A stretch of DNA of 64,000 nt from Entomortierella parvispora E1425. Its lineage: Eukaryota; Fungi; Mortierellomycota. The translations under genes were made by a program, and so were the position numbers. Shown here piece by piece: positions 1 to 64,000 of the stretch. Location of the stretch: the NCBI GenBank assembly GCA_020891255.1, contig BQFW01000015.1, positions 2,046,001 through 2,110,000 on the forward strand, written 5' to 3'. The notes beneath the pieces are model-generated. The model was not told the origin of the DNA. It saw only the letters and a program-made list of their open reading frames with translations, and did not search any database. Numbering within the stretch: the stretch's first letter is position 1; each line of letters begins with the position of its first letter.

Positions 1-26
1 GACGACTACCTATTCTGGCATCATAG

Positions 27-644
27 GGCACATACTCGCCAGTTTATCCGTCCTTAGAACAGTTATTGTACCTGGACCCTCCTGCGCCGCCACCACCCTC
101 CACTTCCTCCAACTACAAAAGGACAAAGACCCCGTATACCTCTTCAGCATGGAGTGCGTCAGCATCGTCGTCAACACCGCCATCCAATTTCGTTTCGTCG
201 ATATCAGCCTCTCCAACAACAAGTGCTGCACCCGCGTCAACACACAACCCCTGGACTTCTCCATCCACCTCCAGTACAGGCAACCCCGTCAACGCAATGG
301 CAACCGATACCCCTCCAAACATCAAAAAGAAGAAGCGGAAACTTGCAGAGGAATCGACACCGCCCACCAATGACTTTGCTGATCAACATATTCATCCTTC
401 TCGAAGAGCTGCACTGGGGCCGTCTCAGGCTGCTTCGTCCTCATCCACCTCGACTTCAAAACCCATGCCCAAGAAACTAGCCAGCTTGTTACAAAAATGG
501 AACGAAAAAGACAAGGATCCTTCTGACGACGAAGAGGACGAGGATGAGGAAGAGGACCGTCAGGAACATGAAGGAGCAGGGGCAAGCGGAGCAAATACCG
601 AGAGCCTTGGAGGTGATTGGCGTGAGCGAAGACTTCATAGGTGA
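27..644 (+). CDS. 3' exon of an FNBP4-like (formin-binding protein 4 / WW-domain) protein; gene starts upstream of the window
   Basis: Acceptor tcatag at 21-26, then an open frame to TGA at 642-644. C-terminal KLASLLQKW...acidic tract...GANTESLGGDWRERR resembles the FNBP4 family C-terminus as recalled (human KMPSLVKKW...NANFEALPEDWRARL; plant NANFQPLGGDWRE). Confidence 0.6.
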   Translation, partial: GTYSPVYPSLEQLLYLDPPAPPPPSTSSNYKRTKTPYTSSAWSASASSSTPPSNFVSSISASPTTSAAPASTHNPWTSPSTSSTGNPVNAMATDTPPNIKKKKRKLAEESTPPTNDFADQHIHPSRRAALGPSQAASSSSTSTSKPMPKKLASLLQKWNEKDKDPSDDEEDEDEEEDRQEHEGAGASGANTESLGGDWRERRLHR

Positions 645-1095
645 TCACAATAAGCTTTTCTAAAAAAAATAGAAAATGTTACGACGCGTGCATGTGTACA
701 AATCAGTCCACATGGAGCCACAATGACAGAATGCAGCTAGCAGCGGCCGCGAATGCAGTGACAAAATGAATCTCACTCCTGAAACAGCGCAAGGGGGTGC
801 GCTGGCCAACCCGAGCATGCAAAAGGGGCGTATGAAGATGGATGGGCCGAAGGAAGGGGTGGTTTTTTTTTTTTTTTTTTGGTAAAAAAAAAGGGCACAG
901 CTAGGCAGCTTGGTTTTATTGAAAGAAATCCTTCCACCTCTATGTTCAAGGGAGCTTTTGCATGTGCTAGGTATTGATATGTTGCAATGAATGGGGAGTG
1001 TCGTAGTTCTTGTTTGTTTGTCGAACTTGAATGATATAATGAGGTTGTTGGGGTTGTTGTCGGATGATGTGGTGACGTTGATGAGAACAGCACAT

Positions 1096-2563
1096 TTATC
1101 CAGATCCACCAGAGTAGGCCTTTCCGAAGAAGATGACCTGGAGCTGATCGTATCCAGACAAGACACCGGCACCAGCGATGGCACGGAGAACGTTGGCACC
1201 AGCACCCTTGAAGAGGGACTTGTAACCCTCCTTCTGGACAATCTGTCTGAAGGCATCGGCCGAGGACTTGTACTTGACGGCCTCACCAGAGGTCATCATC
1301 ATTCTGCGGCGGACAGTATCAACGGGGTAAGAAGCAAGACCAGCCAAGTTGGTGACACCGAATCCGAGAATGAAAGAAGCGAGGAAAGAGCCCTGGAGGG
1401 ACTGGGGCAACAAGGGCTTGACGGAATCATAGAGACCAAAGTACCTGAGAAAGAAGAAAAAAGAAGACCAAAGAGACAGATCACGTTAGCGCAAGTTTGA
1501 TAAACAACCACAAGAGAAAACGTAAACAAAAATAACAGGGGGTGGCAAGCCAAGCGATGGAAGGGGATGGACCAAAAAAGCGACAGGACTGGCGAGCAAG
1601 TTCCATCAGCAATGATTGGGAACGAACGTGATGTCCGGATCAAATGAAAGGAGAAAGACACTTACAATCCACGGTAAATGATGATACCGAAAGCAGAGAG
1701 AGGGAAACCACGGTAAAGACCAGCAATACCATCGGTGGCAATGGTCTTCTTGTAGACATCAATGAGACCGTTGAACTGACGGGTACCACCGTTCTTGCCC
1801 TTGGCATCGTTGGCCAAACGGGTACGGGCGTAGTCCAAAGAGTAGACGAAGAGGAGGGAGCAGGCACCAGCGGCACCACCGGAGGCGATGTTACCGGCGA
1901 ACCACTTGGCATAGCCATCGCGCTCCTTCTTGAAGTTGAACATGGCCTTGAAGTAATCCTTGAAGGCAAAGTTCAAAGCCTGGGTGGGGAAGTAACGGAT
2001 GACGTTGGCAGTGTTACCTCTCCAGAGGGGCTTGATACCCTCATCAGCAATGACACGCTTGAAGCAGTCGCCGATACCCTTGTAGGGGTGGGAGAGACGG
2101 CCAGTCTTGAGCATCTCATCCTGGTTCTGGAGGAGAAGCTTGATACGCTCAATGGGGGCAGCGGCGGTCTTGGAGACAGCGGCGGAGACACCACCCTATA
2201 TGATCGAGATAAGAAACTGTCAGCAGTCTGTTCCTGGTTGCTTTCGAGAGAGTGTGCTCGAGTGGATCGCCCATTCCGATTCAGTGGATCAACCCGAGAG
2301 CCGAGTCTTGCTCGCACTGATGACGAGCCCCTTCGAGCTTGTCAGTATTGTCTTCCAGAAGGGTCTCATTGTTCTCATCTCGAGGAATCGGGTTGATTCC
2401 AGGTCGGAGAGTCAAGAGTGGGGAAGCAAAGAGAAAGAGAAAGAGAGAGAGCACAAGAGAGAGAGATAGGAGTGGACGGGAAGCAGCAGATAGAACTCAC
2501 CATGAGGAAATCGGCGGCGAAGGCCTTGGCATCCTTTTGCTTCTTGACGACGGGAGCAGACAT
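1096..2563 (-). CDS. AAC: Mitochondrial ADP/ATP carrier (adenine nucleotide translocase), 3 exons: 2563-2501, 2195-1666, 1444-1096
   Basis: [55 protein letters not shown] and the RRRMMM carrier signature; GT-AG introns join the exons in frame. Confidence 0.98.
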
Positions 2564-3270
2564 GTTGATTTTGCGGGGGAGAGTGGGGAGGGGAGGGAGA
2601 GAAGGAACAGAGAAGGAACGGGGGGATGCACCCTTTTATTGCACCAGACGTGCCCATGCAGGCCATCATCGGGAAGACTCGCAGGACCGGCTTTTTTTTT
2701 TTTTTTTTTTTTTTTTTTCCTGATATTTCCTCTCTTCTATTGCGCTTTCAATCTCAGCCAGCGAAAGAGAGACAAAGAATAGACCGACACTCAGGCATGC
2801 AATCAAACAAACGGCAATTGCACGCTGGGCCCCATGGGCGAATGGCTGGAAGGCAAACAGAGTTGGCAGAGCACACACCACACAAACATGAGCTCTGGGC
2901 GGAGCGACCACGGGTAGACCCAAAAAAGAGGCCCCCTTCTCGATCGCACCATCTCCAGCGACTGGGGTCCAAATCGAACCGCGAGATAGAAAACCGCTCG
3001 TCTCGGTCGCTCTATCGACCACATTCAAGGAAATCACATTTAGCCAGTGTGTTGTGTCCAAGTCATTCACAAAGACACATGGGCACACACACACACACAC
3101 ACACAACCTCTTGCCCCCTACTGCTCTGCTCTGCTCTCTAGTCTGAATCATTCCGGTATTATTTTATTATTACAGCAACTGGTATAAGCACGTCCATCTT
3201 CTCACTTTTGGCTCTTTACATCTCTCTCTCTCTCTGTCTCTACCTCTTTCTCTTCACTTCTCTCTACTCC

Positions 3271-6200
3271 CTACAACTCGACTGATGGAGACAGCACACC
3301 GACACACTCGCCCGGGATCGCTCTTCTCTCGGTGTCTGTCCGGATAGAATCAAAGCTGGAAAGACGACCTTCGTCGACCAGCTCAAAGTCGCCTCCGACG
3401 ATTCCACCAGTCGCAACGGAATCTGACAGCGATTCGACGTCGGGCAAAATGGTTCCAGATCTGGAACCGGATTCTGTTCCTGAGCTAAGAGGATTCGCCG
3501 TTGGCCCTTCTGTTGTCGCACTCAAACTCGAACCTGATCCGACCAGTCGTGCTTTGAGGAGACTGAACGTCTCGGCCCAGGTCGCCGTCTGTGGACGGGA
3601 ATCTCTTCCCCCTCTCCCAGACATCATGTAATTGTCTACACTTAGGGCAGAGGGAGAGGATCGACGGCGGTCCCAGGTTGGCCCAGCAGATACAGGACCT
3701 GCCTTTTGACCCCTGCTCCAGATCCCATCCATACTCATCCCAGAGATACTTGCAGGTTTGTCTTTCTTGGCCGTGGTTGACAGGGGTATAAACAAGGGTG
3801 ACCGTCGATGATCCGTTCCCTCGAGGTTATGATCCAGTCGGTCACTGTTCCTCACTCCATCAATAGTCAACGACTTCATGTCCTGGTGCATCATATTCCT
3901 GTCAGAGAAGCTGGAGCTGACATGGTGGTGCTGAGAGTTTTCGTTGACAGAACTACGAGAGCTCCAGATGCGAAGGTCCATACTGCTTCGAGGCGTTGGT
4001 TCCTTGACGTCCAGAGACCCTTGCTGTCTCCTCTGGTAAAGGATACCGCCGAGCCCACCGCCCGTTCCAACACCACTGACGCGCTGGTCACGGATCACCG
4101 TCGCCAGGTGCAAGATCGGCTGAATATCCACTGGAGGGTAGTTCTATCCAAGGAAAGCAATCATAAAAAAATCAACCAGCTGCTTTCGTCTCATAATCTT
4201 ACTTGTGAGGGTTTCGTTGCCGTCATTCAGCCACGTTCGTTACCTGTAAAAGCTTGACATTATCAGCAAAATCGCCTCCCACGAGCTCGGAACGGAGATG
4301 GCTTTGTTGTTTCCAAGTGGACGAAAAGAAAGAAAAAAAGAAGTGCGCGAAAATACAAAGAGGGAATTTAACAGAGAGCAGCGAGAGCCGAACGGCCATT
4401 TAACCTTGTGTCCCGATTCTGTCACAAACACGCTGCCGCACGGATGGGGTTGAGAGATGGGAAAACGATAGGACAGCATCGACCGCACTAGGGAGCGGGC
4501 AAAACAACAACCAAGGGAGAAAATAATGAAAATAATGAAAACAATGCAGGGGGAAGGGGAGGTCTTACCACACCATGGCACATCCAAAGTCCAGTAGAAA
4601 GTCATAGTCCTTTTCGACCCCACCAATGTCGGCCAGGACAGAATCCCATATCCGCCACACATCAGGCACCTCAAACTCTTGAGTGCACAGGACCGTCAGC
4701 CAACGAAAGGAGTAGTACTCTGGCGCAATTCCCTTGTCCTCCAGGTTCTGCCACAGATCCTCGTCAAACTGCCTGAGTCGAAAGTTCATTCTTGCAATGG
4801 TGGAGCCAATCCCGCTCATCCGATCCCTGTCCAGTGATCGCACAAAGTGGTCTCTAAAGTGGGCCATCAGCAGATGAAAGAGCCAAAACGACTCTGCCTC
4901 TGCGTGTGCTGTGATGTGAATGATCAAAAGGCAGATAGACTCGTCAGCAGCCGCATCACTAACCAGGCTCACTAGATGAATGTTTACAAAAAAAGTTACC
5001 TCGGCTGACTTCGTCGGGATCATTCGCCAAAAGGTAGTACAGTGGTCCCAGAATCTCATTCATGCCTTGCACGTATCCCACGCCGGGATTCAGCTTTGCG
5101 TAAATAAACAAAACACGTTCAATGGCTTCCCAGTGCAGATCCTGTGGGAGCTGGTCCTGCTCACTGTCTGCGGTATCGAGAGAAGAAAATGACTCTTCTG
5201 AAAGCCCCCGCGCCGATGCAGTGTCTGTCTCTGTTACCCTCTGACCGTCCTTGTTGCGCCGCTTCTTGATCCAGTTGTCCTGCGACTTTGAAACCTGCAG
5301 GGTATGAGCTTGATGCTCGCGCGAACCAAAGTCTTGGTTCAAATGAGCGACACGATTGAAGAGAGACCTCCGTGTAGGGATCGGAGAGAAGAGGTAACCA
5401 GGCAGGGAGAGCTCTTGGACTTCTCCCTCCTCATCTTCTACAGATGTTGCCATGCCTCTCAACCTCGATGGCACTGGCGACGCATAGTTGTTTGGTGTTT
5501 TGTACCCATTGGACATTGAGATGGGTGGTGTCTCATAGCCACTCGCTGTTGATGGGGTCGAAAGAATCGTCGTGCTCTGCCAGAGATCGGGTTCTGTTGT
5601 GGGTCTATCCTGTTTCTTGTCTGCGCGTGGGGACATTAACGTGACAGTCTGGCGACGTTTGTGGATGGGTGTCATGGACCTGGACCCCGGGTTTCTCTTG
5701 AGGTCCATACTGATGCTTTGAAGTATTCCTTTTTGGGGAGTACCTGCCGAAGCTTCCACCATTCCAGCAGATCCAGAATGTGACGCAGCCCCTGTCAATG
5801 AAGTCACCTTTGAGGCTGCTGTGGTTACGCTTGCGGGCGAAACCTTCTCAGCATCCTTTCGAAGGGCAGCAGCAGCCTTCTTTCTGGACTTCAAGCTCTG
5901 TGGTTCGATGCTTAGTGGACAAAGTGGAGAGTAGGGGATAGGAAGTTGAAAGAAGGCAAAATCTGGCAGCGTCCTCCGAACGTCCTTGTCTATTTGCTCC
6001 AGAGTTTTGTTGTCTTGAAAATAAAGCGACCATTCTGTGTCGTCCTTGTGCTTGGACACCTGAGCAAGATAGAGGATTTTAGCATCCTGTCAGAAGACAC
6101 TTCTCGATAGAAATACCTCAATGTCCCTTTTCAGTCGTATACCTCCTCATCGTCTTCCATCGATTCACTGCCGACCAACTCTGGCTCCACGATCAGGTCC

Positions 6201-6847
6201 TTCACAAAACTCTGTAAACGCACAGACGGAAAAAAAGCATTAGATGCGCCATTCTAATGCAGCACTTGAAAAACACGCACACAAAAAGAGTAACGATCGA
6301 AACCATGATCCAAACGTGCATAATAAAGACGCCTCTGATCCATGAGGACCGACTCCCATTGCGATTTGTCCAATGGCAGATATCCAAGCAAGATCTAACG
6401 GTGCAGATCAGTTTCATTGTTGAGTCTCTAGTTCATTCCAAAGTATCGGTGGTCAGCTCCCTAGATTTGACAAGATCACCTTCCAGCAGACTTGGCGAAG
6501 ACCCGGCTTGTCGGGGATTCCTACAGAAAGTCAGACCGCCACGTTAGACACTTTCGGTGCAACAAATGAAGAAAAAACGCGAAATTTGGTAACCAGACAG
6601 TGGTTTTTTGTTCCTGCGCACGACCTTGGTGGGCTCAATTGCTCTTACCCCCAAAGCACAGCTCTTTGAAGTCGTCCATGGAGATGATAGTGTTTTCGTC
6701 GTCGAGCGCAAGGTGCTTTTCAAACTGGCCGATTCTAACACAGGGCAAGAAGGGACGCGTGAGTGCTCGATGGGCCTTTTACTTTTAGCCCGAGACAAAA
6801 CAAAAGCTTTGGGGACGTTGACTGCACCTTGCGATGTAAGACTCCAT
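3271..6847 (-). CDS. TBC-domain Rab GTPase-activating protein, TBC1D13-like, multi-exon
   Basis: IDKDVRRT (catalytic Arg), YVQGMNE (Gln finger), HWEAIERVLFIYAKLNPGVG, YSFRWLTVLCTQEF. Start MESYIAR at 6847, followed by short exons IGQFEKHL..., GIPDKPGLRQVCWK and ILLGYLP. Long Ser-rich C-terminal tail. Confidence 0.92.
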
Positions 6848-7289
6848 GTTGTGTTGAAATTGAATGGAAGGGTGAATAAGGATGGGCGGGAAGAGAAGAG
6901 ATGGATTGAATGAATTCAGCCTGGAAATGCAGTTGTCCATGCCCTCCCCAAGTCCAAGTCCAAGGTGACCCTTTATTTTCTACCCACTCAACCCACGACC
7001 AGCGACTGTCCCTGTCCCTGACCCTGCCCTCCTTGCCTCCTGAGCAAAAGAGGGGAAAAAAACGTTTTCGCCCACCTTGAGCCGTGTTGCTGCGTTGACT
7101 GGCTGACCGAGAGCGAGCTGGAGCTGTACACAGCTCTGCCCCCTCTCTCCAATTGCGATTCGTTTCTCCCTTGCCTCCGTCCCGTCGGCAGTGCGTTTGA
7201 GCTACTGCATGGTGGGAAAGACACTGCAGAAATAAAACAAATTTAGAATAAGAGAAAGTGCGACTAATAAACAGCGCCCCTTAACCCCA

Positions 7290-7347
7290 TTTCGCGTGAC
7301 TCCCATTTTCGCGTGTTTGTGGCGAAGAACCAATGGCGTTGACGCGA
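7290..7347. promoter_or_regulatory. Cluster of MCB/SCB-like elements (ACGCGAAA x2 on minus, ACGCGA on plus) upstream of the APSES gene
   Basis: TTTCGCGT at 7290-7297 and 7307-7314, within a CCCATTT(T)CGCGTG direct repeat; ACGCGA at 7342-7347. Confidence 0.55.
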
Positions 7348-7505
7348 TGATGCAGACATCATTCCCTTCCTCTTCTTCCTCGGCACATCCCCTCCTTGAC
7401 CCTCCCGAACATTCGCCGCTGTCATCCTCAGCCTCTCCTTGCGCAGCACGGGAACCATTCAAACACGGGACAGACAATCAGGAATACGCACGATCACTTG
7501 CATCA

Positions 7506-9936
7506 ATGACGGCCAACATCTATACTGCCGCCTACTCGGGCGTGCCTGTCTACGAGATGATGTGCAGAGGCATCGCCGTCATGAGACGACGCGACGACTC
7601 GTCCCTTAACGCGACTCAAATCCTCAAGGTGGCAGGAATCGAGAAGGGAAGGAGGACAAAGATTCTCGAAAGAGAGGTCCTGACTGGTGAACATGAAAAA
7701 GTACAAGGTGGATACGGCAAATATCAGGGCACTTGGTAAATATGATCTGTTGCATGCAAATTAATTTCAAGCCTGATGGACATACTCTAACCTCTGTCAA
7801 ATGGGCATGTTTAATAGGGTTCCATTTCAACGAGGCAAGGATTTGGCAAGACAGTACAGAGTGGACCACCTCCTGCAGCCGTTGTTCGAGTATGCTTTTC
7901 AACTAGGAGAGGTCGATACCATTACGCCAACAAAGGAGATGGCCCAAATGGCACAAAAGAACAGAGATGGGCTCAAGGCTTCACACAAGGCCTCACCTAG
8001 GATGAGTCCCATGTCAAAGAGAGCAAGAAGCACATCTGTCAAGCTCCCAGGATCTCACGCACCCTCCATGACCCCTTCGCCAATGCACCCGTCCTTCAAC
8101 ACTTCCTCGCCCTCCATGCCCCCGTCGCCCCAATGGCACTCTGATCTGCATCCCAGGAAGAGGAACAGGCCCAGCTCCCCACCAGGTTATGATCATGTTT
8201 ATGCACCAGACGGGGATCTAATCATGGATTACCACCATAGCCGGCACATCTTGGCGGAACCTGTGGAAGGTGTTGAGAAATACCGATCAATCTTGATGAC
8301 AATATTCCTAACAGACGACACAGAACATGTCCCAATCCCGGATCTCTTGACAAACCCAGCGACCCCTACCGATCTGGATATCGATCTTGTGATTGACGAT
8401 CAGGGTCACACAGCTCTTCACTGGGCTGCCGCACTTGCCCGCGTGCCCGTCATGGAACTTCTCGTGCAAAAGAATGCCGATATTCGCAGAGTGAACTACA
8501 ATGGAGAGTCATGTCTGGTACGCGCCGTCCTGGTCACAAACAACTTTGACCGCCAGACTTTCCCACACCTGCTCAATGTCTTGCACAAGGCCATTCCGAT
8601 CGTGGACCGCAACAACAGGACACTTCTCCACCATATCGCAATTACATGTGGAATTCGAGGACGAAGTGCAGCCTCCCATTATTACATGGAATGTCTACTG
8701 GAGTGGATTGCAAGAAATGGAGGCGACTTCTCGGCCATTATCGACATCCAGGACAAGAATGGCGACACTGCGCTGACGATCGCAGCGCGTGTCGGAGATC
8801 GATACATTTCCAAATTTTTGATCGACGTTGGGGCCAACAGAGATTTGGAGAACAAGGTGGGCTTGAAGGCCGAGGATTTTGGAATCGATGATGGACAAGT
8901 AAGCCTCCTCCAATTTGAACTTGCAAGGATGACAGAAAAAGGTAGAAAGAGCCGTGTCAAGACGTAGAGGATCCGTGCTGACCCATTCCACCAACTTTTA
9001 TTGTAGTTTGAAACTGGCGATCAGCCATTTGTACCCCGTAGGCATGTGCCTGCGCCTGAAAACACCGCCAAAGAAACACCAACAAAACGCGGCAAAGAGA
9101 TTATGTCTGGTAAGAATGCAGACGCAGGACCAAAGCTGTGCGTTCTCATCATTGATGTGACACAGGTTTCTAACAAGCGCCTTGACCTTTTTTTTTTGTT
9201 TGTTTATTCTTGTTTCCCAGTCGTCCAAAAAATGGTGGACGAGTTGGATGTCGAGTTTTCACACGAGATTCTTGCCCGCCATGGTCAGTTGGAGGATACA
9301 CAGACACAGCTCAGGAACGCCACCCGGGCTTTGACAGAGACACGAAAGACGATCCAAGACTTCAAGACGCAGGCGCAGCAGCTCGAGGAGGCACAACAAA
9401 AGATCAAGAATCTTGAATTTTCATTAGAGGAGGAAAGTCAAAGGACGAGGAATCAGAATGGCTACTCGACAAAGCTGCGGAACAACAATGAAGACATCGA
9501 CTTGCTTTTCAATGTCCGTGCTGGCGCTGGCGCTGGCGATATGTCGCGGGAAAAGATTGCAGAGCTGGAGGTGATCCATCTTCGGTCCAGGGTTTTGGCG
9601 TACCAAAAGGTCCAGGAGGAATTGACGCAAGAACTGGCCGAGGCCAAGAGCAAGAGCTCTGCCAACGAGTTGCTCTGTAAACGAGTCATTTCTATCTGCT
9701 GCAGCATTCCGCTCGAGAGTGTGGACGACATGCTGGTACCTTTGACGTTGGCGGTCGAGAGTGAGGGAGCAGGTCTAGACCTATCCAGGGTCGCTGGGTT
9801 TATGAGCCGGGTCAAACAGCAGGAAGGGATGGCATCCGCAAACACTGCTCCCCCCTCTAGTTTGAAAGCTGCTGCTGCTGCTGCTGCTTCCGCCTCTGTT
9901 GCCGCCTCGGCTGCCGGACCTGCCAGTGCCCTGTGA
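7506..9936 (+). CDS. MBF/SBF G1/S transcription factor (Mbp1/Res1/Res2/Swi4 family): APSES/KilA-N domain, ankyrin repeats, coiled coil; exons approx. 7506-7736, 7819-8898, 9007-9109, 9221-9936
   Basis: [40 protein letters not shown]...[14 protein letters not shown]; ankyrin motifs [12 protein letters not shown] and [11 protein letters not shown]. An in-frame upstream ATG at 7347 is possible. Confidence 0.95.
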
Positions 9937-10049
9937 AGAAAAGATCTACAGAGCCTTGTAAAGTAGTTTTGGTGTATTAATCAATCGATCTCTAAAAATA
10001 TATGTGTATGATGTGTATGTTGTCTATTATGATAGTGTATGATGTGGTT

Positions 10050-13000
10050 TTACGCAACGACTTGAGTATGGCCGTTGTTACTTCTCCCCTTGAAGAGACG
10101 CCACGGAGACTTCTTTCGATTGAATTCGTACGACAGATCATCGTCTTCTTCAATGGCCATCGCTTCGTTGGAACCCCTTGTCCCAGAGCCAGCCCCGGCT
10201 GTCATTGAGGTCTCCACTACCGTTTGCTGTGCGTTCCGACCCAGCTCTTGAATCGATCCCAAAGCGCGACCACTGCCGCCCACTGTATATTGACTTGCTT
10301 TCGGGGCAAAGGTCGGGAAGATGGGCGGTGGAGGGGGCATAGCAAAGCTTGACATGGAAAAAGCCGTGGCAAGGTCTAGTTCTGACGTTTCTCCCTCCTC
10401 GTTCTCATTGTCGCTTTCAAAATACCCTCCGTGGAGCGATCCGCCAGGGGTTGAAGCGGAAGGCTCGGATCCTGTGCGGCGGTGATACGGGCCGGTTCCT
10501 CTTTTTTTCTTTCCCAAGAATCCAAAGGGTTTCTTTCCGCCATGAACACTGGCCCCATTGACCGAGAAGGACGAGAACGAGGAACGTCCGTCGAGCGAGG
10601 TGAGCCGCTCAGGCACTGGCTGTAAAAAGTCAAGCGTGGGTCTGCTGGCGAACGTGCGATCGAGCATCCGAATCATGATCTTTTCTGCAAAGTTGCTCGA
10701 GGACAGTTTCCGAATCATCCTCCCTGTCACTTTCTATAGGGTATGATCAAAAGTGTATAAAGATAAAATCATAAAAACACCATTGTAAGAAACTACTTTG
10801 GTACCTGGACTCTAAAAACAAAAAAAAAAAAAAAATAGAAAAACGGCGGGTACTTACTCGATTAAAGAGCAATTGGTCCTGTTTGCTCGATGCCCAGATG
10901 GCGTCCTTCACATTCGGATTGCGTTGCTGAAAGTGAGTGTGAAAGAGCTCCTTGATGGCGCCTGATCTGTTGGTTTGGAGTTTGGACAAGAGGTTCGCGA
11001 GACTGATTGAATCCAAGATTGCCTGTGTAGGGCCATGGTTGGAGGACGTTTGCAGCTTGTGGCAAGCTAGTTTTAAAAAAAGGTGAAGACGTGAATGAGA
11101 TGTCTGAAGATAGATGGGTACTAGCGCAACAAACAAAAACGCGCGTATTTTTACCATCTCCAATCAAAAGGGTACGTCCGTGGTACCAGGTCCGGTAGCA
11201 CTTTTCCTCGACGACCACTACCGAAATCATCTTTTTTGAAGTCGCGTCCACCAAATCCCGTAAAGTCCCTCCAAACGGACTGGCTTGGTCTTGAATGGAC
11301 TCTTCTATTGTCAAGCTCTGATCCAAGGTACTCCATGTCCGGTCCAGGGCCATTTCCTGCAATTGTTCCAGTTGATGTTTCTGTTCGTCCATGTCCAGCG
11401 CCGCCAGTTGGTGAATGACAGACTCTACAGGTTGCAATAGGGTCGCGTGCTTTGGTGCTTTCAGTCCTCCGGCAGGGACAACGCCACCAGGAAGTCGGAT
11501 CGACTCTCTATCACTGCTTTTCAAAGTCGATTGGCTTCCTGTAGCGATTGTCCTTTGGAGGGTTGGTCCTGTTGATGAGGAGGCTCCTCCTGGAGCATTC
11601 TTGAACTGTTCCTTCATGTTTTCTCTTGAAGTTCTCCCTTTCCCGGAACTACTGGACGGCATCGACAAAGAAGAGGACGACATCAGAGTTGCCTCTATTG
11701 GTGCCACCGAACTATAGTGCTCTCTAAAGGCCCGACTGCCAGAGTTGCCTCCACTGCCCACTCCCGATCCTTCAAATCGTGACTCCAGACTAGCTCTGCC
11801 CGTACTCTCTCCTGCACCTTCTGCAGGTGGACGAGTGGATCGGGAACGAGAACGGACTATTGACGTTGTCACACCCCATCCGAATCGATTCTCTATCATG
11901 GGCACGAACCAAATCTGTCCATATGAAAAAAAAAAACCGCAAAATAGAATAATACATGTCAATACCAGCAAGAAAGATACCTCTTTCCCCCTCAAAATCA
12001 AACTAGAGAGCGCAACACAAGAATGGGGAACCAACGAAATGTATCCCCTTTCGTGTAGGCTCTCCGCTGTACGTCTCTGACCCCCTCTCTTTCTTCTTGC
12101 ACTTACCGCGCAATTGGCGTCCTTGGGCAAGACCAACATGAGCTCACAGTTCTTTGACCGTAGGACGGGATATGCAGTCGCGGCCATTGGCTCGGTGATT
12201 CCACTTATACACTGTTGATCCACTCTAGAGTGGGCATAGTCGGAAGGATGAAGGGTTGTTTCCTTGACGGCCGAGGACGACCGACCGGACACCGACGCAG
12301 CCTTGGCAGCGGCGGCCGCCTTTTGAATGTCGCGATACATGCTTTCGCGAATAGGGGAGGAGCCGCCGTCGGCCCCGACCAAGATGTCGCCTGCATAGGA
12401 CGATCCGTCCTCACACCGGACCAGAATACTGCGATTGTTCTGATCGCTTTCCGTGTCGCTGTTCTTGTAACTCAACTCCAACAGACTGTCATTGTTCAGG
12501 ACGGCGGCACTCAAGTCGGAACTGATAACCCGTTTTCCAAACAGAATCTTGTACGCTGGAATCCGAGAGAGCAAGATATCATAGAGTTTGGGTCGGACGA
12601 TCGTCAGTGCGCTGTATCCGTACCTGTGATGTGGTGCAATCGACAAAAAAGAACAGAGAAAAAGAATGAATAAAATTTGTGTGTTCACCTTTGGCCGGGC
12701 GTTGGGCGGGGTGGTTTTCTTTTTCTTTTTTCTTTTTTTCCCTCGGTTGGCTTTGCCCACTCTGATATCCACAGAACAAGTGCGGCGCCAGTCTATCCAC
12801 TTTTTTTTTTGAGCGTCTCTCTCTCTCTTTCTCCTGACTTACCGTTCTTTGGCATGGTCAGTGTTGAATCGACACATCCTCCGGAGCTCGTGGTCCAGCA
12901 TAGTAATGCCCGTCAGGTAGTTGGAATTTCGAAGGAGGTCCTCGAGCAAACCCAATTGCTCCATGACCCGCATCAAGGGTGGACCGAGGTAGACGATCCC

Positions 13001-13132
13001 TCCCAATGCCTGAATTTGGTGTGTGGCCTCCAGGATGACATAGTCGATCCCTGCACGCTCCAACATGACGCCAAGGGAAAGGCCCGCGATGCCTCCACCG
13101 GCGATGATGACCTTGAACTGTGGCGGTGCCAT
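10050..13132 (-). CDS. FAD-dependent monooxygenase-like protein (FAD_binding_3 fold) with long low-complexity insertions, about 5 exons
   Basis: N-terminal KVIIAGGGIAGLSLG (GxGxxG), DILVGADGGSSPIR (DG motif), and spliced TLLIGD/ACHKLQTSSNHGPTQAILD (GD motif). Confidence 0.85.
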
Positions 13133-14887
13133 CTTTTTTTTCTTCTTTTTTCTTTTTTGTTGTTTTTGAGAGGATGGAATTAAGTGGAGAGAAGGAAGGT
13201 GAGTGTGAGAGGTAAAGGTAGGAAGGAAGGAAGGAAGACAAAGAAGAACGGTAAGGGAGGAAGGACTCTCTACGAGGAACCAAACAAAAAAAGCGCGACC
13301 TATTTTAGAGTTGTCTTTTTGTTCTCAAGGAAATGCAGAGAATGGGAGCGTGCGCAAATGTGTGAGGTGAATGAGCCAATGAATTAGAATGGAGAAGAGG
13401 GGAATGGACCAGGAATGGAGGAAAAGGTCGTTGAGAAGAAGGAAAAAAAAGAACAGAGCAAGGACGAGGACAAAGGAGCGAGAACAGACCACCCTGGTCC
13501 GTTGGGGAGATGAGGCCAGGCGAGAGTTGAGGAGAGAGAGAAAGAGAGAGGGGTGAGAGCCCAGAGAGAACAAGCAGAGGGAGGGAGAGGCATGTGGCAG
13601 GAAGGCATGCAATTGGGGGACCGAGAGCGATGGAACAGACGACGGAGAGAACGGACTGGAGGAAGAGTGGACGAGGATGGAGAGAGAGAGGACGTACATG
13701 TACGATGGACAGAGTGGATACGCAAACCGGCGGAGAACATGCCACCGAGGCAGGCAGCGAGTCATCTCTTTGTTCCTTTTGACTGCATGTGTTCTTGTTT
13801 TTTTTCTTTCTTTTTGCTCGCAATTAAGGAACAAACAGTTCAGGGCAAGGCTCCTGGTTGCACAACGGCTCTTTTTTTCCTTTCTCTTCTTTATTAGATT
13901 GGTGTGTCTGTTGGTTGTGTTTTTGTTTGTTTGCTAATCCCTCAGTCTCACTGGACAGAAGCAGAATGTCGAGTGCCCTGTTGTCCTTCTTGACGCTTGC
14001 AAACAAGCTGGCTCTTCGTTTATGTTTCATGTGGCCAGCCGCTCTGTCCTTCTTTGCTATGGTGTTTCCTTTGTTTTTCAGTTGTCGGCTCAACTAAAGT
14101 TCACAAAGAACTGTAATCCTGCCTCCTGGCCTCCTGGCCTCGAAGGCGCTCGGTACTGCAACGTATTGAGTTCAGATGGGGGAATGGTATTCAATCCTAT
14201 CTCACATACAGAGCAAGATCTTTGTTCAATTTAAGATGAAGAACCCCAGAAAATAAAAATGAAGAAAGGGTGGAGAGGCCACAAAGTGGAGACCCAAAGT
14301 CAATCAACTATGACAAAATTACAAAAAAGATGGTGGGGATACACAGATTAGAGACGGTGAATGCGGAAAACCTTCGCTCACAAGCAAAAAGAGACTCAAA
14401 AGAACGCGATCCATTGGGAGAACATCTTGAGCAGACGCGTCACAGGTCTAGACTTTTTTTCTGTTGGACGCGATTTTATGAGGCGCTGGTAGAGTTGGCC
14501 ATCTTACAACGTCCTTTCCTTTTCCTTTTCATACAATACCTTCACAGAGTACTTCAGCTTCGTCATTCGACCCTGAACAACATGGTGTACATCAAGAACA
14601 CACCGCCCACCCCCTTTCATCTCATCGGAAGCATGTTCGATCTCTGTACAAAACAAGACTAATTCGTTTTTTTTTTTTTTTTTTTTTTCCATCTGGACTC
14701 AATCTGCTGCAGGGTTCGTCAATTTCAGATCAATTAGACCTAATATCACCGTTGTTGCATGTCGCACGTTGCATGGATTGATGATAGATTTCATTTTATT
14801 TTGTACAATTGTTGTTTCTTTTCATTCTCTCATTCTCCCCTGCCCGTTCATCCCTCTTTCCTTTTTCGCTCTCCTTTTGATTTTTTT

Positions 14888-17800
14888 TTACAACCATTGC
14901 AACCAAGTGCAATCCATCTGAGCGTACTTAAGCGGGTTGGACGCCTGAGAGATCAGATCCAAGATGGTCTGGTTCGCGGGCATGTTGGAGCCTCTGCCCT
15001 TCTCCCGCTCAGCCTTGCACGACAAGATGGACGTGCGCTTCAAAACCTGCTCGACCGTCGAGGTGACGCGTTCACCCAAGTTTTGTTCGTTCAGAGGCTT
15101 CATACCTGCCGTGAACCACGACACGAGTTCGTCCCGGATAAAGATACCCAGGTACTGGTCAAACTCAAACTCGGGCTCCGACAGACAGCAGGCAATCGAC
15201 ATCAGGGCCGAGGTAAAGACGCCCTCGACACCTGTAGGCGTGATAAAGTGCTGAATGTTGGGCGTGAATCGGAAGGGCACTGGCTCCGAGTTGGAGAAGG
15301 TCGTTGTCTGGGGCGAGAAGACTGGAAGCATATCGGACGTCCAAACATTTCCAGTTTGCAACGAGATGAACCACTTTGTAGGGAATCGGTGGCCAATGCT
15401 CATAATATAGGTCAAGAACGTGACCGAGGCCATCTGCGCCGTGAACTGCTTACGGATCATCCACAGGTCCGTGTATGACTTCATATTCCGGGTCATAAAG
15501 TCTGTCAGAATCGTCTCGGGAATCATCTTGGACGCAATCTCGTCCGCAATCTCCATCTTCAGGTTCAACATGTCGGCCTGCTTCTTGATGTCAAGTCCTG
15601 CCTTGACCTTGGCGGTATAGTACATGATAGGGTCGTCCTTGTGGATACCAATCATGTTGCAGTGCTCCTCAAAGATGCTATGCAACGAAGCATACGAGGG
15701 ATCGTCCTGCAAGATACGAATCTGAGGTGCCAAAGGAATAATCAAAGGCAAGTGGAAGAACAAATTGCGTTTGCGGGTTTCCTTCTTGCGTTCCAGAATT
15801 CTGTCAAAGGCAAAGGATGATGGTCAGCACAATACCCAAGACTACAGTAAAAGAAAGAAAAAAAAGTATATAAAAAACCAGACGTACCCGTTCAAAATCC
15901 TGAACAACTGCATCACACGCTCTTCGCGACGACCTTGTCTGGAGGCTGGCTGCTGAACAATGAAGGGATGGATGCTTCCATCGTGTCCACGGATCGTCAA
16001 CCGACGTGTGCAGTTCATTGGTCCTCTCAATAACTCGACCTCGGACTCGAACCGATCAATACGCACAAAGTCGTTGCTGTTATCCTTCAACAGCAAGTAC
16101 TGGCCAGGCACCTCCACATCATCAAACTTCTGGTGCTGGAACTCAGCCAAGTAATGACTCCAGTTCTCGAGCTGCTGTCGACGGGGCTTGCTATCCAGAA
16201 TATCCTCGAATTTGTCTCTCCACTGTTGCAGACGAGTCACAAACTGGCTCAATGTGGGCTTGTTGGCAATAAAGTCGTGCACAAACGCGGCCTTCACTTG
16301 AGGCTGGAACAGGTTCTCAGAGAATCTCGCCAAGTTTGCCTCTGTCACTGCCGACAGTTGTTCGCTCTCGTTATTGAGAATCAATCGCTGGAACAGTTGC
16401 TGCAAAGGCGGATAGAAAGTAACACAATTATTAGCAAAGTATCCAATACAGCCTTTTTTTTTCTTCTTGTCATAAAACCAACCTGGAAGCTGTCCGTCAA
16501 GAGAGCCACAATAAGACGGTACATATCCTCTTCTGGCGAGGGCTTGAGTCTCTGCTGAATTTGATCGACCATGGATTCCATAGACAATGCCAAGAGAGGG
16601 AACGCAGTCTTCAAGATATTCATAATATCGTCCACATGCTCCCAAGGCTTGCGGATCGGTGATACTCCTGGGGTAGTAAGAGCTGCAGCTGGGAACTGAG
16701 TTGTAAGCTGTTGGAGTCGCGCCTGGGCTTGTGCATGAGCCTGAACCTGAGCCTGGAGATTGGCTTGCGCTTGGGAGTGGTTCTGAGCATGGGCTTGCAC
16801 TTGGTTGTGCGCCTGCACTTGTTGCTGCGCCTGAGCTGGGGTCTGAGCTTGGTGCATACTCTGTTGCTGAATGGCTTGCAGATTGGCCTGGGCCTGGGTC
16901 AGGGCTTGGGTGAGCAACTGAAATTGCTGCTGGGCCTGTGTCAAATGCTGTGCAGTAGCTTGCACCTGTGCCTGTGCCTGAATGATCAACTGGTGAGCCT
17001 GCTGCTGCTGCTGTGCTTGCTGTGCCTGCTGCTGCTGTTGGGTCTGAGCTTGCTGCTGAGCCTGCGTCTGCTGTGCTTGCTGCGGCTGGTTCTGCTGTTG
17101 AGCTTGAGCTTGCTGAGTCTGCTGCTGTTGGCCAGAGTTCGAATTGGGCGTTCCGGGCTGAGGCGACTGAGGGACGGTCGCCGTGCTGGCAGCTGGAGTG
17201 GTGGCAGCGGCAGTAGTAGATGGACTTGACTCTCCAACGGCAGCAGGGGCGATAGTCGGGGTAGACGAGGTAGCATTGGCAGCCTGCGCCGTTGGCGTAT
17301 CTCCTGCAGATGCAGGGGTTGAGGCAGGGGCAGATGTGGGAGCGGCAGGCGTGGTTGGTGTAGCGGGGGTGGCTGCAGTGGCGCCTGGGGTGGTAGCAGG
17401 CTGGGCTGTCGTAGGGGTAGTGGTCTGGACAGGGGTAGCTGGCTGTTGGCCCTGTTGTTGCTGGGCCTGTTGCTGGGCCTGTTGCTGCTGTTGGGCCTGT
17501 TGCTGCTGTTGGCCCTTTCTCATGGACGTGTACTCTTCCTTCAGAGTTCGGAGAGAAAAGTGCAGAGCCTGAGGGTACTGCTTGGCAATCTTGAGCAGAA
17601 TGTGGCGAGCATGCTTGGCCTCCTTCAGATGAGTGAGAGAAGAGAGCAGTTGAGGGATGAAGGTGATCCAGTACCAGACTGGGACGTCACCCTTGAAAGC
17701 CTCGAAAGCCCTGTAGACCGTGCCCTGGCTATCATCCTGAGTCATCAGCCACTGAATCCTGACAAGGTACTTTCTGGACTTTGCATTCTTGTAGATACCG

Positions 17801-20800
17801 GCAGCTTGGAGGTAACAACTGACAGCATGACTGGCCAGTGTGATCTCCTTGGGCTTTTCCTTGAACTGCTGGTCATTGTAGTTACCCCAAGCAGCCCAGG
17901 CCTTGGCCAGAGCGAGATCAATCTGGACAGCATTCACGAAAGCCATGTTGGCCTCGTCGTGCAGAGAAAGCTTGGCAAGGAACATACCCTTCATCGTAAA
18001 GAACTCTGCCTTTTGACTGGGACTAAAATACATCAGGTTGGTATTGTTGATGACCTCGAGACCCGTTGTCAACTCGGCTTCGTTCTGGAAATGACATTTG
18101 GCCTGTTCACGCAACTTCAGGAAAGCCTCCTGAATCTCAATGTTGGGAAGAGTATAGATCTTGGTGAGCTGGTTGATGCAGACTTCCGAGAGTTGGTGTT
18201 TCCGTGCCACATGTGCAAATCTGTTGATGATCCAAGCCGTCTCATGGTATCCTCTGTAAGCGAACGAGTTCGAGTTGGAGCTGCCAGCTCCAGGGGTAAC
18301 CGAAGGCAGCTGGTGAATGAGCGGCAAGTACGTCTTGTTGATCGCAGAAAAGATGTGCTGGCGCCAGGCAACCAAGTCACTCCAGACATTGATGTCGTCC
18401 CATGTATTAGGAAGACGTTCACGCCAGGTCAACAGGGTGCGCTTCAACTCTCCAGATTCGTGCTCAAGATTCTGCGCCGTCGTGTTGGCCAAGCTCTGAT
18501 AGATCAAGTTGGCCTCGGTAAGTTCAGCAAACTGCTGGAAGACCTGCAGCAATGGTACGTGAGTCTGAGAGACAATCTCTGGCAGCGTGTGCCAGCGCCA
18601 GAGCGAAAGCTGGACACCCTCATCGCAGAGCTTTGTGAACTCCGATGGGGTGGCGTCCGTGGTCTGGGTATGGGGCTGGTTGGCCTTGATAAGAGCCAGG
18701 AAAGCCTCAAAGACCTTTCGGCGAGGGGTAGGCGCCTCGGGGATAGAATACACAAGCTGCTCCATCATCTCGCGCTCTGCGGTCCAGTCAGACAGTCTCC
18801 AGTTGGATTCGAGCAAGAGCTCAGTGTTGTTTTCGTGCTTGGCTAGATCGCTCAAGATATCCCAACTCTGAAGCTTTTGCGTGCAAGTGATCCAGTGATC
18901 CTCCCATAGAGAGTATTCCGAGTCGGTAAACTGAAGGACACCTGTGCGGGCCTTGTTCACCGCCCCTTCGTACATGATCTGAGCCTGCTGCCACATGCCG
19001 TTCTGTTCATAAGAGATGGCGGAATTTGTCTCAGAGAACAAGCAGCGACGTCTCCAGTGACCATAGAACATGTCCTCCTCTCCAAGAGCGACATACAACT
19101 CCTGAAGTGCATCCAGAGTGCTATTGCGAAGCTTTTCTTCGTCCTTGATCACCCCAGAGTCGTTGGGCTTGATATCGGGGATCGAGTTCTGAAGCAAATT
19201 GGTAGCAATATGCCATGCGCAGAATCTCTTGCCGAGATACTTGACGAGATGAGGCGGCAATCGGATGGAAGGTGAGCATCGAGAAATACCCTCCAAAAGG
19301 GCCTGGATCACATTGGGACGAGCATCCATCTGCTTGTTGTGATATTCCTTGGCCAAGAGTGGGATGAGGATCCTTGTCAGCTCTTGTTTCTCCTTCACCG
19401 ACGTCGCAGACCAATACAATGGGAAAAGATCTGTCCAAAGGCGATGAGTGACATTCACATCCAGGTGCTGCAGCTGCTTCAATGGCAGGATCACGTCGCT
19501 GGTGCTAAGCTGGTTGATCTGGGCCAAGAACTGTCGATGCTTGGTGAGGAAGTCCATAAACTCTGGCGTAGGGGTGACAGATCCTTCCTCCTCCTTTTCC
19601 TTTTTATCTGCAACGGCGGTTCCGACGCGCTGGATAGGCTTGGTCTGAAGTCCATCTGAAGACAGAGGAAGCGTCCTTGGCTTGATCACTACTCCAAACA
19701 GAATATCCAGCGCTTGCTGGAGCCAGCATTGTCCACCGAGGTACTCCCAAGACTGTCCTCCAATGACATATGTCAGGCGAGTGTAGAGAGAGCGACCGAT
19801 GCTACGGTCAAAGATCTCTGCAAACTGGTTTCGGATCCTGGGGTTGTCGCTTCTGGTGCCCATCAAGAAGGCCTGCTCGAGGCGCACAGTCAACTCGGAC
19901 CGAGCAAAGCTGGGGTCGTTGTAAATAGTCACAACCAGGTCCAAAAAGTCCTCCACGAGCTTCTTGTCTCCCCGGGTCTCCAAGCACATCATCTTGACCA
20001 TCAAGCTGGCCTTCTCCTTGATCGTAGGGAAAGTTTCAGTCTTGCCTGTGACCCACTCTGTAGCCATATCCAAGATGGCTCTGGACAGGTCCACATCTGT
20101 CGACTTCTCAATAAGCTGAATCAAGGACGTAAGGTACCAGCGACGTTGATCTCCAAGGTGGGATATCCTCAATTTGATGAGACGCAAGGCCATGATGAGC
20201 AAGTTGCTAGGCGAGTCTGGGCCAGAGGGCTGCCCTTGTCCCGCCTGAACGGGAGAAACGTGATCCTTGGCAAGCTTACTAATAACCTTCATCATTCCAG
20301 GTACAAGAGCGTCAATTGCATCCTGACGGTACTGACAAGACGACTGGATCAACGTGAGGACCGAGAACAAATTGGTCAAGTTCTGCAGCCCGTCCTGAAT
20401 AATGGCATCAACAGATGCGATAAACGAAGTAACGTCGGCGGACATTGGGACGGAGGCCGAAGTCGATCCAGAGATATGCTTGTAGATCAGGTCCATAATG
20501 GGCTGCAAATTGTTGACGATACGGGGGTTCTCTGACAACAAACATTTTTCCAACAAGCGGTACAGCTGAGAAATGTTGGTCAAGAACCATGGTCCGGGCT
20601 TGTTCTCCAAAAGAACTAGGAGAACCTCAAGAGAATTGCAGGTCACCACCAAGTTCATATCCGTGAGCTCTGGGGGCAACAACGTTCTCTCAAAGAATTG
20701 AAGCTTGATGTTCACCTCGGGCCAGAACTCTGCACTCAAAAACTCTTTCAACAGCTCGACTGCTCGGTAAGGCAAGCCTTTCTTTTGCAGGGGCTCGGGG

Positions 20801-23800
20801 AATGCACAGGCAAATCGAACAAGGAAGCTCGAGACGTTTTCACGAAGCCCAAGGTTGGGTGTGTAAGATTCACCAGTGGTAGGGGTCGCTACTGTCGTCG
20901 AGTTCTCTCCGTTCGCAGGTACGTCCACATCCATCGCAGACTTTGACTCTGAGATTCTACGACGCTCCCACTTGAGGATCAGCTCTGCAAGGTTGATAGT
21001 CAACGCTCTGCTCTCGACACCGGCATTCTGGACCAATCCAAGCTTGGACAAGGTCGTAACGATCTGAGGAAGGAAATGCTCGCGACTTTCGTAGAACAGG
21101 TCGGGGTGGCGCACGAGCAATTGGTAAACGTTGACCAGTTGAGATCCGCTGTGACCATCCTCAACAAGGACACGCTGGGTCCAGCGAGCCCAAGTTGGGT
21201 TCTTGGGAGAATCTGCAGTCATGACAATACGCTTAGGCAAAACAGGCGCAACAATGTCCAGAGCCTGCTTCACAAGCGCTCTAGCCTCAGACTGGTGGGC
21301 TCGAAGCAAGGCCACGTAAATCTGAATAATAATCTTGCTGGGAGTGTCGTATGCCGCAATAAAGCGGGCAATCAAGACATAGGCTGCTTGCTTTCCAGTG
21401 ATGTCGTCAATCTTGAGATAATTCCATCCAAAGATGATAATGTCCTTCCGGGCGTCCGCAATCAAATCCGAGGCAAACTGCAAGATCAACGAGGTCATTT
21501 GCAGTAGCTCAATCTTCAAGGCATCGTCCGAGTATTGGTTGTCGTCAGGATTGTCGTTCAACAGGGGCTGCCAGATCTTGGAGTGAATTTCGGAAATCAT
21601 GGCATGGTCAATGACTGCTTGGTAGTCGGAAGGACCTCGGGTAAACGCCACCAAGAGCATGGGGTTGATGATGACCCGAAGTGCTTGCATCTTGACTCCT
21701 TGTGAAACCTCTCTGTCCTGGAAGAGGACCAAAAAGTGTTCCAAAATCGCACGCTTACGCGCAGCTGGAGCCTTGATAGCGACCTCCTCGATGTAAAAGA
21801 GCTTCAAGAAACTAAAGTCGATGACAGTCTCCTGAGTGAAAATGCTGACCATCTCAAACATGACCTCGACATCGTCCTGATTATGGCTGAGATAGAGAAT
21901 AAAAGCCTCCACCAGGTATTGCGACTCGCGCAGTCTTGCAAGTGACAAAGTATCCTCCTCCTTCAAACGCTCCAATCGACCAGGTGCACGCCACATCGTC
22001 AAAAGTGCATCGAGAACAGGTCGGTTGGTGGAAATAAAGTCGGGGTTGAACTTGCAGATAGCACGAGTGATGTTAAGGCCATGGAACTGAACGGCGGCAT
22101 CCGAATCACCAAATGTTTTTGTGATGAGCTTCTCGGGGTTGCGGGTAATCTCTGCACGCAATGGGGCTGCAAATTCCGTGGACAAAAGGTCGACGAACAG
22201 GTGACTATGCTTTTCCTGGGTCAATCGATCGAGGAAGTAATCCACAGATTCGTCGCTGTATCTGTTCAAGAACTTGAGCAGTGATTGGCGGAAAGGACTC
22301 GACATGGACCGACGGAGGTGACCCTCCATGTCCAAAACAACAGTGACCAGTTCATCCAAAAAGATGTTGGCAGCTTGAGGGAGGAGGCAAAAGACGTTGA
22401 GGATCCCGACAATAATGCGAATCTCCAAATTTTCGCTCAGAGGCTTGCCAGCACATTCTTGAAGCATGGAAGGCTCCGCCCACTGTCGAAGGTGATCCAG
22501 TAGCTTCTTTCCGATTTCCACCTTGAAATAGTTGGTCAAGAGCTCCAAGAGTCTGGCCAATCCCTCAAGACCGGCAACAGTCAAACGCTTGTAATCCGAC
22601 AAGTTCATCAAAATGGGTCGCAGACCAGCCTGAAGAAGATCTCGGGGCAATTTGTGCTGTTGGGCCAAGACCTGCTTCAAACCCTTGTTCGCAACTTCGA
22701 CTACCTCCGAAGACTTGCTGTAGAGGGATTTGAAGAAGACCGAGATAATACGCTGGCGCGTCGTGCTTTGCTTTGGCGAGCAGAAATCGTTGCAAGCCAT
22801 AGCGGCTGAGAGGAGCTTGATACACACGATACGCAAGTTGACGAGCGAGGAGGCATTCTTGTATTGTGATGTCCTGGGAACCAGCGCTTGATCCTCGGCA
22901 TCAGCGAGTGCGAGGGCTTCGTGCAACAGTCTGACCAACTCATCGTTAAACTCCAGGAAAGGTGGACGAAGAGAGAGACAAAACGTAATGGCATCAATAT
23001 GTCCAATCTGCATAGCAAATGGAAGTGCACGCAGGGGCTTGGCGAAAATAGGTGACAAGAGGCGATCACGAACTGGCGCCAGGAGCTCCGTAACATCACT
23101 TCCTGTCAAATCTGCCAGCAATTGGAAGGAGGACTGAATCGTTTCGCGGACTGAGCTGTTGGAGTTGGAAAGCTCGGAAATCAAAAGTCCAATGAGGTTG
23201 TTAAACTTGGCCTGACGATCTGTGGACTCTGTGTTGTCCTTGTCCTCTGGCCTATTGCAAACCTTGAGGACATGAGAAAGCGTCTGAGTAGCATCCTCGA
23301 CGTTGCCGGTGGCCATCTCTGGTGACATATCCTTGAGAATATAGAGCAATGCTTTCACAAACTCGAGCTCATGGTCCAACATCCACTTGGCTCCCATATC
23401 CAGTTGCGAGCACATGATTGAGATTCCAAAGCAACCGCCACTCTTGCGGTACCATTCCTGCTTGTAACAACTTGAAGAGAATCGGGTGGCGAACAAATGG
23501 AAGACAGGGAGCTGGAAGAGGACCTCCTTGCTAGACGTAATGGTGGTGCAGGTCTCATGGAGCAGCTGCAAAGAGGTCTCGGCCAACTTTCTAAGGGCTA
23601 CATTCTCCGAGGTCATAATATCAACCACGGCATCCACAAAGACATTGCTATCCAGGTGGAGTTGACCCTTGATATGATGAACATCAAAAGTCATAGCCTT
23701 AGATTCCTTAAAGTCTAATGCCTCTCCAACCTGGAGAAGCGCAAAGTGATGGATGAGACCTTGAAGGAATGGCCAAGCATCTTCCTTGAGCTCATCGATG

Positions 23801-26800
23801 GACGCAGCCATGAACAATGATCGCAAAATCAAGTTCAATGCACGCTCTTGAGCAATCTTCTTTCCAACAGGGGCCGACTTCAAAGCCTGTGATCTCTTGC
23901 TGTCAAACTTTCCAAGATTTCCGTGGTCCGTATCGATATCCATGGCATTCGTGACGATACTGAGACGTGATGTGGGTTCCGTGGACGTGAGAATAGCAAT
24001 TCGACTTTGGACAAGTTCCGCGAGGTTTTCTGGTCCCAGGGAGGTGTCGACCAAAAGTGGAACGCAGCCCTTCAAGAACTTGTAAGCATGCTCCCGATAA
24101 AAGATATTGACATTTGGATCTTCCAGCGTCTGTGCAGCGAGGGCCAAGGTAGCATCCAAGGGGAGAGCGTGGGGCTTCAAAGTTGGGTCAAAGTAAATCT
24201 TGATATCGACACCGACGTCGGCGGGAGTATGATGCTGGAGCTTGGGAGGGTATTTGAGCATCCTGCGATTTCTTCCACCGAGCTTTCCGAGGATTCTCAT
24301 AGCGGCATGACTGTGAACGGGGCTGTAGGGGAGGGGCTTGAGATGTTTCCAAAGCGCGTTCATGAGCTCCGTGATCACTGGTGCCATGATAGGATCCAAG
24401 AATTCCTGTGTAAGATTGTCGATGCAGAGTTCAAGCGTCCTGAGACCCTGACTAACGAGCTCAGGGCTCGCTTGAAGTGCCAATACAAGTGGGTTCATGA
24501 GGTAGTTCAGGTATGGTAGAAGAACGCTCAATCGGACAGGTACAGTAAGACAAAGCTCCACGAATAGCTCCCGCATATACTGCTTGTTGGCGAGAGCCAG
24601 GAGACTGTTCAAGCCTTCGAGAAGAACCTGAAGCAAGGGCTTGACCTCGTGATATAAGAGCTCAAACCGACCGCCTCCGATACTTCTGAAGAGGGAACGC
24701 AAAAGCACGAAGTAGTTGACGGGCTCTTTCGCCTTTGACGAGAGCTTGATGGAATTCATAATGATGTTGCCGAGGTGAGGTTGGAGGACTGCCTCATTCT
24801 GATCCGGGAAGAGAGTGACTGCCATGAAAGCCAACTTGAAGAGTCGAAGGATAACAGATGAATAGTTTTGGTCTTCGCCTCCAAGCTTGTCCAAACGGTC
24901 CACCAAAAATCTAAAGAGAATTCCTGCAAAGTTCTGCGACACATTCTCGTTGGCAAGGAAAAACTGTGGAATCTGGAGCAGCGATATGTTGAGAAGTGTT
25001 TGATCGAACAGGAATCCCATTTGAGAAGTGAAGACCTCCTGGAAGATTGCTGGGTCCGCGATGGTAAAGACGAGTGCAAAATGTTCCAGTGTCTCTTTTT
25101 CTTCCTTAGATGTTGGCCCGAGTCGGCCTGTAGGTGTTGCATCCAAATTAGATTTGTCGACAGGAGGCTTCGGTGGTGGTGGTGTTGAATTATCTGCCCC
25201 GTCGAGGGTGTAGTAATCGAAGCATTTCAAGCCCTCCTGAAAAAGTCGGGTGAAGATTTCTGCCTGCTCCTGGATATATTGGTGCGCTACAGGGTTTGGC
25301 TGGCCCAGTATAATCGGCTCGTTCAAATTCTTCAAATTGATCAAGATTGTCTTTAGTCCTGCAACCAAATTCTTGAAAAGGAAACGGCCATCTAAAGGGA
25401 TAAGATGAGAACGTTAACACTGACGTCCATCAGGTTTAAACTTGAGTAAACAGAGTACTAGAAAAGAGATATGCATACCTTTAGCAGGATCAACCTGGAT
25501 GTCTGTTGAACTTGAAGCTGTGTGGATGGATTTTGCTTTTTCAAAATCAAAGTCATCATCCGCAGTCTCCTCTCCCAATTTCTTTCTCTCGGCCTGCTTC
25601 AAAATGCTGGGAAAGGCGAGGTTCAGAGCTGCGAACTTGTTGGTGAAGGTGTCCAGAATCTTGATCAGGAGGATTTTGCCTACAGGGATCAAAATGAGTT
25701 AGTATTCCTACAAATACTGTACATACCAAGAGACATTTTGCTGAAAAAATAAGCTGTAGTACCTTCGCCATTTGGAATGCGAACAATGCAGTCTACCAGG
25801 TTGAGCAACAATTTGGCACACATGGTCTGAATGCTTGAGGCGAGACTCTGGTCGTGGAGATTCCGTGAGTAGATGTAAACTGTCTTTGCTAGTTGCGCTG
25901 GGGTCAGCTCTGCCCGCACATGATGCACGAGGTCAGCCAACATGCTGTATGCCAGAGGTCGGAGAGTCTCGTGAGACGTTACTCCAGTTCCAACCAAGAC
26001 TTTTTCGTTGAGCAAGATGTCGATCTTTGGTACAAAAGCCTGTCTAAAGTCGATAGAAAGAATGTGACGCGTGGCGACCAAAAGCTCCTATTGATTACAA
26101 AAGTTGAACGAAGGGTCAGAACTCGTCCGAGATGTGCCCACGTTGTTCCAATGGATCTTACGTCCCAGTAAGCCTACCTTTCTAGTTGCTGCAGCCTCTG
26201 GTGGACAGTCGCGCAAAAGACGAATAACAAAGTCTGGGATCGCGTTTTGGTGTGGCCGCAAAACGTTTGCAGATCCACGAAGGATATATGCAAGGAATGA
26301 CATTGTCTATTAAAAAATACCGGTGAGTTCAGTTGAATCACATTGAGCAGACGAGCAGAATGAAGTATATCCATACCTTGACTTGTGCGACAATAAATTC
26401 CGTGTAGACTGTCCTGTTCCTAATAGCAGGGCTAACTCCCACAAAGACTTCACCACGCGCACTAGCAAGGCGCTGCGCCTCCGCCTGTTGGCTTGCCTGC
26501 AGTCCCAAGGTCTAGAAAAAAAAAAGAACGTGTAAATAATTGTTAGTTTTTGATTCTTGTCCATGAGAAAATTGACTTTACAAAGTGCATCATCCTTTAC
26601 ACACCTGGATGATCAGAGGAACAAATGTGGCAATATTGGGGTTCACAAACTGGCGATGCGTTTGGAAGAGCAATACGACAATGATCGGACACTCTGTGAG
26701 AACTTTGAAACTGAATAAACTCTTTGCCAGGATCTTGGAAGGCTGGTCTGACAACTCGGATGCTGGTGATACAGGCCTAGGCGATGTGAAAGCTAGTGGT

Positions 26801-27605
26801 CCTCCAGGCTGAAGAGAAGAAACAAAGAGGCGTGTTAGAGCCACGCGTCGAAATGAACAATCCATCCTGTAAAAACAGCCACGATTCCCTTACAGTAGCT
26901 CCAAGAGGCGTTCCTGGGTTATCAAACTGGTCCTTGACTGTCTGCTCCATGTTGCGGTACATTTCCTGTACAATGTCAATGAATGGCTGGACTTGGCTTT
27001 CCAAAATTTGTTTGTAGGATCGGTGCAAGTCAATGATTGTCTTTAAGCAGGTAACCGCGTTGTCCTCGTTTTCGACTCGAAGAAGGTGCATCAAAAGCTT
27101 CAACAACTCTGGCGCATATGCACGGAAAGAGTCGTTGTGTGGAAAACGGTGCAAGATCTCCAGAATTGTGCTTCGCAGTTTCTAAAGGTGTAGTCAAAAA
27201 GATCAGACTGAGGATTCGAGCAGATTGTATTATGCCTTGGCGTTACAGCACAGTCAACAAACCTGTTCTGGGGCATTGCTTGCAAATACGGGCTGACCAT
27301 TCATAAGGATGTCTGAAAACACGGGCATCAAGATGGAGAGAAAGCGTGCATACTCGACAGACTGAAAGATTTCCACCGAGTCCCTAAGCTCGGAGGCTAT
27401 CTTGACCTTCAGTTTGACATCTATTTGCAATTGAAGAGAAAGGACAGTTAGAATTTGATCTGCTTTGCTTTGACCGCTTCAAAGTTCAACAAAACTCTTT
27501 AGGTAGACGATTGATCCTGAGATACGATCCAGCCTTCTTACCGAGAGCAGGGTCCGACAAACGCGTTGCGAATACCTCGCAGTTCACAACCGCTGTCACG
27601 ACCAT
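14888..27605 (-). CDS. TRA1: Transcription-associated protein Tra1/TRRAP (SAGA and NuA4 PIKK pseudokinase), multi-exon
   Basis: HEAT region ([26 protein letters not shown]), FAT domain ([39 protein letters not shown]), pseudokinase ([23 protein letters not shown]) and FATC-like end ([10 protein letters not shown]). Start [10 protein letters not shown] at 27605. Confidence 0.97.
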
Positions 27606-28131
27606 GATGGACAGTTATAATACTACAGTAGAGTGAGAGGCACCAAAAACCGGTCAGTATACAGCGATTATGGCGACAATCATCGACGGATCGCAATTCC
27701 GTTCAGTTGAACAGGGATTGTACCTCTTTCGAGTCTGAAAGTAAAGTGTGGCGACTATGAACGGGAAGGATCGACCACCAAGCAGCTCACTTGACAATCG
27801 ATTGGAATAGCTGTGCAGGTCTTCTCCTCAAGAGCTGGCGATACGAAGTGGGGAATGCAGCAAGGACGGGATATCTTTGAATTCTTTTGTTAGTCCGTCC
27901 TGTTGTTCCTGCGATCGCTCGTCCGGGCAGCAAGTGAATGAATCAAGTGAAAGGGGGGGGTGGGGTGGGAATACGGATGAGAATGAGGCTGGGTGGATGG
28001 GGAGGGAGGGAGGGAGGGAGGGAGATGCCAAGAAGAGGACGATGCCCTGGGGAGCAGGAGAAGGCAAAGGGCAGAAGGGACGATGGCAAAGGTGAGGAGA
28101 GAGAGAGAGAGAGAGAAAGAGAGACGAGAGA

Positions 28132-28193
28132 GACAGACAAGACAGACAAGACAGACAAGACAGACAAGACAGACAAGACAGACAAGACAGACA
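28132..28193. repeat. Tandem 9-mer (GACAGACAA) x6 plus partial, next to GA- and CCTT-type microsatellites (28097-28524) in the TRA1 / Ser-rich gene divergent promoter
   Basis: Direct reading of the sequence. Confidence 0.9.
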
Positions 28194-28643
28194 GGGACAA
28201 AAAAATGAAAAAAAAGTGGAGGTGGGCACACCCACTCGAGAATTCACTCTGCATGCACGTGACTGTGACTGGCTCTTTTTTTCCCGTGATGTCGCAGTGT
28301 CGGTGCCATCGCATGTGCTGCAGGCCAATCCGCGGTCACCTCTCACGTGATCATTGGACGCGTTGAGTGTGTCGACCTTCCCTTCCCCTTCACTTTTAGC
28401 CAAGCGATGATACAGTAAGTGCATGCGTGCATGGGCCCACCTCTTTGTCCTCGACCCTCCTTCCTTCCTTCCTTCCTTCCCTCCTTCCTTCCTTCCTTCC
28501 TTCCCTCCTTCCTTTCTTCCTTCCCTCCGCCAACGTCCTCATCACTCCACTGTCTCCACGCCTCCCTTCAAGACAACTGCCTCCCGTAAGGCTATTGTTC
28601 TAATCTCTTTCTCTTCCGCAAGAGCGTGACATCCCCTTCTACC

Positions 28644-30858
28644 ATGGCTCGCAAACCCGCCTCGAGCTCCAAGTTTGGTCATCTCTTTGGTGACACGAGT
28701 GGTACGTCCCAGCGACCCTTGCTATCCATGTGCACAGTCAATGGGTTCTCCACCGTGGAGGTGGGACTCCCATCATTGCTCCTCCTCTCTCCATGACATC
28801 ACATTAACGCTTTCATCCCATCGCTCTGCAGACAGCCCGTCCATCTCGACCAGGGAAAGTCGACTCTCTGGCACACGAGCAGGCGATTTGTACAAGGATC
28901 CCCTGGCTGCACTCATCCCTCCTGTCACCGCCACCACAAACACCACCCGCGGAACGGCCACCTCGGTCAAAGCCACCCTCTCGCCTCCACCAGCCGCCTC
29001 CTCTGCCTCCAAGGCCTCTCCTCCCGGCTCCACCTCCAACTCGCGGAGTTCGTCTCGAGTCCAACACCATGCTCTTTTTTCGTCCCTGACCGGCGACTCT
29101 GGAAATTCCATATTTGATTCTGGATCCGCCTCGTCCGCCTCTGCTGCCAAGAGAGACCTTTTTGGCGACAGCACCTCCATCTCGCCCGCTTCCAGGAGGA
29201 CCTCCACACCTCCGTTGACCAAGGTCAGTAGCACGGCCGCGTCTTCATCTCAGCAGTCCTCCCGGGTCTCGACACCTCCATTGGGTAGCAGTAGCACCAG
29301 CAGTAGCAGTAGAGTTTCTACCTCTGCCCTGGACCCGGATCTGGATCCTCTGGGGCAGGTGGACGGCGCACCCAGCAAAACGGACGAAGATACCCCGTCT
29401 GTCAAATCGCCCCTCACTCCCGAGCCCTTGACTCGCACCAATAGCCAGGCCAGCACACGGAGTCATGAGAGTTCGAGAAGCAATAGGAGCGCATTGAGTC
29501 ATGAAGTGGCAGACGACGCGCGTTCGGTGGCCTCCAAGTCGACCCAGAAATCATCATCGTCAGGAACAGGAACAACGACACCCATCAAGGAAAGTCAGGC
29601 TACATTACCACCCATCTCAACTTCTGTCAGGAAGGCTTCTTCCTCCAGATCCAGCACAGGAATTGACCGCAAGCCAGCAAGTGCCACCATCCCAGATCCT
29701 ATTATGAACCCTCTCTCAGCACCCTCTGTCCCACAGTCAGAGGGTCGCCATCGACCCTCGGGAGAATGGACACAGCCTCAGGCGAGCATCTCTCCTCCTA
29801 TACGTCCTTCTTCTTCAGCCTCGTCTCAATCGATCGATACCTTCCAATCCATTTCAAGGACGGCCTCTCCTATGCATGTTTCGGTGAGCCGCAGTGGATT
29901 TGAGCGGGAGAACGACAATGCTTCGCCAGTACCTTCGACTCGATCCAAACTGGTCCCTATGGTCATCCCCGACGACGGAGCAGAAGCATTTGCGAACGAC
30001 CTTTTCTCTGCAGGACCTGCAGAGCCGTTTAGAGCTTCGTCGACAATGCGATCCTCCAGTGTTCTCGACTCTGGAAGCGTCACCTCCACCCGTACCCAAA
30101 TTTCAGCTGCTACGGGCCAGATCCCCTCTTTGAAAAGTGACAACAGTGCCTTGCCCGTTCTGGGTCAACCTGGGGTAGGAGCCAGCACGGTGGGACAGCC
30201 CAAGACACGATCTGGATTCTCTCTTGGCGAGGACGTGGCGGACAGTTCGAATCCATGGATGAACACGTTGGTGGATTCACTCGACCAAACGACTCTTGGA
30301 GCGAAAAAGGTTGATTATACCCAGTCGGCAGCCTCAGATGGCGCAAGCTTCTTGCCCGAGGTCGCATTCACTTTGCCGACTTCAACCTCGACCGTTCCCT
30401 TTTCGACTGGTGCCTCATCCCTTCGCCACTCCAACAGCAGCGGTATTAGTAGCAACAGCACTCTTTCCTCCAATACTTTATCCAGCTACTCACCCACCAC
30501 CCGGACAGTGCCCATGCCTTCATTAGACGAAGATGTGGGAGGCTTCGAAGACATCTTTTCTTCTTTGCGGTCAAAAAAGAACCCGTCCCCTTTGACTGGC
30601 CCTTCTTCTCTTGCACCTACTTCCTCGAGCTCGCGGTTATCGACGACGGCTTCAGGAGCAGACTCTCTCATGTCGGGACTGCCCACTTGGAACGTTGTGG
30701 ATGCCGTGGAGGCAGCCGCTATGGACCCCGAGTTCTTGGGACCACGACCTTTGGAGAACCCAGGCACGGCCAAAGTCCTGGCCATGATGCAGATGCCCAA
30801 GGATGCCCTGGACAAGGATATTTCAGCCCAGGAAGTTTTTGATAATCCATGGGAATAA
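28644..30858 (+). CDS. Hypothetical Ser/Thr-rich disordered protein, 2 exons (28644-28701, 28832-30858)
   Basis: ATG GCT CGC... MARKPASSSKFGHLFGDTS, donor gtacgt, acceptor ctgcag, then about 2 kb open frame ending EVFDNPWE*. No globular domain recognised. Confidence 0.75.
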
Positions 30859-30945
30859 AAAAAATAAAAAAAAGACCAAAAAGACAAAAAAAGCAAAATA
30901 AAAACCAATGTATTGCACATGCTCGATATTTTTTTTTTTATTACG

Positions 30946-33900
30946 CTAACTTTGTTGGGGATAAGTGGGATTGGATGAAACAGACGAAGAGGACACGGAT
31001 GACACGGTTGGCACTGCAGAGCGAGTCATGGACCCAGAACGAAGCGACCGTGGAGCAATTGGAGAGCCACCAGGTCGGCTATTATTATCGTAGCCTCGAC
31101 CATTGTTCAGACCGGGGCTAGATTCCTGTCTCAAAATATCTTCTCGGCTCTGTGCGCGAGCGCGCGCTCGAGCAGAAGGGGTGCTGGCAAGAGTGGCGCC
31201 GAATCCTGAAGCAGATCCTGGAGACATGATCTGAGATCTTCCAGACAAAGGCGACGAGCCTGGGTGGTGATAATGTTGCTGCTGCAATTGTCCCTGAAAC
31301 TGACTGGAGGAAAGAGGTCCCAGCGAAGGGGAAGGCACTGGGGAAGGATTACGCGAAGAATTGCTCCTTGTCCTCGGAGGCGTCACGTCTCCCCGCAAGG
31401 ACGAGGTCGAACCCTCGCGCGCCGACCTTCTTTCTTTGGACTTGGGCGCAATAGGTGGAACACCAGCATCATAAGCGTCTAGGGATCCAAACGAGCCGTT
31501 TCTGCTTCTGGGCGCCGAGGGGGGTACAAGAGCTTCGCTACTTCCACCTGCATGAGATCCAAATGAATTTTGACGGAATGAACCATGTGGAGTCAAATGA
31601 CCGGGATGTTGCTGCTGACGTTGCCTTGCGTAATCCTCTTGGTATGAATGATCGTTGGAAGACCGGTACGAGTGTCTGTTGGGTGGCGTAATCTCTCCAC
31701 CGTGCCCACCAGAGAACATGGCCTCCAGAGAGCCAGAGCTGCCTTGAGCTGAGGCACCTCTTCCGTGGTATAATCGTTCCCCTGTTGGTGTCGATCTTGC
31801 TGTAGACGACGAGGTGAACGATGGATTGGTTGAAAGTTGATGTCTTGGATAGGAGCTATGTACGATGGAGGCAGAAGGCGAACCAGAACGAGATCCTCCT
31901 GTCGGGGTAGAGTGACCAGACTGACGGCCCATTCGTTGAGGCATCTCGAGTAGGTCCATAAGAGAGTTTTCTGGAGGAGGAGGACGTGGCCTTGGAGGAA
32001 TACTTGCGAGTTGCTGATGCTGAGGAATGGGTGGTGGTGGTTGAGTATAACCTCGGTTATCTTCTCCCTCATAGACCCTCTCAGGCAAAGGTGCTGCACT
32101 CCATAACCCAGAACCATTGATCTGATCCGAGGGAACCGGACTCCGCGCCACCTCTTGGCTCTTGTATTTCCTTTGCTTTTCAGTCATAGATTCCCTTCTC
32201 GTGTCTCTCTTTCCATCCTGCTCTCTTTGCACAGAGTTGGGGTCCAGTTCCTTGTGCCTTCCAGTAAATAGCCCTTTGAACTTCTCCATGGTCTGATGAC
32301 CCCCTCCGCTTTGAGATCCTGCGGCACCTGTCCTGGAATGACTCCTGTTTGATATATGAGTCAGCTCTCCAGGGTTACTCTTAGCTCTGAGGATGGCTCC
32401 TGCGCTGGGTGATTGCAGCCCAGTCGGTACCAATCCAGAGGACCGTTTCAGTGTGGCGCCTCCTCTGGGATTAAGTGACTGAGGCACGATCCCGCCTTCG
32501 TGAGATCGAACCGGGGAATCTGGGATGTGAACATGAGCGGTGGTCGAGATGTTGGGTACAAAACTCAAGTCTTTTGGCAACGTTTGACTGAGACGCGGGT
32601 CACTCGATGTTCCTGGGATGGCTCGCGATGACACAGGAGGCGAAGGCTTGAAGGCTGCAGTCCGGTCAGCATCGACAAAAGGCGCTGGAAACTGAATCTC
32701 AATTGTTTGACAAAATATTGAAGGCTCTCGCCGTAATCCCTCGTTTTGCAAGTGTTTGCGACGCGCCATGTAGTTTGAAAAGTCCTCTGCTGTGTTCTCA
32801 GAAGACAAAGGCACTGTCTGCGATTTCCTGAGAGATGCGCTCCTTGGTGTTAATGATCCGTCCAGCGTGGCAGCTTCTGCAATATCGGCTAGATCTATAT
32901 AATATAAAGCAGGCATGAAGAGTCAAAAAAAAATCGACGATACAAACTTACAGAGGATTACAGCAAGCCAAAAGTCGCAAGTACCTTGTTCCTTTGGAGA
33001 ATGTTCACCAGAAGGATGGAATTCAAAGTCATGCCCGATTTTGGATCCAGTCTTTGAGTTTCTGATCGACCGACGCTTGGAAAGGAAGGTGGACGAAAAA
33101 ATATGGGACTGATGACTACGGTGGCTGCTCGTGCTCGAGTTGGTGGATTTGCTTCGCTGGGGTGCGTGGCCAGGGAGAGTCGAATGGGGTATGATAGGCT
33201 TTTGCAGGGAGAGCTGTCTTCGGATTCCAGAATCCAGTCCCCGCAGCCCAGAGTCAGGGTCAAATCCAGAGCCTTTTCCCGCCATAGAGTTGTAAAGACG
33301 CTCGTGGTCTTCAGCGTTCACGTATCCTCCGTGTAAACCTGATCCAATCGACTGCCTTTGGTGGTTTGGGAAGTTTTGAACCCCTGGACCAGAGGGACCA
33401 ACATGGACCATCTCTTCGTCATCTTCATCGTAGTTTGACTTTGGGAAAGTAAAGCTACTCTGGTGGTCAATCAAGAATTTCAAAACGGATGCCGAAGTCA
33501 TGTACTCTCCTGGAGACATGGCGTGATTTGGGTGAGAAAGAACTCCCGGTTGAAAAACAGATGCCAAGTTCTTTGAATCCATGAGATTCTCTGCGCTGTG
33601 GTGTGCAAACAGAGCCAGGAGATCCAGCAAGTACATGAGCAAACACGAGTGAGGATCTGGCAGTTTCATGATAAGGTCTTGGTAGGCTGCGATCATATCT
33701 TCTTCGTCCGTCATATTTCCTACAAGTAATACTTGTTTAGTCCATTGCTCTCCGGGCTCCCGCTGTAAAATGTTTCGATTGATTAAGAATATACCCTGAC
33801 TTACGATGAACATCTCGAAACTTTTCATAAAACTCCAGGGTGATGACTGGATCTGGCAAGTGGTTGAGGTAGCGGCGAAGTACGTTCGAGGCATCATGGA

Positions 33901-34782
33901 TCGTATATCCTGCCCAGTCCAGCTGACTTCCGTAATTAGGTGGGGTATCAAAGATGAGCTGGAGTTCTGCGACCCGCTTCGCAGATCCACTCACGCGAAA
34001 TATTCCTCGGGTCCGCATCGCTGTTGATAGTCAAAAAGGTTAGTCAAATAAAAAAAAATAAAAAAGAGCAGTGACGACACTTGAACTGAACGCTACCTTG
34101 TTCCTTCAAAAGCCATCCGCACTTTGCGACGATCGTGGGGATGTAGCCTTGGCATCTCGTCTGCGTACCAACCGTGTAGCTTACTGGGACGCCCGCGTAT
34201 TCAATAGAGTCGACGAGGTCGACATTAAAGAGACCTACCGTCGCTGAAAAAAGAAAAAAGGAGGAGGAAGAGGAGGAAGAGGAGGAAGAGGAGGAAGAGG
34301 AGGAAGAGGAGGGATGTCAATTTCATTTGCTTCAGGTTGGTCGAACGGTCCAGCAGTGGTGTTGTTGTTCTCGAATCCCGGGTCTGTCCACTTGCTCGCC
34401 GGTACCATGGCCTGGGTGCTGGCCCAGGACTTTGCCGCCAAGAACTCGTCTGAGACACGATGACAAAAAAGTCCGAGGACAATGGCATCGCCCAACACTC
34501 GGCAACGCGCTACCACCCGACCACCTGGCGGACGATGCCTGCGGGTTGAAGATGACGTGTGTGTGTGAACAAGGGCAAGCAGTTCCCGATGAGTCTCGCT
34601 AATCACCATGCCGCCTCCATGCCAACAACCATCGGTGAATCTTGCTGGTCCTGATCCCAGAATTAGTGGCGCAAAAAAACAGGCAAGCATGCCAACATCA
34701 CGCCCAGTGTTGTACCTTTGTCTGGCTTGGCTCCTGTGATGTTCTTCCACCATTTTTTGAATGATACTTTCTGCTGGGCCAT
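30946..34782 (-). CDS. RhoGAP (Sac7/Bag7/Rga5-like) with long disordered C-terminus
   Basis: Exon 1 MAQQKVSFKKWWKNITGAKPDK (34782-34716); then GLFNVDLVDSIEYA...IPTIVAKCG, GIFRVSGSAKR (arginine finger), DASNVLRRYLNHLPDPVI, NLMDSKNLASVFQPGVL. Confidence 0.93.
34261..34312. repeat. (GAGGAGGAA) x5 minisatellite in RhoGAP intron 1
   Basis: Direct reading; forms the pyrimidine tract before the acceptor on the minus strand. Confidence 0.9.
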
Positions 34783-35838
34783 GACTCCATCCAGCAGCCT
34801 GAATGGAAGCTGTACGAGAGGCTGGTTGTCAAATAGGCGCGAGTTTTTGAAGGGGAGTTTTTGAAGGGGGGTGAGAAGGAAGTTGGATGCTGGATTCGAC
34901 CCTGGAGAAACGGTTAACAGTAGTAATGTCGATCCGACTGGGTCATTGGCAGGTGCGACTCTGTGGCTCCAACTCCTCCGAGATGAAGGGGGGTGCTACT
35001 TTGTCCTTGGAGCTGTTACGATGGATGTCACTGCGAATGTCCAGTAGCTCGGTTGGGTCGCGCTAGTTTTTTTTTTTTTTTTTTTTGCAAGAGTCACTTG
35101 AACTGGGTGATGTTGAACACGGGGGATGCAAACGACAGGAAAGTGTGCGACAAAGAGAGAGATGGGGTGGACACGGGAGCAAGTGTGGAAGGGGGAAAGT
35201 CGCGAGATGGAAAAGAGGATGGAATGGGATGGGATGGGATGGGATGAGATGGAGGAGGAGGAAGAGGAAAAGACAGGAAAGCGATGTAGAAGAAAAGAAC
35301 TTGAAGAGGAAAATAAAGTACGCCGCCCATCCATTGGCGGGCCTTCCTAGTCTGCCTTCTCCCTGCTGCCATTTTGTCCTCTCCTCCCTTCCTCTTCACT
35401 CTTCTCTCTTCTCTCTTCTTTCGGCCCTCACACAGGATGAATGGTGGAAGGTACAGTACACCGAACATGGCCATAACATTGTGTGCGTGCGCGCTTCAGC
35501 ACTCTTGTGCTCCATCTGCACTCTGTTTTGCCCTTCTTCGCCTTCTTCTTGCTCCTCTCTGTCCATGCTCTGACTGCACTTGCTTCTGCTTTGCCTCGAC
35601 CTTGTTGAAACAGCAATCATCAAAACATACTCTGCTCTCACACAGCAAGAACACCCATTGTCATTAGAACCAGCTCGGCAGCAATTGCTGCATCGAGGGA
35701 GAAGCAGAGAGAGTGAGAGTATCAAAATCATATCTTTCTTTATGCAATGGACTATGTAAAAGTGCCAACTGGAAGTTTACCAGTGTGGAGAAAACGAGAG
35801 TGGTATGCTGTTGACAGGAACGTGCCATGACCAATTCT

Positions 35839-36293
35839 TTAGATCTTAGCAATCAAGGTCTTGAGCTCGCCGCTCTTCTCCAACTTGAAGAGATCGTCGC
35901 AGCCGCCAATGTGCTTCTGGGAGATAAAGATGTTGGGCACAGTGCGCTGGCCAGTCAACTCGAGCAAGTAGGCCTGGATAGCAGCGCCAGTCTCCTCGTT
36001 GTCGAGCTCAATGATATAGGCCTTGACTCCAAGCTGGGCCAAAAGATTCTTGGCCTTGGTGCAGTAAGGGCAGTACGACTTTGAGAAGACGACGACGGCG
36101 TTCTCAGCTATAGAGGACAAAACAATGCCGGCGTGTCAGTGGGATAAAAGACAAACACAACAAACTACGCGAGGAAACAGGCATGAGCAGAGAAGGATGG
36201 CAGGCGGTACCTACCGATGATAGCATCGACCTTGGTCTTGATGGCAGACATTTGTTCAGGAGTGAGAGTAGGAGAGGAGAATGATTGACCCAT
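35839..36293 (-). CDS. GRX: Dithiol glutaredoxin (CPYC), 2 exons, N-terminus MGQSFS
   Basis: VVVFSKSYCPYC, QRTVPNIFI, HIGGCDDL; exon 1 MGQSFSSPTLTPEQMSAIKTKVDAII joined by a GT-AG intron. Confidence 0.96.
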
Positions 36294-36809
36294 GATGAAT
36301 GCAAAGAAGCGGACTTTATAGAGAGGGAGGGAAAGAGATGACAAATTTTGGCTTCCACAGCAAGCGAGACTTGCCCGTCCGTCCGTCCGTCCGTCTGTCG
36401 CTCTATCGCTCACATCTCGTCATCCCGCAAGCATGACCCAGCATGACTAAAGGATTCGCACATGTCCTGCGCAGATGCAATCTGCGATGTGCAATCTCTT
36501 TGATCAGATCCGATCTCATCAGATCAGCCAGTCTGATCACTGATTCCCCTCCTGTTTGGTGGCAACGCCGCCTCCCGCCATCCGCCCATGACGGCGTTCA
36601 ATAGTCCATAGAGGTCGGTCGGTCGTTGGGTAGCCGTGTGGCTTGTGGACACACACAGATCGAACGTTGGCTCACTTACAATAAAATCACTTTGCACTGT
36701 TCCTTCTCCCCAACAGAACCTGTCCTTCACACCTTCCCCTCTCTCCTCTCCGCCCTCTCCTCTCCTCTCCTTCCGCTCCCCCTATCCCGCCTCTACATCT
36801 CCACACGTC

Positions 36810-38344
36810 ATGCTGATCCCTCGCCTTGTCCGACCTTGCAACAGGATCGCCCTGGCTCCCTCCTCTCTCTTTGCTCGCACCCTGACATCTGTCGCATCCA
36901 CCTCCAAACTCACCCCACCGGTCCAATTGTCCTTTAATGACATCCCGCAGCCGTCATCGGCGCAACCAGCACGTTGCCAGCCTATCGTGATCATGCACGG
37001 CCTCTTTGGATCCAAACAAAACTGGAAGGCACTCTCCAAGGCCATGTCCTCTCGCCTCAATACCCGAGTCGTCACCCTGGTAAGGATTCCTGTACCTTGT
37101 CTCAAAGCCAGTAACTGCAGCATCACCTTTGTTCTGAATAAATACCGAGTTAGATCATCCATATACGAAAAAGAGGGTGTTGGAAACCGTTGCAACGAAC
37201 TTGATCAGTGATCTCCGTTGTGCCTATTTCTCACCGCAAACCATCGTCCGATCTCTTCCGGCCACTCTGTTTGTTTTTTTTTTCTTTTTTTTTTTAAACA
37301 ATATTGTGCAGGATCTTCGTAATCACGGCGAGAGTGGACACTCGGAAGAACACGACTATGCCAACATGGCCAATGATGTTGTTCATTTCTTGAACGAGCA
37401 GTCTTTGGAAAACCCCATTGTTATTGGACATTCAATGTAAGCGAGCTTCAGAGGACACGTCTGGATCAGGAGAAAGGCATGCCCAGGGAATAGATCAGAG
37501 CCTGATCAAAAAAATGCGTTTGATTTGTGTGCTCACATAGGGGAGGAAAGGTGGCCATGAATCTTGCACTGAAGCACACATCTTTGGACCGCCTCATTGT
37601 GGTCGATATGGCACCTGTGAAGGTGAAGCTGTCTGCTGATTTTGCTAAATACGTTGTCTCCATGAAAGAGATTCAAGCTGCCCATGTCAAGAAGCAAAGC
37701 GAGGCCGACACCATTATGAAAAAGACTGTTGCGGTAAGAGAACTCGGGACTCTTGACTAGGATCCGTTGTCTGTGCAGCATCAGGAGTCCTGCAGGACAG
37801 AGAGGGCTGATGATCTTTTCTCTCTTTTTTTTTTTTTGTTCCTGTGCATCTATTTGGGTTAATGCAAAATAGGATCTCGGAGTTCGTCAATTCCTGTTGA
37901 CCAACTTGAAGAGGGACCCAGCTGGGGATGAATACAGCTTCCGTGTGCCAATAGGAACTTTGGGCGACTCTCTCGAAAAGTTGGGTCAGTTTGACTTCGT
38001 CCCTGGTGTGGACAAGTTTGACGGCAAGACCTTGTTCATTCGAGGCGTAAAGTCGAAATATATCCAGGAAAAAGAGATCAATCTCATTCACTCCTTCTTC
38101 CCCAACGCCAGAATTGAGGACATGGATACAGGACACTGGGGTAGGCTGTCAATGTCATGACTTTTTTTTGCTTGTTTTACTTTTATTTTGATTTGATGAC
38201 CTTTGGGTGACAACTGACCTAACTGACCTGAATGGCAAACCATCGATGGACTGACTGTCTGTGTTTGTTTGTGTGTCCATAGTTCATGCTGAAAAGCCCG
38301 AAGAGTTCTTGAAGCTGGTCACGGAGTTCGCAGTTGAGAAATAA
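36810..38344 (+). CDS. Alpha/beta hydrolase, ABHD11-like, with probable mitochondrial presequence; 5 exons
   Basis: PIVIMHGLFGSKQNW, DLRNHGES, spliced GHSM/GG nucleophile elbow, LIVVDMAP, TGHW/VHAEKPEEF; Arg/Ser/Leu-rich N-terminus lacking acidic residues. Confidence 0.9.
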
Positions 38345-40032
38345 ACATTTTGTATCATGCACGCAAAGAGTAAAAGATGAATGGGCACTGCATCAACAAA
38401 TACGCAAGGAATCATTCCCGTGCCGTCTGAGTGGCCCTAGCGCGTCACCATTGCAAACAACCAAACAAGCGAGAGTTGACTCATTGCGAAAGTCTTGGGG
38501 GAGGGGAGGAAAGAGATTGGAGGGAGGGAAGGAGGGGTGCACAACGTGGAGAACGACCACGTTTTTGGTGGCGCAAAATATTGCTTAGTCGGACATGGGG
38601 GGGATCGACTCGACTGACGGCATCTTGCATCGATCAAAGCAGGCGCACATCGACCTACTTTCCCTCCACCATCGGGAACCCATGGGCCATGCTCAGCAAT
38701 TGTTTCGCTGCATGCGGCGATCGAAAAAATCTTTTGGAGCATTGGGGCGCTGTTTTACTTTTTGCTTGTTCTACTTGGCCCATGCTGATATGCGTTGCTA
38801 TGCTTCTGCTCAGTTTTTTTTTTATTTTTTTTTTTCTGGATTTTTTCAACAGCTTTTGCTCCCACAGAAATGAGCTCTGTCATGGTGAATGGAATGCTAG
38901 TAAGCAAACGTGACGAAGGGAGCTATTTTCTTTGTTTTATCAAAGGTAGCTACCCACATTTCGGCATGGTCTAGGCCGCAACCATGGGTTGGTGCGACTT
39001 TCTAATGGTGGTATGGTCCATAGGGTCTATATAAAATGAGGCGGGCGATTGAATAGATTGGCCAGGGGCGAGAACGAGATCGATCAAAAGAAGAAAAGAA
39101 GAAAAGAAAAAAAAAAGTTTTCGAGTCGAGCATGGATTGGACGTGTGTGATTGAACCAATTTGGTTCCCGCCATTTTTTTCTTTTCTGTTCTCTTTGTTT
39201 ATTTTCTTGTTGTGCATACGCAACTGGTCTGGCGTCCCTCCATTCTCAGCGACATCTTTGCGGTTGCGACCCTTTTTTTTCGTTATTTTTTGGGTATGGA
39301 CATGCGGCTGAGACATTATTGCACCCATGCCTTGCTGCTGCCAGCTGAACGGTGCGTGCGTCATCTGGCATAAAAGAGATGTGCAGCATGGGTACCTTTT
39401 CTTGCTGTGCATGGTTTGGGTATGATAGATGGAAAGGGCGGGTCACTGTTGGCGATGGTTTTTTTATTTTATTTTATTTTATTTTGGAAACGGGTGTTTG
39501 TATCCCCAACATCCCGCTGAGGACGATCACCCTTGTGCGTTTGGGTTCCCTGCCCTCCCTGAACCACGTTTGATGACACAAGGCTGTGTATCTGAGGAAG
39601 GGGTTGCGTTGTTCTTTTCTGTGGATTCTTTTTGAAGGATGGTGCAACCATAACAACAAGGAGCACATTCCCATCGTCCCGTCCATCGTTCCACCATGGC
39701 CATGGTAGCATGAGGCATGGGACGGCAAGCAAGTGCACACTCAGAGGATGGGTCTTAGAGGGACCGGAAACACAGAGACGAGTCAAAACGGTTTTCCATT
39801 TGTTCTTCTACGATCCAAAGGATGGACACGGTGCTGGGTGGAAAAAGTTGATCTCATTTGAATGAATCAAACGTCGGTCCAATGCCCCTCATCAGAAGGC
39901 TATCGTGGCCCACAGCCAACCACGAACAAGGAGCAAGGGCGATTCATTCATGACCATGCTTTAACTTTGGTCGCCTGGCAGCTGTGTTGGTCGACCCCAG
40001 TCCATTCAGTCCGTCAGTCAATCCGCCAACCG

Positions 40033-40063
<31 letters not shown>

Positions 40064-40628
40064 AGCCTGCCTCGTCCCGGACCCTCTTTTTTTATTTACT
40101 CTTTCGGTCGCTCACCGCATCCTTTCTTTCATCCTTCCCGCCTTTTTTTTTTCTTCCCTTTGTTTTCTTGCGGTTGTCTGTTCCCTCCCTTTCCGCCTTT
40201 TCTGTCTTTTTGTGTCTCTCACACACCTCGACATTAATTTCCCATTCTTCTTTCCTTCTTCTTCTCCTTCAGTCCTTCCCTTTCTCTTTTTCCTTTTATT
40301 CGCCCTTCTTACTGATCACCAAGTCCCCTCCCATCGCCACCCATCGCACACGAACACTTACACAAACACACACGCCTGCACACAAACACTTGCATAAACA
40401 CACAACCTGATTTTCTCATCACCTTTTAGCCCTCCAGCTTTGCATCCTCCATCCTCTTTCTTTCCTTCCTCCACACTTGAATTCACGCTCGCCCCCAAGT
40501 CGTCATTCCCTTTCCGCTCATCCTCAAGACCATTGGGACTTTGAAACAGTAACAAAGCCCACAACAAACACTATCATCCACGACCCCCCCGCCTTGGGAG
40601 AAGTCTCTGTCAGTCTACGATCGAGAAA

Positions 40629-43600
40629 ATGGAGAGCCATAAAGAACCCACTTCCCTCCCCTTCTCATCCTCGGCAGCGACCTCTTCTCAATCTCACCCG
40701 CCTGCTGCCCCATCCTCTACCTTCTCCTCCACACAGTCACCATCGCAATCACAACCACAACCACCACAATCGCAATCAGAACCAAGAACAGTCGTCTCCA
40801 CCTCCACTGCATCCACATCACCCCGATCAAATTTGGCGGCAACCTCCAACTCTGAATCCTCACGATCTGCAAAGTCCTTGCATACGGACCACACCATGAA
40901 GGAGGATCACCCTATGTATCAGGATGAGCTTGATCAAGAGGAGGATGCGGATCAACAAATGAACGGTGACGACGAAGGCGACAACGAACAAGAGGATGAG
41001 GATGATGAGGATGTGGATGACCTCTCCAGTCTGTCCTCTTCTCTGTCCATGGACGAGGATGAGCACAGCGATACGGAAACCAACAATAATAACAACAACA
41101 AAACCCGCGGAAAGCACCATCCAAATTCTTCAAGCCGCAGAGAGTCAGTCGGTGCACGCAAGCGGTCTGCGGCGCCAGAGTCTCATTCTGAATCAGATTC
41201 AGCATTAGATTCCGCACATGACTCTCAACTCGACTCTGAATCCGATTCTGATCTGGACACGGAATCAAAAGCACCATTGTCGCTGTCGCGGAGACAAAGT
41301 ACCCTTGCGGCCGCAACCGCTCTCTCGTCCTCGACTGATTCTCGGAGACAGAGTGTTGCAGGAATACGCCGCGAAAGCCAAGGAACTCGGGATCACCTTC
41401 AGCCTCATGGACAGGCGCGTGCACGGGAGCTTGATGAAAATGATGACCATGGCGAGGACATGGACGTGGATCAGGATCGCCCCCAAGGGCAGATTTCCTC
41501 CGGCGCCACCAAGAGATCGACAGTCCTCCGCGAGCCTGTTTCCGGAGACCCAACTGTGGTTTTTGAAGACTCGAACGCCACAGCGAGCGAGAGTGAAGGG
41601 TAAGGAGACTTTGCTGAAGGAACATGGGGGGGGGGGGAGTCAAAGTGCCTACAGAAGCAGGGGCTTGCGCGTGTTTGCGAGGGTGGGAGGAACAGGGAAA
41701 CGATGGATGGCTCCCTTTTTTTATCAGCGTTTGGCTCTTTCTTTCCCTTTGCTTCTTCCCATGCTGGGTCCTTTTTTTTTTTTTTGGAACATCCTTTCCG
41801 TCCCATGCATGCTGGATCCTCCTACCCAACCATTGCCGGCATTCCCTGGGAGCGGATGAGCTTCCTGTACTTGTACACTTGTGCGCTTGCTTGACCAGAC
41901 ATTAGTACCTCGGGGTATTTTTTTTGTGTGTGTGTGTGTATGCGTGTGTTTTTTTGTCTTTTGGCTTTGACAACCTGACCATGTCGCAGGAAATATTCGT
42001 CGGGTCAAAAATGCTCTGCACTCGATTCAATGCAGACTGACGCAGTCTCTTGGAAGGCCAAGCTGACGAGCGAAACTTTGTCGGCCATTTTCAGCCCCCA
42101 AACGGATCATTGTAACATCGGGCAATAAGAGTCACCACAGTCCTTTGCCTAGCCCAGGGGGGGCTGTCTTTCACCGCAGTCTCGAAACACACAATGTCTA
42201 ACCTTACCATTTCTCCTCGTTGGTTTAGAAGTCTTGCTCTTGAGGGCATCGACAGTGCTCGCCAATGGCCCTCCATGTCGGACAATCCGGAAAAGTCAAA
42301 AAAGTCTGGACTGGGAATCTCGCAAAAGTTGGCGTCAACAAAAGCAGCTGTCATCACCGGGTCAGGAGAGCGCCCTCATTCTTCAGGTCAAACTTCGACA
42401 CTCTACTATTCAACGCCTACAACGCGCTCCAGCCGCGTCAAGGATTCAATCACCAAGGAATCGACACCTCGTAAATGGGTCTGCCAGCCTGTACCCTTCG
42501 CGACTCTTGGAGGTGAAATGATGTTGCCGCTCTGGATTCCAAGTAAGTCATTGAAATGGATGGTCAGATTTTTTCTACTGGGTGAGGGGAAGTACTGGTG
42601 TTTTTTGTATCTTAGTGAGCTTAAGAAGGGAGGGTCGGATATCAAGAAATCTCCTCCCGCCAAGATTGAGTGAATGGACTGTTGGCTTCAACAAACCTTG
42701 CTAGAGGATCAGGCGCTGCTCCTTCCCGAGCAAGGTGTCATCGACCAGTCATGGGTGTGATGGATAAAGTGAAAGAAACACACAAAGGCAATGGGCTATG
42801 GAGGGACAGAGGAACAGGAAATGGGGAAATGAATTCTATGACTTCATTGGATGGCTGGCAACGACATTGTTGTGCTCTTATTGTTCTCTTGTCTCCCCTG
42901 GAAGAATAACAAGGGAAAGGGGCCGATGACCTTGTGCTCCCATGGCTTTGGGCATGGTCCTGCATCAACATCAACGGCTCGAGGCGCCTCGTTTGGATGA
43001 ACTGGATGGTGAAAACGAAATTATTTTTAAAATATTTTTTTTGGCGGGAAAATAATGTTTTTCGTCAGTGGGTGCATTGGCGGAAGAAAGGGAAGGGGAA
43101 ATCAGAGAGCACAACGTGTGCGGGAAGTGCGATTGAATGAGATTCTACTGTATCGACTGGATGGCTGACAGAGAGAGACTACAAAAACAACACAAAACAG
43201 ATCACAATATTAATCTCCCCTTTTTTTGTTTTTTTTTTTTTTCCTCCCGCACTTTCCATATTCCTCCTTACCCTCCCTCGCCCCCAACGAATAGAGGGAG
43301 ATATGCTGTTGAATGAACCAGTGGCACCCCTAGAGCTGGAGGCAGAAGGAATTGACGTGGATCTGGTTGCACCTGCGCACCATCATCACCATCATCATCA
43401 CCATCACCACCACCAACACCTCATGTCGACCGACCCAGAACTCACAAACACATCACGTCAAAAGCGAAAGATGAAGCTCAAGGATCTTGCCCTGAGAGAA
43501 TCCAGGGACCCTCAGGACCTGGAACTGTATGAGCAGGCTGAGCCTAAGCGTCGCCATATTAGTGACCGTCCCAAGGACATCAAGGGCAAGGGCACCCTCA

Positions 43601-44949
43601 AGGAGCGAAACCCCCTCGACATGAGACTCAAAGCCAACAGGGAGGAACGTTTGCGCCTCAAGAAAGAAAAGAAGCTCATCCAGGCCTCAAGAGAGCGGTC
43701 CGAGTCGAACGTGTCAACCCGCGATTCTACTCCAACGACACCCGTCGAAGGGGGGCCCGAGGAAGGATCCCCTTCGCGAGCAGACCACCGCTTTATGGAC
43801 AGCACTCTGTCTTCACCTTCTGGCGCAAATCGTCCACGACCCTTTATTTGTGATATTGAGGACTGCGGGAAGAGATTTGTCGACGCCATCCAATTGGAGA
43901 GGCACAAGGAACGCCATGGACCAAAAGAACTCGAATGTGACTTGGACATGTGCCGTAAGCTGTTCTCGTCCATCATGCTGCTGCGTCGTCATCAGTCCAT
44001 GGTCCATAAGAGGCGTTCCGAAAAATGGGAAAGTCCACCTGGCACTACTCGCCAACGATCTGGACGGTCCAGGAGAAAGGAACCCAGGATTGTTGCTTCC
44101 GGCGATGTCATGTACAACTTTGACTCTGAGCCAGACCAGAAACGTGCTTCAATGGAGGTTGACGAACTAGCGGACGATCACGAGCAACGAGAACGGACCT
44201 TGGACGATGACGGTAACGACGATGGTCAATATTCGGGCGACCCAAGAGCCTCAAAGACACCAAGAGATCTCAAGTTACCCAGGCCCCCCAAGGAGCAAAA
44301 ACCACTTAAGGAGGCTAAACTGCCCAAGATCAAGGCGCCAAGAGAGCCGAAGCTTGCAAAGCCAACCAAGGCCTATATCCCCAAGAGACTGGCTCCACGA
44401 GGTGACGACGAAATGTCCTTGGAGAACTCGATGGAGGGAGAAGCTGGTCCCAGCGGGTCTTCTGGCGTTGACAGTGACCATGTCATGCGAGGACCTCTCC
44501 TTACCACCAGTTCTGGGGCAGTTGGAAGTGCTGAAGGTGTTCAGACCACTTTATCTGCTCCAGTTGTCAAACCAAGACCTTTCCACTGTACCTATGACGA
44601 CTGCAAAAAGGTGTTTATCGATGCAATTCAGCTGGAGCGACATCTGGAACGCCATGGACCAAAGGAACTGGAGTGCGGCATTGACGGATGCCGTAAGCGA
44701 TTCTCAGCCATCATGTTGCTTCGACGCCACCAATCTATGGTCCACAAGCGCAGAAGCCCCGCCATTGCTGTCTCGGCCACCACTGGAGCCCGCGCCAAAA
44801 CGACCGCCTCAAGCCCATTGGCCACGCGTCCTGCCAATTCTAGTGTTGAGCCCCAGCCCACCGCTCCACCATCCGAACCTCATTCAGCTCCTGATGCCAA
44901 CAGCGAGCCCCACCCTGCCCCTCCCAATGGCTACACTGACCGTGTCTAA
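40629..44949 (+). CDS. YY1/Pho/Iec1-like C2H2 zinc-finger protein; exons 40629-41599, 42229-42542, 43295-44949
   Basis: Splice phases join all three exons. Acidic N-terminus, REPO-like RKWVCQPVPFATLGGEMMLPLW, His12 tract, two pairs of C2H2 fingers with the HGPK linker (YY1 has HGPR). Confidence 0.75.
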
Positions 44950-45348
44950 AACTCTTTCTCTATCTTTGCTTTTACCTCTTTTCTTTCTATTTTCCTAGTT
45001 TTTCCTTCTGTACACTTCCAGTTCACTTTTTTTTCTTTTGTTCATCCTTTTGCTGACTTTTGCGCTTACTTCTGTACCATTCACTCCCATGCTCCCCTTC
45101 TTTCTTTTTCTTCTCTGCTTGCCCTTCTTTGCTTGCTTGCTTTCATCAATTTCTGTACCATTTCAACTTCTTTTTTTTTTTCTTGTTATGACTTTCATCC
45201 CCTAATCCTTCACGGCGCTTGTATTCGTCCGTTCAACCAATGCTTTCAAAACAAATGACAAATAAAAGCATCTCAAGATTCTCGCGAATTTTATTCCTTG
45301 CACAAGTCTGGTGTTAGAGCTATAGTACCTCTATGTAAGAACTTTCCT

Positions 45349-46829
45349 CTAATGCTTTCTCTCGGTGCCTCGTTGAACAAATGCGGACGCGTACGAGACG
45401 CTGGAGTCCGAGGTGGTCAAGACTTCGCTTGACTGGGAGTAATGCACAAATTGGATACGATGGTGCCCAGTGCGACCATTCTCGCCCTGCCGACCCTTGG
45501 ACGCGTCCAATTCTTGGAGGGCAGCCATGAGAACGCCAATAGGGTGACGGCCACAGATGGTATTCTTGGTCTGGGACAAATATCTGCAGTATGCCCCATG
45601 GTCTCCTTGTTCAATCTTCTCCATGCCCTCGTGGTCCAGATCTCGAATGGATTCGAAAATCTTGCGCCCTTGTGCAGAAGGAGGTTGATAGTTCTTTTTG
45701 CCGCCAGAGCGCGCAAGACTTTGCGTCACCGTTCCTTGCTCATCCCTGTAATATGTGTAATCGAATCGAGTTCCCCTACATAAGAGTGACAACTTGTTGG
45801 ATTAATTTTGGGTAATCCACAACACTCTCCCCTCGTCCCACGCCCTCTTTTTTTTTTTTTTTTTTTTTTACCAATGACAGAAATCACTCGAGATGACAAA
45901 GAGGTTCTCGGAATCATTCAGATACGGCGCCAAAAGCTTTCCATAGGACCGTTCCGTGGTTTCGTTCAATGCCCCGACTAAGATAGGGACAATTTCGATG
46001 GGGTTCTTCTCAAAGACCTTGTAGATATAAGGCAGATGCATTTCCAAGCTGTGTTCGTCTTCATCTGTTTCCTGGGACATTTGGTCAAACTTTCCCGTCT
46101 GTGCCAACTCCTCGGTCGCTAGGGGATACCACACGTGTTAGTGCCTTACACCCGAAGGAGACAAAAGTGACCTCCCACAGAGAGATGACCGCCTTTTTTG
46201 TACAAAAGACTTACTAATCTGATCCACAATGAGATCTCCCAGAGGAGTTTCGTAACGCTCGCACTTTGAAAGAGCACATCCTGCCAAGTAGATATGATGG
46301 GATGGTCCGAGGATGAACACGCGTTTGCTGGATAAGATGGCATCATCATTACAAAGAGAGAGGAGGGGGACATAGGTTAGTCTTATCCTATGATAGTTGG
46401 ATCGATACCACACAAATGCCACTGCACATTACAAGAGGTCAGGGTTGATGCATTTGTAAGCGAATCCCGCTGCTGGTCCACTGTACGAGTATCCAGCATG
46501 CCTACATGTCACCGAAAGAAAAGACAAAAAAAAAAGGATTCAGCGACACATCTCCAACAGAAACGGGACTATAGCTGAAAAGAAGACAGAGATCGAGACT
46601 CACGGTGCAATGATGGCGCGTAAACCGTCGATAGGGAGCGCGTCTCCTTGGGCAGTCTCTGACCCGACCTTGGTCAACCATCCGGTCAACTGGCGGTCCA
46701 GCTCCTTTTCTAGAGAAGCAAAAAAGGATTAGCAGCGGGAGAAGGACTACTTTGTGTGGGCAAAAGCAAGCAGGTCTTACTGTTGGACGAGTACCAAGAC
46801 CCAGCATGGGAAGCATCTCGCGCACTCAT
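45349..46829 (-). CDS. MEMO1: MEMO1 / Mho1 family protein, 6 exons
   Basis: [79 protein letters not shown]. Confidence 0.96.
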
Positions 46830-47098
46830 TTGGGTAAAACTTTCTTGGAATGAAGGGAGGAAGAGAGGAAGGTGAATGAGGAGAACACAGAGGAAAGAGA
46901 GCGTCCCTGACCCTTTTCTTGTCCTTTTCTGGGCGCATGACCCGCAACCAGGCCACTGTGGGCACGTGCAGTACGCCACCAAAGTACGACTGTAGAAAGG
47001 GGTCATGCATTCAATCACCATGCTTGCCGCATGCTCTCTTTCCTCCTCGCCCTTGAACATCGGTTCGCACATTTCACTCCCTGTCCCAGTCTGGATGC

Positions 47099-48105
47099 AT
47101 GAATCACTCCAGGACCCATCAGGATGAGGCGGCTGAGGAAGAGCTCTCTATTGTCCATCGCATCCTCGGTCAGGCTTCGTTTGTGCTCGAGAGTCCCACG
47201 CTCTTTGACCAGCTTTGGACCCCTGCCTATCTTGCACGGTCTTTTCAATGGACAGAACATCTACAATCGATCATCAAGGGCAATACGCGAGACGATGCCT
47301 TAAGAGATGACTTGGATGTGGACGATGATCAAGAGGTCGACCCTAAAACCACGATAGCTCGATTCTTGGAGAGATCAAAGGCAAAAGGCCCGTCCACAAT
47401 CAAGGTCCAAGGCAAGGACAAGGAACTGGTCCCTGTCACCTTGGAAGAAATGGCGGATCCTACAAACACCCTCTGCAGTCGACTACTCCACAATCCAGTC
47501 ATTTCGGACCGTGTGAGAAAAGAAGTTGTCGACTTTATGGTGACGAATGAATCCAGGGGTATCCAAACACCCGTCCATACAAGGGCCACGGCACAGCTCT
47601 TGGCCAGCATACAATCCCATATGAAGCAAGTCCCTCCACCGTTGCAGATTGTTGCTACTATTGATGAAGGTATGTACGGACTCTAGTAAACGCCCTCCCC
47701 TCCTTTTTTGGTCCAAAAACAATAACGGCAACGCCTCACTCTCTATGCACAGAGGAATTACATCATCGAGCACAAGCGCAAGCTATTTTAGAAAGAGTTC
47801 GTAATGCTGGGTCAGCGATCGACCAGGAGACCACACTTCGACGCTTGGATGAGTACCTGATCCAAGCACGATCAGAAGCCATGGTAAACCAACTTTTGAC
47901 TCTACACGGATTCTGGTTCTTTCCTGAAGATACCATGTTCTGATCTTGACCTTTTTTGTTTTTTCCAACATAGGCCGTTATCCGTCAACTGATGCTCATC
48001 ACTGAAGAGGACAAGGAAGAAGACAAGGCAACAGTAGACGTCTACCTGGAGGCGTTTCGAGCAGCCTTGTCTGCTCGATTGCAGGGCTACAGCAAATCAA
48101 AATAA
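47099..48105 (+). CDS. FANCF-like protein (277 aa), exons 47099-47669, 47753-47883, 47974-48105
   Basis: Canonical GT-AG introns give one continuous frame. Three colinear blocks resemble human FANCF as recalled: WTPAYLARSFQWTEHLQSI, LCSRLLHNPVISDRVR and RAQAQAILERVRNAG. Confidence 0.68.
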
Positions 48106-48354
48106 AATGGCCTGTCTTTCTCTCGTATCAAAGCCACCTGATTTTTGGTGTACCTTTCGCGTTCACCTTTTTTTTTTTTTCTTTTCATTCTTCTTTACAT
48201 TTATTCATTCACCCCATTCATTCAGTCGAAAGCACATTTGGACGCTCAGCTTTCGAATCAGGATCTCAAACAAAGAAACCAATAGACGACGCTTGGTTTG
48301 CACCTCCAAACTATCTTCAAGAATACACCAGCAAAATCTCACTATCACAACAAC

Positions 48355-50040
48355 ATGGCTTGGGGCGGTGGAAACGCAAACAGTGTGGACGCATGGGTGA
48401 AACGACTCAAAGAGAACGACAGTTCTTTCACCAGTCTCCACATCCTCTCCTTCCGCAGAGTCACCAGTGCAGAGCTCGGACGAGTCTTTGAGGCCCTGGA
48501 GGACAACTCGACTCTCAAAGAACTCTATGCCTCGGGACATGCTCTAGACGAGGAAGCCGTTCAAAAGTTGGCCACATCGCTGCAAAAGAACACCACGTTG
48601 GAGAGACTCAACATTGGAAACGATACTGTCGGCGCACGATTCGGTGTGATCCGTGTCCTGATGGATGGTTTGGCCCTGAACAAAGGCTTGGTCAAGCTGG
48701 ATCTGGAAAACAAAGGCTTGGGAGGTCTTCAGGAAGAAGGAGCGTCGACTGATGCCGGTATCGGAAGCGTTCAAAGCCTGGCCCGTGCTCTGGAAAAGAA
48801 TGAAACTCTCAGGGAACTGAACTTGGCCCGGAACAAGCTGACGGACAAGGATGTTTCGGTCCTCTGTCAGGCCCTCGCCAAGAACAAGTCGCTTCAGAAA
48901 TTGGATCTTTGCCTCAATGATTTCAAGATGCAGGGCACGCAGGCCGTCGCTGACATGTTGGCGGGTCAGAACCAACTCGTGGAAGAGACGCACTTGGGAT
49001 TGAGGGAAGTGGATCTGAGTGATAACGACATTACGGAGGAAGGAGGAAAGGCTATCGGACGTTCCCTGGCTACAAACAAGGTCTTGCAGAGACTGAGAAT
49101 GAGCTCCTGCATGGATCCACCCTTGCCAGTGGAGGAGGACGATGAAGACAAGATTCCCTTGGATGATGAAGTCCAGGCTTTGAACAAGGCTTTGACCAAG
49201 GAAGAGGAGGCAGAGATCGTTTCGGATGGCGATGCCGTTGTGGGAGCGATTGCAGAGTCACTCAAGGCTAACTCGACCCTTCAGGAACTTTGGATGGACT
49301 TTTGCAACATTTCCTCTATCGGAGCCACGACTTTGGCCCATGCTTTGAGACAGAACCGAGGTCTGACTACGTTGCGGATGCGCAACAACCGCATTGGCAA
49401 CCGAGGTGCACGCTCCTTGGGTGCAGCATTGACGCCGGCTTCAGGACCTGCGGGACATGATGACAGTGCATCTGGATCAGTCACTCGACACAACATTACG
49501 TTGATGAACCTGGAGCTGGGCTCCAACAAAATTGGCGTCTTGGGTTGGCACGGTCTTGTGGGTGCTAGCTCACTCGAAAGTTTGGGTCTGTATGATAACC
49601 AGGTCTCTGTGCTCCATGAGGCATTGGAGACGCACAACAAGCTTTCAGAGGAATCATCATCGACACCAGAAGTTAATGCCGCCGACATGGCCAATGGATC
49701 CAGCTCTGAACAAGCTCTCCAGAGACTTGTTCATCTTGATGTCGGCTGCAACGCGATCTCGCGTGATAGCTTCACGCAATTGGGAGAGTGTTTGATCAAG
49801 GGCATGCTGCCTGCTCTTATCCGACTCGAGATTGCCGGCAATGGCGACCGATCCGAAGCACCTGAGAATGGCGATGGCGATGAGGAGGAAGGTCCCACCG
49901 ATCCTGAGGACCCAGACCAGGATCCCGGTCAGAGCGAGGAGCAAACGGCCTGGGAAAACGTGGCTACAAAGGTGGAAGAGGCTCGGCCGGCCTTGGCCAT
50001 TCACTGGAAGGGCGCAGGCGCGATGCAACAGCAACAATAG
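48355..50040 (+). CDS. Intronless RNI-like leucine-rich-repeat protein (about 561 aa)
   Basis: Repeated LxxLxLxxNxIxxxG units (TLRELNLARNKL, SLQKLDLCLNDF, GLREVDLSDNDITEEGG, GLTTLRMRNNRIGNRGA) with acidic insertions; first likely ATG at 48355. Confidence 0.88.
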   Translation: MAWGGGNANSVDAWVKRLKENDSSFTSLHILSFRRVTSAELGRVFEALEDNSTLKELYASGHALDEEAVQKLATSLQKNTTLERLNIGNDTVGARFGVIRVLMDGLALNKGLVKLDLENKGLGGLQEEGASTDAGIGSVQSLARALEKNETLRELNLARNKLTDKDVSVLCQALAKNKSLQKLDLCLNDFKMQGTQAVADMLAGQNQLVEETHLGLREVDLSDNDITEEGGKAIGRSLATNKVLQRLRMSSCMDPPLPVEEDDEDKIPLDDEVQALNKALTKEEEAEIVSDGDAVVGAIAESLKANSTLQELWMDFCNISSIGATTLAHALRQNRGLTTLRMRNNRIGNRGARSLGAALTPASGPAGHDDSASGSVTRHNITLMNLELGSNKIGVLGWHGLVGASSLESLGLYDNQVSVLHEALETHNKLSEESSSTPEVNAADMANGSSSEQALQRLVHLDVGCNAISRDSFTQLGECLIKGMLPALIRLEIAGNGDRSEAPENGDGDEEEGPTDPEDPDQDPGQSEEQTAWENVATKVEEARPALAIHWKGAGAMQQQQ

Positions 50041-50225
50041 ATGCTTAGTCATTTTTTCTACAATGAACATATAAAACATACTATGGGTTTGGAGCAACTA
50101 CTGTACATGTTGTTGACAGCGAAACGCGAGCCGTCTTTGAACAATAGTCAGTCTGTCAGACGGGAAGGAGAGATTGACGAATCGCGTTGGATAACGACAC
50201 CCGGCCATCGGATCCCAAGCAGCGG

Positions 50226-50226
50226 C

Positions 50227-50269
<43 letters not shown>
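50226..50269. repeat. (CAGA) x11 microsatellite, followed by degenerate GACAG/GGACAGTG repeats at 50359-50429
   Basis: Direct reading. Confidence 0.9.
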
Positions 50270-50829
50270 AATGAAGTGGGCACAGACAAACAAAAGCTGA
50301 GAAGGCTCAGAAGGGATGGATGGTCGTGGCGAAAGATGACTTTTCTTGTGAGCAAATGCGACAGTGTGACAGTGTGACAGCGGGACAGGACAGTGGGACA
50401 GGACAGTGGGACAGTGTCACGGACAGAGACGCGCCTGTTTGCCCCACTTGTGGAGAAGGAGAGGAACAAGCCGAGCCGGGTTCTGTCTGTCTGATCCTTT
50501 TTCTCTGTTACTGCACTGCGATGATGCGTTGGCGGTGGAGGTCGGATGGTGGTGTTTCTATGTTGCTATGTTGCCATGTCGACTGACCGAGGGATGGGAG
50601 AGGCTGAACGAGGATGACAAGGTGAGAAAAGGAAGGGGCTGTGTCCGTGGCGTGGACTCGAACGGGTTCAACCATGCACGGCCGGTCTGGACCCGAGCGA
50701 GTCGCCTGAACAAAAAAAACGCGCCCCCCTCCCTTCTTTCGTTTCTCTCTCTTCTTTCCAGCCCTTTGTCCCATTCCTGTTCTCCATTCCGCTCTCCTCT
50801 CTTTTTTCATTCATCCCATTGCCTTCACC

Positions 50830-53748
50830 ATGGTCATGGTCATTGACCACGCCAACCAATCCTATGAGCTGCCCGGGACAAGACGCCCTGGCCAAACTGG
50901 TACTTGCTTTTGCTGGTCTGTTGACCGTCAACCTGTCTGATGAGGATCGCTTCTGACATACTTTGCCCGCCTTCTAGGAATCTACAGACGCAAGGGATAC
51001 GAAGACAAGCTGTTGACTGTGCCTCCGAGCAGACCCCACATCCGCACAATCTACGATAGCTTCCAGCATGGTAGGTCACCGAGGTGCCTTCTTTCGTAAA
51101 GGGATCAGTGGAAAGCATCCTCACTCATCTGGTCTCTCCATCATCGATAGGTCTGCGAGTCAGTCCTAACGGACCTGCGCTGGGACGCCGAGTATACAAT
51201 CCGACGACAGGAACGTATGGAGGATATGAATGGCAGACGTACGTCCAAGTGAATGCCCGCATCACCCGCTTCGGATCCGGCTTGATCAAAATCCACCAGG
51301 ATGCTCATTCCCACCCTTCCATTACCCAGCGTTGGTCCGTGGGAATCTGGGCTATCAACCGATCCGAGTGGACTATTGCATCGGAAGCCTGTTCGGCCTA
51401 CAACTTGGTCTCTGTTGGTCTGTACGACACCTTAGGACCAGAGGCAGTCGTTTATGGTATTAACCATTCCGAGTGCTCCGTCATTGTCACAAGTGGTAAG
51501 GAGCGAGATGCGTCAACAAAAGCAAGGACCCCTTTTTCATGTGGAGTGCATGCAACAGAGCCATACTTGGAAATTAACAAATGTATCCTCAATGGTAATA
51601 GTCGATCATATTGCGTCTCTTTTGAATGATGCTGCCAAGATGCCTGGATTGAAGGTCATCATTTGCATGGATACCCTGGATACGACCAAGGCTGTTCCCG
51701 GCACTGCTGCCGCCGGGTCGATCCTTAGAACGTATGCGCAAGACAAGGGAGTCCTCCTTTATGACTGGGAAGAAGTCGAGGCCGTGGGTCGTCAGTGCGG
51801 CAGGAAACACACCCCTCCCAGCCCTTCGGATGTCTACACAATCTGCTACACCAGTGGTACCACGGGCATGCCAGTAAGCAAAACGGGTCTTTGCAGCTGC
51901 TCCTTTTTCGATGCTCACCTCTCTTCTTGACTGTTGTAGAAAGGAGCCATTTTGACCCACGGAAACATGACCTCTGTCCTTGCCTCTGCGGATGTAACCA
52001 CGCCCATGAACAGCACTGACAGGTACAACACCGTTGCCTGTTCTTATTGTTAAAAAAAGTTCAAATCTGACCCATCTCTCTCTTGTTGTTGGAACAGTCT
52101 GATTAGCTTTCTGCCGCTGCCTCACGTCTTTGGTCGTGTCATGGAGATTTTTGTGTTTTCAGCTGGAGGGAAGATTGGATATAGCACCGGAGATCAGCTT
52201 TTGCTTCTGGAGGATATTGCTCATCTCAAGCCAACAGTTTTCCCTGCCGTTCCCAGATTACTCAATCGAGTCTATGCCAAGATCTGTGCCGCAACTGTGG
52301 ACGCGCCTGGTTTGACTGGAGCGCTCGCCAGACGTGGAGTGGCCACCAAACTGGAAAACCTGAAAGCGGGCAAAGGATTCCTTCATCCTTTTTGGGATCG
52401 CATTCTCTTTTCCAAGATCAAGCAGGCACTTGGTGGCAATGTCCGATTGATTTTGACTGGTAAGCGACCCTGCCCCCCTTTTTTTTTTTTTTTTTTTGGT
52501 CTTCTTACAGTAAGAGACTAACCATCATTTGGATGTTACTTCTGCTATAGCTTCGGCTCCCATATCGGCTGAGATTTTGGGATTTGTGCGTGTGGCCTTT
52601 TGCTGTGAGGTCATTGAGGCGTACGGTCAGACAGAGGGATCTGGAGCAGCCACCAACACCAACCCTGACGAGACAGATGCAGGACACGTTGGTCCTCCCA
52701 ATGCCTGCTCAGAGATCAAACTGGTAGATGTTCCAGAGCTCAATTACTTCGCGACGGATAAGCCTTATCCTCGTGGAGAGATTTGTGTCCGTGGCCCTGG
52801 TATTATTCCTGGATACCTGAAGGATGAAGCCAAGACGAAAGAGACTATTGACGAAGAGGGTTGGCTTCACTCTGGAGATATTGGAATCATTGGAGGCAAT
52901 GGCACAATCACAGTCATTGGTAACGATCTGTTTCTTTATCTCTCTGTCGCCTTGAAATTTGCTCAAGAAATGGTACTAATCTCGAATTTCCTTCTATTGC
53001 AGACCGCAAAAAGAATGTGTTCAAGGTATGTCTTCACTCGTGCTTTTAGCACTTGTTCATGCCATGAGCAGAAGGTCGAAGCTAACCTCGCTGCTTTTCA
53101 ACTATATCCTCTAGCTGAGTCAAGGAGAGTATATTGCAGCAGAGAACATTGAGGGTCGATACCTCTCTCGAGTCAACTTTATCCAGCAATTGTTCATCCA
53201 TGGAGACTCGACTGAGAGCTGCCTGGTTGCGGTTCTCGTCCCTGAACCAGACATGTATGACCCATGGTGTTTTGGAGAGGCTTCTTGTTTTGTCTACGGA
53301 CCCTAATCTTTTTTTTCTATTGTTCATGAACGACGATGCAATAGGTTCGCGGCGTTTGTTAACAAGACTATTGAAGGATCCAATCTCGACATGAATGATA
53401 AAGCTGCTCTCAAAGCCATCTGCGCCGACCCCAAGGCAACACGCGCCGTCCTTCAAGAGCTTATTAACGCTGGCAAAGAGATTGGACTGAGGGGGTAAGT
53501 GCTTCTTTGCTTCTCAGGCAAATAGTTCATCAGACTGTTTCTGACGAGGGGCAATGTGTTGCTTTGTCGTGACCACATATAGATTCGAGGTCCCTAGAGC
53601 CATTCTACTCGAACCTGAACCGTTCACCGTGGAAAACGACCTCATGACGCCAACCTTCAAAATCAAGAGGCACCCTGTTGTGCAACATTACCGTGAGAAA
53701 CTCACGGCTCTGTACAAGGACATTCATCAGAAGGACTCCAAGCTCTAG
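50830..53748 (+). CDS. Long-chain acyl-CoA synthetase, copy 1 (ACSL/FAA2/LACS6-7-like), 11 exons, C-terminal PTS1 SKL
   Basis: ICYTSGTTGMP/KGA AMP-binding motif, EAYGQTE, GWLHSGDIG, DRKKNVFK/LSQGEYIA; ends KDSKL*. Confidence 0.95.
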
Positions 53749-53797
53749 AGACAAATGCTTTCCCCTGCTTCATTTTTTTACCACAAAAAATAAAAAT

Positions 53798-53972
53798 ACC
53801 GTTGTACGCGTCGCAAACGTGGTCAGAGGTCCTTTGGTGAAACCATTGATTCAATGGAGCAAAAACCATTCTCGCGTGAAGCGAGGTCCAAGTGCGGACC
53901 GGGAGGTTGGCTGTGAAAGCCAGCCGTCGTGGCCAGTAGGACTAACTGTGGGGGTCACACAGCGTGTACGGT
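53798..53972 (+). ncRNA. Candidate structured RNA of unknown class (about 175 nt) between the two acyl-CoA synthetase genes
   Basis: Closing stem 53798-53809/53962-53972, at least 5 internal hairpins (two with GUGAA loops), G-U wobbles consistent with the plus strand, and a possible pseudoknot. No family recognised. Confidence 0.4.
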
Positions 53973-54244
53973 CCTTCCCTTGCAGGGCTCGGCCCGCGTC
54001 TTTGTTTGTTTGTTCAGTGGCAACCATCCCGTCTTTCGTTTCTCCACATCCAAGTCTTTAAATTCCCTTCTTTACTTTTGCTCTTCTCTTTCTCTCTCTT
54101 TCTTTTCTCTCTCTTTCTTTTCTCTCACTCTTCAATTCCCTTGGGAACTACACAACTTCCTCCGTCGTCAAGGTACTCTCCTTACCCTTCGTCAACAACT
54201 CCCCATCTTATTCAGTATTATCGCGCCAGCAGCTGCCAAAAACA

Positions 54245-56945
54245 ATGGCCCCTGTACCCTACAACAAGGATCGACAGGCCGTCGAATTGCCCGGCACTCG
54301 ACGACCAGGACAAACTGGTAACTTCAGAGTGTCATTTCCAACGTCGTGGGAAAACCCTCTCTCTCCCTCTCACTCCCTTCTTGTACAATATGTTGAGCGA
54401 TTCCACTTTCTTTCTTTCTTTCCACTCCGATAGGCATTTATCGGCGATGCGGTTACGAGAATGCTCTTCGAAGTGTTCCCGAATCGCGCCCTCATGTCAC
54501 GACGGTGTACAAAGCTTTCATGAATGGTAAGGTGTTCAATGGTCGGAAAAGAAAAGGCTCACACTTTCTTGGCAAACCGCTGATGATCCGACTCTTGTAC
54601 TCAACATCAATTCCTCTATTATTTTTTTTCCAGGGCTCAGGCTGTCTCCCAACGGCCCCCTTTTGGGTCAACGAAAGCTGGATGGGACGACTGGAAAGTA
54701 CGGTGCTTATGAATGGCAGACATATTCAGAAGTCAGTGGCCGAATCAATCGATTCGGAAGTGGCATGACCAAATTGTACCAAGAGGCCATGGGTCTTTCA
54801 TTGAACGAGCCTTTGCCACAGCAGTGGACCTTTGGACTTTGGGCGATCAACCGACCCGAATGGACCATTGCTTCCGAAGCTGGGTCGGCTTTCAACTTGG
54901 TCTCGGTCGGATTGTATGATACTCTTGGTCCTGAGGCGGTGATCTATGGTGTGAACCACTCAGAGTGCGCCGTAGTCGTTGCCAGTGGTAAGTTCTATGT
55001 ATCGGATGGACATTGTGGTTGGAAAACATGAAACTTTGCCATTAAAGACTTAACTGAGTGGTCCCTTTTTCAGTGGATCACATCGCGGGTTTGCTCAGGG
55101 ATTCGGCCAAGATGTCAGGACTCCAGATTATCATTAGCATGGACCCACTGCAGGATCCGCTCGCGAGTGGACAAAAGAATGCTTCTCAAAGTGCCATGGC
55201 GGGATCGATTCTTCGCACGTATGCCAAGGACAAGGGTATCCTTTTGTACGACTGGGATGAAGTCGAAGCCATTGGGCGTCAGTTCCCAAGGAAACATACC
55301 CCTCCAGAGCCGAAAGACATATATACCATCTGCTATACCAGTGGCACCACTGGCATGCCAGTAAGGATCCCCCTTGCCTCAACTGCAATTTTTAAGTCGT
55401 GGAGAGAAGCATCTACTTATCTACTTTTTTGAAATGCTATTAGAAAGGTGCCATTTTGACCCACGGCAACTACATTGCCGCATTGGCCTCTGGCGATTCT
55501 GGAACCCCATTTGGTCCCGACGACTGTATCTTTAGTTTCCTACCTTTGGCCCATCTCTTTGGTCGCGCCATGGAAATTTTCCTGTTTACGGCGGGAGGCA
55601 AAGTCGGCTACAGCACCGGCGACCCTCTTCTGATCCTTGACGATCTACAAGCACTGCAACCGACCGTCTTCCCGGCGGTGCCCCGACTCTTGAACCGGAT
55701 CTACGCCAAGGTCCACGCGGCCACGGCGGGCGCCCCTGGTCTGGCTGGTATTTTGGCGCGCAAGGGTTTGGCCACCAAACTGGACAACCTCGAGAAGGGT
55801 TTGGGCAACGAACACGCGCTTTGGGATCGCTTGTTGTTCTCTAAAGTCAAGATGGCCCTGGGTGGCAAGGTCAGAAGGATCTTAACCGCCTCGGCTCCCA
55901 TCTCGGCTGAGGTCCTGGCTTTTATTCGGGTGGTGTTCATCTGTGAGGTTTGTGAGGCCTATGGACAGACAGAAGGATCCGGTGTAGGCACGGCCACACA
56001 AGAGGGCGAGATGGAGGCTGGGCATGTAGGCCCCCCGAACCCGGTGACAGAACTGAAGCTGGTGGATGTCCCAGAGCTCAATTACTTCACGACGGACAAA
56101 CCCTATCCTCGCGGAGAGATTTGTGTCCGTGGACCGAATGTGATTCAAGGCTATTTGAAGGATGAAAAGAAGACGAGGGAGGCCATTGATGAAGAGGGTT
56201 GGTTGCATTCGGGGGACATTGGTTTTATCAAGGAAAACGGCACTTTGACCGTGATTGACAGGATCAAGAACGTGTTTAAGGTAAAAAACAAAAAGAAAAG
56301 AGAAAAAAAAATGGCCTCTTGGCTTGTCCACTTGGCTGATCGTCTTTGCGCTCACACATATTACTTTTCCTGTCGTCTATAGCTCTCTATCGGCGAGTAT
56401 GTGGCCGTGGAAAAGATCGAGTACATGATCGCGTCGCGAATCCCGATCGTCATGCAATTCATGGTCCACGGCGACTCACAAGAGAGTTGCCTCGTGGGGA
56501 TTGTGGTCCCAGAGCCAGAGGCATTTGTCCCCTTTGTGAACTCTGTCCTGGGTGATGCGTCGCCGAAACTCGTGCTTGGAGATGTCGATGGTCTCCACAA
56601 GGCGAGCCGGGATCCCAAAGTTCGCCGAGCCGTTTTGAGAGAACTCACGCAGGCTGGAGTTGCTGCAGGAATGAAAAGGTAGATTGACTCGTCGTCTCTT
56701 CAGGACGTCCTTTTTTTTTTCTTTTTTCTTTTTTTTTGGACACAACCTCACCCTCTCTTCTTGTTTTTGTCGATAGCTTTGAGATCCCCAAGGCTATCTT
56801 GATCGAGCCCGAGCCTTTTACGATTGAAAAAGAGTTTTTGACCCCAACACTCAAGCTCAAGCGTCATCCCATCGTTCAGGCGTATAGAAAGCAATTAGAG
56901 GAGCTGTACGTCGAAACGCGTGCTGGAGTTGACTCTAAACTTTGA
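54245..56945 (+). CDS. Long-chain acyl-CoA synthetase, copy 2 (tandem paralogue), 7 exons, C-terminal PTS1 SKL
   Basis: Same motifs as copy 1 (YTSGTTGMP/KG, EAYGQTE, GWLHSGDIG, DRIKNVFK/LSIGEYVA); ends GVDSKL*. Confidence 0.95.
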
Positions 56946-57012
56946 CCTATTCTTGATTCAAAAACTCTTTCCAGATGTCTTTTGGAAAGATAATATTATT
57001 GAGGCGACGAGG

Positions 57013-57169
57013 GGAGAAAGCGACCAAGTTTGCGACCAAGCTTTGATGTTTGAAATGAAGTTGGTCGTTTCTCCTTAAATGGGCATCGAAAGCTGGTCGC
57101 AAACCCGGAAAGGAAACTTGGTCGCAAAACTTGGTCGCAAATTTGGTCGCTCTCCTTTTTTTAGTAGCG
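57013..57169 (-). mobile_element. Probable CACTA/En-Spm-like transposon terminus remnant with subterminal repeats
   Basis: The minus strand from 57169 reads CGCTACTAAAAAAAGGAGAGCGACCAAATTTGCGACC, one substitution from CACTACTAAAAAAA. About 7 copies of the TTGGTCGC(AAA) motif occur in both orientations, and 57013-57040 is a near-perfect inverted repeat of 57130-57155. Confidence 0.5.
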
Positions 57170-57386
57170 AACACAAATGACCGACCAACCGACCAGAAAT
57201 TTACTTTGGGCTAATGTTGTTAATAAAACATGATAACTCAACTCAGAAGAGAGCAGACCTTCCAAAGCCATGAAGACTCCTTCAAGGGGCGAAGTTTGAC
57301 AATTCTTCACAAATTTTTATTTATTCACTTTGTCTACCCACCATCGATCCTACTTTTCTTCACCATTGAAGACTTCTTTTTTTTTT

Positions 57387-60300
57387 CTACTCCAGTGGCT
57401 TGAGCTCTGCGTTGAACTGGCTGACGCGTTCCTCAATCTTGCCACTGAACCACTGCAGAGAACTCTGCTCAAAGATCGGGATAAAGTTCTCTTGACGGTC
57501 CCGACGACTGGTGATCGAGATGCCGCGTGGGAAGGGCGCAATGGCCTGGATCTCTGAGAACTCGAGCTCCCATTCGACCTTCAGACTCTCAGCCCTAAAG
57601 ACCATGATTCTCTTGGACGTCAGCATGGCCACCATGTTGTCGCCCTTCAGGACCAAGTGCGCAATATAGTCGTCGTAAAAGAACCGTCCACTGTCGACCT
57701 GCTTCAACCAGAACTGACCCACCGCCTCTGATTTATCGTACAACGTCAGGATGCCGTTCTTGGGAACATGACGCGGGATACGCTTGCGACGCTGATCCTT
57801 GTCAAAGACCGTGGTCGTGTTGCGGATACCGGACGTGACATTGGTCGTGAAATCAAAGACTCCAACCAAAGGTTTCGTCACGGCTCCGACCAGACCCTTG
57901 CCTACTCCCTTGAAGAAACCCTCCACGCCTCCGCTCTGGGCTCCTGCCAAGGGCTGCTCCACGATACCTGTGACGCCACTGACCAGACCTTGGGCCAAAG
58001 AGGAAGCGCCCTGTGACAAGCCCGAGAGTGCATGCTTGGGAGCATTTCGCTGGTTGCCCATACGTCTACGCTCCTGGAAGGTCTTGTCCATGGTCGCCGC
58101 AGAGAGACCCTTTCCGACCGAACCAGAGATCTTGGCCAAGGAATCCGAGAATCCAAAGACAGTCTTCTTGAGCAGCGAGGAGGTGCCTCGGGCGAGACCC
58201 AGTCCAAAGTCCTGAGGACGATCTCCCATAATGAATCCCTGGTAGGGTTCATAAAAGAAATCAGCCACACCAGAACTCAAGTTGTTGAAGAGTCCCACAG
58301 GGTTGCCCAAGAACTCGATCGAACCAACAATCATATGCAGCTGGTAGAAGAAGTCCTGGCTGTAATGTCTCTGCAAGAGATCAATCAGCACTGGTCCACT
58401 CGCGCGGACGTTCTCCAGCAACAATGCGTTCAAGGTGATAGGGGCGGCCTAGAGAGGATCAATATTACAACGAAATGGGACGATTGTTAGTATTATGAAC
58501 CAAAGAAAAAGTATTAAAGCAGGGAAGGAACTTTGAGATTGGCCCTTACATCAATGTTTCCGATGGCCATGGTGAGAACGTTAAAGATGTACATGATGGG
58601 GTTGTGGCTCGAAGTCTTTTGCTGAGCCTCCTCAATATTGACACGGTCCGATCGCATGAATGAGAGATTAACCTTCATAGGATGAAGATGCAAAACCTCA
58701 AAGAACAACTGACTCTCGCTCTCGTTCGCGTTGGGCTCTGGGAGGTCCAAGCTATCATCACACAACTGGACCTTGCTGGGGTCCTCAGTCCATCCTGGAA
58801 CGTTTAACTTTGAGAACTCCAACAGAGTGTACAGGAAGTCCTCGTCCATCGCTACAGTCAACTCCTGGACCAAGGCTGAGAAATACTTGAAGTACACAAC
58901 ACCGTGTGTCTCATCCTTGGCACGAACAAGAGCACTGTGAAGTGTTGGATGAACAGATGCATCCTTGCCATCCTTGGGGGTCTGGGTTGGGCAAAGAATA
59001 ATCGGGTTGGATCCTCCATAGAGCTGGTTGTCGATTTGAAGCCACTTGACCAACATGTTGACAGACTGGTACATGTTTGAGTCAGTGTATCGCATCTCCA
59101 ATCCCGTCATAGAGAGGTAAATCAACTCTTGCATACGCTGGTTCAAGATGGAGATGCCGATGCACTCCAGGCGTACTTGGAAGCTGAATGTGACCACAGC
59201 GTCCACATCAATCACCTCGAATCCATCCTTGGCCAAATCCTTGCCATTCTCACGTTGATCCTCGCCACGCTCCGTCAATGTTATCTGACTGGAGGACCGT
59301 TGCTTGAACAAACTCTGCTTCGAGTCATAATCTGCCAGAACAAGGACCTGCGTCGGTCCCTCTGCGATCACGTCGATGGAGATGATACTATTGGCTTCTC
59401 CAGCGGGGAACTTGAATGGAACCAATGATCCGATCTCCTGAAGACTGACTTCACGCTCTCTGCCATTCACTGTCAAGACAAGAGCCTTCTCCTTCATGAA
59501 GGGCAAATCCCAAGAATAAGCCATCGTTTCGCCAGCCTTGAGCTTATACATCTTGGGTGCAGAGGTTGAGAACGAGGAAGTGGACGACGTAGTGGCAACT
59601 TCACCACGGGTAGTGCTCTAAGGAAATTGGGCAACAAGGTGAATAAGAAACGTTTGTGTAGTCGAGACCCCTCGAGCTACTCTGATAAAGAGGGACTTAC
59701 GTGCTGACAGAATGTGATGTCCCATGATGACTTGTTGTCGATTCGGTATGGCCAACGGCCTTCCTCCCTGTTGAGGACAATAAACACTGTTGCCACCTCC
59801 ATCATGACATGGACACGGATCAGCTCAACCTCGCCATCGCTGCGAAGAATTGTAACGTGCATCTTGCCCATCTCGTCAATGTTGAAAGGTGCGGTCCTAG
59901 AAAAGCCCAAAACAGAGTCAATAAGAGCTGATATCTTCACAATCACCCATTCTCAAGCAGTGCCTTACCATCGGGATGTAACGCCGGGAAGACGCAACGA
60001 AAGGAGCTTCTGCTGACCTTGACGCAAGTAGCGAAGGGGAACTCGCTGTCCAGCTGGCAAGAGAGTCACATTGTTGGAGCCATACTCTCTAAAGTTAAGG
60101 TCCTCGCTCAAGTTGTTCTTCAAGATGAATCGGGGAGTGATGGTGACGACTTTGGTGAGAGCGTATTTGCCCTTTCCAAGCTCGACATTCATTCCCAAGT
60201 GAATCTCTTCTGGACGATCCATTGCTGCGACTGCAATCTCCATAATGCTTCCCACAGCTTCGAAACTGACAGGTCGGCTCCACTGAGAGTTTCCTCCAAC

Positions 60301-63300
60301 TTGGACCAACATACGGTTGCCGTTCTCAGTCTTTCCATAGGAGAACATGAGTGGCAGTGCTTTGTTCTGAACCATCCTGTTTGAGCCTTGTCCAGCAGCA
60401 ATCTTTGCGTTCTGCATAAAGGACTTTGCCTTGAAGATCAGGTCCAATCCAGTCTTGTTCAGAATCACATAAGGGCAGAAGATACTGAACTTGATGGCTC
60501 CGCCAGAGTCAGGGATGACGCTATTGAAAGTAATTAGTCGAGGAGTATTTTCAAGAGTTAGTGTACTGACTCCATACACCCTTCAAAGCCAAATGGAGTG
60601 AAACACTCGATACTTACTGTCGGTGGATGCCCAGCATGAGCTTCAAACCATCAGGATCGACTAGGGTCAATGTGTTCTCGACAGGCAGCTCGTCGGGGTC
60701 GTGCGAGCTCACAATAGAGTATTCACTAGGCGAGAACGATGTGCCTTCAAGAGCAACGCTCAGCAACATCAGGTTGCGGACGTCAACCGTGTGGAGCGGT
60801 GAGATACCTCCCTTTCTCAAGTAGGATGTGATAACAGGACCGCTGTGCTTGGGTGAAGTCTTCTCCATGACGGTATACTTCATGTTGTAGGGAAGCAAAT
60901 TCTCAATCTCCACAGGCGCGCTGAGTCGAATGGTCATGTAAGGATAGTCCTTGGCAATCGGGTCAAAGTTATCGGTGCCTCCTCGAACCTGGAAACGGAA
61001 CGGCTGCTGGCTCTGCTCATCAAGTGCACGACAAGTGATAGAGTTGACGGCTTGGCCATCCGAATTGTATCGATGCTGATGATTCTGCTGAGCAGCAAGA
61101 TCGCGCCAGAAGATGGGCTCTGCGCTCCAGTTGTAGTTGAATCCGGGGTCGGGGCGAACGAGAAGACGGTTCTTGAAAGCGGCCTCAATAGGTACGGAGT
61201 AGTCCTCTCCGGGGGCAATCTTTTGAGCGCTGGACAGATGCTTCTTCTTATCATCGACTATAACGACTTCAATAGGAAGAGAAGTCGCGTTCTCAACGAG
61301 CAAAGCAGAGCTGAAGGTGACAACCTTGACATTGTTCTTAATTTGAATGTCGACTGCCACGCGGTGGGATACCTTGTTGAGCTTGGGACGCAAAACATAC
61401 AGATAACGGCCTTCACGCTCGACAGGAACATCCTTGAGACTCTCCCATGGCACGCCATCAAACTGAATACCCAGGGTGTTCTTCTTGCTAGCAACAGTCT
61501 AAAAGTAAAGTCAAGGAAGAAGGTTAGCACGCACAATCGCCCATATGGACATTTCTACCATGTTAAATATCCTTACCTCTCTCATCTTCCTCCAATCGTC
61601 GAATCGCCAGGGGAGATTAGCGCCGTCCTTCATCTTGTGCACAACGATATCGATGTTGTTCTCTGACTCTGCCCAGACGTGGAGAGGATAACCAGTTCTA
61701 TTCTTGAGAATGTAGGGAACCAGAGTCTCTCTGTTCACAGCAGTGACATGTTCAGGCTCCTTTTGGATAGTGGTCATAATCTGAAGGGCCGTCTCGATAA
61801 ACGTATGGGAAATGTTCATGTTGAGATCCTGCTTCGAGAACACATCGATCGTCATGTTGGCGGGTTGGATAGACTTGGCAACGTGGATGACCAACTGCCA
61901 GGGCTCGAGCAACGGCTCCCAGTGTGAGTTTCGGACGTTGAAGTAGTTGACGCTGGGCTTCAACGAAGTATCGACCTTCATCTCCGATGACCACTCCTTG
62001 ACCTCCAAATCGAATCGGTCCAGCTTCAAGTCCAGCATTGGCAAACTGTGCATATCGTCAATCAGGATGAGCTGCAAACCTTGAATAACTCCCTTGAGCT
62101 AATATGATGGAATAAATGCACCCAGGTTAACACACTTTTTTTTTTCATTCTTCCGCTCTTACAGTGTCAACCAGATATCCTTGCAACTTACTGTTTCACG
62201 TGTGGAAACAAAGGACGCAGACTGCACTAGACTTTTGGCAGTCGGCTTTGGAGAAGCAGTAGCAGCAACTGATGTTGTGGCGGTGCGTCGGTCGGCAGGA
62301 TCCAAAGGTTTTGGCGTAGTTCCAGCGGTAATCTGCTTGCTGGGCTCTGGAGATTGCTCCGCCGCGGGCTGAGCCTTGGACTGCATCTCAGTCACCTTGT
62401 TGACAATATCCATCACCAACATGGCATCACGGTACGACAATCTCAACACAAGAGGGCGCACGTCCAGAGTAATATTGGTCAGTTGGTGTCCGGGGGTCGG
62501 GGAACGAGTTCCCATGGAGAGGGCGATATCAAAGTTGTCGATAAAGCGCAGACAAGTGTCTTCTCGCTTGTCCATCTTGCAGAGGAACATTCCAACACGA
62601 TCGACAATAAGTGTCATCGTCTCTTGTTGCGACATCACGACTTGGTGGGCCGAGAGAATGATGGCGTCAGTGGCTGAGCTGGCAGCATTGGCCAACAAGA
62701 TGATCTCAGGAGCCACCACGCTAACACGGTAGTGCAGACTTGGCACAGGCTCCGTAGGCTTGGCTGGATCTGCTGGCTTAGAGGCCACAGCATTCGAAGA
62801 GCGTCTTCCGCTGGCAGTCTTTGAGCTTTGAGGGCGGCCCGAGACCTGACTTGTGGACGATGGACGTCTCTCCGGCTTGGGAGGCTCTGCCGGGGCGGAA
62901 TCCGACAAGGCACTCATAAAGTAGTTCTGGAGGGCGAAAATATACTCCAAATGGAAAATAACCTTGGGACTGTCGATGTTCAACAACAAGAACATGCTCT
63001 TGTCTTCGAATGTGTTGACGGAGATGGAGATCTGAGGACTGTTATGAAGATTGGCTGGGATGATCTCGCGGAACTTAGTCTTCACGTTGCGTCTAGTGTC
63101 GTTGATGATAAGATCCTGAATCGTCAGCTCGGCCTGCATTGTCGAATCTGTCAACGACTTGTACTTGAAATCAGTCTTGGACAATGAAAACTTTGAGAAA
63201 CTGCAGTCGCGAAGCTCCTCCTTCTGAGTCGCATCACCCTGATAGATCTCCAAGGTCACCTTGGGCAGCTCAAAGACCAGATCAATTGAAGTCCACTTTT

Positions 63301-64000
63301 CATCCGACGACTTGATGGCTAGTGGAGGCGTTGAGGGAGCGCTAACAATACCAGCAGATGCGGCCAGTGCATCAGCATCCTCTTCGCTACCGCCTCCAAA
63401 AGCGCGGGCGACTGACATGGAAATTCCATAGAGTGTCCTGTACTGGAGTTCTGTTAGGTTCATGCTGACTTCAGACATGCGACCAACCAGCTCCAGGTCG
63501 GGACGAGGCAAGCCCGCCTTGTGCGCAGCGCGAATCATATCAAGATCAATGTCAACATCTTCGATGATTTGCAATTCCTGAACAGTGTCGTTAAAATAGA
63601 ACTGGCTGAGGAGGTTGATGGAGTGGATACCGAGCGTCATCTGGTCAAGAGTGCCACCGGCAATGTGCTCGTCGTCCGCGAACTCGTTACGGATAGAGAT
63701 CTGACCCAAATTGGCGACGATGGTGTTGCGTGACTTGGCATCCTTGGGCAGAATCACAATGGGAGTGCTAATCTCCACATCAAAGTGAAATTTGCTCGTG
63801 GTCGTCTGGAGTGCCTGCGCCTGATTCACCGCCGCGTTCCTGGCAGAGTCATAAAGTACGTGCATCCTAGCAAACTTTGTCGAAAAGTCCAAAAGTTGCT
63901 TGATGGGCTCTTCCAAGAACGTGAGCTGCAAGGAGCCTGCCCGCAAGAAGACAGAAGCGTCATATCCGGGATAGCTGGAGCTCTGGGAATCAAAGGTCTC
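57387..64000 (-). CDS. VPS13: VPS13 lipid-transfer protein, 3' part (adaptor-binding repeats, C-terminal ATG2_C/PH region); 5' part lies beyond the window
   Basis: YFNVRNSHWEPLLEPW, PYILKNRTG, LSAPVEIENLLPY, TKVVTITPRFILKN, WLQIDNQL, GSIEFLGNPVGLF, GVEGFFKGVGKGLVGAVTKP; stop at 57387. Confidence 0.96.

Follow-up and report, generated by a model that had tools for sequence, protein, structure and literature searches.

A YY1/Pleiohomeotic-type REPO hairpin in a predicted C2H2 zinc-finger protein of the fungus Entomortierella parvispora

Introduction

The animal proteins YY1 and Pleiohomeotic (Pho), like the plant protein AtYY1, carry a REPO (2W) hairpin N-terminal to their C2H2 zinc fingers. 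The 2W hairpins of YY1 and Ies4 anchor on the actin-Arp4 pair, and the hairpin tip touches Arp8 and the Ino80 HSA, contacts that were reported to confer INO80 specificity (PMC9733932). Plant YY1, composed of REPO and fingers, also associates with INO80 (PMC10146089). An initial annotation of the locus described here had given as background that YY1 docks on the INO80 A-module and that Pho binds Sfmbt, and the literature agrees on both points.

In fungi, the expected occupant of the actin-Arp4 site is Ies4, which belongs to the INO80 A-module in yeasts and in filamentous ascomycetes. This subunit is a small protein that lacks a DNA-binding domain; fungal 2W clients as a whole have been described as devoid of such domains (PMC9733932). 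The equivalence of YY1 and Ies4 was drawn from structure alone, with no recognisable sequence similarity (Kunert et al. 2022). The C2H2 proteins Iec1 of S. pombe and IEC-1 of Neurospora have been called YY1 homologues and recruit INO80 (PMC5406019; PMC8373062); by published descriptions they are known for their fingers, and the hairpin in those fungi is provided by Ies4. A literature search returned no paper that connects Mortierella, Mucoromycota or fungi with YY1 or with REPO.

Results

Gene structure and zinc fingers

The analysed window, a stretch of 64,000 nucleotides from the soil fungus Entomortierella parvispora (Mortierellaceae), contains on its plus strand a gene of three exons with a predicted product of 979 amino acids. 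Exon 1 (40629..41599) is an open reading frame with an uncertain start codon that encodes a Ser/Asp/Glu-rich, probably disordered N-terminal region, including an acidic tract (40923-41021), and its donor reads GG/GTAAGG. Intron 1 (41600..42228; 629 nt, phase 2) holds a (GT)n microsatellite as well as runs of T and of G, and the peptide across the exon 1-2 junction, SESEG/SLALEGIDS, is kept in P0007, P0015, P0017 and P0019. Exon 2 (42229..42542) begins with a conserved motif, SLALEGIDSARQWPSMSD (42230-42283), followed by a linker and by the hairpin, and the plus-strand translation of 42230-42541 ends in TPRKWVCQPVPFATLGGEMMLPLWIP. The REPO-type 2W hairpin itself, RKWVCQPVPFATLGGEMMLPLW(IP), occupies 42470..42541 at the end of the exon, the 22-mer corresponding to 42470-42535; its turn falls at LGG, and its two Trp are encoded at 42476-42478 and 42533-42535.

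Intron 2 (42543..43294; 752 nt, phase 1) starts 7 nt past the second Trp codon, between the donor A/GTAAGT (42542/42543) and the acceptor AATAG/AG (43294/43295); the phase-1 join of exons 2 and 3 reads LWIP-K-GDMLLNE. Exon 3 (43295..44949, stop codon included) encodes two pairs of C2H2 fingers recognised by Pfam zf-C2H2; ahead of them lie a DMLLNEP motif (43300-43320), a His tract (43378-43419) and a basic segment, RQKRKMKLKDLALRESRDPQDL (43456-43521). Pair 1 (43849..44007) has the form CX4C-X12-HX3H, an HGP linker and CX4C-X12-HX4H, and pair 2 (44587..44745) is an internal duplicate of it. Searches of the two long introns against Rfam gave nothing of note, and exons 1 and 2 matched no Pfam family, with orthologues giving none for exon 2 either.

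The finger pairs, residues 614-666 and 860-912 of the product, are 74% identical to each other over 66-residue pair segments. Their best match among solved fingers was YY1 (1ubd), at an E-value of 1.6e-12 when the single sequence was used and of 8e-20 with the profile; the lead was narrow, at 74 bits for YY1, 67 for TFIIIA and 63 for ZNF568 and ZNF410, and the protein-atlas neighbours of the fingers were generic C2H2 proteins or clusters only. Judged by these sequence comparisons, the fingers appear nearest to YY1, narrowly, a likeness that does not amount to orthology. YY1 and Pho have four contiguous C-terminal C2H2 fingers; here there are two pairs about 190 residues apart, and this arrangement, together with the narrow lead over TFIIIA, is why YY1 orthology is not established. 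The protein shares with YY1 the HGP linker between fingers 1 and 2 and the presence of acidic and His tracts, but it is more than twice as long, it has DMLLNEP after the hairpin, and its His tract follows the hairpin, which in YY1 it precedes. The recognition helices also differ, so the YY1 DNA motif is not expected for these fingers. The earlier description of a YY1-like adaptor is partly supported, through the hairpin, which is of the YY1/Pho type (see below).

Match of the hairpin to YY1 and Pleiohomeotic

Against the YY1 REPO segment (PDB chain 4c5i_C), the hairpin aligned without gaps, with 8 of 22 residues identical and both Trp in register at the W-x18-W spacing of YY1; this bore out the alignment proposed initially, for which the YY1 sequence had been given correctly. 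The Mortierellaceae family consensus is nearer to YY1 (11/22 identities) than the E. parvispora copy, which deviates from that consensus in strand 1 (K to Q, Q to P, V to F and K to A). Among the 69,624 stop-free 22-residue windows in the six frames of the 64 kb, the hairpin was the top match to the YY1 22-mer, with a BLOSUM62 score of 45, while the runner-up, which lies in a low-complexity stretch, scored 33. None of 1,000,000 shuffles of the hairpin peptide reached 45, the maximum being 38.

Profiles built from fungal sequences only were compared with 177,635 distinct PDB sequences. With a profile of 14 Mortierellomycota hairpins, the top match was the YY1 REPO chain 4c5i_C (E = 1.9e-5), Pho spacer chains completed the top four (E = 0.008-0.013), and the remainder all had E-values of at least 0.8. 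A broader profile that included Glomeromycota gave only four matches at E<=10, namely YY1 (1.4e-6) and Pho (4e-4 to 8e-4), so that the similarity to YY1 was significant and Pho accounted for the sole other significant matches. The family profile was needed, as phmmer searches of the PDB with exon 2 or a 28-residue peptide alone found nothing relevant. The residues R, K, W, T and W were invariant across three fungal families, at positions also conserved in YY1 and Pho, and the tip, KT[LM]xGE, was the best-conserved part in common with YY1. The profile E-values, the shuffles and the six-frame scan led us to reject a chance resemblance, and these comparisons identify the peptide as a true and conserved relative of the REPO (2W) hairpin of YY1 and Pho.

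Which complex such a hairpin would serve is not fixed by sequence alone, since SWI/SNF, SWR1 and NuA4 make use of 2W hairpins as well. Docking on the actin/Arp module of SWI/SNF or RSC, SWR1 or NuA4, rather than on that of INO80, is unlikely. In its favour, 2W anchors are common to all of these complexes, as seen in Rtt102, BCL7/BDH and Swc4/DMAP1 (PMC9733932; PMC11761322), and fungi can employ one and the same actin-Arp4 pair in INO80 and in SWI/SNF (PMC11761322). The hairpin profiles, however, matched the INO80 clients YY1 and Pho and left the PDB chains of Rtt102, Swc4, BCL7, DMAP1 and Ies4 unmatched, and the part best conserved with YY1 is precisely the tip reported as the INO80-specificity element. 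The INO80 A-module is the likeliest partner because the hairpin is similar in sequence to YY1 and Pho, which are INO80 clients, and not to BCL7, Rtt102 or Swc4.

Relatives in Mortierellomycota and Glomeromycota

Word-based protein searches with the hairpin region and with the finger pair each returned Mortierellomycota only. An exhaustive profile search gave 49 matches at E<=1e-3, although YY1 would score about E 0.2 in that search and was not among the matches listed, so that the search is uninformative on other phyla.

A paralogue family of Mortierellomycota (P0022-P0059) combines a Zn2Cys6 domain, a 2W hairpin and one C2H2 pair, the hairpin lying between the two zinc-binding domains. It shares with the E. 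parvispora protein the hairpin, ARKWGR..TLGGE..PLW.SDQ[DE]MLLNE, the type of finger pair, and the position and apparent phase of intron 2, the paralogue fragments reading into intron at the same point. It differs in the extra N-terminal fungal zinc cluster, in having a single finger pair, and in an HVT linker in place of HGP. In Glomeromycota the hairpin was found in small finger-less proteins (e.g. P0065 and P0067), for which Pfam gave no family.

Conservation of the splice junction

The motif PRKWIC[KR]QVPVKTLGGEMMMPIWFSEEDMLLNE is kept in orthologues of at least eight taxa, and the hairpin and the phase-1 junction are kept across Mortierellaceae. Loss of the hairpin from orthologues had been named beforehand as grounds for rejection; it was instead retained in at least eight annotated orthologues, in the Lobosporangium (L001) and Gamsiella (L002) loci, and in the paralogues. 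The hairpin exon is present in both of those loci although their zinc-finger gene models omit it.

Splice junctions were placed by comparison between loci only, and the Logan contigs L005 and L006 carry intron sequence upstream and are not spliced transcripts. Exons 1 and 2 might instead form a gene of their own, encoding a stand-alone Ies4-like hairpin protein, with the finger protein starting at the ATG of DMLLNE. This ATG is kept 8 nt past the acceptor in every locus examined, 10 of the 19 public orthologue models lack the hairpin exon and begin at or after it, the Lobosporangium annotation places the hairpin exon in a separate upstream gene, and finger-less hairpin proteins do exist in Glomeromycota. 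A finger-only product may be made from this ATG. A division into two genes is nevertheless decidedly unlikely. In the window, in L001 and L002 and in a metagenome relative (L007), the position and phase of intron 2 are identical, always phase 1, despite introns of roughly 660-960 nt; the donor GT lies exactly 7 nt past the second Trp, and a pyrimidine tract or branch-point-like sequence and a YAG acceptor are present, whereas the sequence 3' of the donor is not conserved. Furthermore, at least eight independent gene models join the hairpin exon to the finger exon, and the paralogue family has the same junction, with its hairpin enclosed between Zn2Cys6 and C2H2 domains. The claim that the exon 2 donor joins exon 3 in phase was borne out by the sequence, with a predicted junction conserved in several genera, and the sequence evidence supports the presence of the hairpin and the C2H2 fingers in one predicted protein.

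Predicted structure of the hairpin

AlphaFold2 modelled a 44-residue hairpin peptide as a beta-hairpin with strands at residues 24-32 and 35-43 (pLDDT 90-96) and a Trp on either flank. In a Foldseek search of 350,542 chains, ranks 1-5 and 7 went to Pho and to Ies4 from the INO80 A-module of C. thermophilum, at E-values of about 1, which are not significant; Ies4 took the top three ranks, and the superposition on Pho gave an rmsd of 1.4 Å over 22-24 residues. VIA-align returned no match at Z>=2 with the predicted hairpin, as expected for a hairpin of 44 residues. These non-significant Foldseek ranks are the sole link to Ies4; the protein has a 2W hairpin like that of Ies4, but membership of that family was ruled out by its four C2H2 fingers, its size of 979 residues and the lack of a sequence match. 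The Glomeromycota proteins P0065 and P0067 are nearer to Ies4 in size.

Further partners of the Pho/YY1 hairpin are the 4MBT domains of Sfmbt and MBTD1, and the hydrophobic contacts V153, I155, M158, F162, V164, M166 and W167 are conservatively kept in the fungal hairpin, as would be needed if it tethered an MBT-domain (PhoRC-like) repressor with a Polycomb-type function. Binding to actin-Arp4 would require the same hydrophobic face anyway, and all four polar Pho-Sfmbt contacts are changed in E. parvispora (K151 to Q, K156 to A, E159 to G and S169 to P), leaving this reading highly improbable and the Polycomb-type link suggested initially unsupported. That the resemblance arose by convergence or by chance, the hairpin having an unrelated role, is barely credible: the motif spans only about 25 residues and the structural searches were not significant, but a profile at E-values of 1e-5 to 1e-6 singles out YY1 and Pho, the YY1/Pho-conserved positions do not vary in the three fungal families, and the hairpin stands N-terminal to C2H2 fingers, as in YY1.

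Discussion

The reading that we favour, and consider reasonably probable as a whole, is that of a nuclear REPO-hairpin and C2H2 protein that targets INO80, through actin-Arp4, to DNA sites. The E. parvispora product would be a nuclear DNA-binding protein in which a long disordered N-terminal region ends in the REPO hairpin, predicted as two antiparallel strands with Trp on both flanks and a KTLGGE-type tip, followed by the two duplicated two-finger C2H2 modules. The fingers would bind specific DNA, while the Trp corner of the hairpin would insert onto the actin-Arp4 pair held by the HSA helix, most likely in the INO80 A-module, making the protein a sequence-specific targeting subunit of a remodeller. 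We infer that the hairpin docks on actin-Arp4, that the complex is INO80 and that the fingers bind DNA; on this reading, the protein probably directs a chromatin remodeller to particular DNA sites.

The hairpin exon is set apart by a long intron, and its omission from more than half of the public models amounts to a systematic annotation error, by which the architecture has been hidden from domain surveys. The family represents a fungal lineage in which a REPO hairpin recognisable from its sequence is borne by a zinc-finger protein, and a sister phylum, Glomeromycota, has this hairpin on small proteins devoid of fingers. More tentatively, it is possible that in the fungal ancestor the actin-Arp4 site of INO80 was occupied by a YY1-type hairpin and finger factor, which has been kept in Mortierellomycota as two paralogous forms and which in Glomeromycota, and later in Dikarya, was reduced to a finger-less Ies4, with DNA targeting passed on to a separate Iec1.

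If this were true, the four-finger protein and its Zn2Cys6 paralogue would compete for one docking site and would specify alternative INO80 assemblies targeted by sequence, and the sequences from Mortierellomycota and Glomeromycota would supply the sequence-level bridge that the equivalence of YY1 and Ies4 has lacked. How the targeting subunit of INO80 evolved, through hairpin and fingers fusing or splitting apart, could be tested in a transformable fungus such as Mortierella alpina, as could the question of whether the recruitment of a remodeller by a DNA-binding 2W client is older than animals and plants.

Sequence and predicted structure of the hairpin

Translation of positions 42230-42541 (plus strand) terminated in TPRKWVCQPVPFATLGGEMMLPLWIP, so that the peptide quoted in the initial annotation was present, and the YY1 REPO segment given there proved correct against PDB chain 4c5i_C (the YY1 peptide in complex with MBTD1). 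The hairpin 22-mer (42470-42535, plus strand) aligned to YY1 without gaps, with eight identities and the two Trp in register. When all 22-residue windows without a stop in the six-frame translation of the 64 kb (69,624) were scored with BLOSUM62 against the YY1 22-mer, the hairpin peptide was the best match (score 45; the runner-up, a Lys/Glu-rich stretch, scored 33), and none of 10^6 shuffles of this peptide scored 45. The family consensus, PRKWIC[KR]QVPVKTLGGEMMMPIWFSEEDMLLNE in the orthologue models that include the N-terminus, was nearer to YY1 than the window's copy (11/22 identities, score 62). In the E. parvispora lineage (the window and metagenome proteins P0055 and P0058), several positions of 42470-42541 that are otherwise fixed in the fungal profile A1 were substituted: K to Q, Q to P/A, V to F and K to A in strand 1, and FSEE to IPKG beyond strand 2, although both Trp and the TLGGE tip were retained. 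R, K, W, T and W were invariant in the three fungal families described below and the tip GGE nearly so; as aligned here, the tip KT[LM]xGE is the segment best common to the fungal hairpins and YY1.

The A1 profile, built from 14 Mortierellomycota hairpin segments, was run against 177,635 distinct PDB sequences. The YY1 REPO peptide ranked first (E = 1.9e-5, 27 bits), ahead of three chains of the Pho spacer at E = 0.008-0.013; the fifth match had an E-value of 0.84. The broader A3 profile, with Glomeromycota added, gave four matches in total at E<=10, corresponding to YY1 (1.4e-6) and Pho (4e-4 to 8e-4); Ies4, Rtt102, Swc4 and DMAP1 were not matched by either profile in the PDB search. For a 44-aa segment of A1, AlphaFold2 predicted strands at 24-32 and 35-43 with an LGG turn (pLDDT 90-96), one Trp opening strand 1 and the other closing strand 2. 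Foldseek searches of 350,542 chains with this predicted hairpin placed Ies4 from the C. thermophilum INO80 A-module (8a5d, 8a5q, 8a5p) and Pho from PhoRC (4c5e, 4c5g, 4c5h) at ranks 1-5 and 7, with E-values that were not significant; the rmsd to Pho was 1.4 Å over 22-24 residues. VIA-align yielded nothing at Z>=2 with a model too short to be informative.

Gene model and zinc fingers

Three plus-strand exons, 40629-41599 (donor end GG/GTAAGG), 42229-42542 (preceded by TTTAG, donor end A/GTAAGT) and 43295-44949 (preceded by AATAG), encoded a predicted spliced product of 979 aa with compatible phases and a sole, terminal stop. This model and both junctions are backed by sequence comparison with relatives. 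The junction 1 peptide SESEG/SLALEGIDSARQWPSM was present in four orthologues, and the layout of junction 2 was common to the window, Lobosporangium (locus L001), Gamsiella (L002) and a metagenome relative (L007): the second Trp codon, 7 nt, the donor GT of a phase 1 intron of roughly 660-960 nt, a YAG acceptor, and 8 nt later the ATG of (D)MLLNEP. The conserved ATG directly beyond the acceptor leaves room for a second gene with a finger-only product begun there, but with donor, acceptor and phase alike in all four loci this reading is improbable.

The introns of the three-exon gene (629 nt, 41600-42228, and 752 nt, 42543-43294) seem long for a fungal gene, and no Rfam families were found in them. 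The first contains a (GT)n microsatellite near 41926-41949 plus poly-T and poly-G runs, and the second a long T-run near 43225-43245. A second short conserved motif, SLALEGIDSARQWPSMSD, was observed at the start of exon 2 (42230-42283) in all the orthologues covering it. Shortly past the hairpin, a His run (43378-43419; 12 His, then QH) varied in length between orthologues; YY1 likewise has a His cluster, and the window's run, which is low-complexity, was left out of the evidence.

Exon 3 encodes two two-finger C2H2 modules (residues 614-666 and 860-912). Compared over 66-residue pair segments they share 74% identity, and within the Mortierellaceae each is nearly invariant. Their best solved match was YY1 (1ubd; E = 1.6e-12 with a single sequence, 8e-20 and 74 bits with a profile), followed in the profile search by TFIIIA (67 bits). 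The finger pair could be placed on fingers 1-2 of YY1, where the HGP linker matches too, and equally well on fingers 3-4; the four-contiguous-finger array that defines YY1 was absent from the 979-aa protein. The fingers are therefore compatible with a YY1 origin, short of proof.

Orthologues, paralogues and Glomeromycota relatives

All the close homologues were from the Mortierellaceae (19 orthologue models, 44-60% identity). The hairpin occurred in the models with the N-terminus included, showing the conservation in related fungi on which the initial annotation had made its proposal depend. It was missing from 10 of the 19 (P0003, P0005, P0006, P0008, P0009, P0011-P0014 and P0016), which start at DMLLNE or later. 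Hairpin exons were located at L001:5300-5359 and L002:4966-5025, upstream of the modelled zinc-finger gene by about 650-1000 nt. In Gamsiella the zinc-finger model excludes the exon; in Lobosporangium the exon lies inside a separately called upstream gene. Because the hairpin exon is left out of the models, public annotation conceals the architecture in many genomes; gene callers seem to fail at the intron, which is roughly 660-960 nt long. All members are annotated as hypothetical or just C2H2 proteins. Downstream, the window (~45000-48105), L001, L002 and L007 share a conserved order of a Memo-family gene (minus strand), a FANCF-like gene and an LRR protein.

An exhaustive profile search recovered 49 proteins at E<=1e-3, in three groups: the hairpin and 2+2 C2H2 family of the window gene; Mortierellomycota paralogues that combine a Zn2Cys6 cluster at the N-terminus with the hairpin and a single finger pair; and small Glomeromycota proteins from Geosiphon, Ambispora, Diversispora and Funneliformis. 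The Zn2Cys6 paralogues (P0022-P0059) carried the same hairpin and DMLLNE motif (ARKWGR...TLGGE...PLW.SDQ[DE]MLLNE), and since their incomplete models run into an intron immediately past W-x-S, following the second Trp, both families appear to share the intron position. The small Glomeromycota proteins (P0065 of Geosiphon, L003:6001-6981; P0067 of Ambispora; P0072 and P0075; 213-254 aa), for which YY1 was again the best PDB match, are probably Ies4 equivalents. P0065 and P0067 combined an AT-hook-like N-terminus (RGRPRKP) with a C-terminal hairpin, KPRKWNRKKVVIRTTGGEIAMPVWYS, and had no fingers. The Diversispora and Funneliformis models also contained a fused NEPRO_N domain, encoded in Geosiphon by a separate adjoining gene.

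Proposed function and partner complex

In Ies4 and YY1, the two Trp make an aromatic corner round actin Pro367, the 2W hairpin bridging actin and Arp4 and its tip touching Arp8 and the Ino80 HSA, contacts thought to set INO80 membership; YY1 and Pho also possess a DNA-binding domain, which fungal Ies4 lacks (Kunert et al. 2022, PMC9733932). Plant YY1, INO80-associated, has REPO and fingers together (PMC10146089), and in Dikarya INO80 is recruited by the finger protein Iec1/IEC-1 (PMC5406019). By analogy, the fingers of the 979-aa protein would most likely bind DNA while the hairpin would dock on INO80 actin-Arp4. The hairpin is possibly a client of SWI/SNF, SWR1 or NuA4 instead, Arp-module complexes that likewise employ 2W hairpins (PMC11761322). 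A Polycomb role, with the hairpin as ligand of an MBT partner, was given little weight: when Pho-Sfmbt contact residues (PMC3828522) were mapped onto the hairpin alignment the hydrophobic ones were conservatively retained, but all four polar contacts were altered in the window's copy (K151 to Q, K156 to A, E159 to G and S169 to P), and an MBT partner is not known for the E. parvispora protein.

As a putative INO80 client, the protein would resemble YY1 in carrying its own DNA-binding domain beside the 2W/REPO element. It differs in the 2+2 duplication of the fingers in the Mortierellaceae and in the zinc-cluster paralogue of the Mortierellomycota, orthology to YY1 being unproven. Our literature search turned up no publication describing a factor with REPO in fungi as a whole, Mortierella and Mucoromycota included. 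At the level of sequence, the hairpin family links YY1 with the fungal 2W clients, and with its fingers it allows fusion or fission to be tested in a putative INO80 targeting subunit.

Follow-up and report, generated by a model that had tools for sequence, protein, structure and literature searches.

Does FANCF, the adaptor of the FANCC-FANCE-FANCF module of the Fanconi core ubiquitin ligase, occur in fungi? Barua et al. (2024) reported that it is lacking in all fungi (PMC11061109). The question was raised at the present locus by an initial annotation, in which a small gene of Entomortierella parvispora was read as a plausible FANCF homologue. It was stated there that surveys report FANCC, FANCF and FANCG as absent from fungi, and the abstract of the survey agrees with this statement (PMC11061109).

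The gene lies at positions 47099-48105 on the + strand of the window, by which we mean the whole stretch of 64,000 nucleotides that was analysed. It is spliced from three exons, begins with ATG, and has a coding sequence of 834 nt for a protein of 277 aa. Its parts, in window coordinates, are as follows:

47099..47669, + strand: exon 1, codons 1-190 and the first base of codon 191; FANCF-like N-terminal domain
47670..47752, + strand: intron 1, 83 nt, GT-AG, phase 1
47753..47883, + strand: exon 2, rest of codon 191 to codon 234; begins the helical C-terminal part
47884..47973, + strand: intron 2, 90 nt, GT-AG, phase 0
47974..48105, + strand: exon 3, codons 235-277 and the TAA stop; end of the protein

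The clean 3-exon, 277-aa gene described by the initial annotation was borne out, with two GT-AG introns of 83 and 90 nt and an 834-nt ORF. An alternative acceptor at 47754 was dropped because it broke the frame, and only the acceptor at 47752 is frame-compatible. The gene had also been described as unannotated-looking, which proved mistaken: a protein search revealed that GenBank holds the same protein as 'hypothetical protein EMPS_11324' of Entomortierella parvispora (277 aa, 100% identity over exon 1). This entry already carries a precomputed Pfam tag, PF11107, and has no gene name.

Resemblance of the protein to FANCF

The full protein was compared with the Pfam collection, a HMMER-type check that the initial annotation had suggested. 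It matched the FANCF family (PF11107; InterPro IPR035428) with 36 bits and an E value of 5.4e-9, the curated gathering cut-off of this family being 24 bits. The match is a single stretch that places residues 39-253 on profile positions 25-221 of 346. Exon 1 alone also had PF11107 as its sole Pfam match, with a score just below the cut-off (20.1 bits, E 3.7e-4). In addition, the cut-off was passed by the Gryganskiella orthologue (P0003; 26.9 bits) and by a metagenomic fragment (P0002; 25.9 bits). When 20 members of the fungal family were scanned singly, 7 matched PF11107 at E<=0.01, and no other Pfam family was common to the 20 scanned members.

The initial annotation had aligned three blocks with human FANCF by eye. 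All three blocks are present, in order, within the Pfam alignment of residues 39-253. Block 1 comprises residues 35-58 (47201..47272, + strand; LFDQLWTPAYLARSFQWTEHLQSI), block 2 comprises residues 125-144 (47471..47530, + strand; LCSRLLHNPVISDRVRKEVV), and block 3 comprises residues 191-210, encoded in exon 2. The best-conserved columns of the fungal family fall at blocks 1 and 2, namely W40, T41 and P42; F49, W51, T52, H54 and L55; and P121, L125, R128, L129 and N132. The last five residues were invariant in all 18 aligned family members. Block 1 is kept through the Mortierellaceae, and among close members its invariant residues are W40, T41, P42, A43, Y44, L45, F49, W51, T52, H54 and L55.

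An AlphaFold2 model built from an 18-sequence alignment reached a mean pLDDT of 80.2, compared with only 61 for a model from a 4-sequence alignment. In the model, residues 9-155 form an N-terminal domain that is predicted with confidence and includes a small beta hairpin at 100-109, and residues 190-275 form a helical C-terminal part. Confidence was highest in the block 2 region (pLDDT 91-96) and low in an acidic insert (63-78) and in the linker (156-185). A Foldseek search of the PDB with this model returned human FANCF (7kzp_F) as the first of 350,542 chains, with an E value of 2.1e-3 and a probability of 1.00, and the runner-up was 100-fold weaker. Among 550,129 Swiss-Prot models in AFDB, mouse and human FANCF took ranks 1 and 2 (E 1.9e-3), and the alignment placed query residues 10-275 on residues 2-246 of the 374 in human FANCF. 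Thus, the AlphaFold and Foldseek comparison outlined in the initial annotation put FANCF at the top in both the PDB and the Swiss-Prot part of AFDB. Among the AFDB clusters, ranks 4-6 went to three clusters named 'Fanconi anemia group F protein' (E 5.4e-4 to 7.8e-4), the matches also including the unnamed entries A0A397W486, A0A167LMA5 and A0A1X2IH04, and a shape search of the ESM Atlas gave a chordate FANCF cluster as its top match (130 residues, rmsd 4.0). A search of a language-model atlas gave no usable lead, its best score of 0.74 being below the noise level of the tool.

The Pfam E value of 5.4e-9 and the fold searches illustrated that the resemblance to FANCF is far beyond chance. The homology proposed in the initial annotation is supported, since both the Pfam profile and the structure searches pick FANCF and reveal no competing family. 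On the evidence of sequence and modelled structure, the gene is most probably the Mortierellaceae orthologue of FANCF.

Missing C-terminal part and proposed function

Human FANCF (UniProt Q9NPI8; 7KZP chain F; 2IQC) and the fungal protein have the Pfam family PF11107 and the domain order in common. Their overall identity is only 17-20%, and their lengths differ, the human protein having 374 residues and the fungal protein 277. The fungal protein ends opposite human residue ~246, so that human residues ~247-374 (~125 residues) have no fungal counterpart, and the Pfam match likewise ends at profile position 221 of 346. Of the C-terminal helical-repeat domain of human FANCF (2IQC, 156-357), only the first part appears to be represented in the fungal protein. 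Conversely, the acidic, poorly predicted insert at 63-78 and the linker at 156-185 have no confident counterpart in human FANCF.

In earlier studies, the FANCG-binding part of FANCF was narrowed down from its last 131 to its last 40 residues (PMC3364535), and in the core complex FANCG contacts two conserved FANCF loops (10.1101/854158). Under either mapping, the vertebrate-type FANCG-binding C-terminal end is absent from the fungal protein, and no further exon was found before the next gene; such an end characterises vertebrate FANCF rather than PF11107 in general. The next gene encodes a leucine-rich repeat (LRR) protein and starts at 48355. A hidden fourth exon carrying the missing part was rejected because only ~250 nt separate the stop codon from the LRR gene, and because the spliced transcript of a relative, Mortierella sp. 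GBAus27b, has its stop codon at the corresponding position, with 301 nt left before the LRR gene. The initial annotation had stated that the N-terminal half is kept and that most of the FANCG-binding part is gone, and this holds in outline (human residues 2-246; profile positions 25-221).

The part of FANCF that is retained has been linked to other partners in the human system. The FANCC-FANCF interface of the human core complex covers ~6300 A2 (10.1101/854158). Deletion of FANCF residues 1-158 abolished FANCM binding (PMC3364535), and the MM1 helices of FANCM have been modelled across the FANCF N-terminal domain (PMC12263834). FANCM-stimulated ubiquitination of FANCD2-FANCI requires FANCF (PMC12263834). 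In our analysis, the residues invariant in the fungal family fall in the retained N-terminal domain and first repeats.

If the fungal protein behaves as FANCF does in humans and plants, its N-terminal domain and the first of its repeats would pack against a fungal FANCC, together with FANCE, and the same part would offer a docking surface for the MM1 helices of FANCM. The protein may link FANCM bound to a stalled fork with the FANCL-dependent monoubiquitination of FANCD2-FANCI, or join FANCM in restraining meiotic crossovers, as happens in Arabidopsis, or both. It would then serve a reduced C-E-F module as its adaptor, docking on FANCC and FANCM and doing without the FANCG-binding end. The absence of this end appears to fit a reduced core complex in a lineage without detected FANCG.

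That a C-E-F module can exist beyond animals is already known from Arabidopsis, with which the fungal case is likened here by description. Arabidopsis FANCF (AT5G44010, F4K7F0) likewise comes from outside the animals and can be recognised only through weak sequence similarity, and it works with FANCC and FANCE in limiting class II crossovers (PMC10085685). Genetic and interaction data exist for the Arabidopsis protein, whereas the fungal protein is known here from its sequence and predicted structure.

Descent from FANCF need not mean continued service in the Fanconi core complex. The protein might have taken on a lineage-specific role after losing its C-terminal third, be it in partnership with the syntenic LRR protein or in FANCM-linked control of meiotic crossovers only, without FANCD2 ubiquitination; we consider this unlikely. 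The human C-terminal ~125 residues without a counterpart and the low identity to animal FANCF (15-20%) would suit such a departure, yet what the fungal protein has retained and conserved best corresponds to the FANCC- and FANCM-facing parts of human FANCF (10.1101/854158; PMC12263834). Basal activity of the core complex does not need FANCF in vitro (PMC12263834), which would also make a departure easier to accommodate; on the other side, FANCL, FANCM, FANCD2 and FANCI have been reported as present and expressed in Mortierellomycotina, the expression having been found in Lobosporangium (PMC11061109). As for the LRR protein, its gene is the neighbour at every locus seen. The order Memo (-), FANCF-like (+), LRR (+) is common to all three loci (the window, Gryganskiella and Mortierella sp. 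GBAus27b), and an AMP-binding gene (+) follows downstream in the window and in Gryganskiella. The FANCF-like and LRR genes are also joined in RNA-derived contigs. However, adjacent genes are often merged in RNA assemblies of compact fungal genomes, so the joint contig shows no functional link to the LRR protein. An adaptor that still serves the core complex is thus the reading that we prefer.

Examination of the family assignment and of the gene model

A second explanation is that the protein is an unrelated helical protein specific to the Mortierellaceae, whose likeness to FANCF arose by convergence or chance. Reciprocal searches are where this explanation might find support: a profile of 18 family members run against 177,635 PDB sequences retrieved no FANCF even at E<=10, and phmmer with the single protein retrieved no FANCF from the PDB sequences either. 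Both searches gave chance matches only (E 0.4-1.7). As the reverse searches reach no FANCF, the sequence link is provided by the Pfam model alone. This failure is a lack of sensitivity and points to no other family, and by sequence the fungal family is very divergent from animal FANCF. A chance likeness is difficult to reconcile with the Pfam E value of the full protein, with the six more members that match FANCF at E<=0.01, and with the position of the residues conserved in the fungal family, which fall inside the Pfam alignment.

Middling structural scores are easily reached by helical folds. VIA-align searches of the PDB, with and without a Foldseek prefilter, both placed 7kzp_F first (48,161 chains in the prefilter-free run), aligning model residues 9-153 with human residues 1-132 (116 residues, rmsd 3.6, 19% identity) at a Z of 11.1, a value that falls below the level of about 13 under which, according to the tool, Z can reflect a common arrangement of helical proteins. 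Without Foldseek, model residues 191-269 were also matched to residues 159-244 of 2iqc_A (Z 6.5, rmsd 2.2, 23% identity); this match ranks 37th, amid generic helical-repeat matches of similar Z, and is collinear with the N-terminal match. Global TM-scores to FANCF were low (0.27-0.34, all below 0.35) because the two parts are oriented differently towards each other, and the proteins match domain by domain.

Several features of these results speak against convergence. First, FANCF came top in four structure-library searches by different methods, and near the top in the AFDB clusters. Second, FANCF was 100-fold ahead of the next Foldseek match. Third, the match extends over two domains in collinear order, and the matched N-terminal domain is no plain repeat, since it contains the beta hairpin at 100-109. 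An unrelated origin therefore seems very improbable to us, and we retain the assignment to FANCF. In the model, the N-terminal domain has the predicted fold of the human FANCF N-terminal domain, and the predicted C-terminal helices probably correspond to the repeats with which the human C-terminal domain begins.

The gene model was compared with those of relatives. The Gryganskiella orthologue (L001:6001-7041) has two introns, of which intron 2 is identical to intron 2 of the window in alignment column and phase, and intron 1 has phase 1, as in the window, with its aligned position shifted by one codon. In Mortierella sp. GBAus27b, the third intron agrees with intron 2 of the window in column and phase. 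Contigs from four GBAus27b runs (SRR6256836-39; L004-L007) contain an uninterrupted 834-nt ORF for a full 277-aa orthologue and equal the GBAus27b genome minus three GT-AG introns. Being identical to the genome except for these missing introns, the contigs were derived from spliced RNA. A fifth run (SRR6256840) yielded a 959-nt contig with a 207-aa ORF of a close relative. RNA runs labelled as the same species as the window showed no splice joints across the E. parvispora gene, and contained nothing beyond exon 1 fragments of ~85-90% similarity and low-complexity matches on the poly-T tract at 48160-48200. The exon joins are thus supported, on sequence comparison, by the intron positions of relatives and by RNA-derived contigs.

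Between the E. parvispora gene and its Gryganskiella orthologue, pN was 0.30 and pS was 0.73 (saturated); for exons 2 and 3 alone, the values were 0.31 and 0.65. The gene is real, conserved, intron-containing and under purifying selection in the Mortierellaceae. That the true product is instead a 195-aa ORF of exon 1, with exons 2 and 3 outside the transcript, is extremely improbable: although no E. parvispora RNA-seq run covers the gene and two short database entries (P0002, P0004) extend no further than exon 1, these entries come from contigs of 683-1093 nt that read through into the intron, exons 2 and 3 bear the signature of purifying selection just given, the introns of three species agree in position and phase, the spliced GBAus27b contigs give the full 277-aa ORF, and the Pfam score rises from 20.1 to 36 bits once exons 2 and 3 are added.

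With regard to the surroundings of the gene, a C2H2 gene was seen upstream in the window and in GBAus27b.

Distribution of the probable FANCF in the Mortierellaceae and its bearing on the core complex of fungi

An exhaustive profile search of 1.84 billion representative proteins identified 21 proteins at E<=0.001. All of the named members belong to the Mortierellaceae, and every one is called hypothetical. The genera with the family are Entomortierella, Haplosporangium, Mortierella, Lobosporangium, Podila, Benniella and Actinomortierella. At this threshold (E<=1e-3), the search reached only Mortierellaceae-like proteins, and word-indexed protein searches with 3- and 18-member alignments brought in a single further fragment and no other new member.

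Barua et al. used BLASTp at 1e-5, and their FANCF queries were only the human (Q9NPI8) and mouse (E9Q5Z5) proteins (PMC11061109). Their proteomes included Entomortierella lignicola, Haplosporangium sp. Z 27, Gryganskiella cystojenkinii, Lobosporangium transversale, both Actinomortierella species, Podila minutissima, Mortierella antarctica and M. polycephala (PMC11061109). Our profile search of the 1.84 billion representatives found the FANCF-like family in each of these species. Because the family is present in the proteomes that were surveyed, the reported absence of FANCF reflects the limited sensitivity of BLASTp with human and mouse queries. This distribution shows that FANCF is present throughout the Mortierellaceae, and it corrects the published statement of absence.

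The other two members of the same subcomplex have been described from a different fungus. Singh et al. (2023) reported FANCC and FANCE homologues in Rhizopus azygosporus (RCH79564.1 and RCH90546.1), detected only by PSI-BLAST/HHpred, and named no fungal FANCF (PMC10085685). These are different proteins from a different subphylum, the Mucoromycotina, and they show that not every fungus has lost the module. Within the Mortierellomycotina, FANCE was found in only one species, a Linnemannia (PMC11061109). Our literature search found no further paper linking FANCF with early-diverging fungi. With FANCC and FANCE in Rhizopus and FANCF in the Mortierellaceae, the C-E-F substrate-recognition module probably existed in its entirety before fungi and animals separated and survives in early-diverging fungi.

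A fungal FANCF completes the C-E-F module in fungi. The step is a modest one, given that the family was known, that an automatic Pfam tag existed, and that a FANCF was half expected after the FANCC and FANCE of Rhizopus. The loss of the FANCG-binding end in a lineage without detectable FANCG would be a case of partner co-variation. The Mortierellaceae protein, as a natural minimal FANCF, also offers a small and genetically tractable system for asking what FANCF does.

More tentatively, the core complex of the Mortierellomycota as a whole might be minimal, composed of FANCM, a C-E-F module with a truncated FANCF, and FANCL, and devoid of FANCA, FANCB, FANCG and FAAP100; we regard this composition as possible, with somewhat less than an even chance of being correct. 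If it were true, the N-terminal domain and first repeats of FANCF would be an ancestral and sufficient adaptor, and the FANCG-binding end would be either a later addition or a part lost together with FANCG. The Mortierellomycota would then provide a natural minimal system for the role of FANCF in FANCD2 ubiquitination and crossover control.

Fold matches of the FANCF-like protein

The AF2 model of the 277-aa FANCF-like protein was used as the query in Foldseek searches. In the search of the Swiss-Prot entries of AFDB, the third-ranked match, behind mouse and human FANCF, was Q54I66 of Dictyostelium discoideum (DDB_G0288973, 461 aa), which aligned over 4-290 with an E-value of 0.1 and a Foldseek probability of 0.89. 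The reference table of the 2024 survey holds no FANCF entry for Dictyostelium (Barua et al., PMC11061109). Q54I66 may be an unrecognised FANCF of Dictyostelium discoideum. In the AFDB cluster search, five entries that were either unnamed or oddly named (A0A7M7HMN8, A0A397W486, A0A1S3J7N5, A0A167LMA5 and A0A1X2IH04; E-values of 3.7e-5 to 2.2e-2) scored equal to or above the named FANCF clusters, and one of them, of 160 aa, is labelled 'Cullin N-terminal domain-containing protein'. Guessing from the accession series, we suspect that some of these entries come from other early-diverging fungi.

Gene order and transcripts across the locus

The FANCF-like gene is adjoined on its downstream side by the following gene, and this adjacency is kept in Gryganskiella and in Mortierella sp. 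GBAus27b:

48355-50040, + strand: intron-less gene for a leucine-rich-repeat (LRR) protein of 561 aa (LRR_6, LRR_4, LRR_8)

Four RNA-derived contigs of 2.9-5.3 kb (L004-L007, from SRR6256836-39), which were compared with the genomic locus of Mortierella sp. GBAus27b (L003), each span both the FANCF-like gene in its spliced form and the LRR gene, which has no introns; the three longer contigs, L004-L006, extend further, into a convergent NUDIX/zf-CCCH gene. These joint contigs point to read-through or overlapping transcripts in a compact locus.

Gene models in relatives

In a metagenome-assembled genome of Benniella sp., a single model of 757 aa (KAK3827669.1) joins three parts, namely the FANCF-like protein, the LRR protein encoded next to it and a C2H2 zinc-finger part; this fusion is likely an annotation artefact that mirrors the conserved gene order. 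The two GenBank models from Lobosporangium transversale (P0007, 309 aa, vs. P0024, 317 aa) differ by eight residues, VGPRSESL, placed exactly at the conserved last intron, the counterpart of intron 2 in the window (47884-47973, phase 0). This difference is an alternative splice-site call.

Diverged exon 1 contigs and the 3' region

Over 47085-47481, contigs from run X4, which carries the same species label, were only ~86-90% identical to exon 1, and their middle part (47262-47357) was unchanged in length and diverged in sequence. This suggests that the contigs derive from a related strain or species that was deposited under this name. The fastest-evolving part of the FANCF-like gene is the acidic insert (residues 63-78). 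In the 3' region, a poly-T or T-rich tract (48160-48200) was matched in every run by numerous short contigs that are unrelated; the tract is of low complexity and does not count as a feature.
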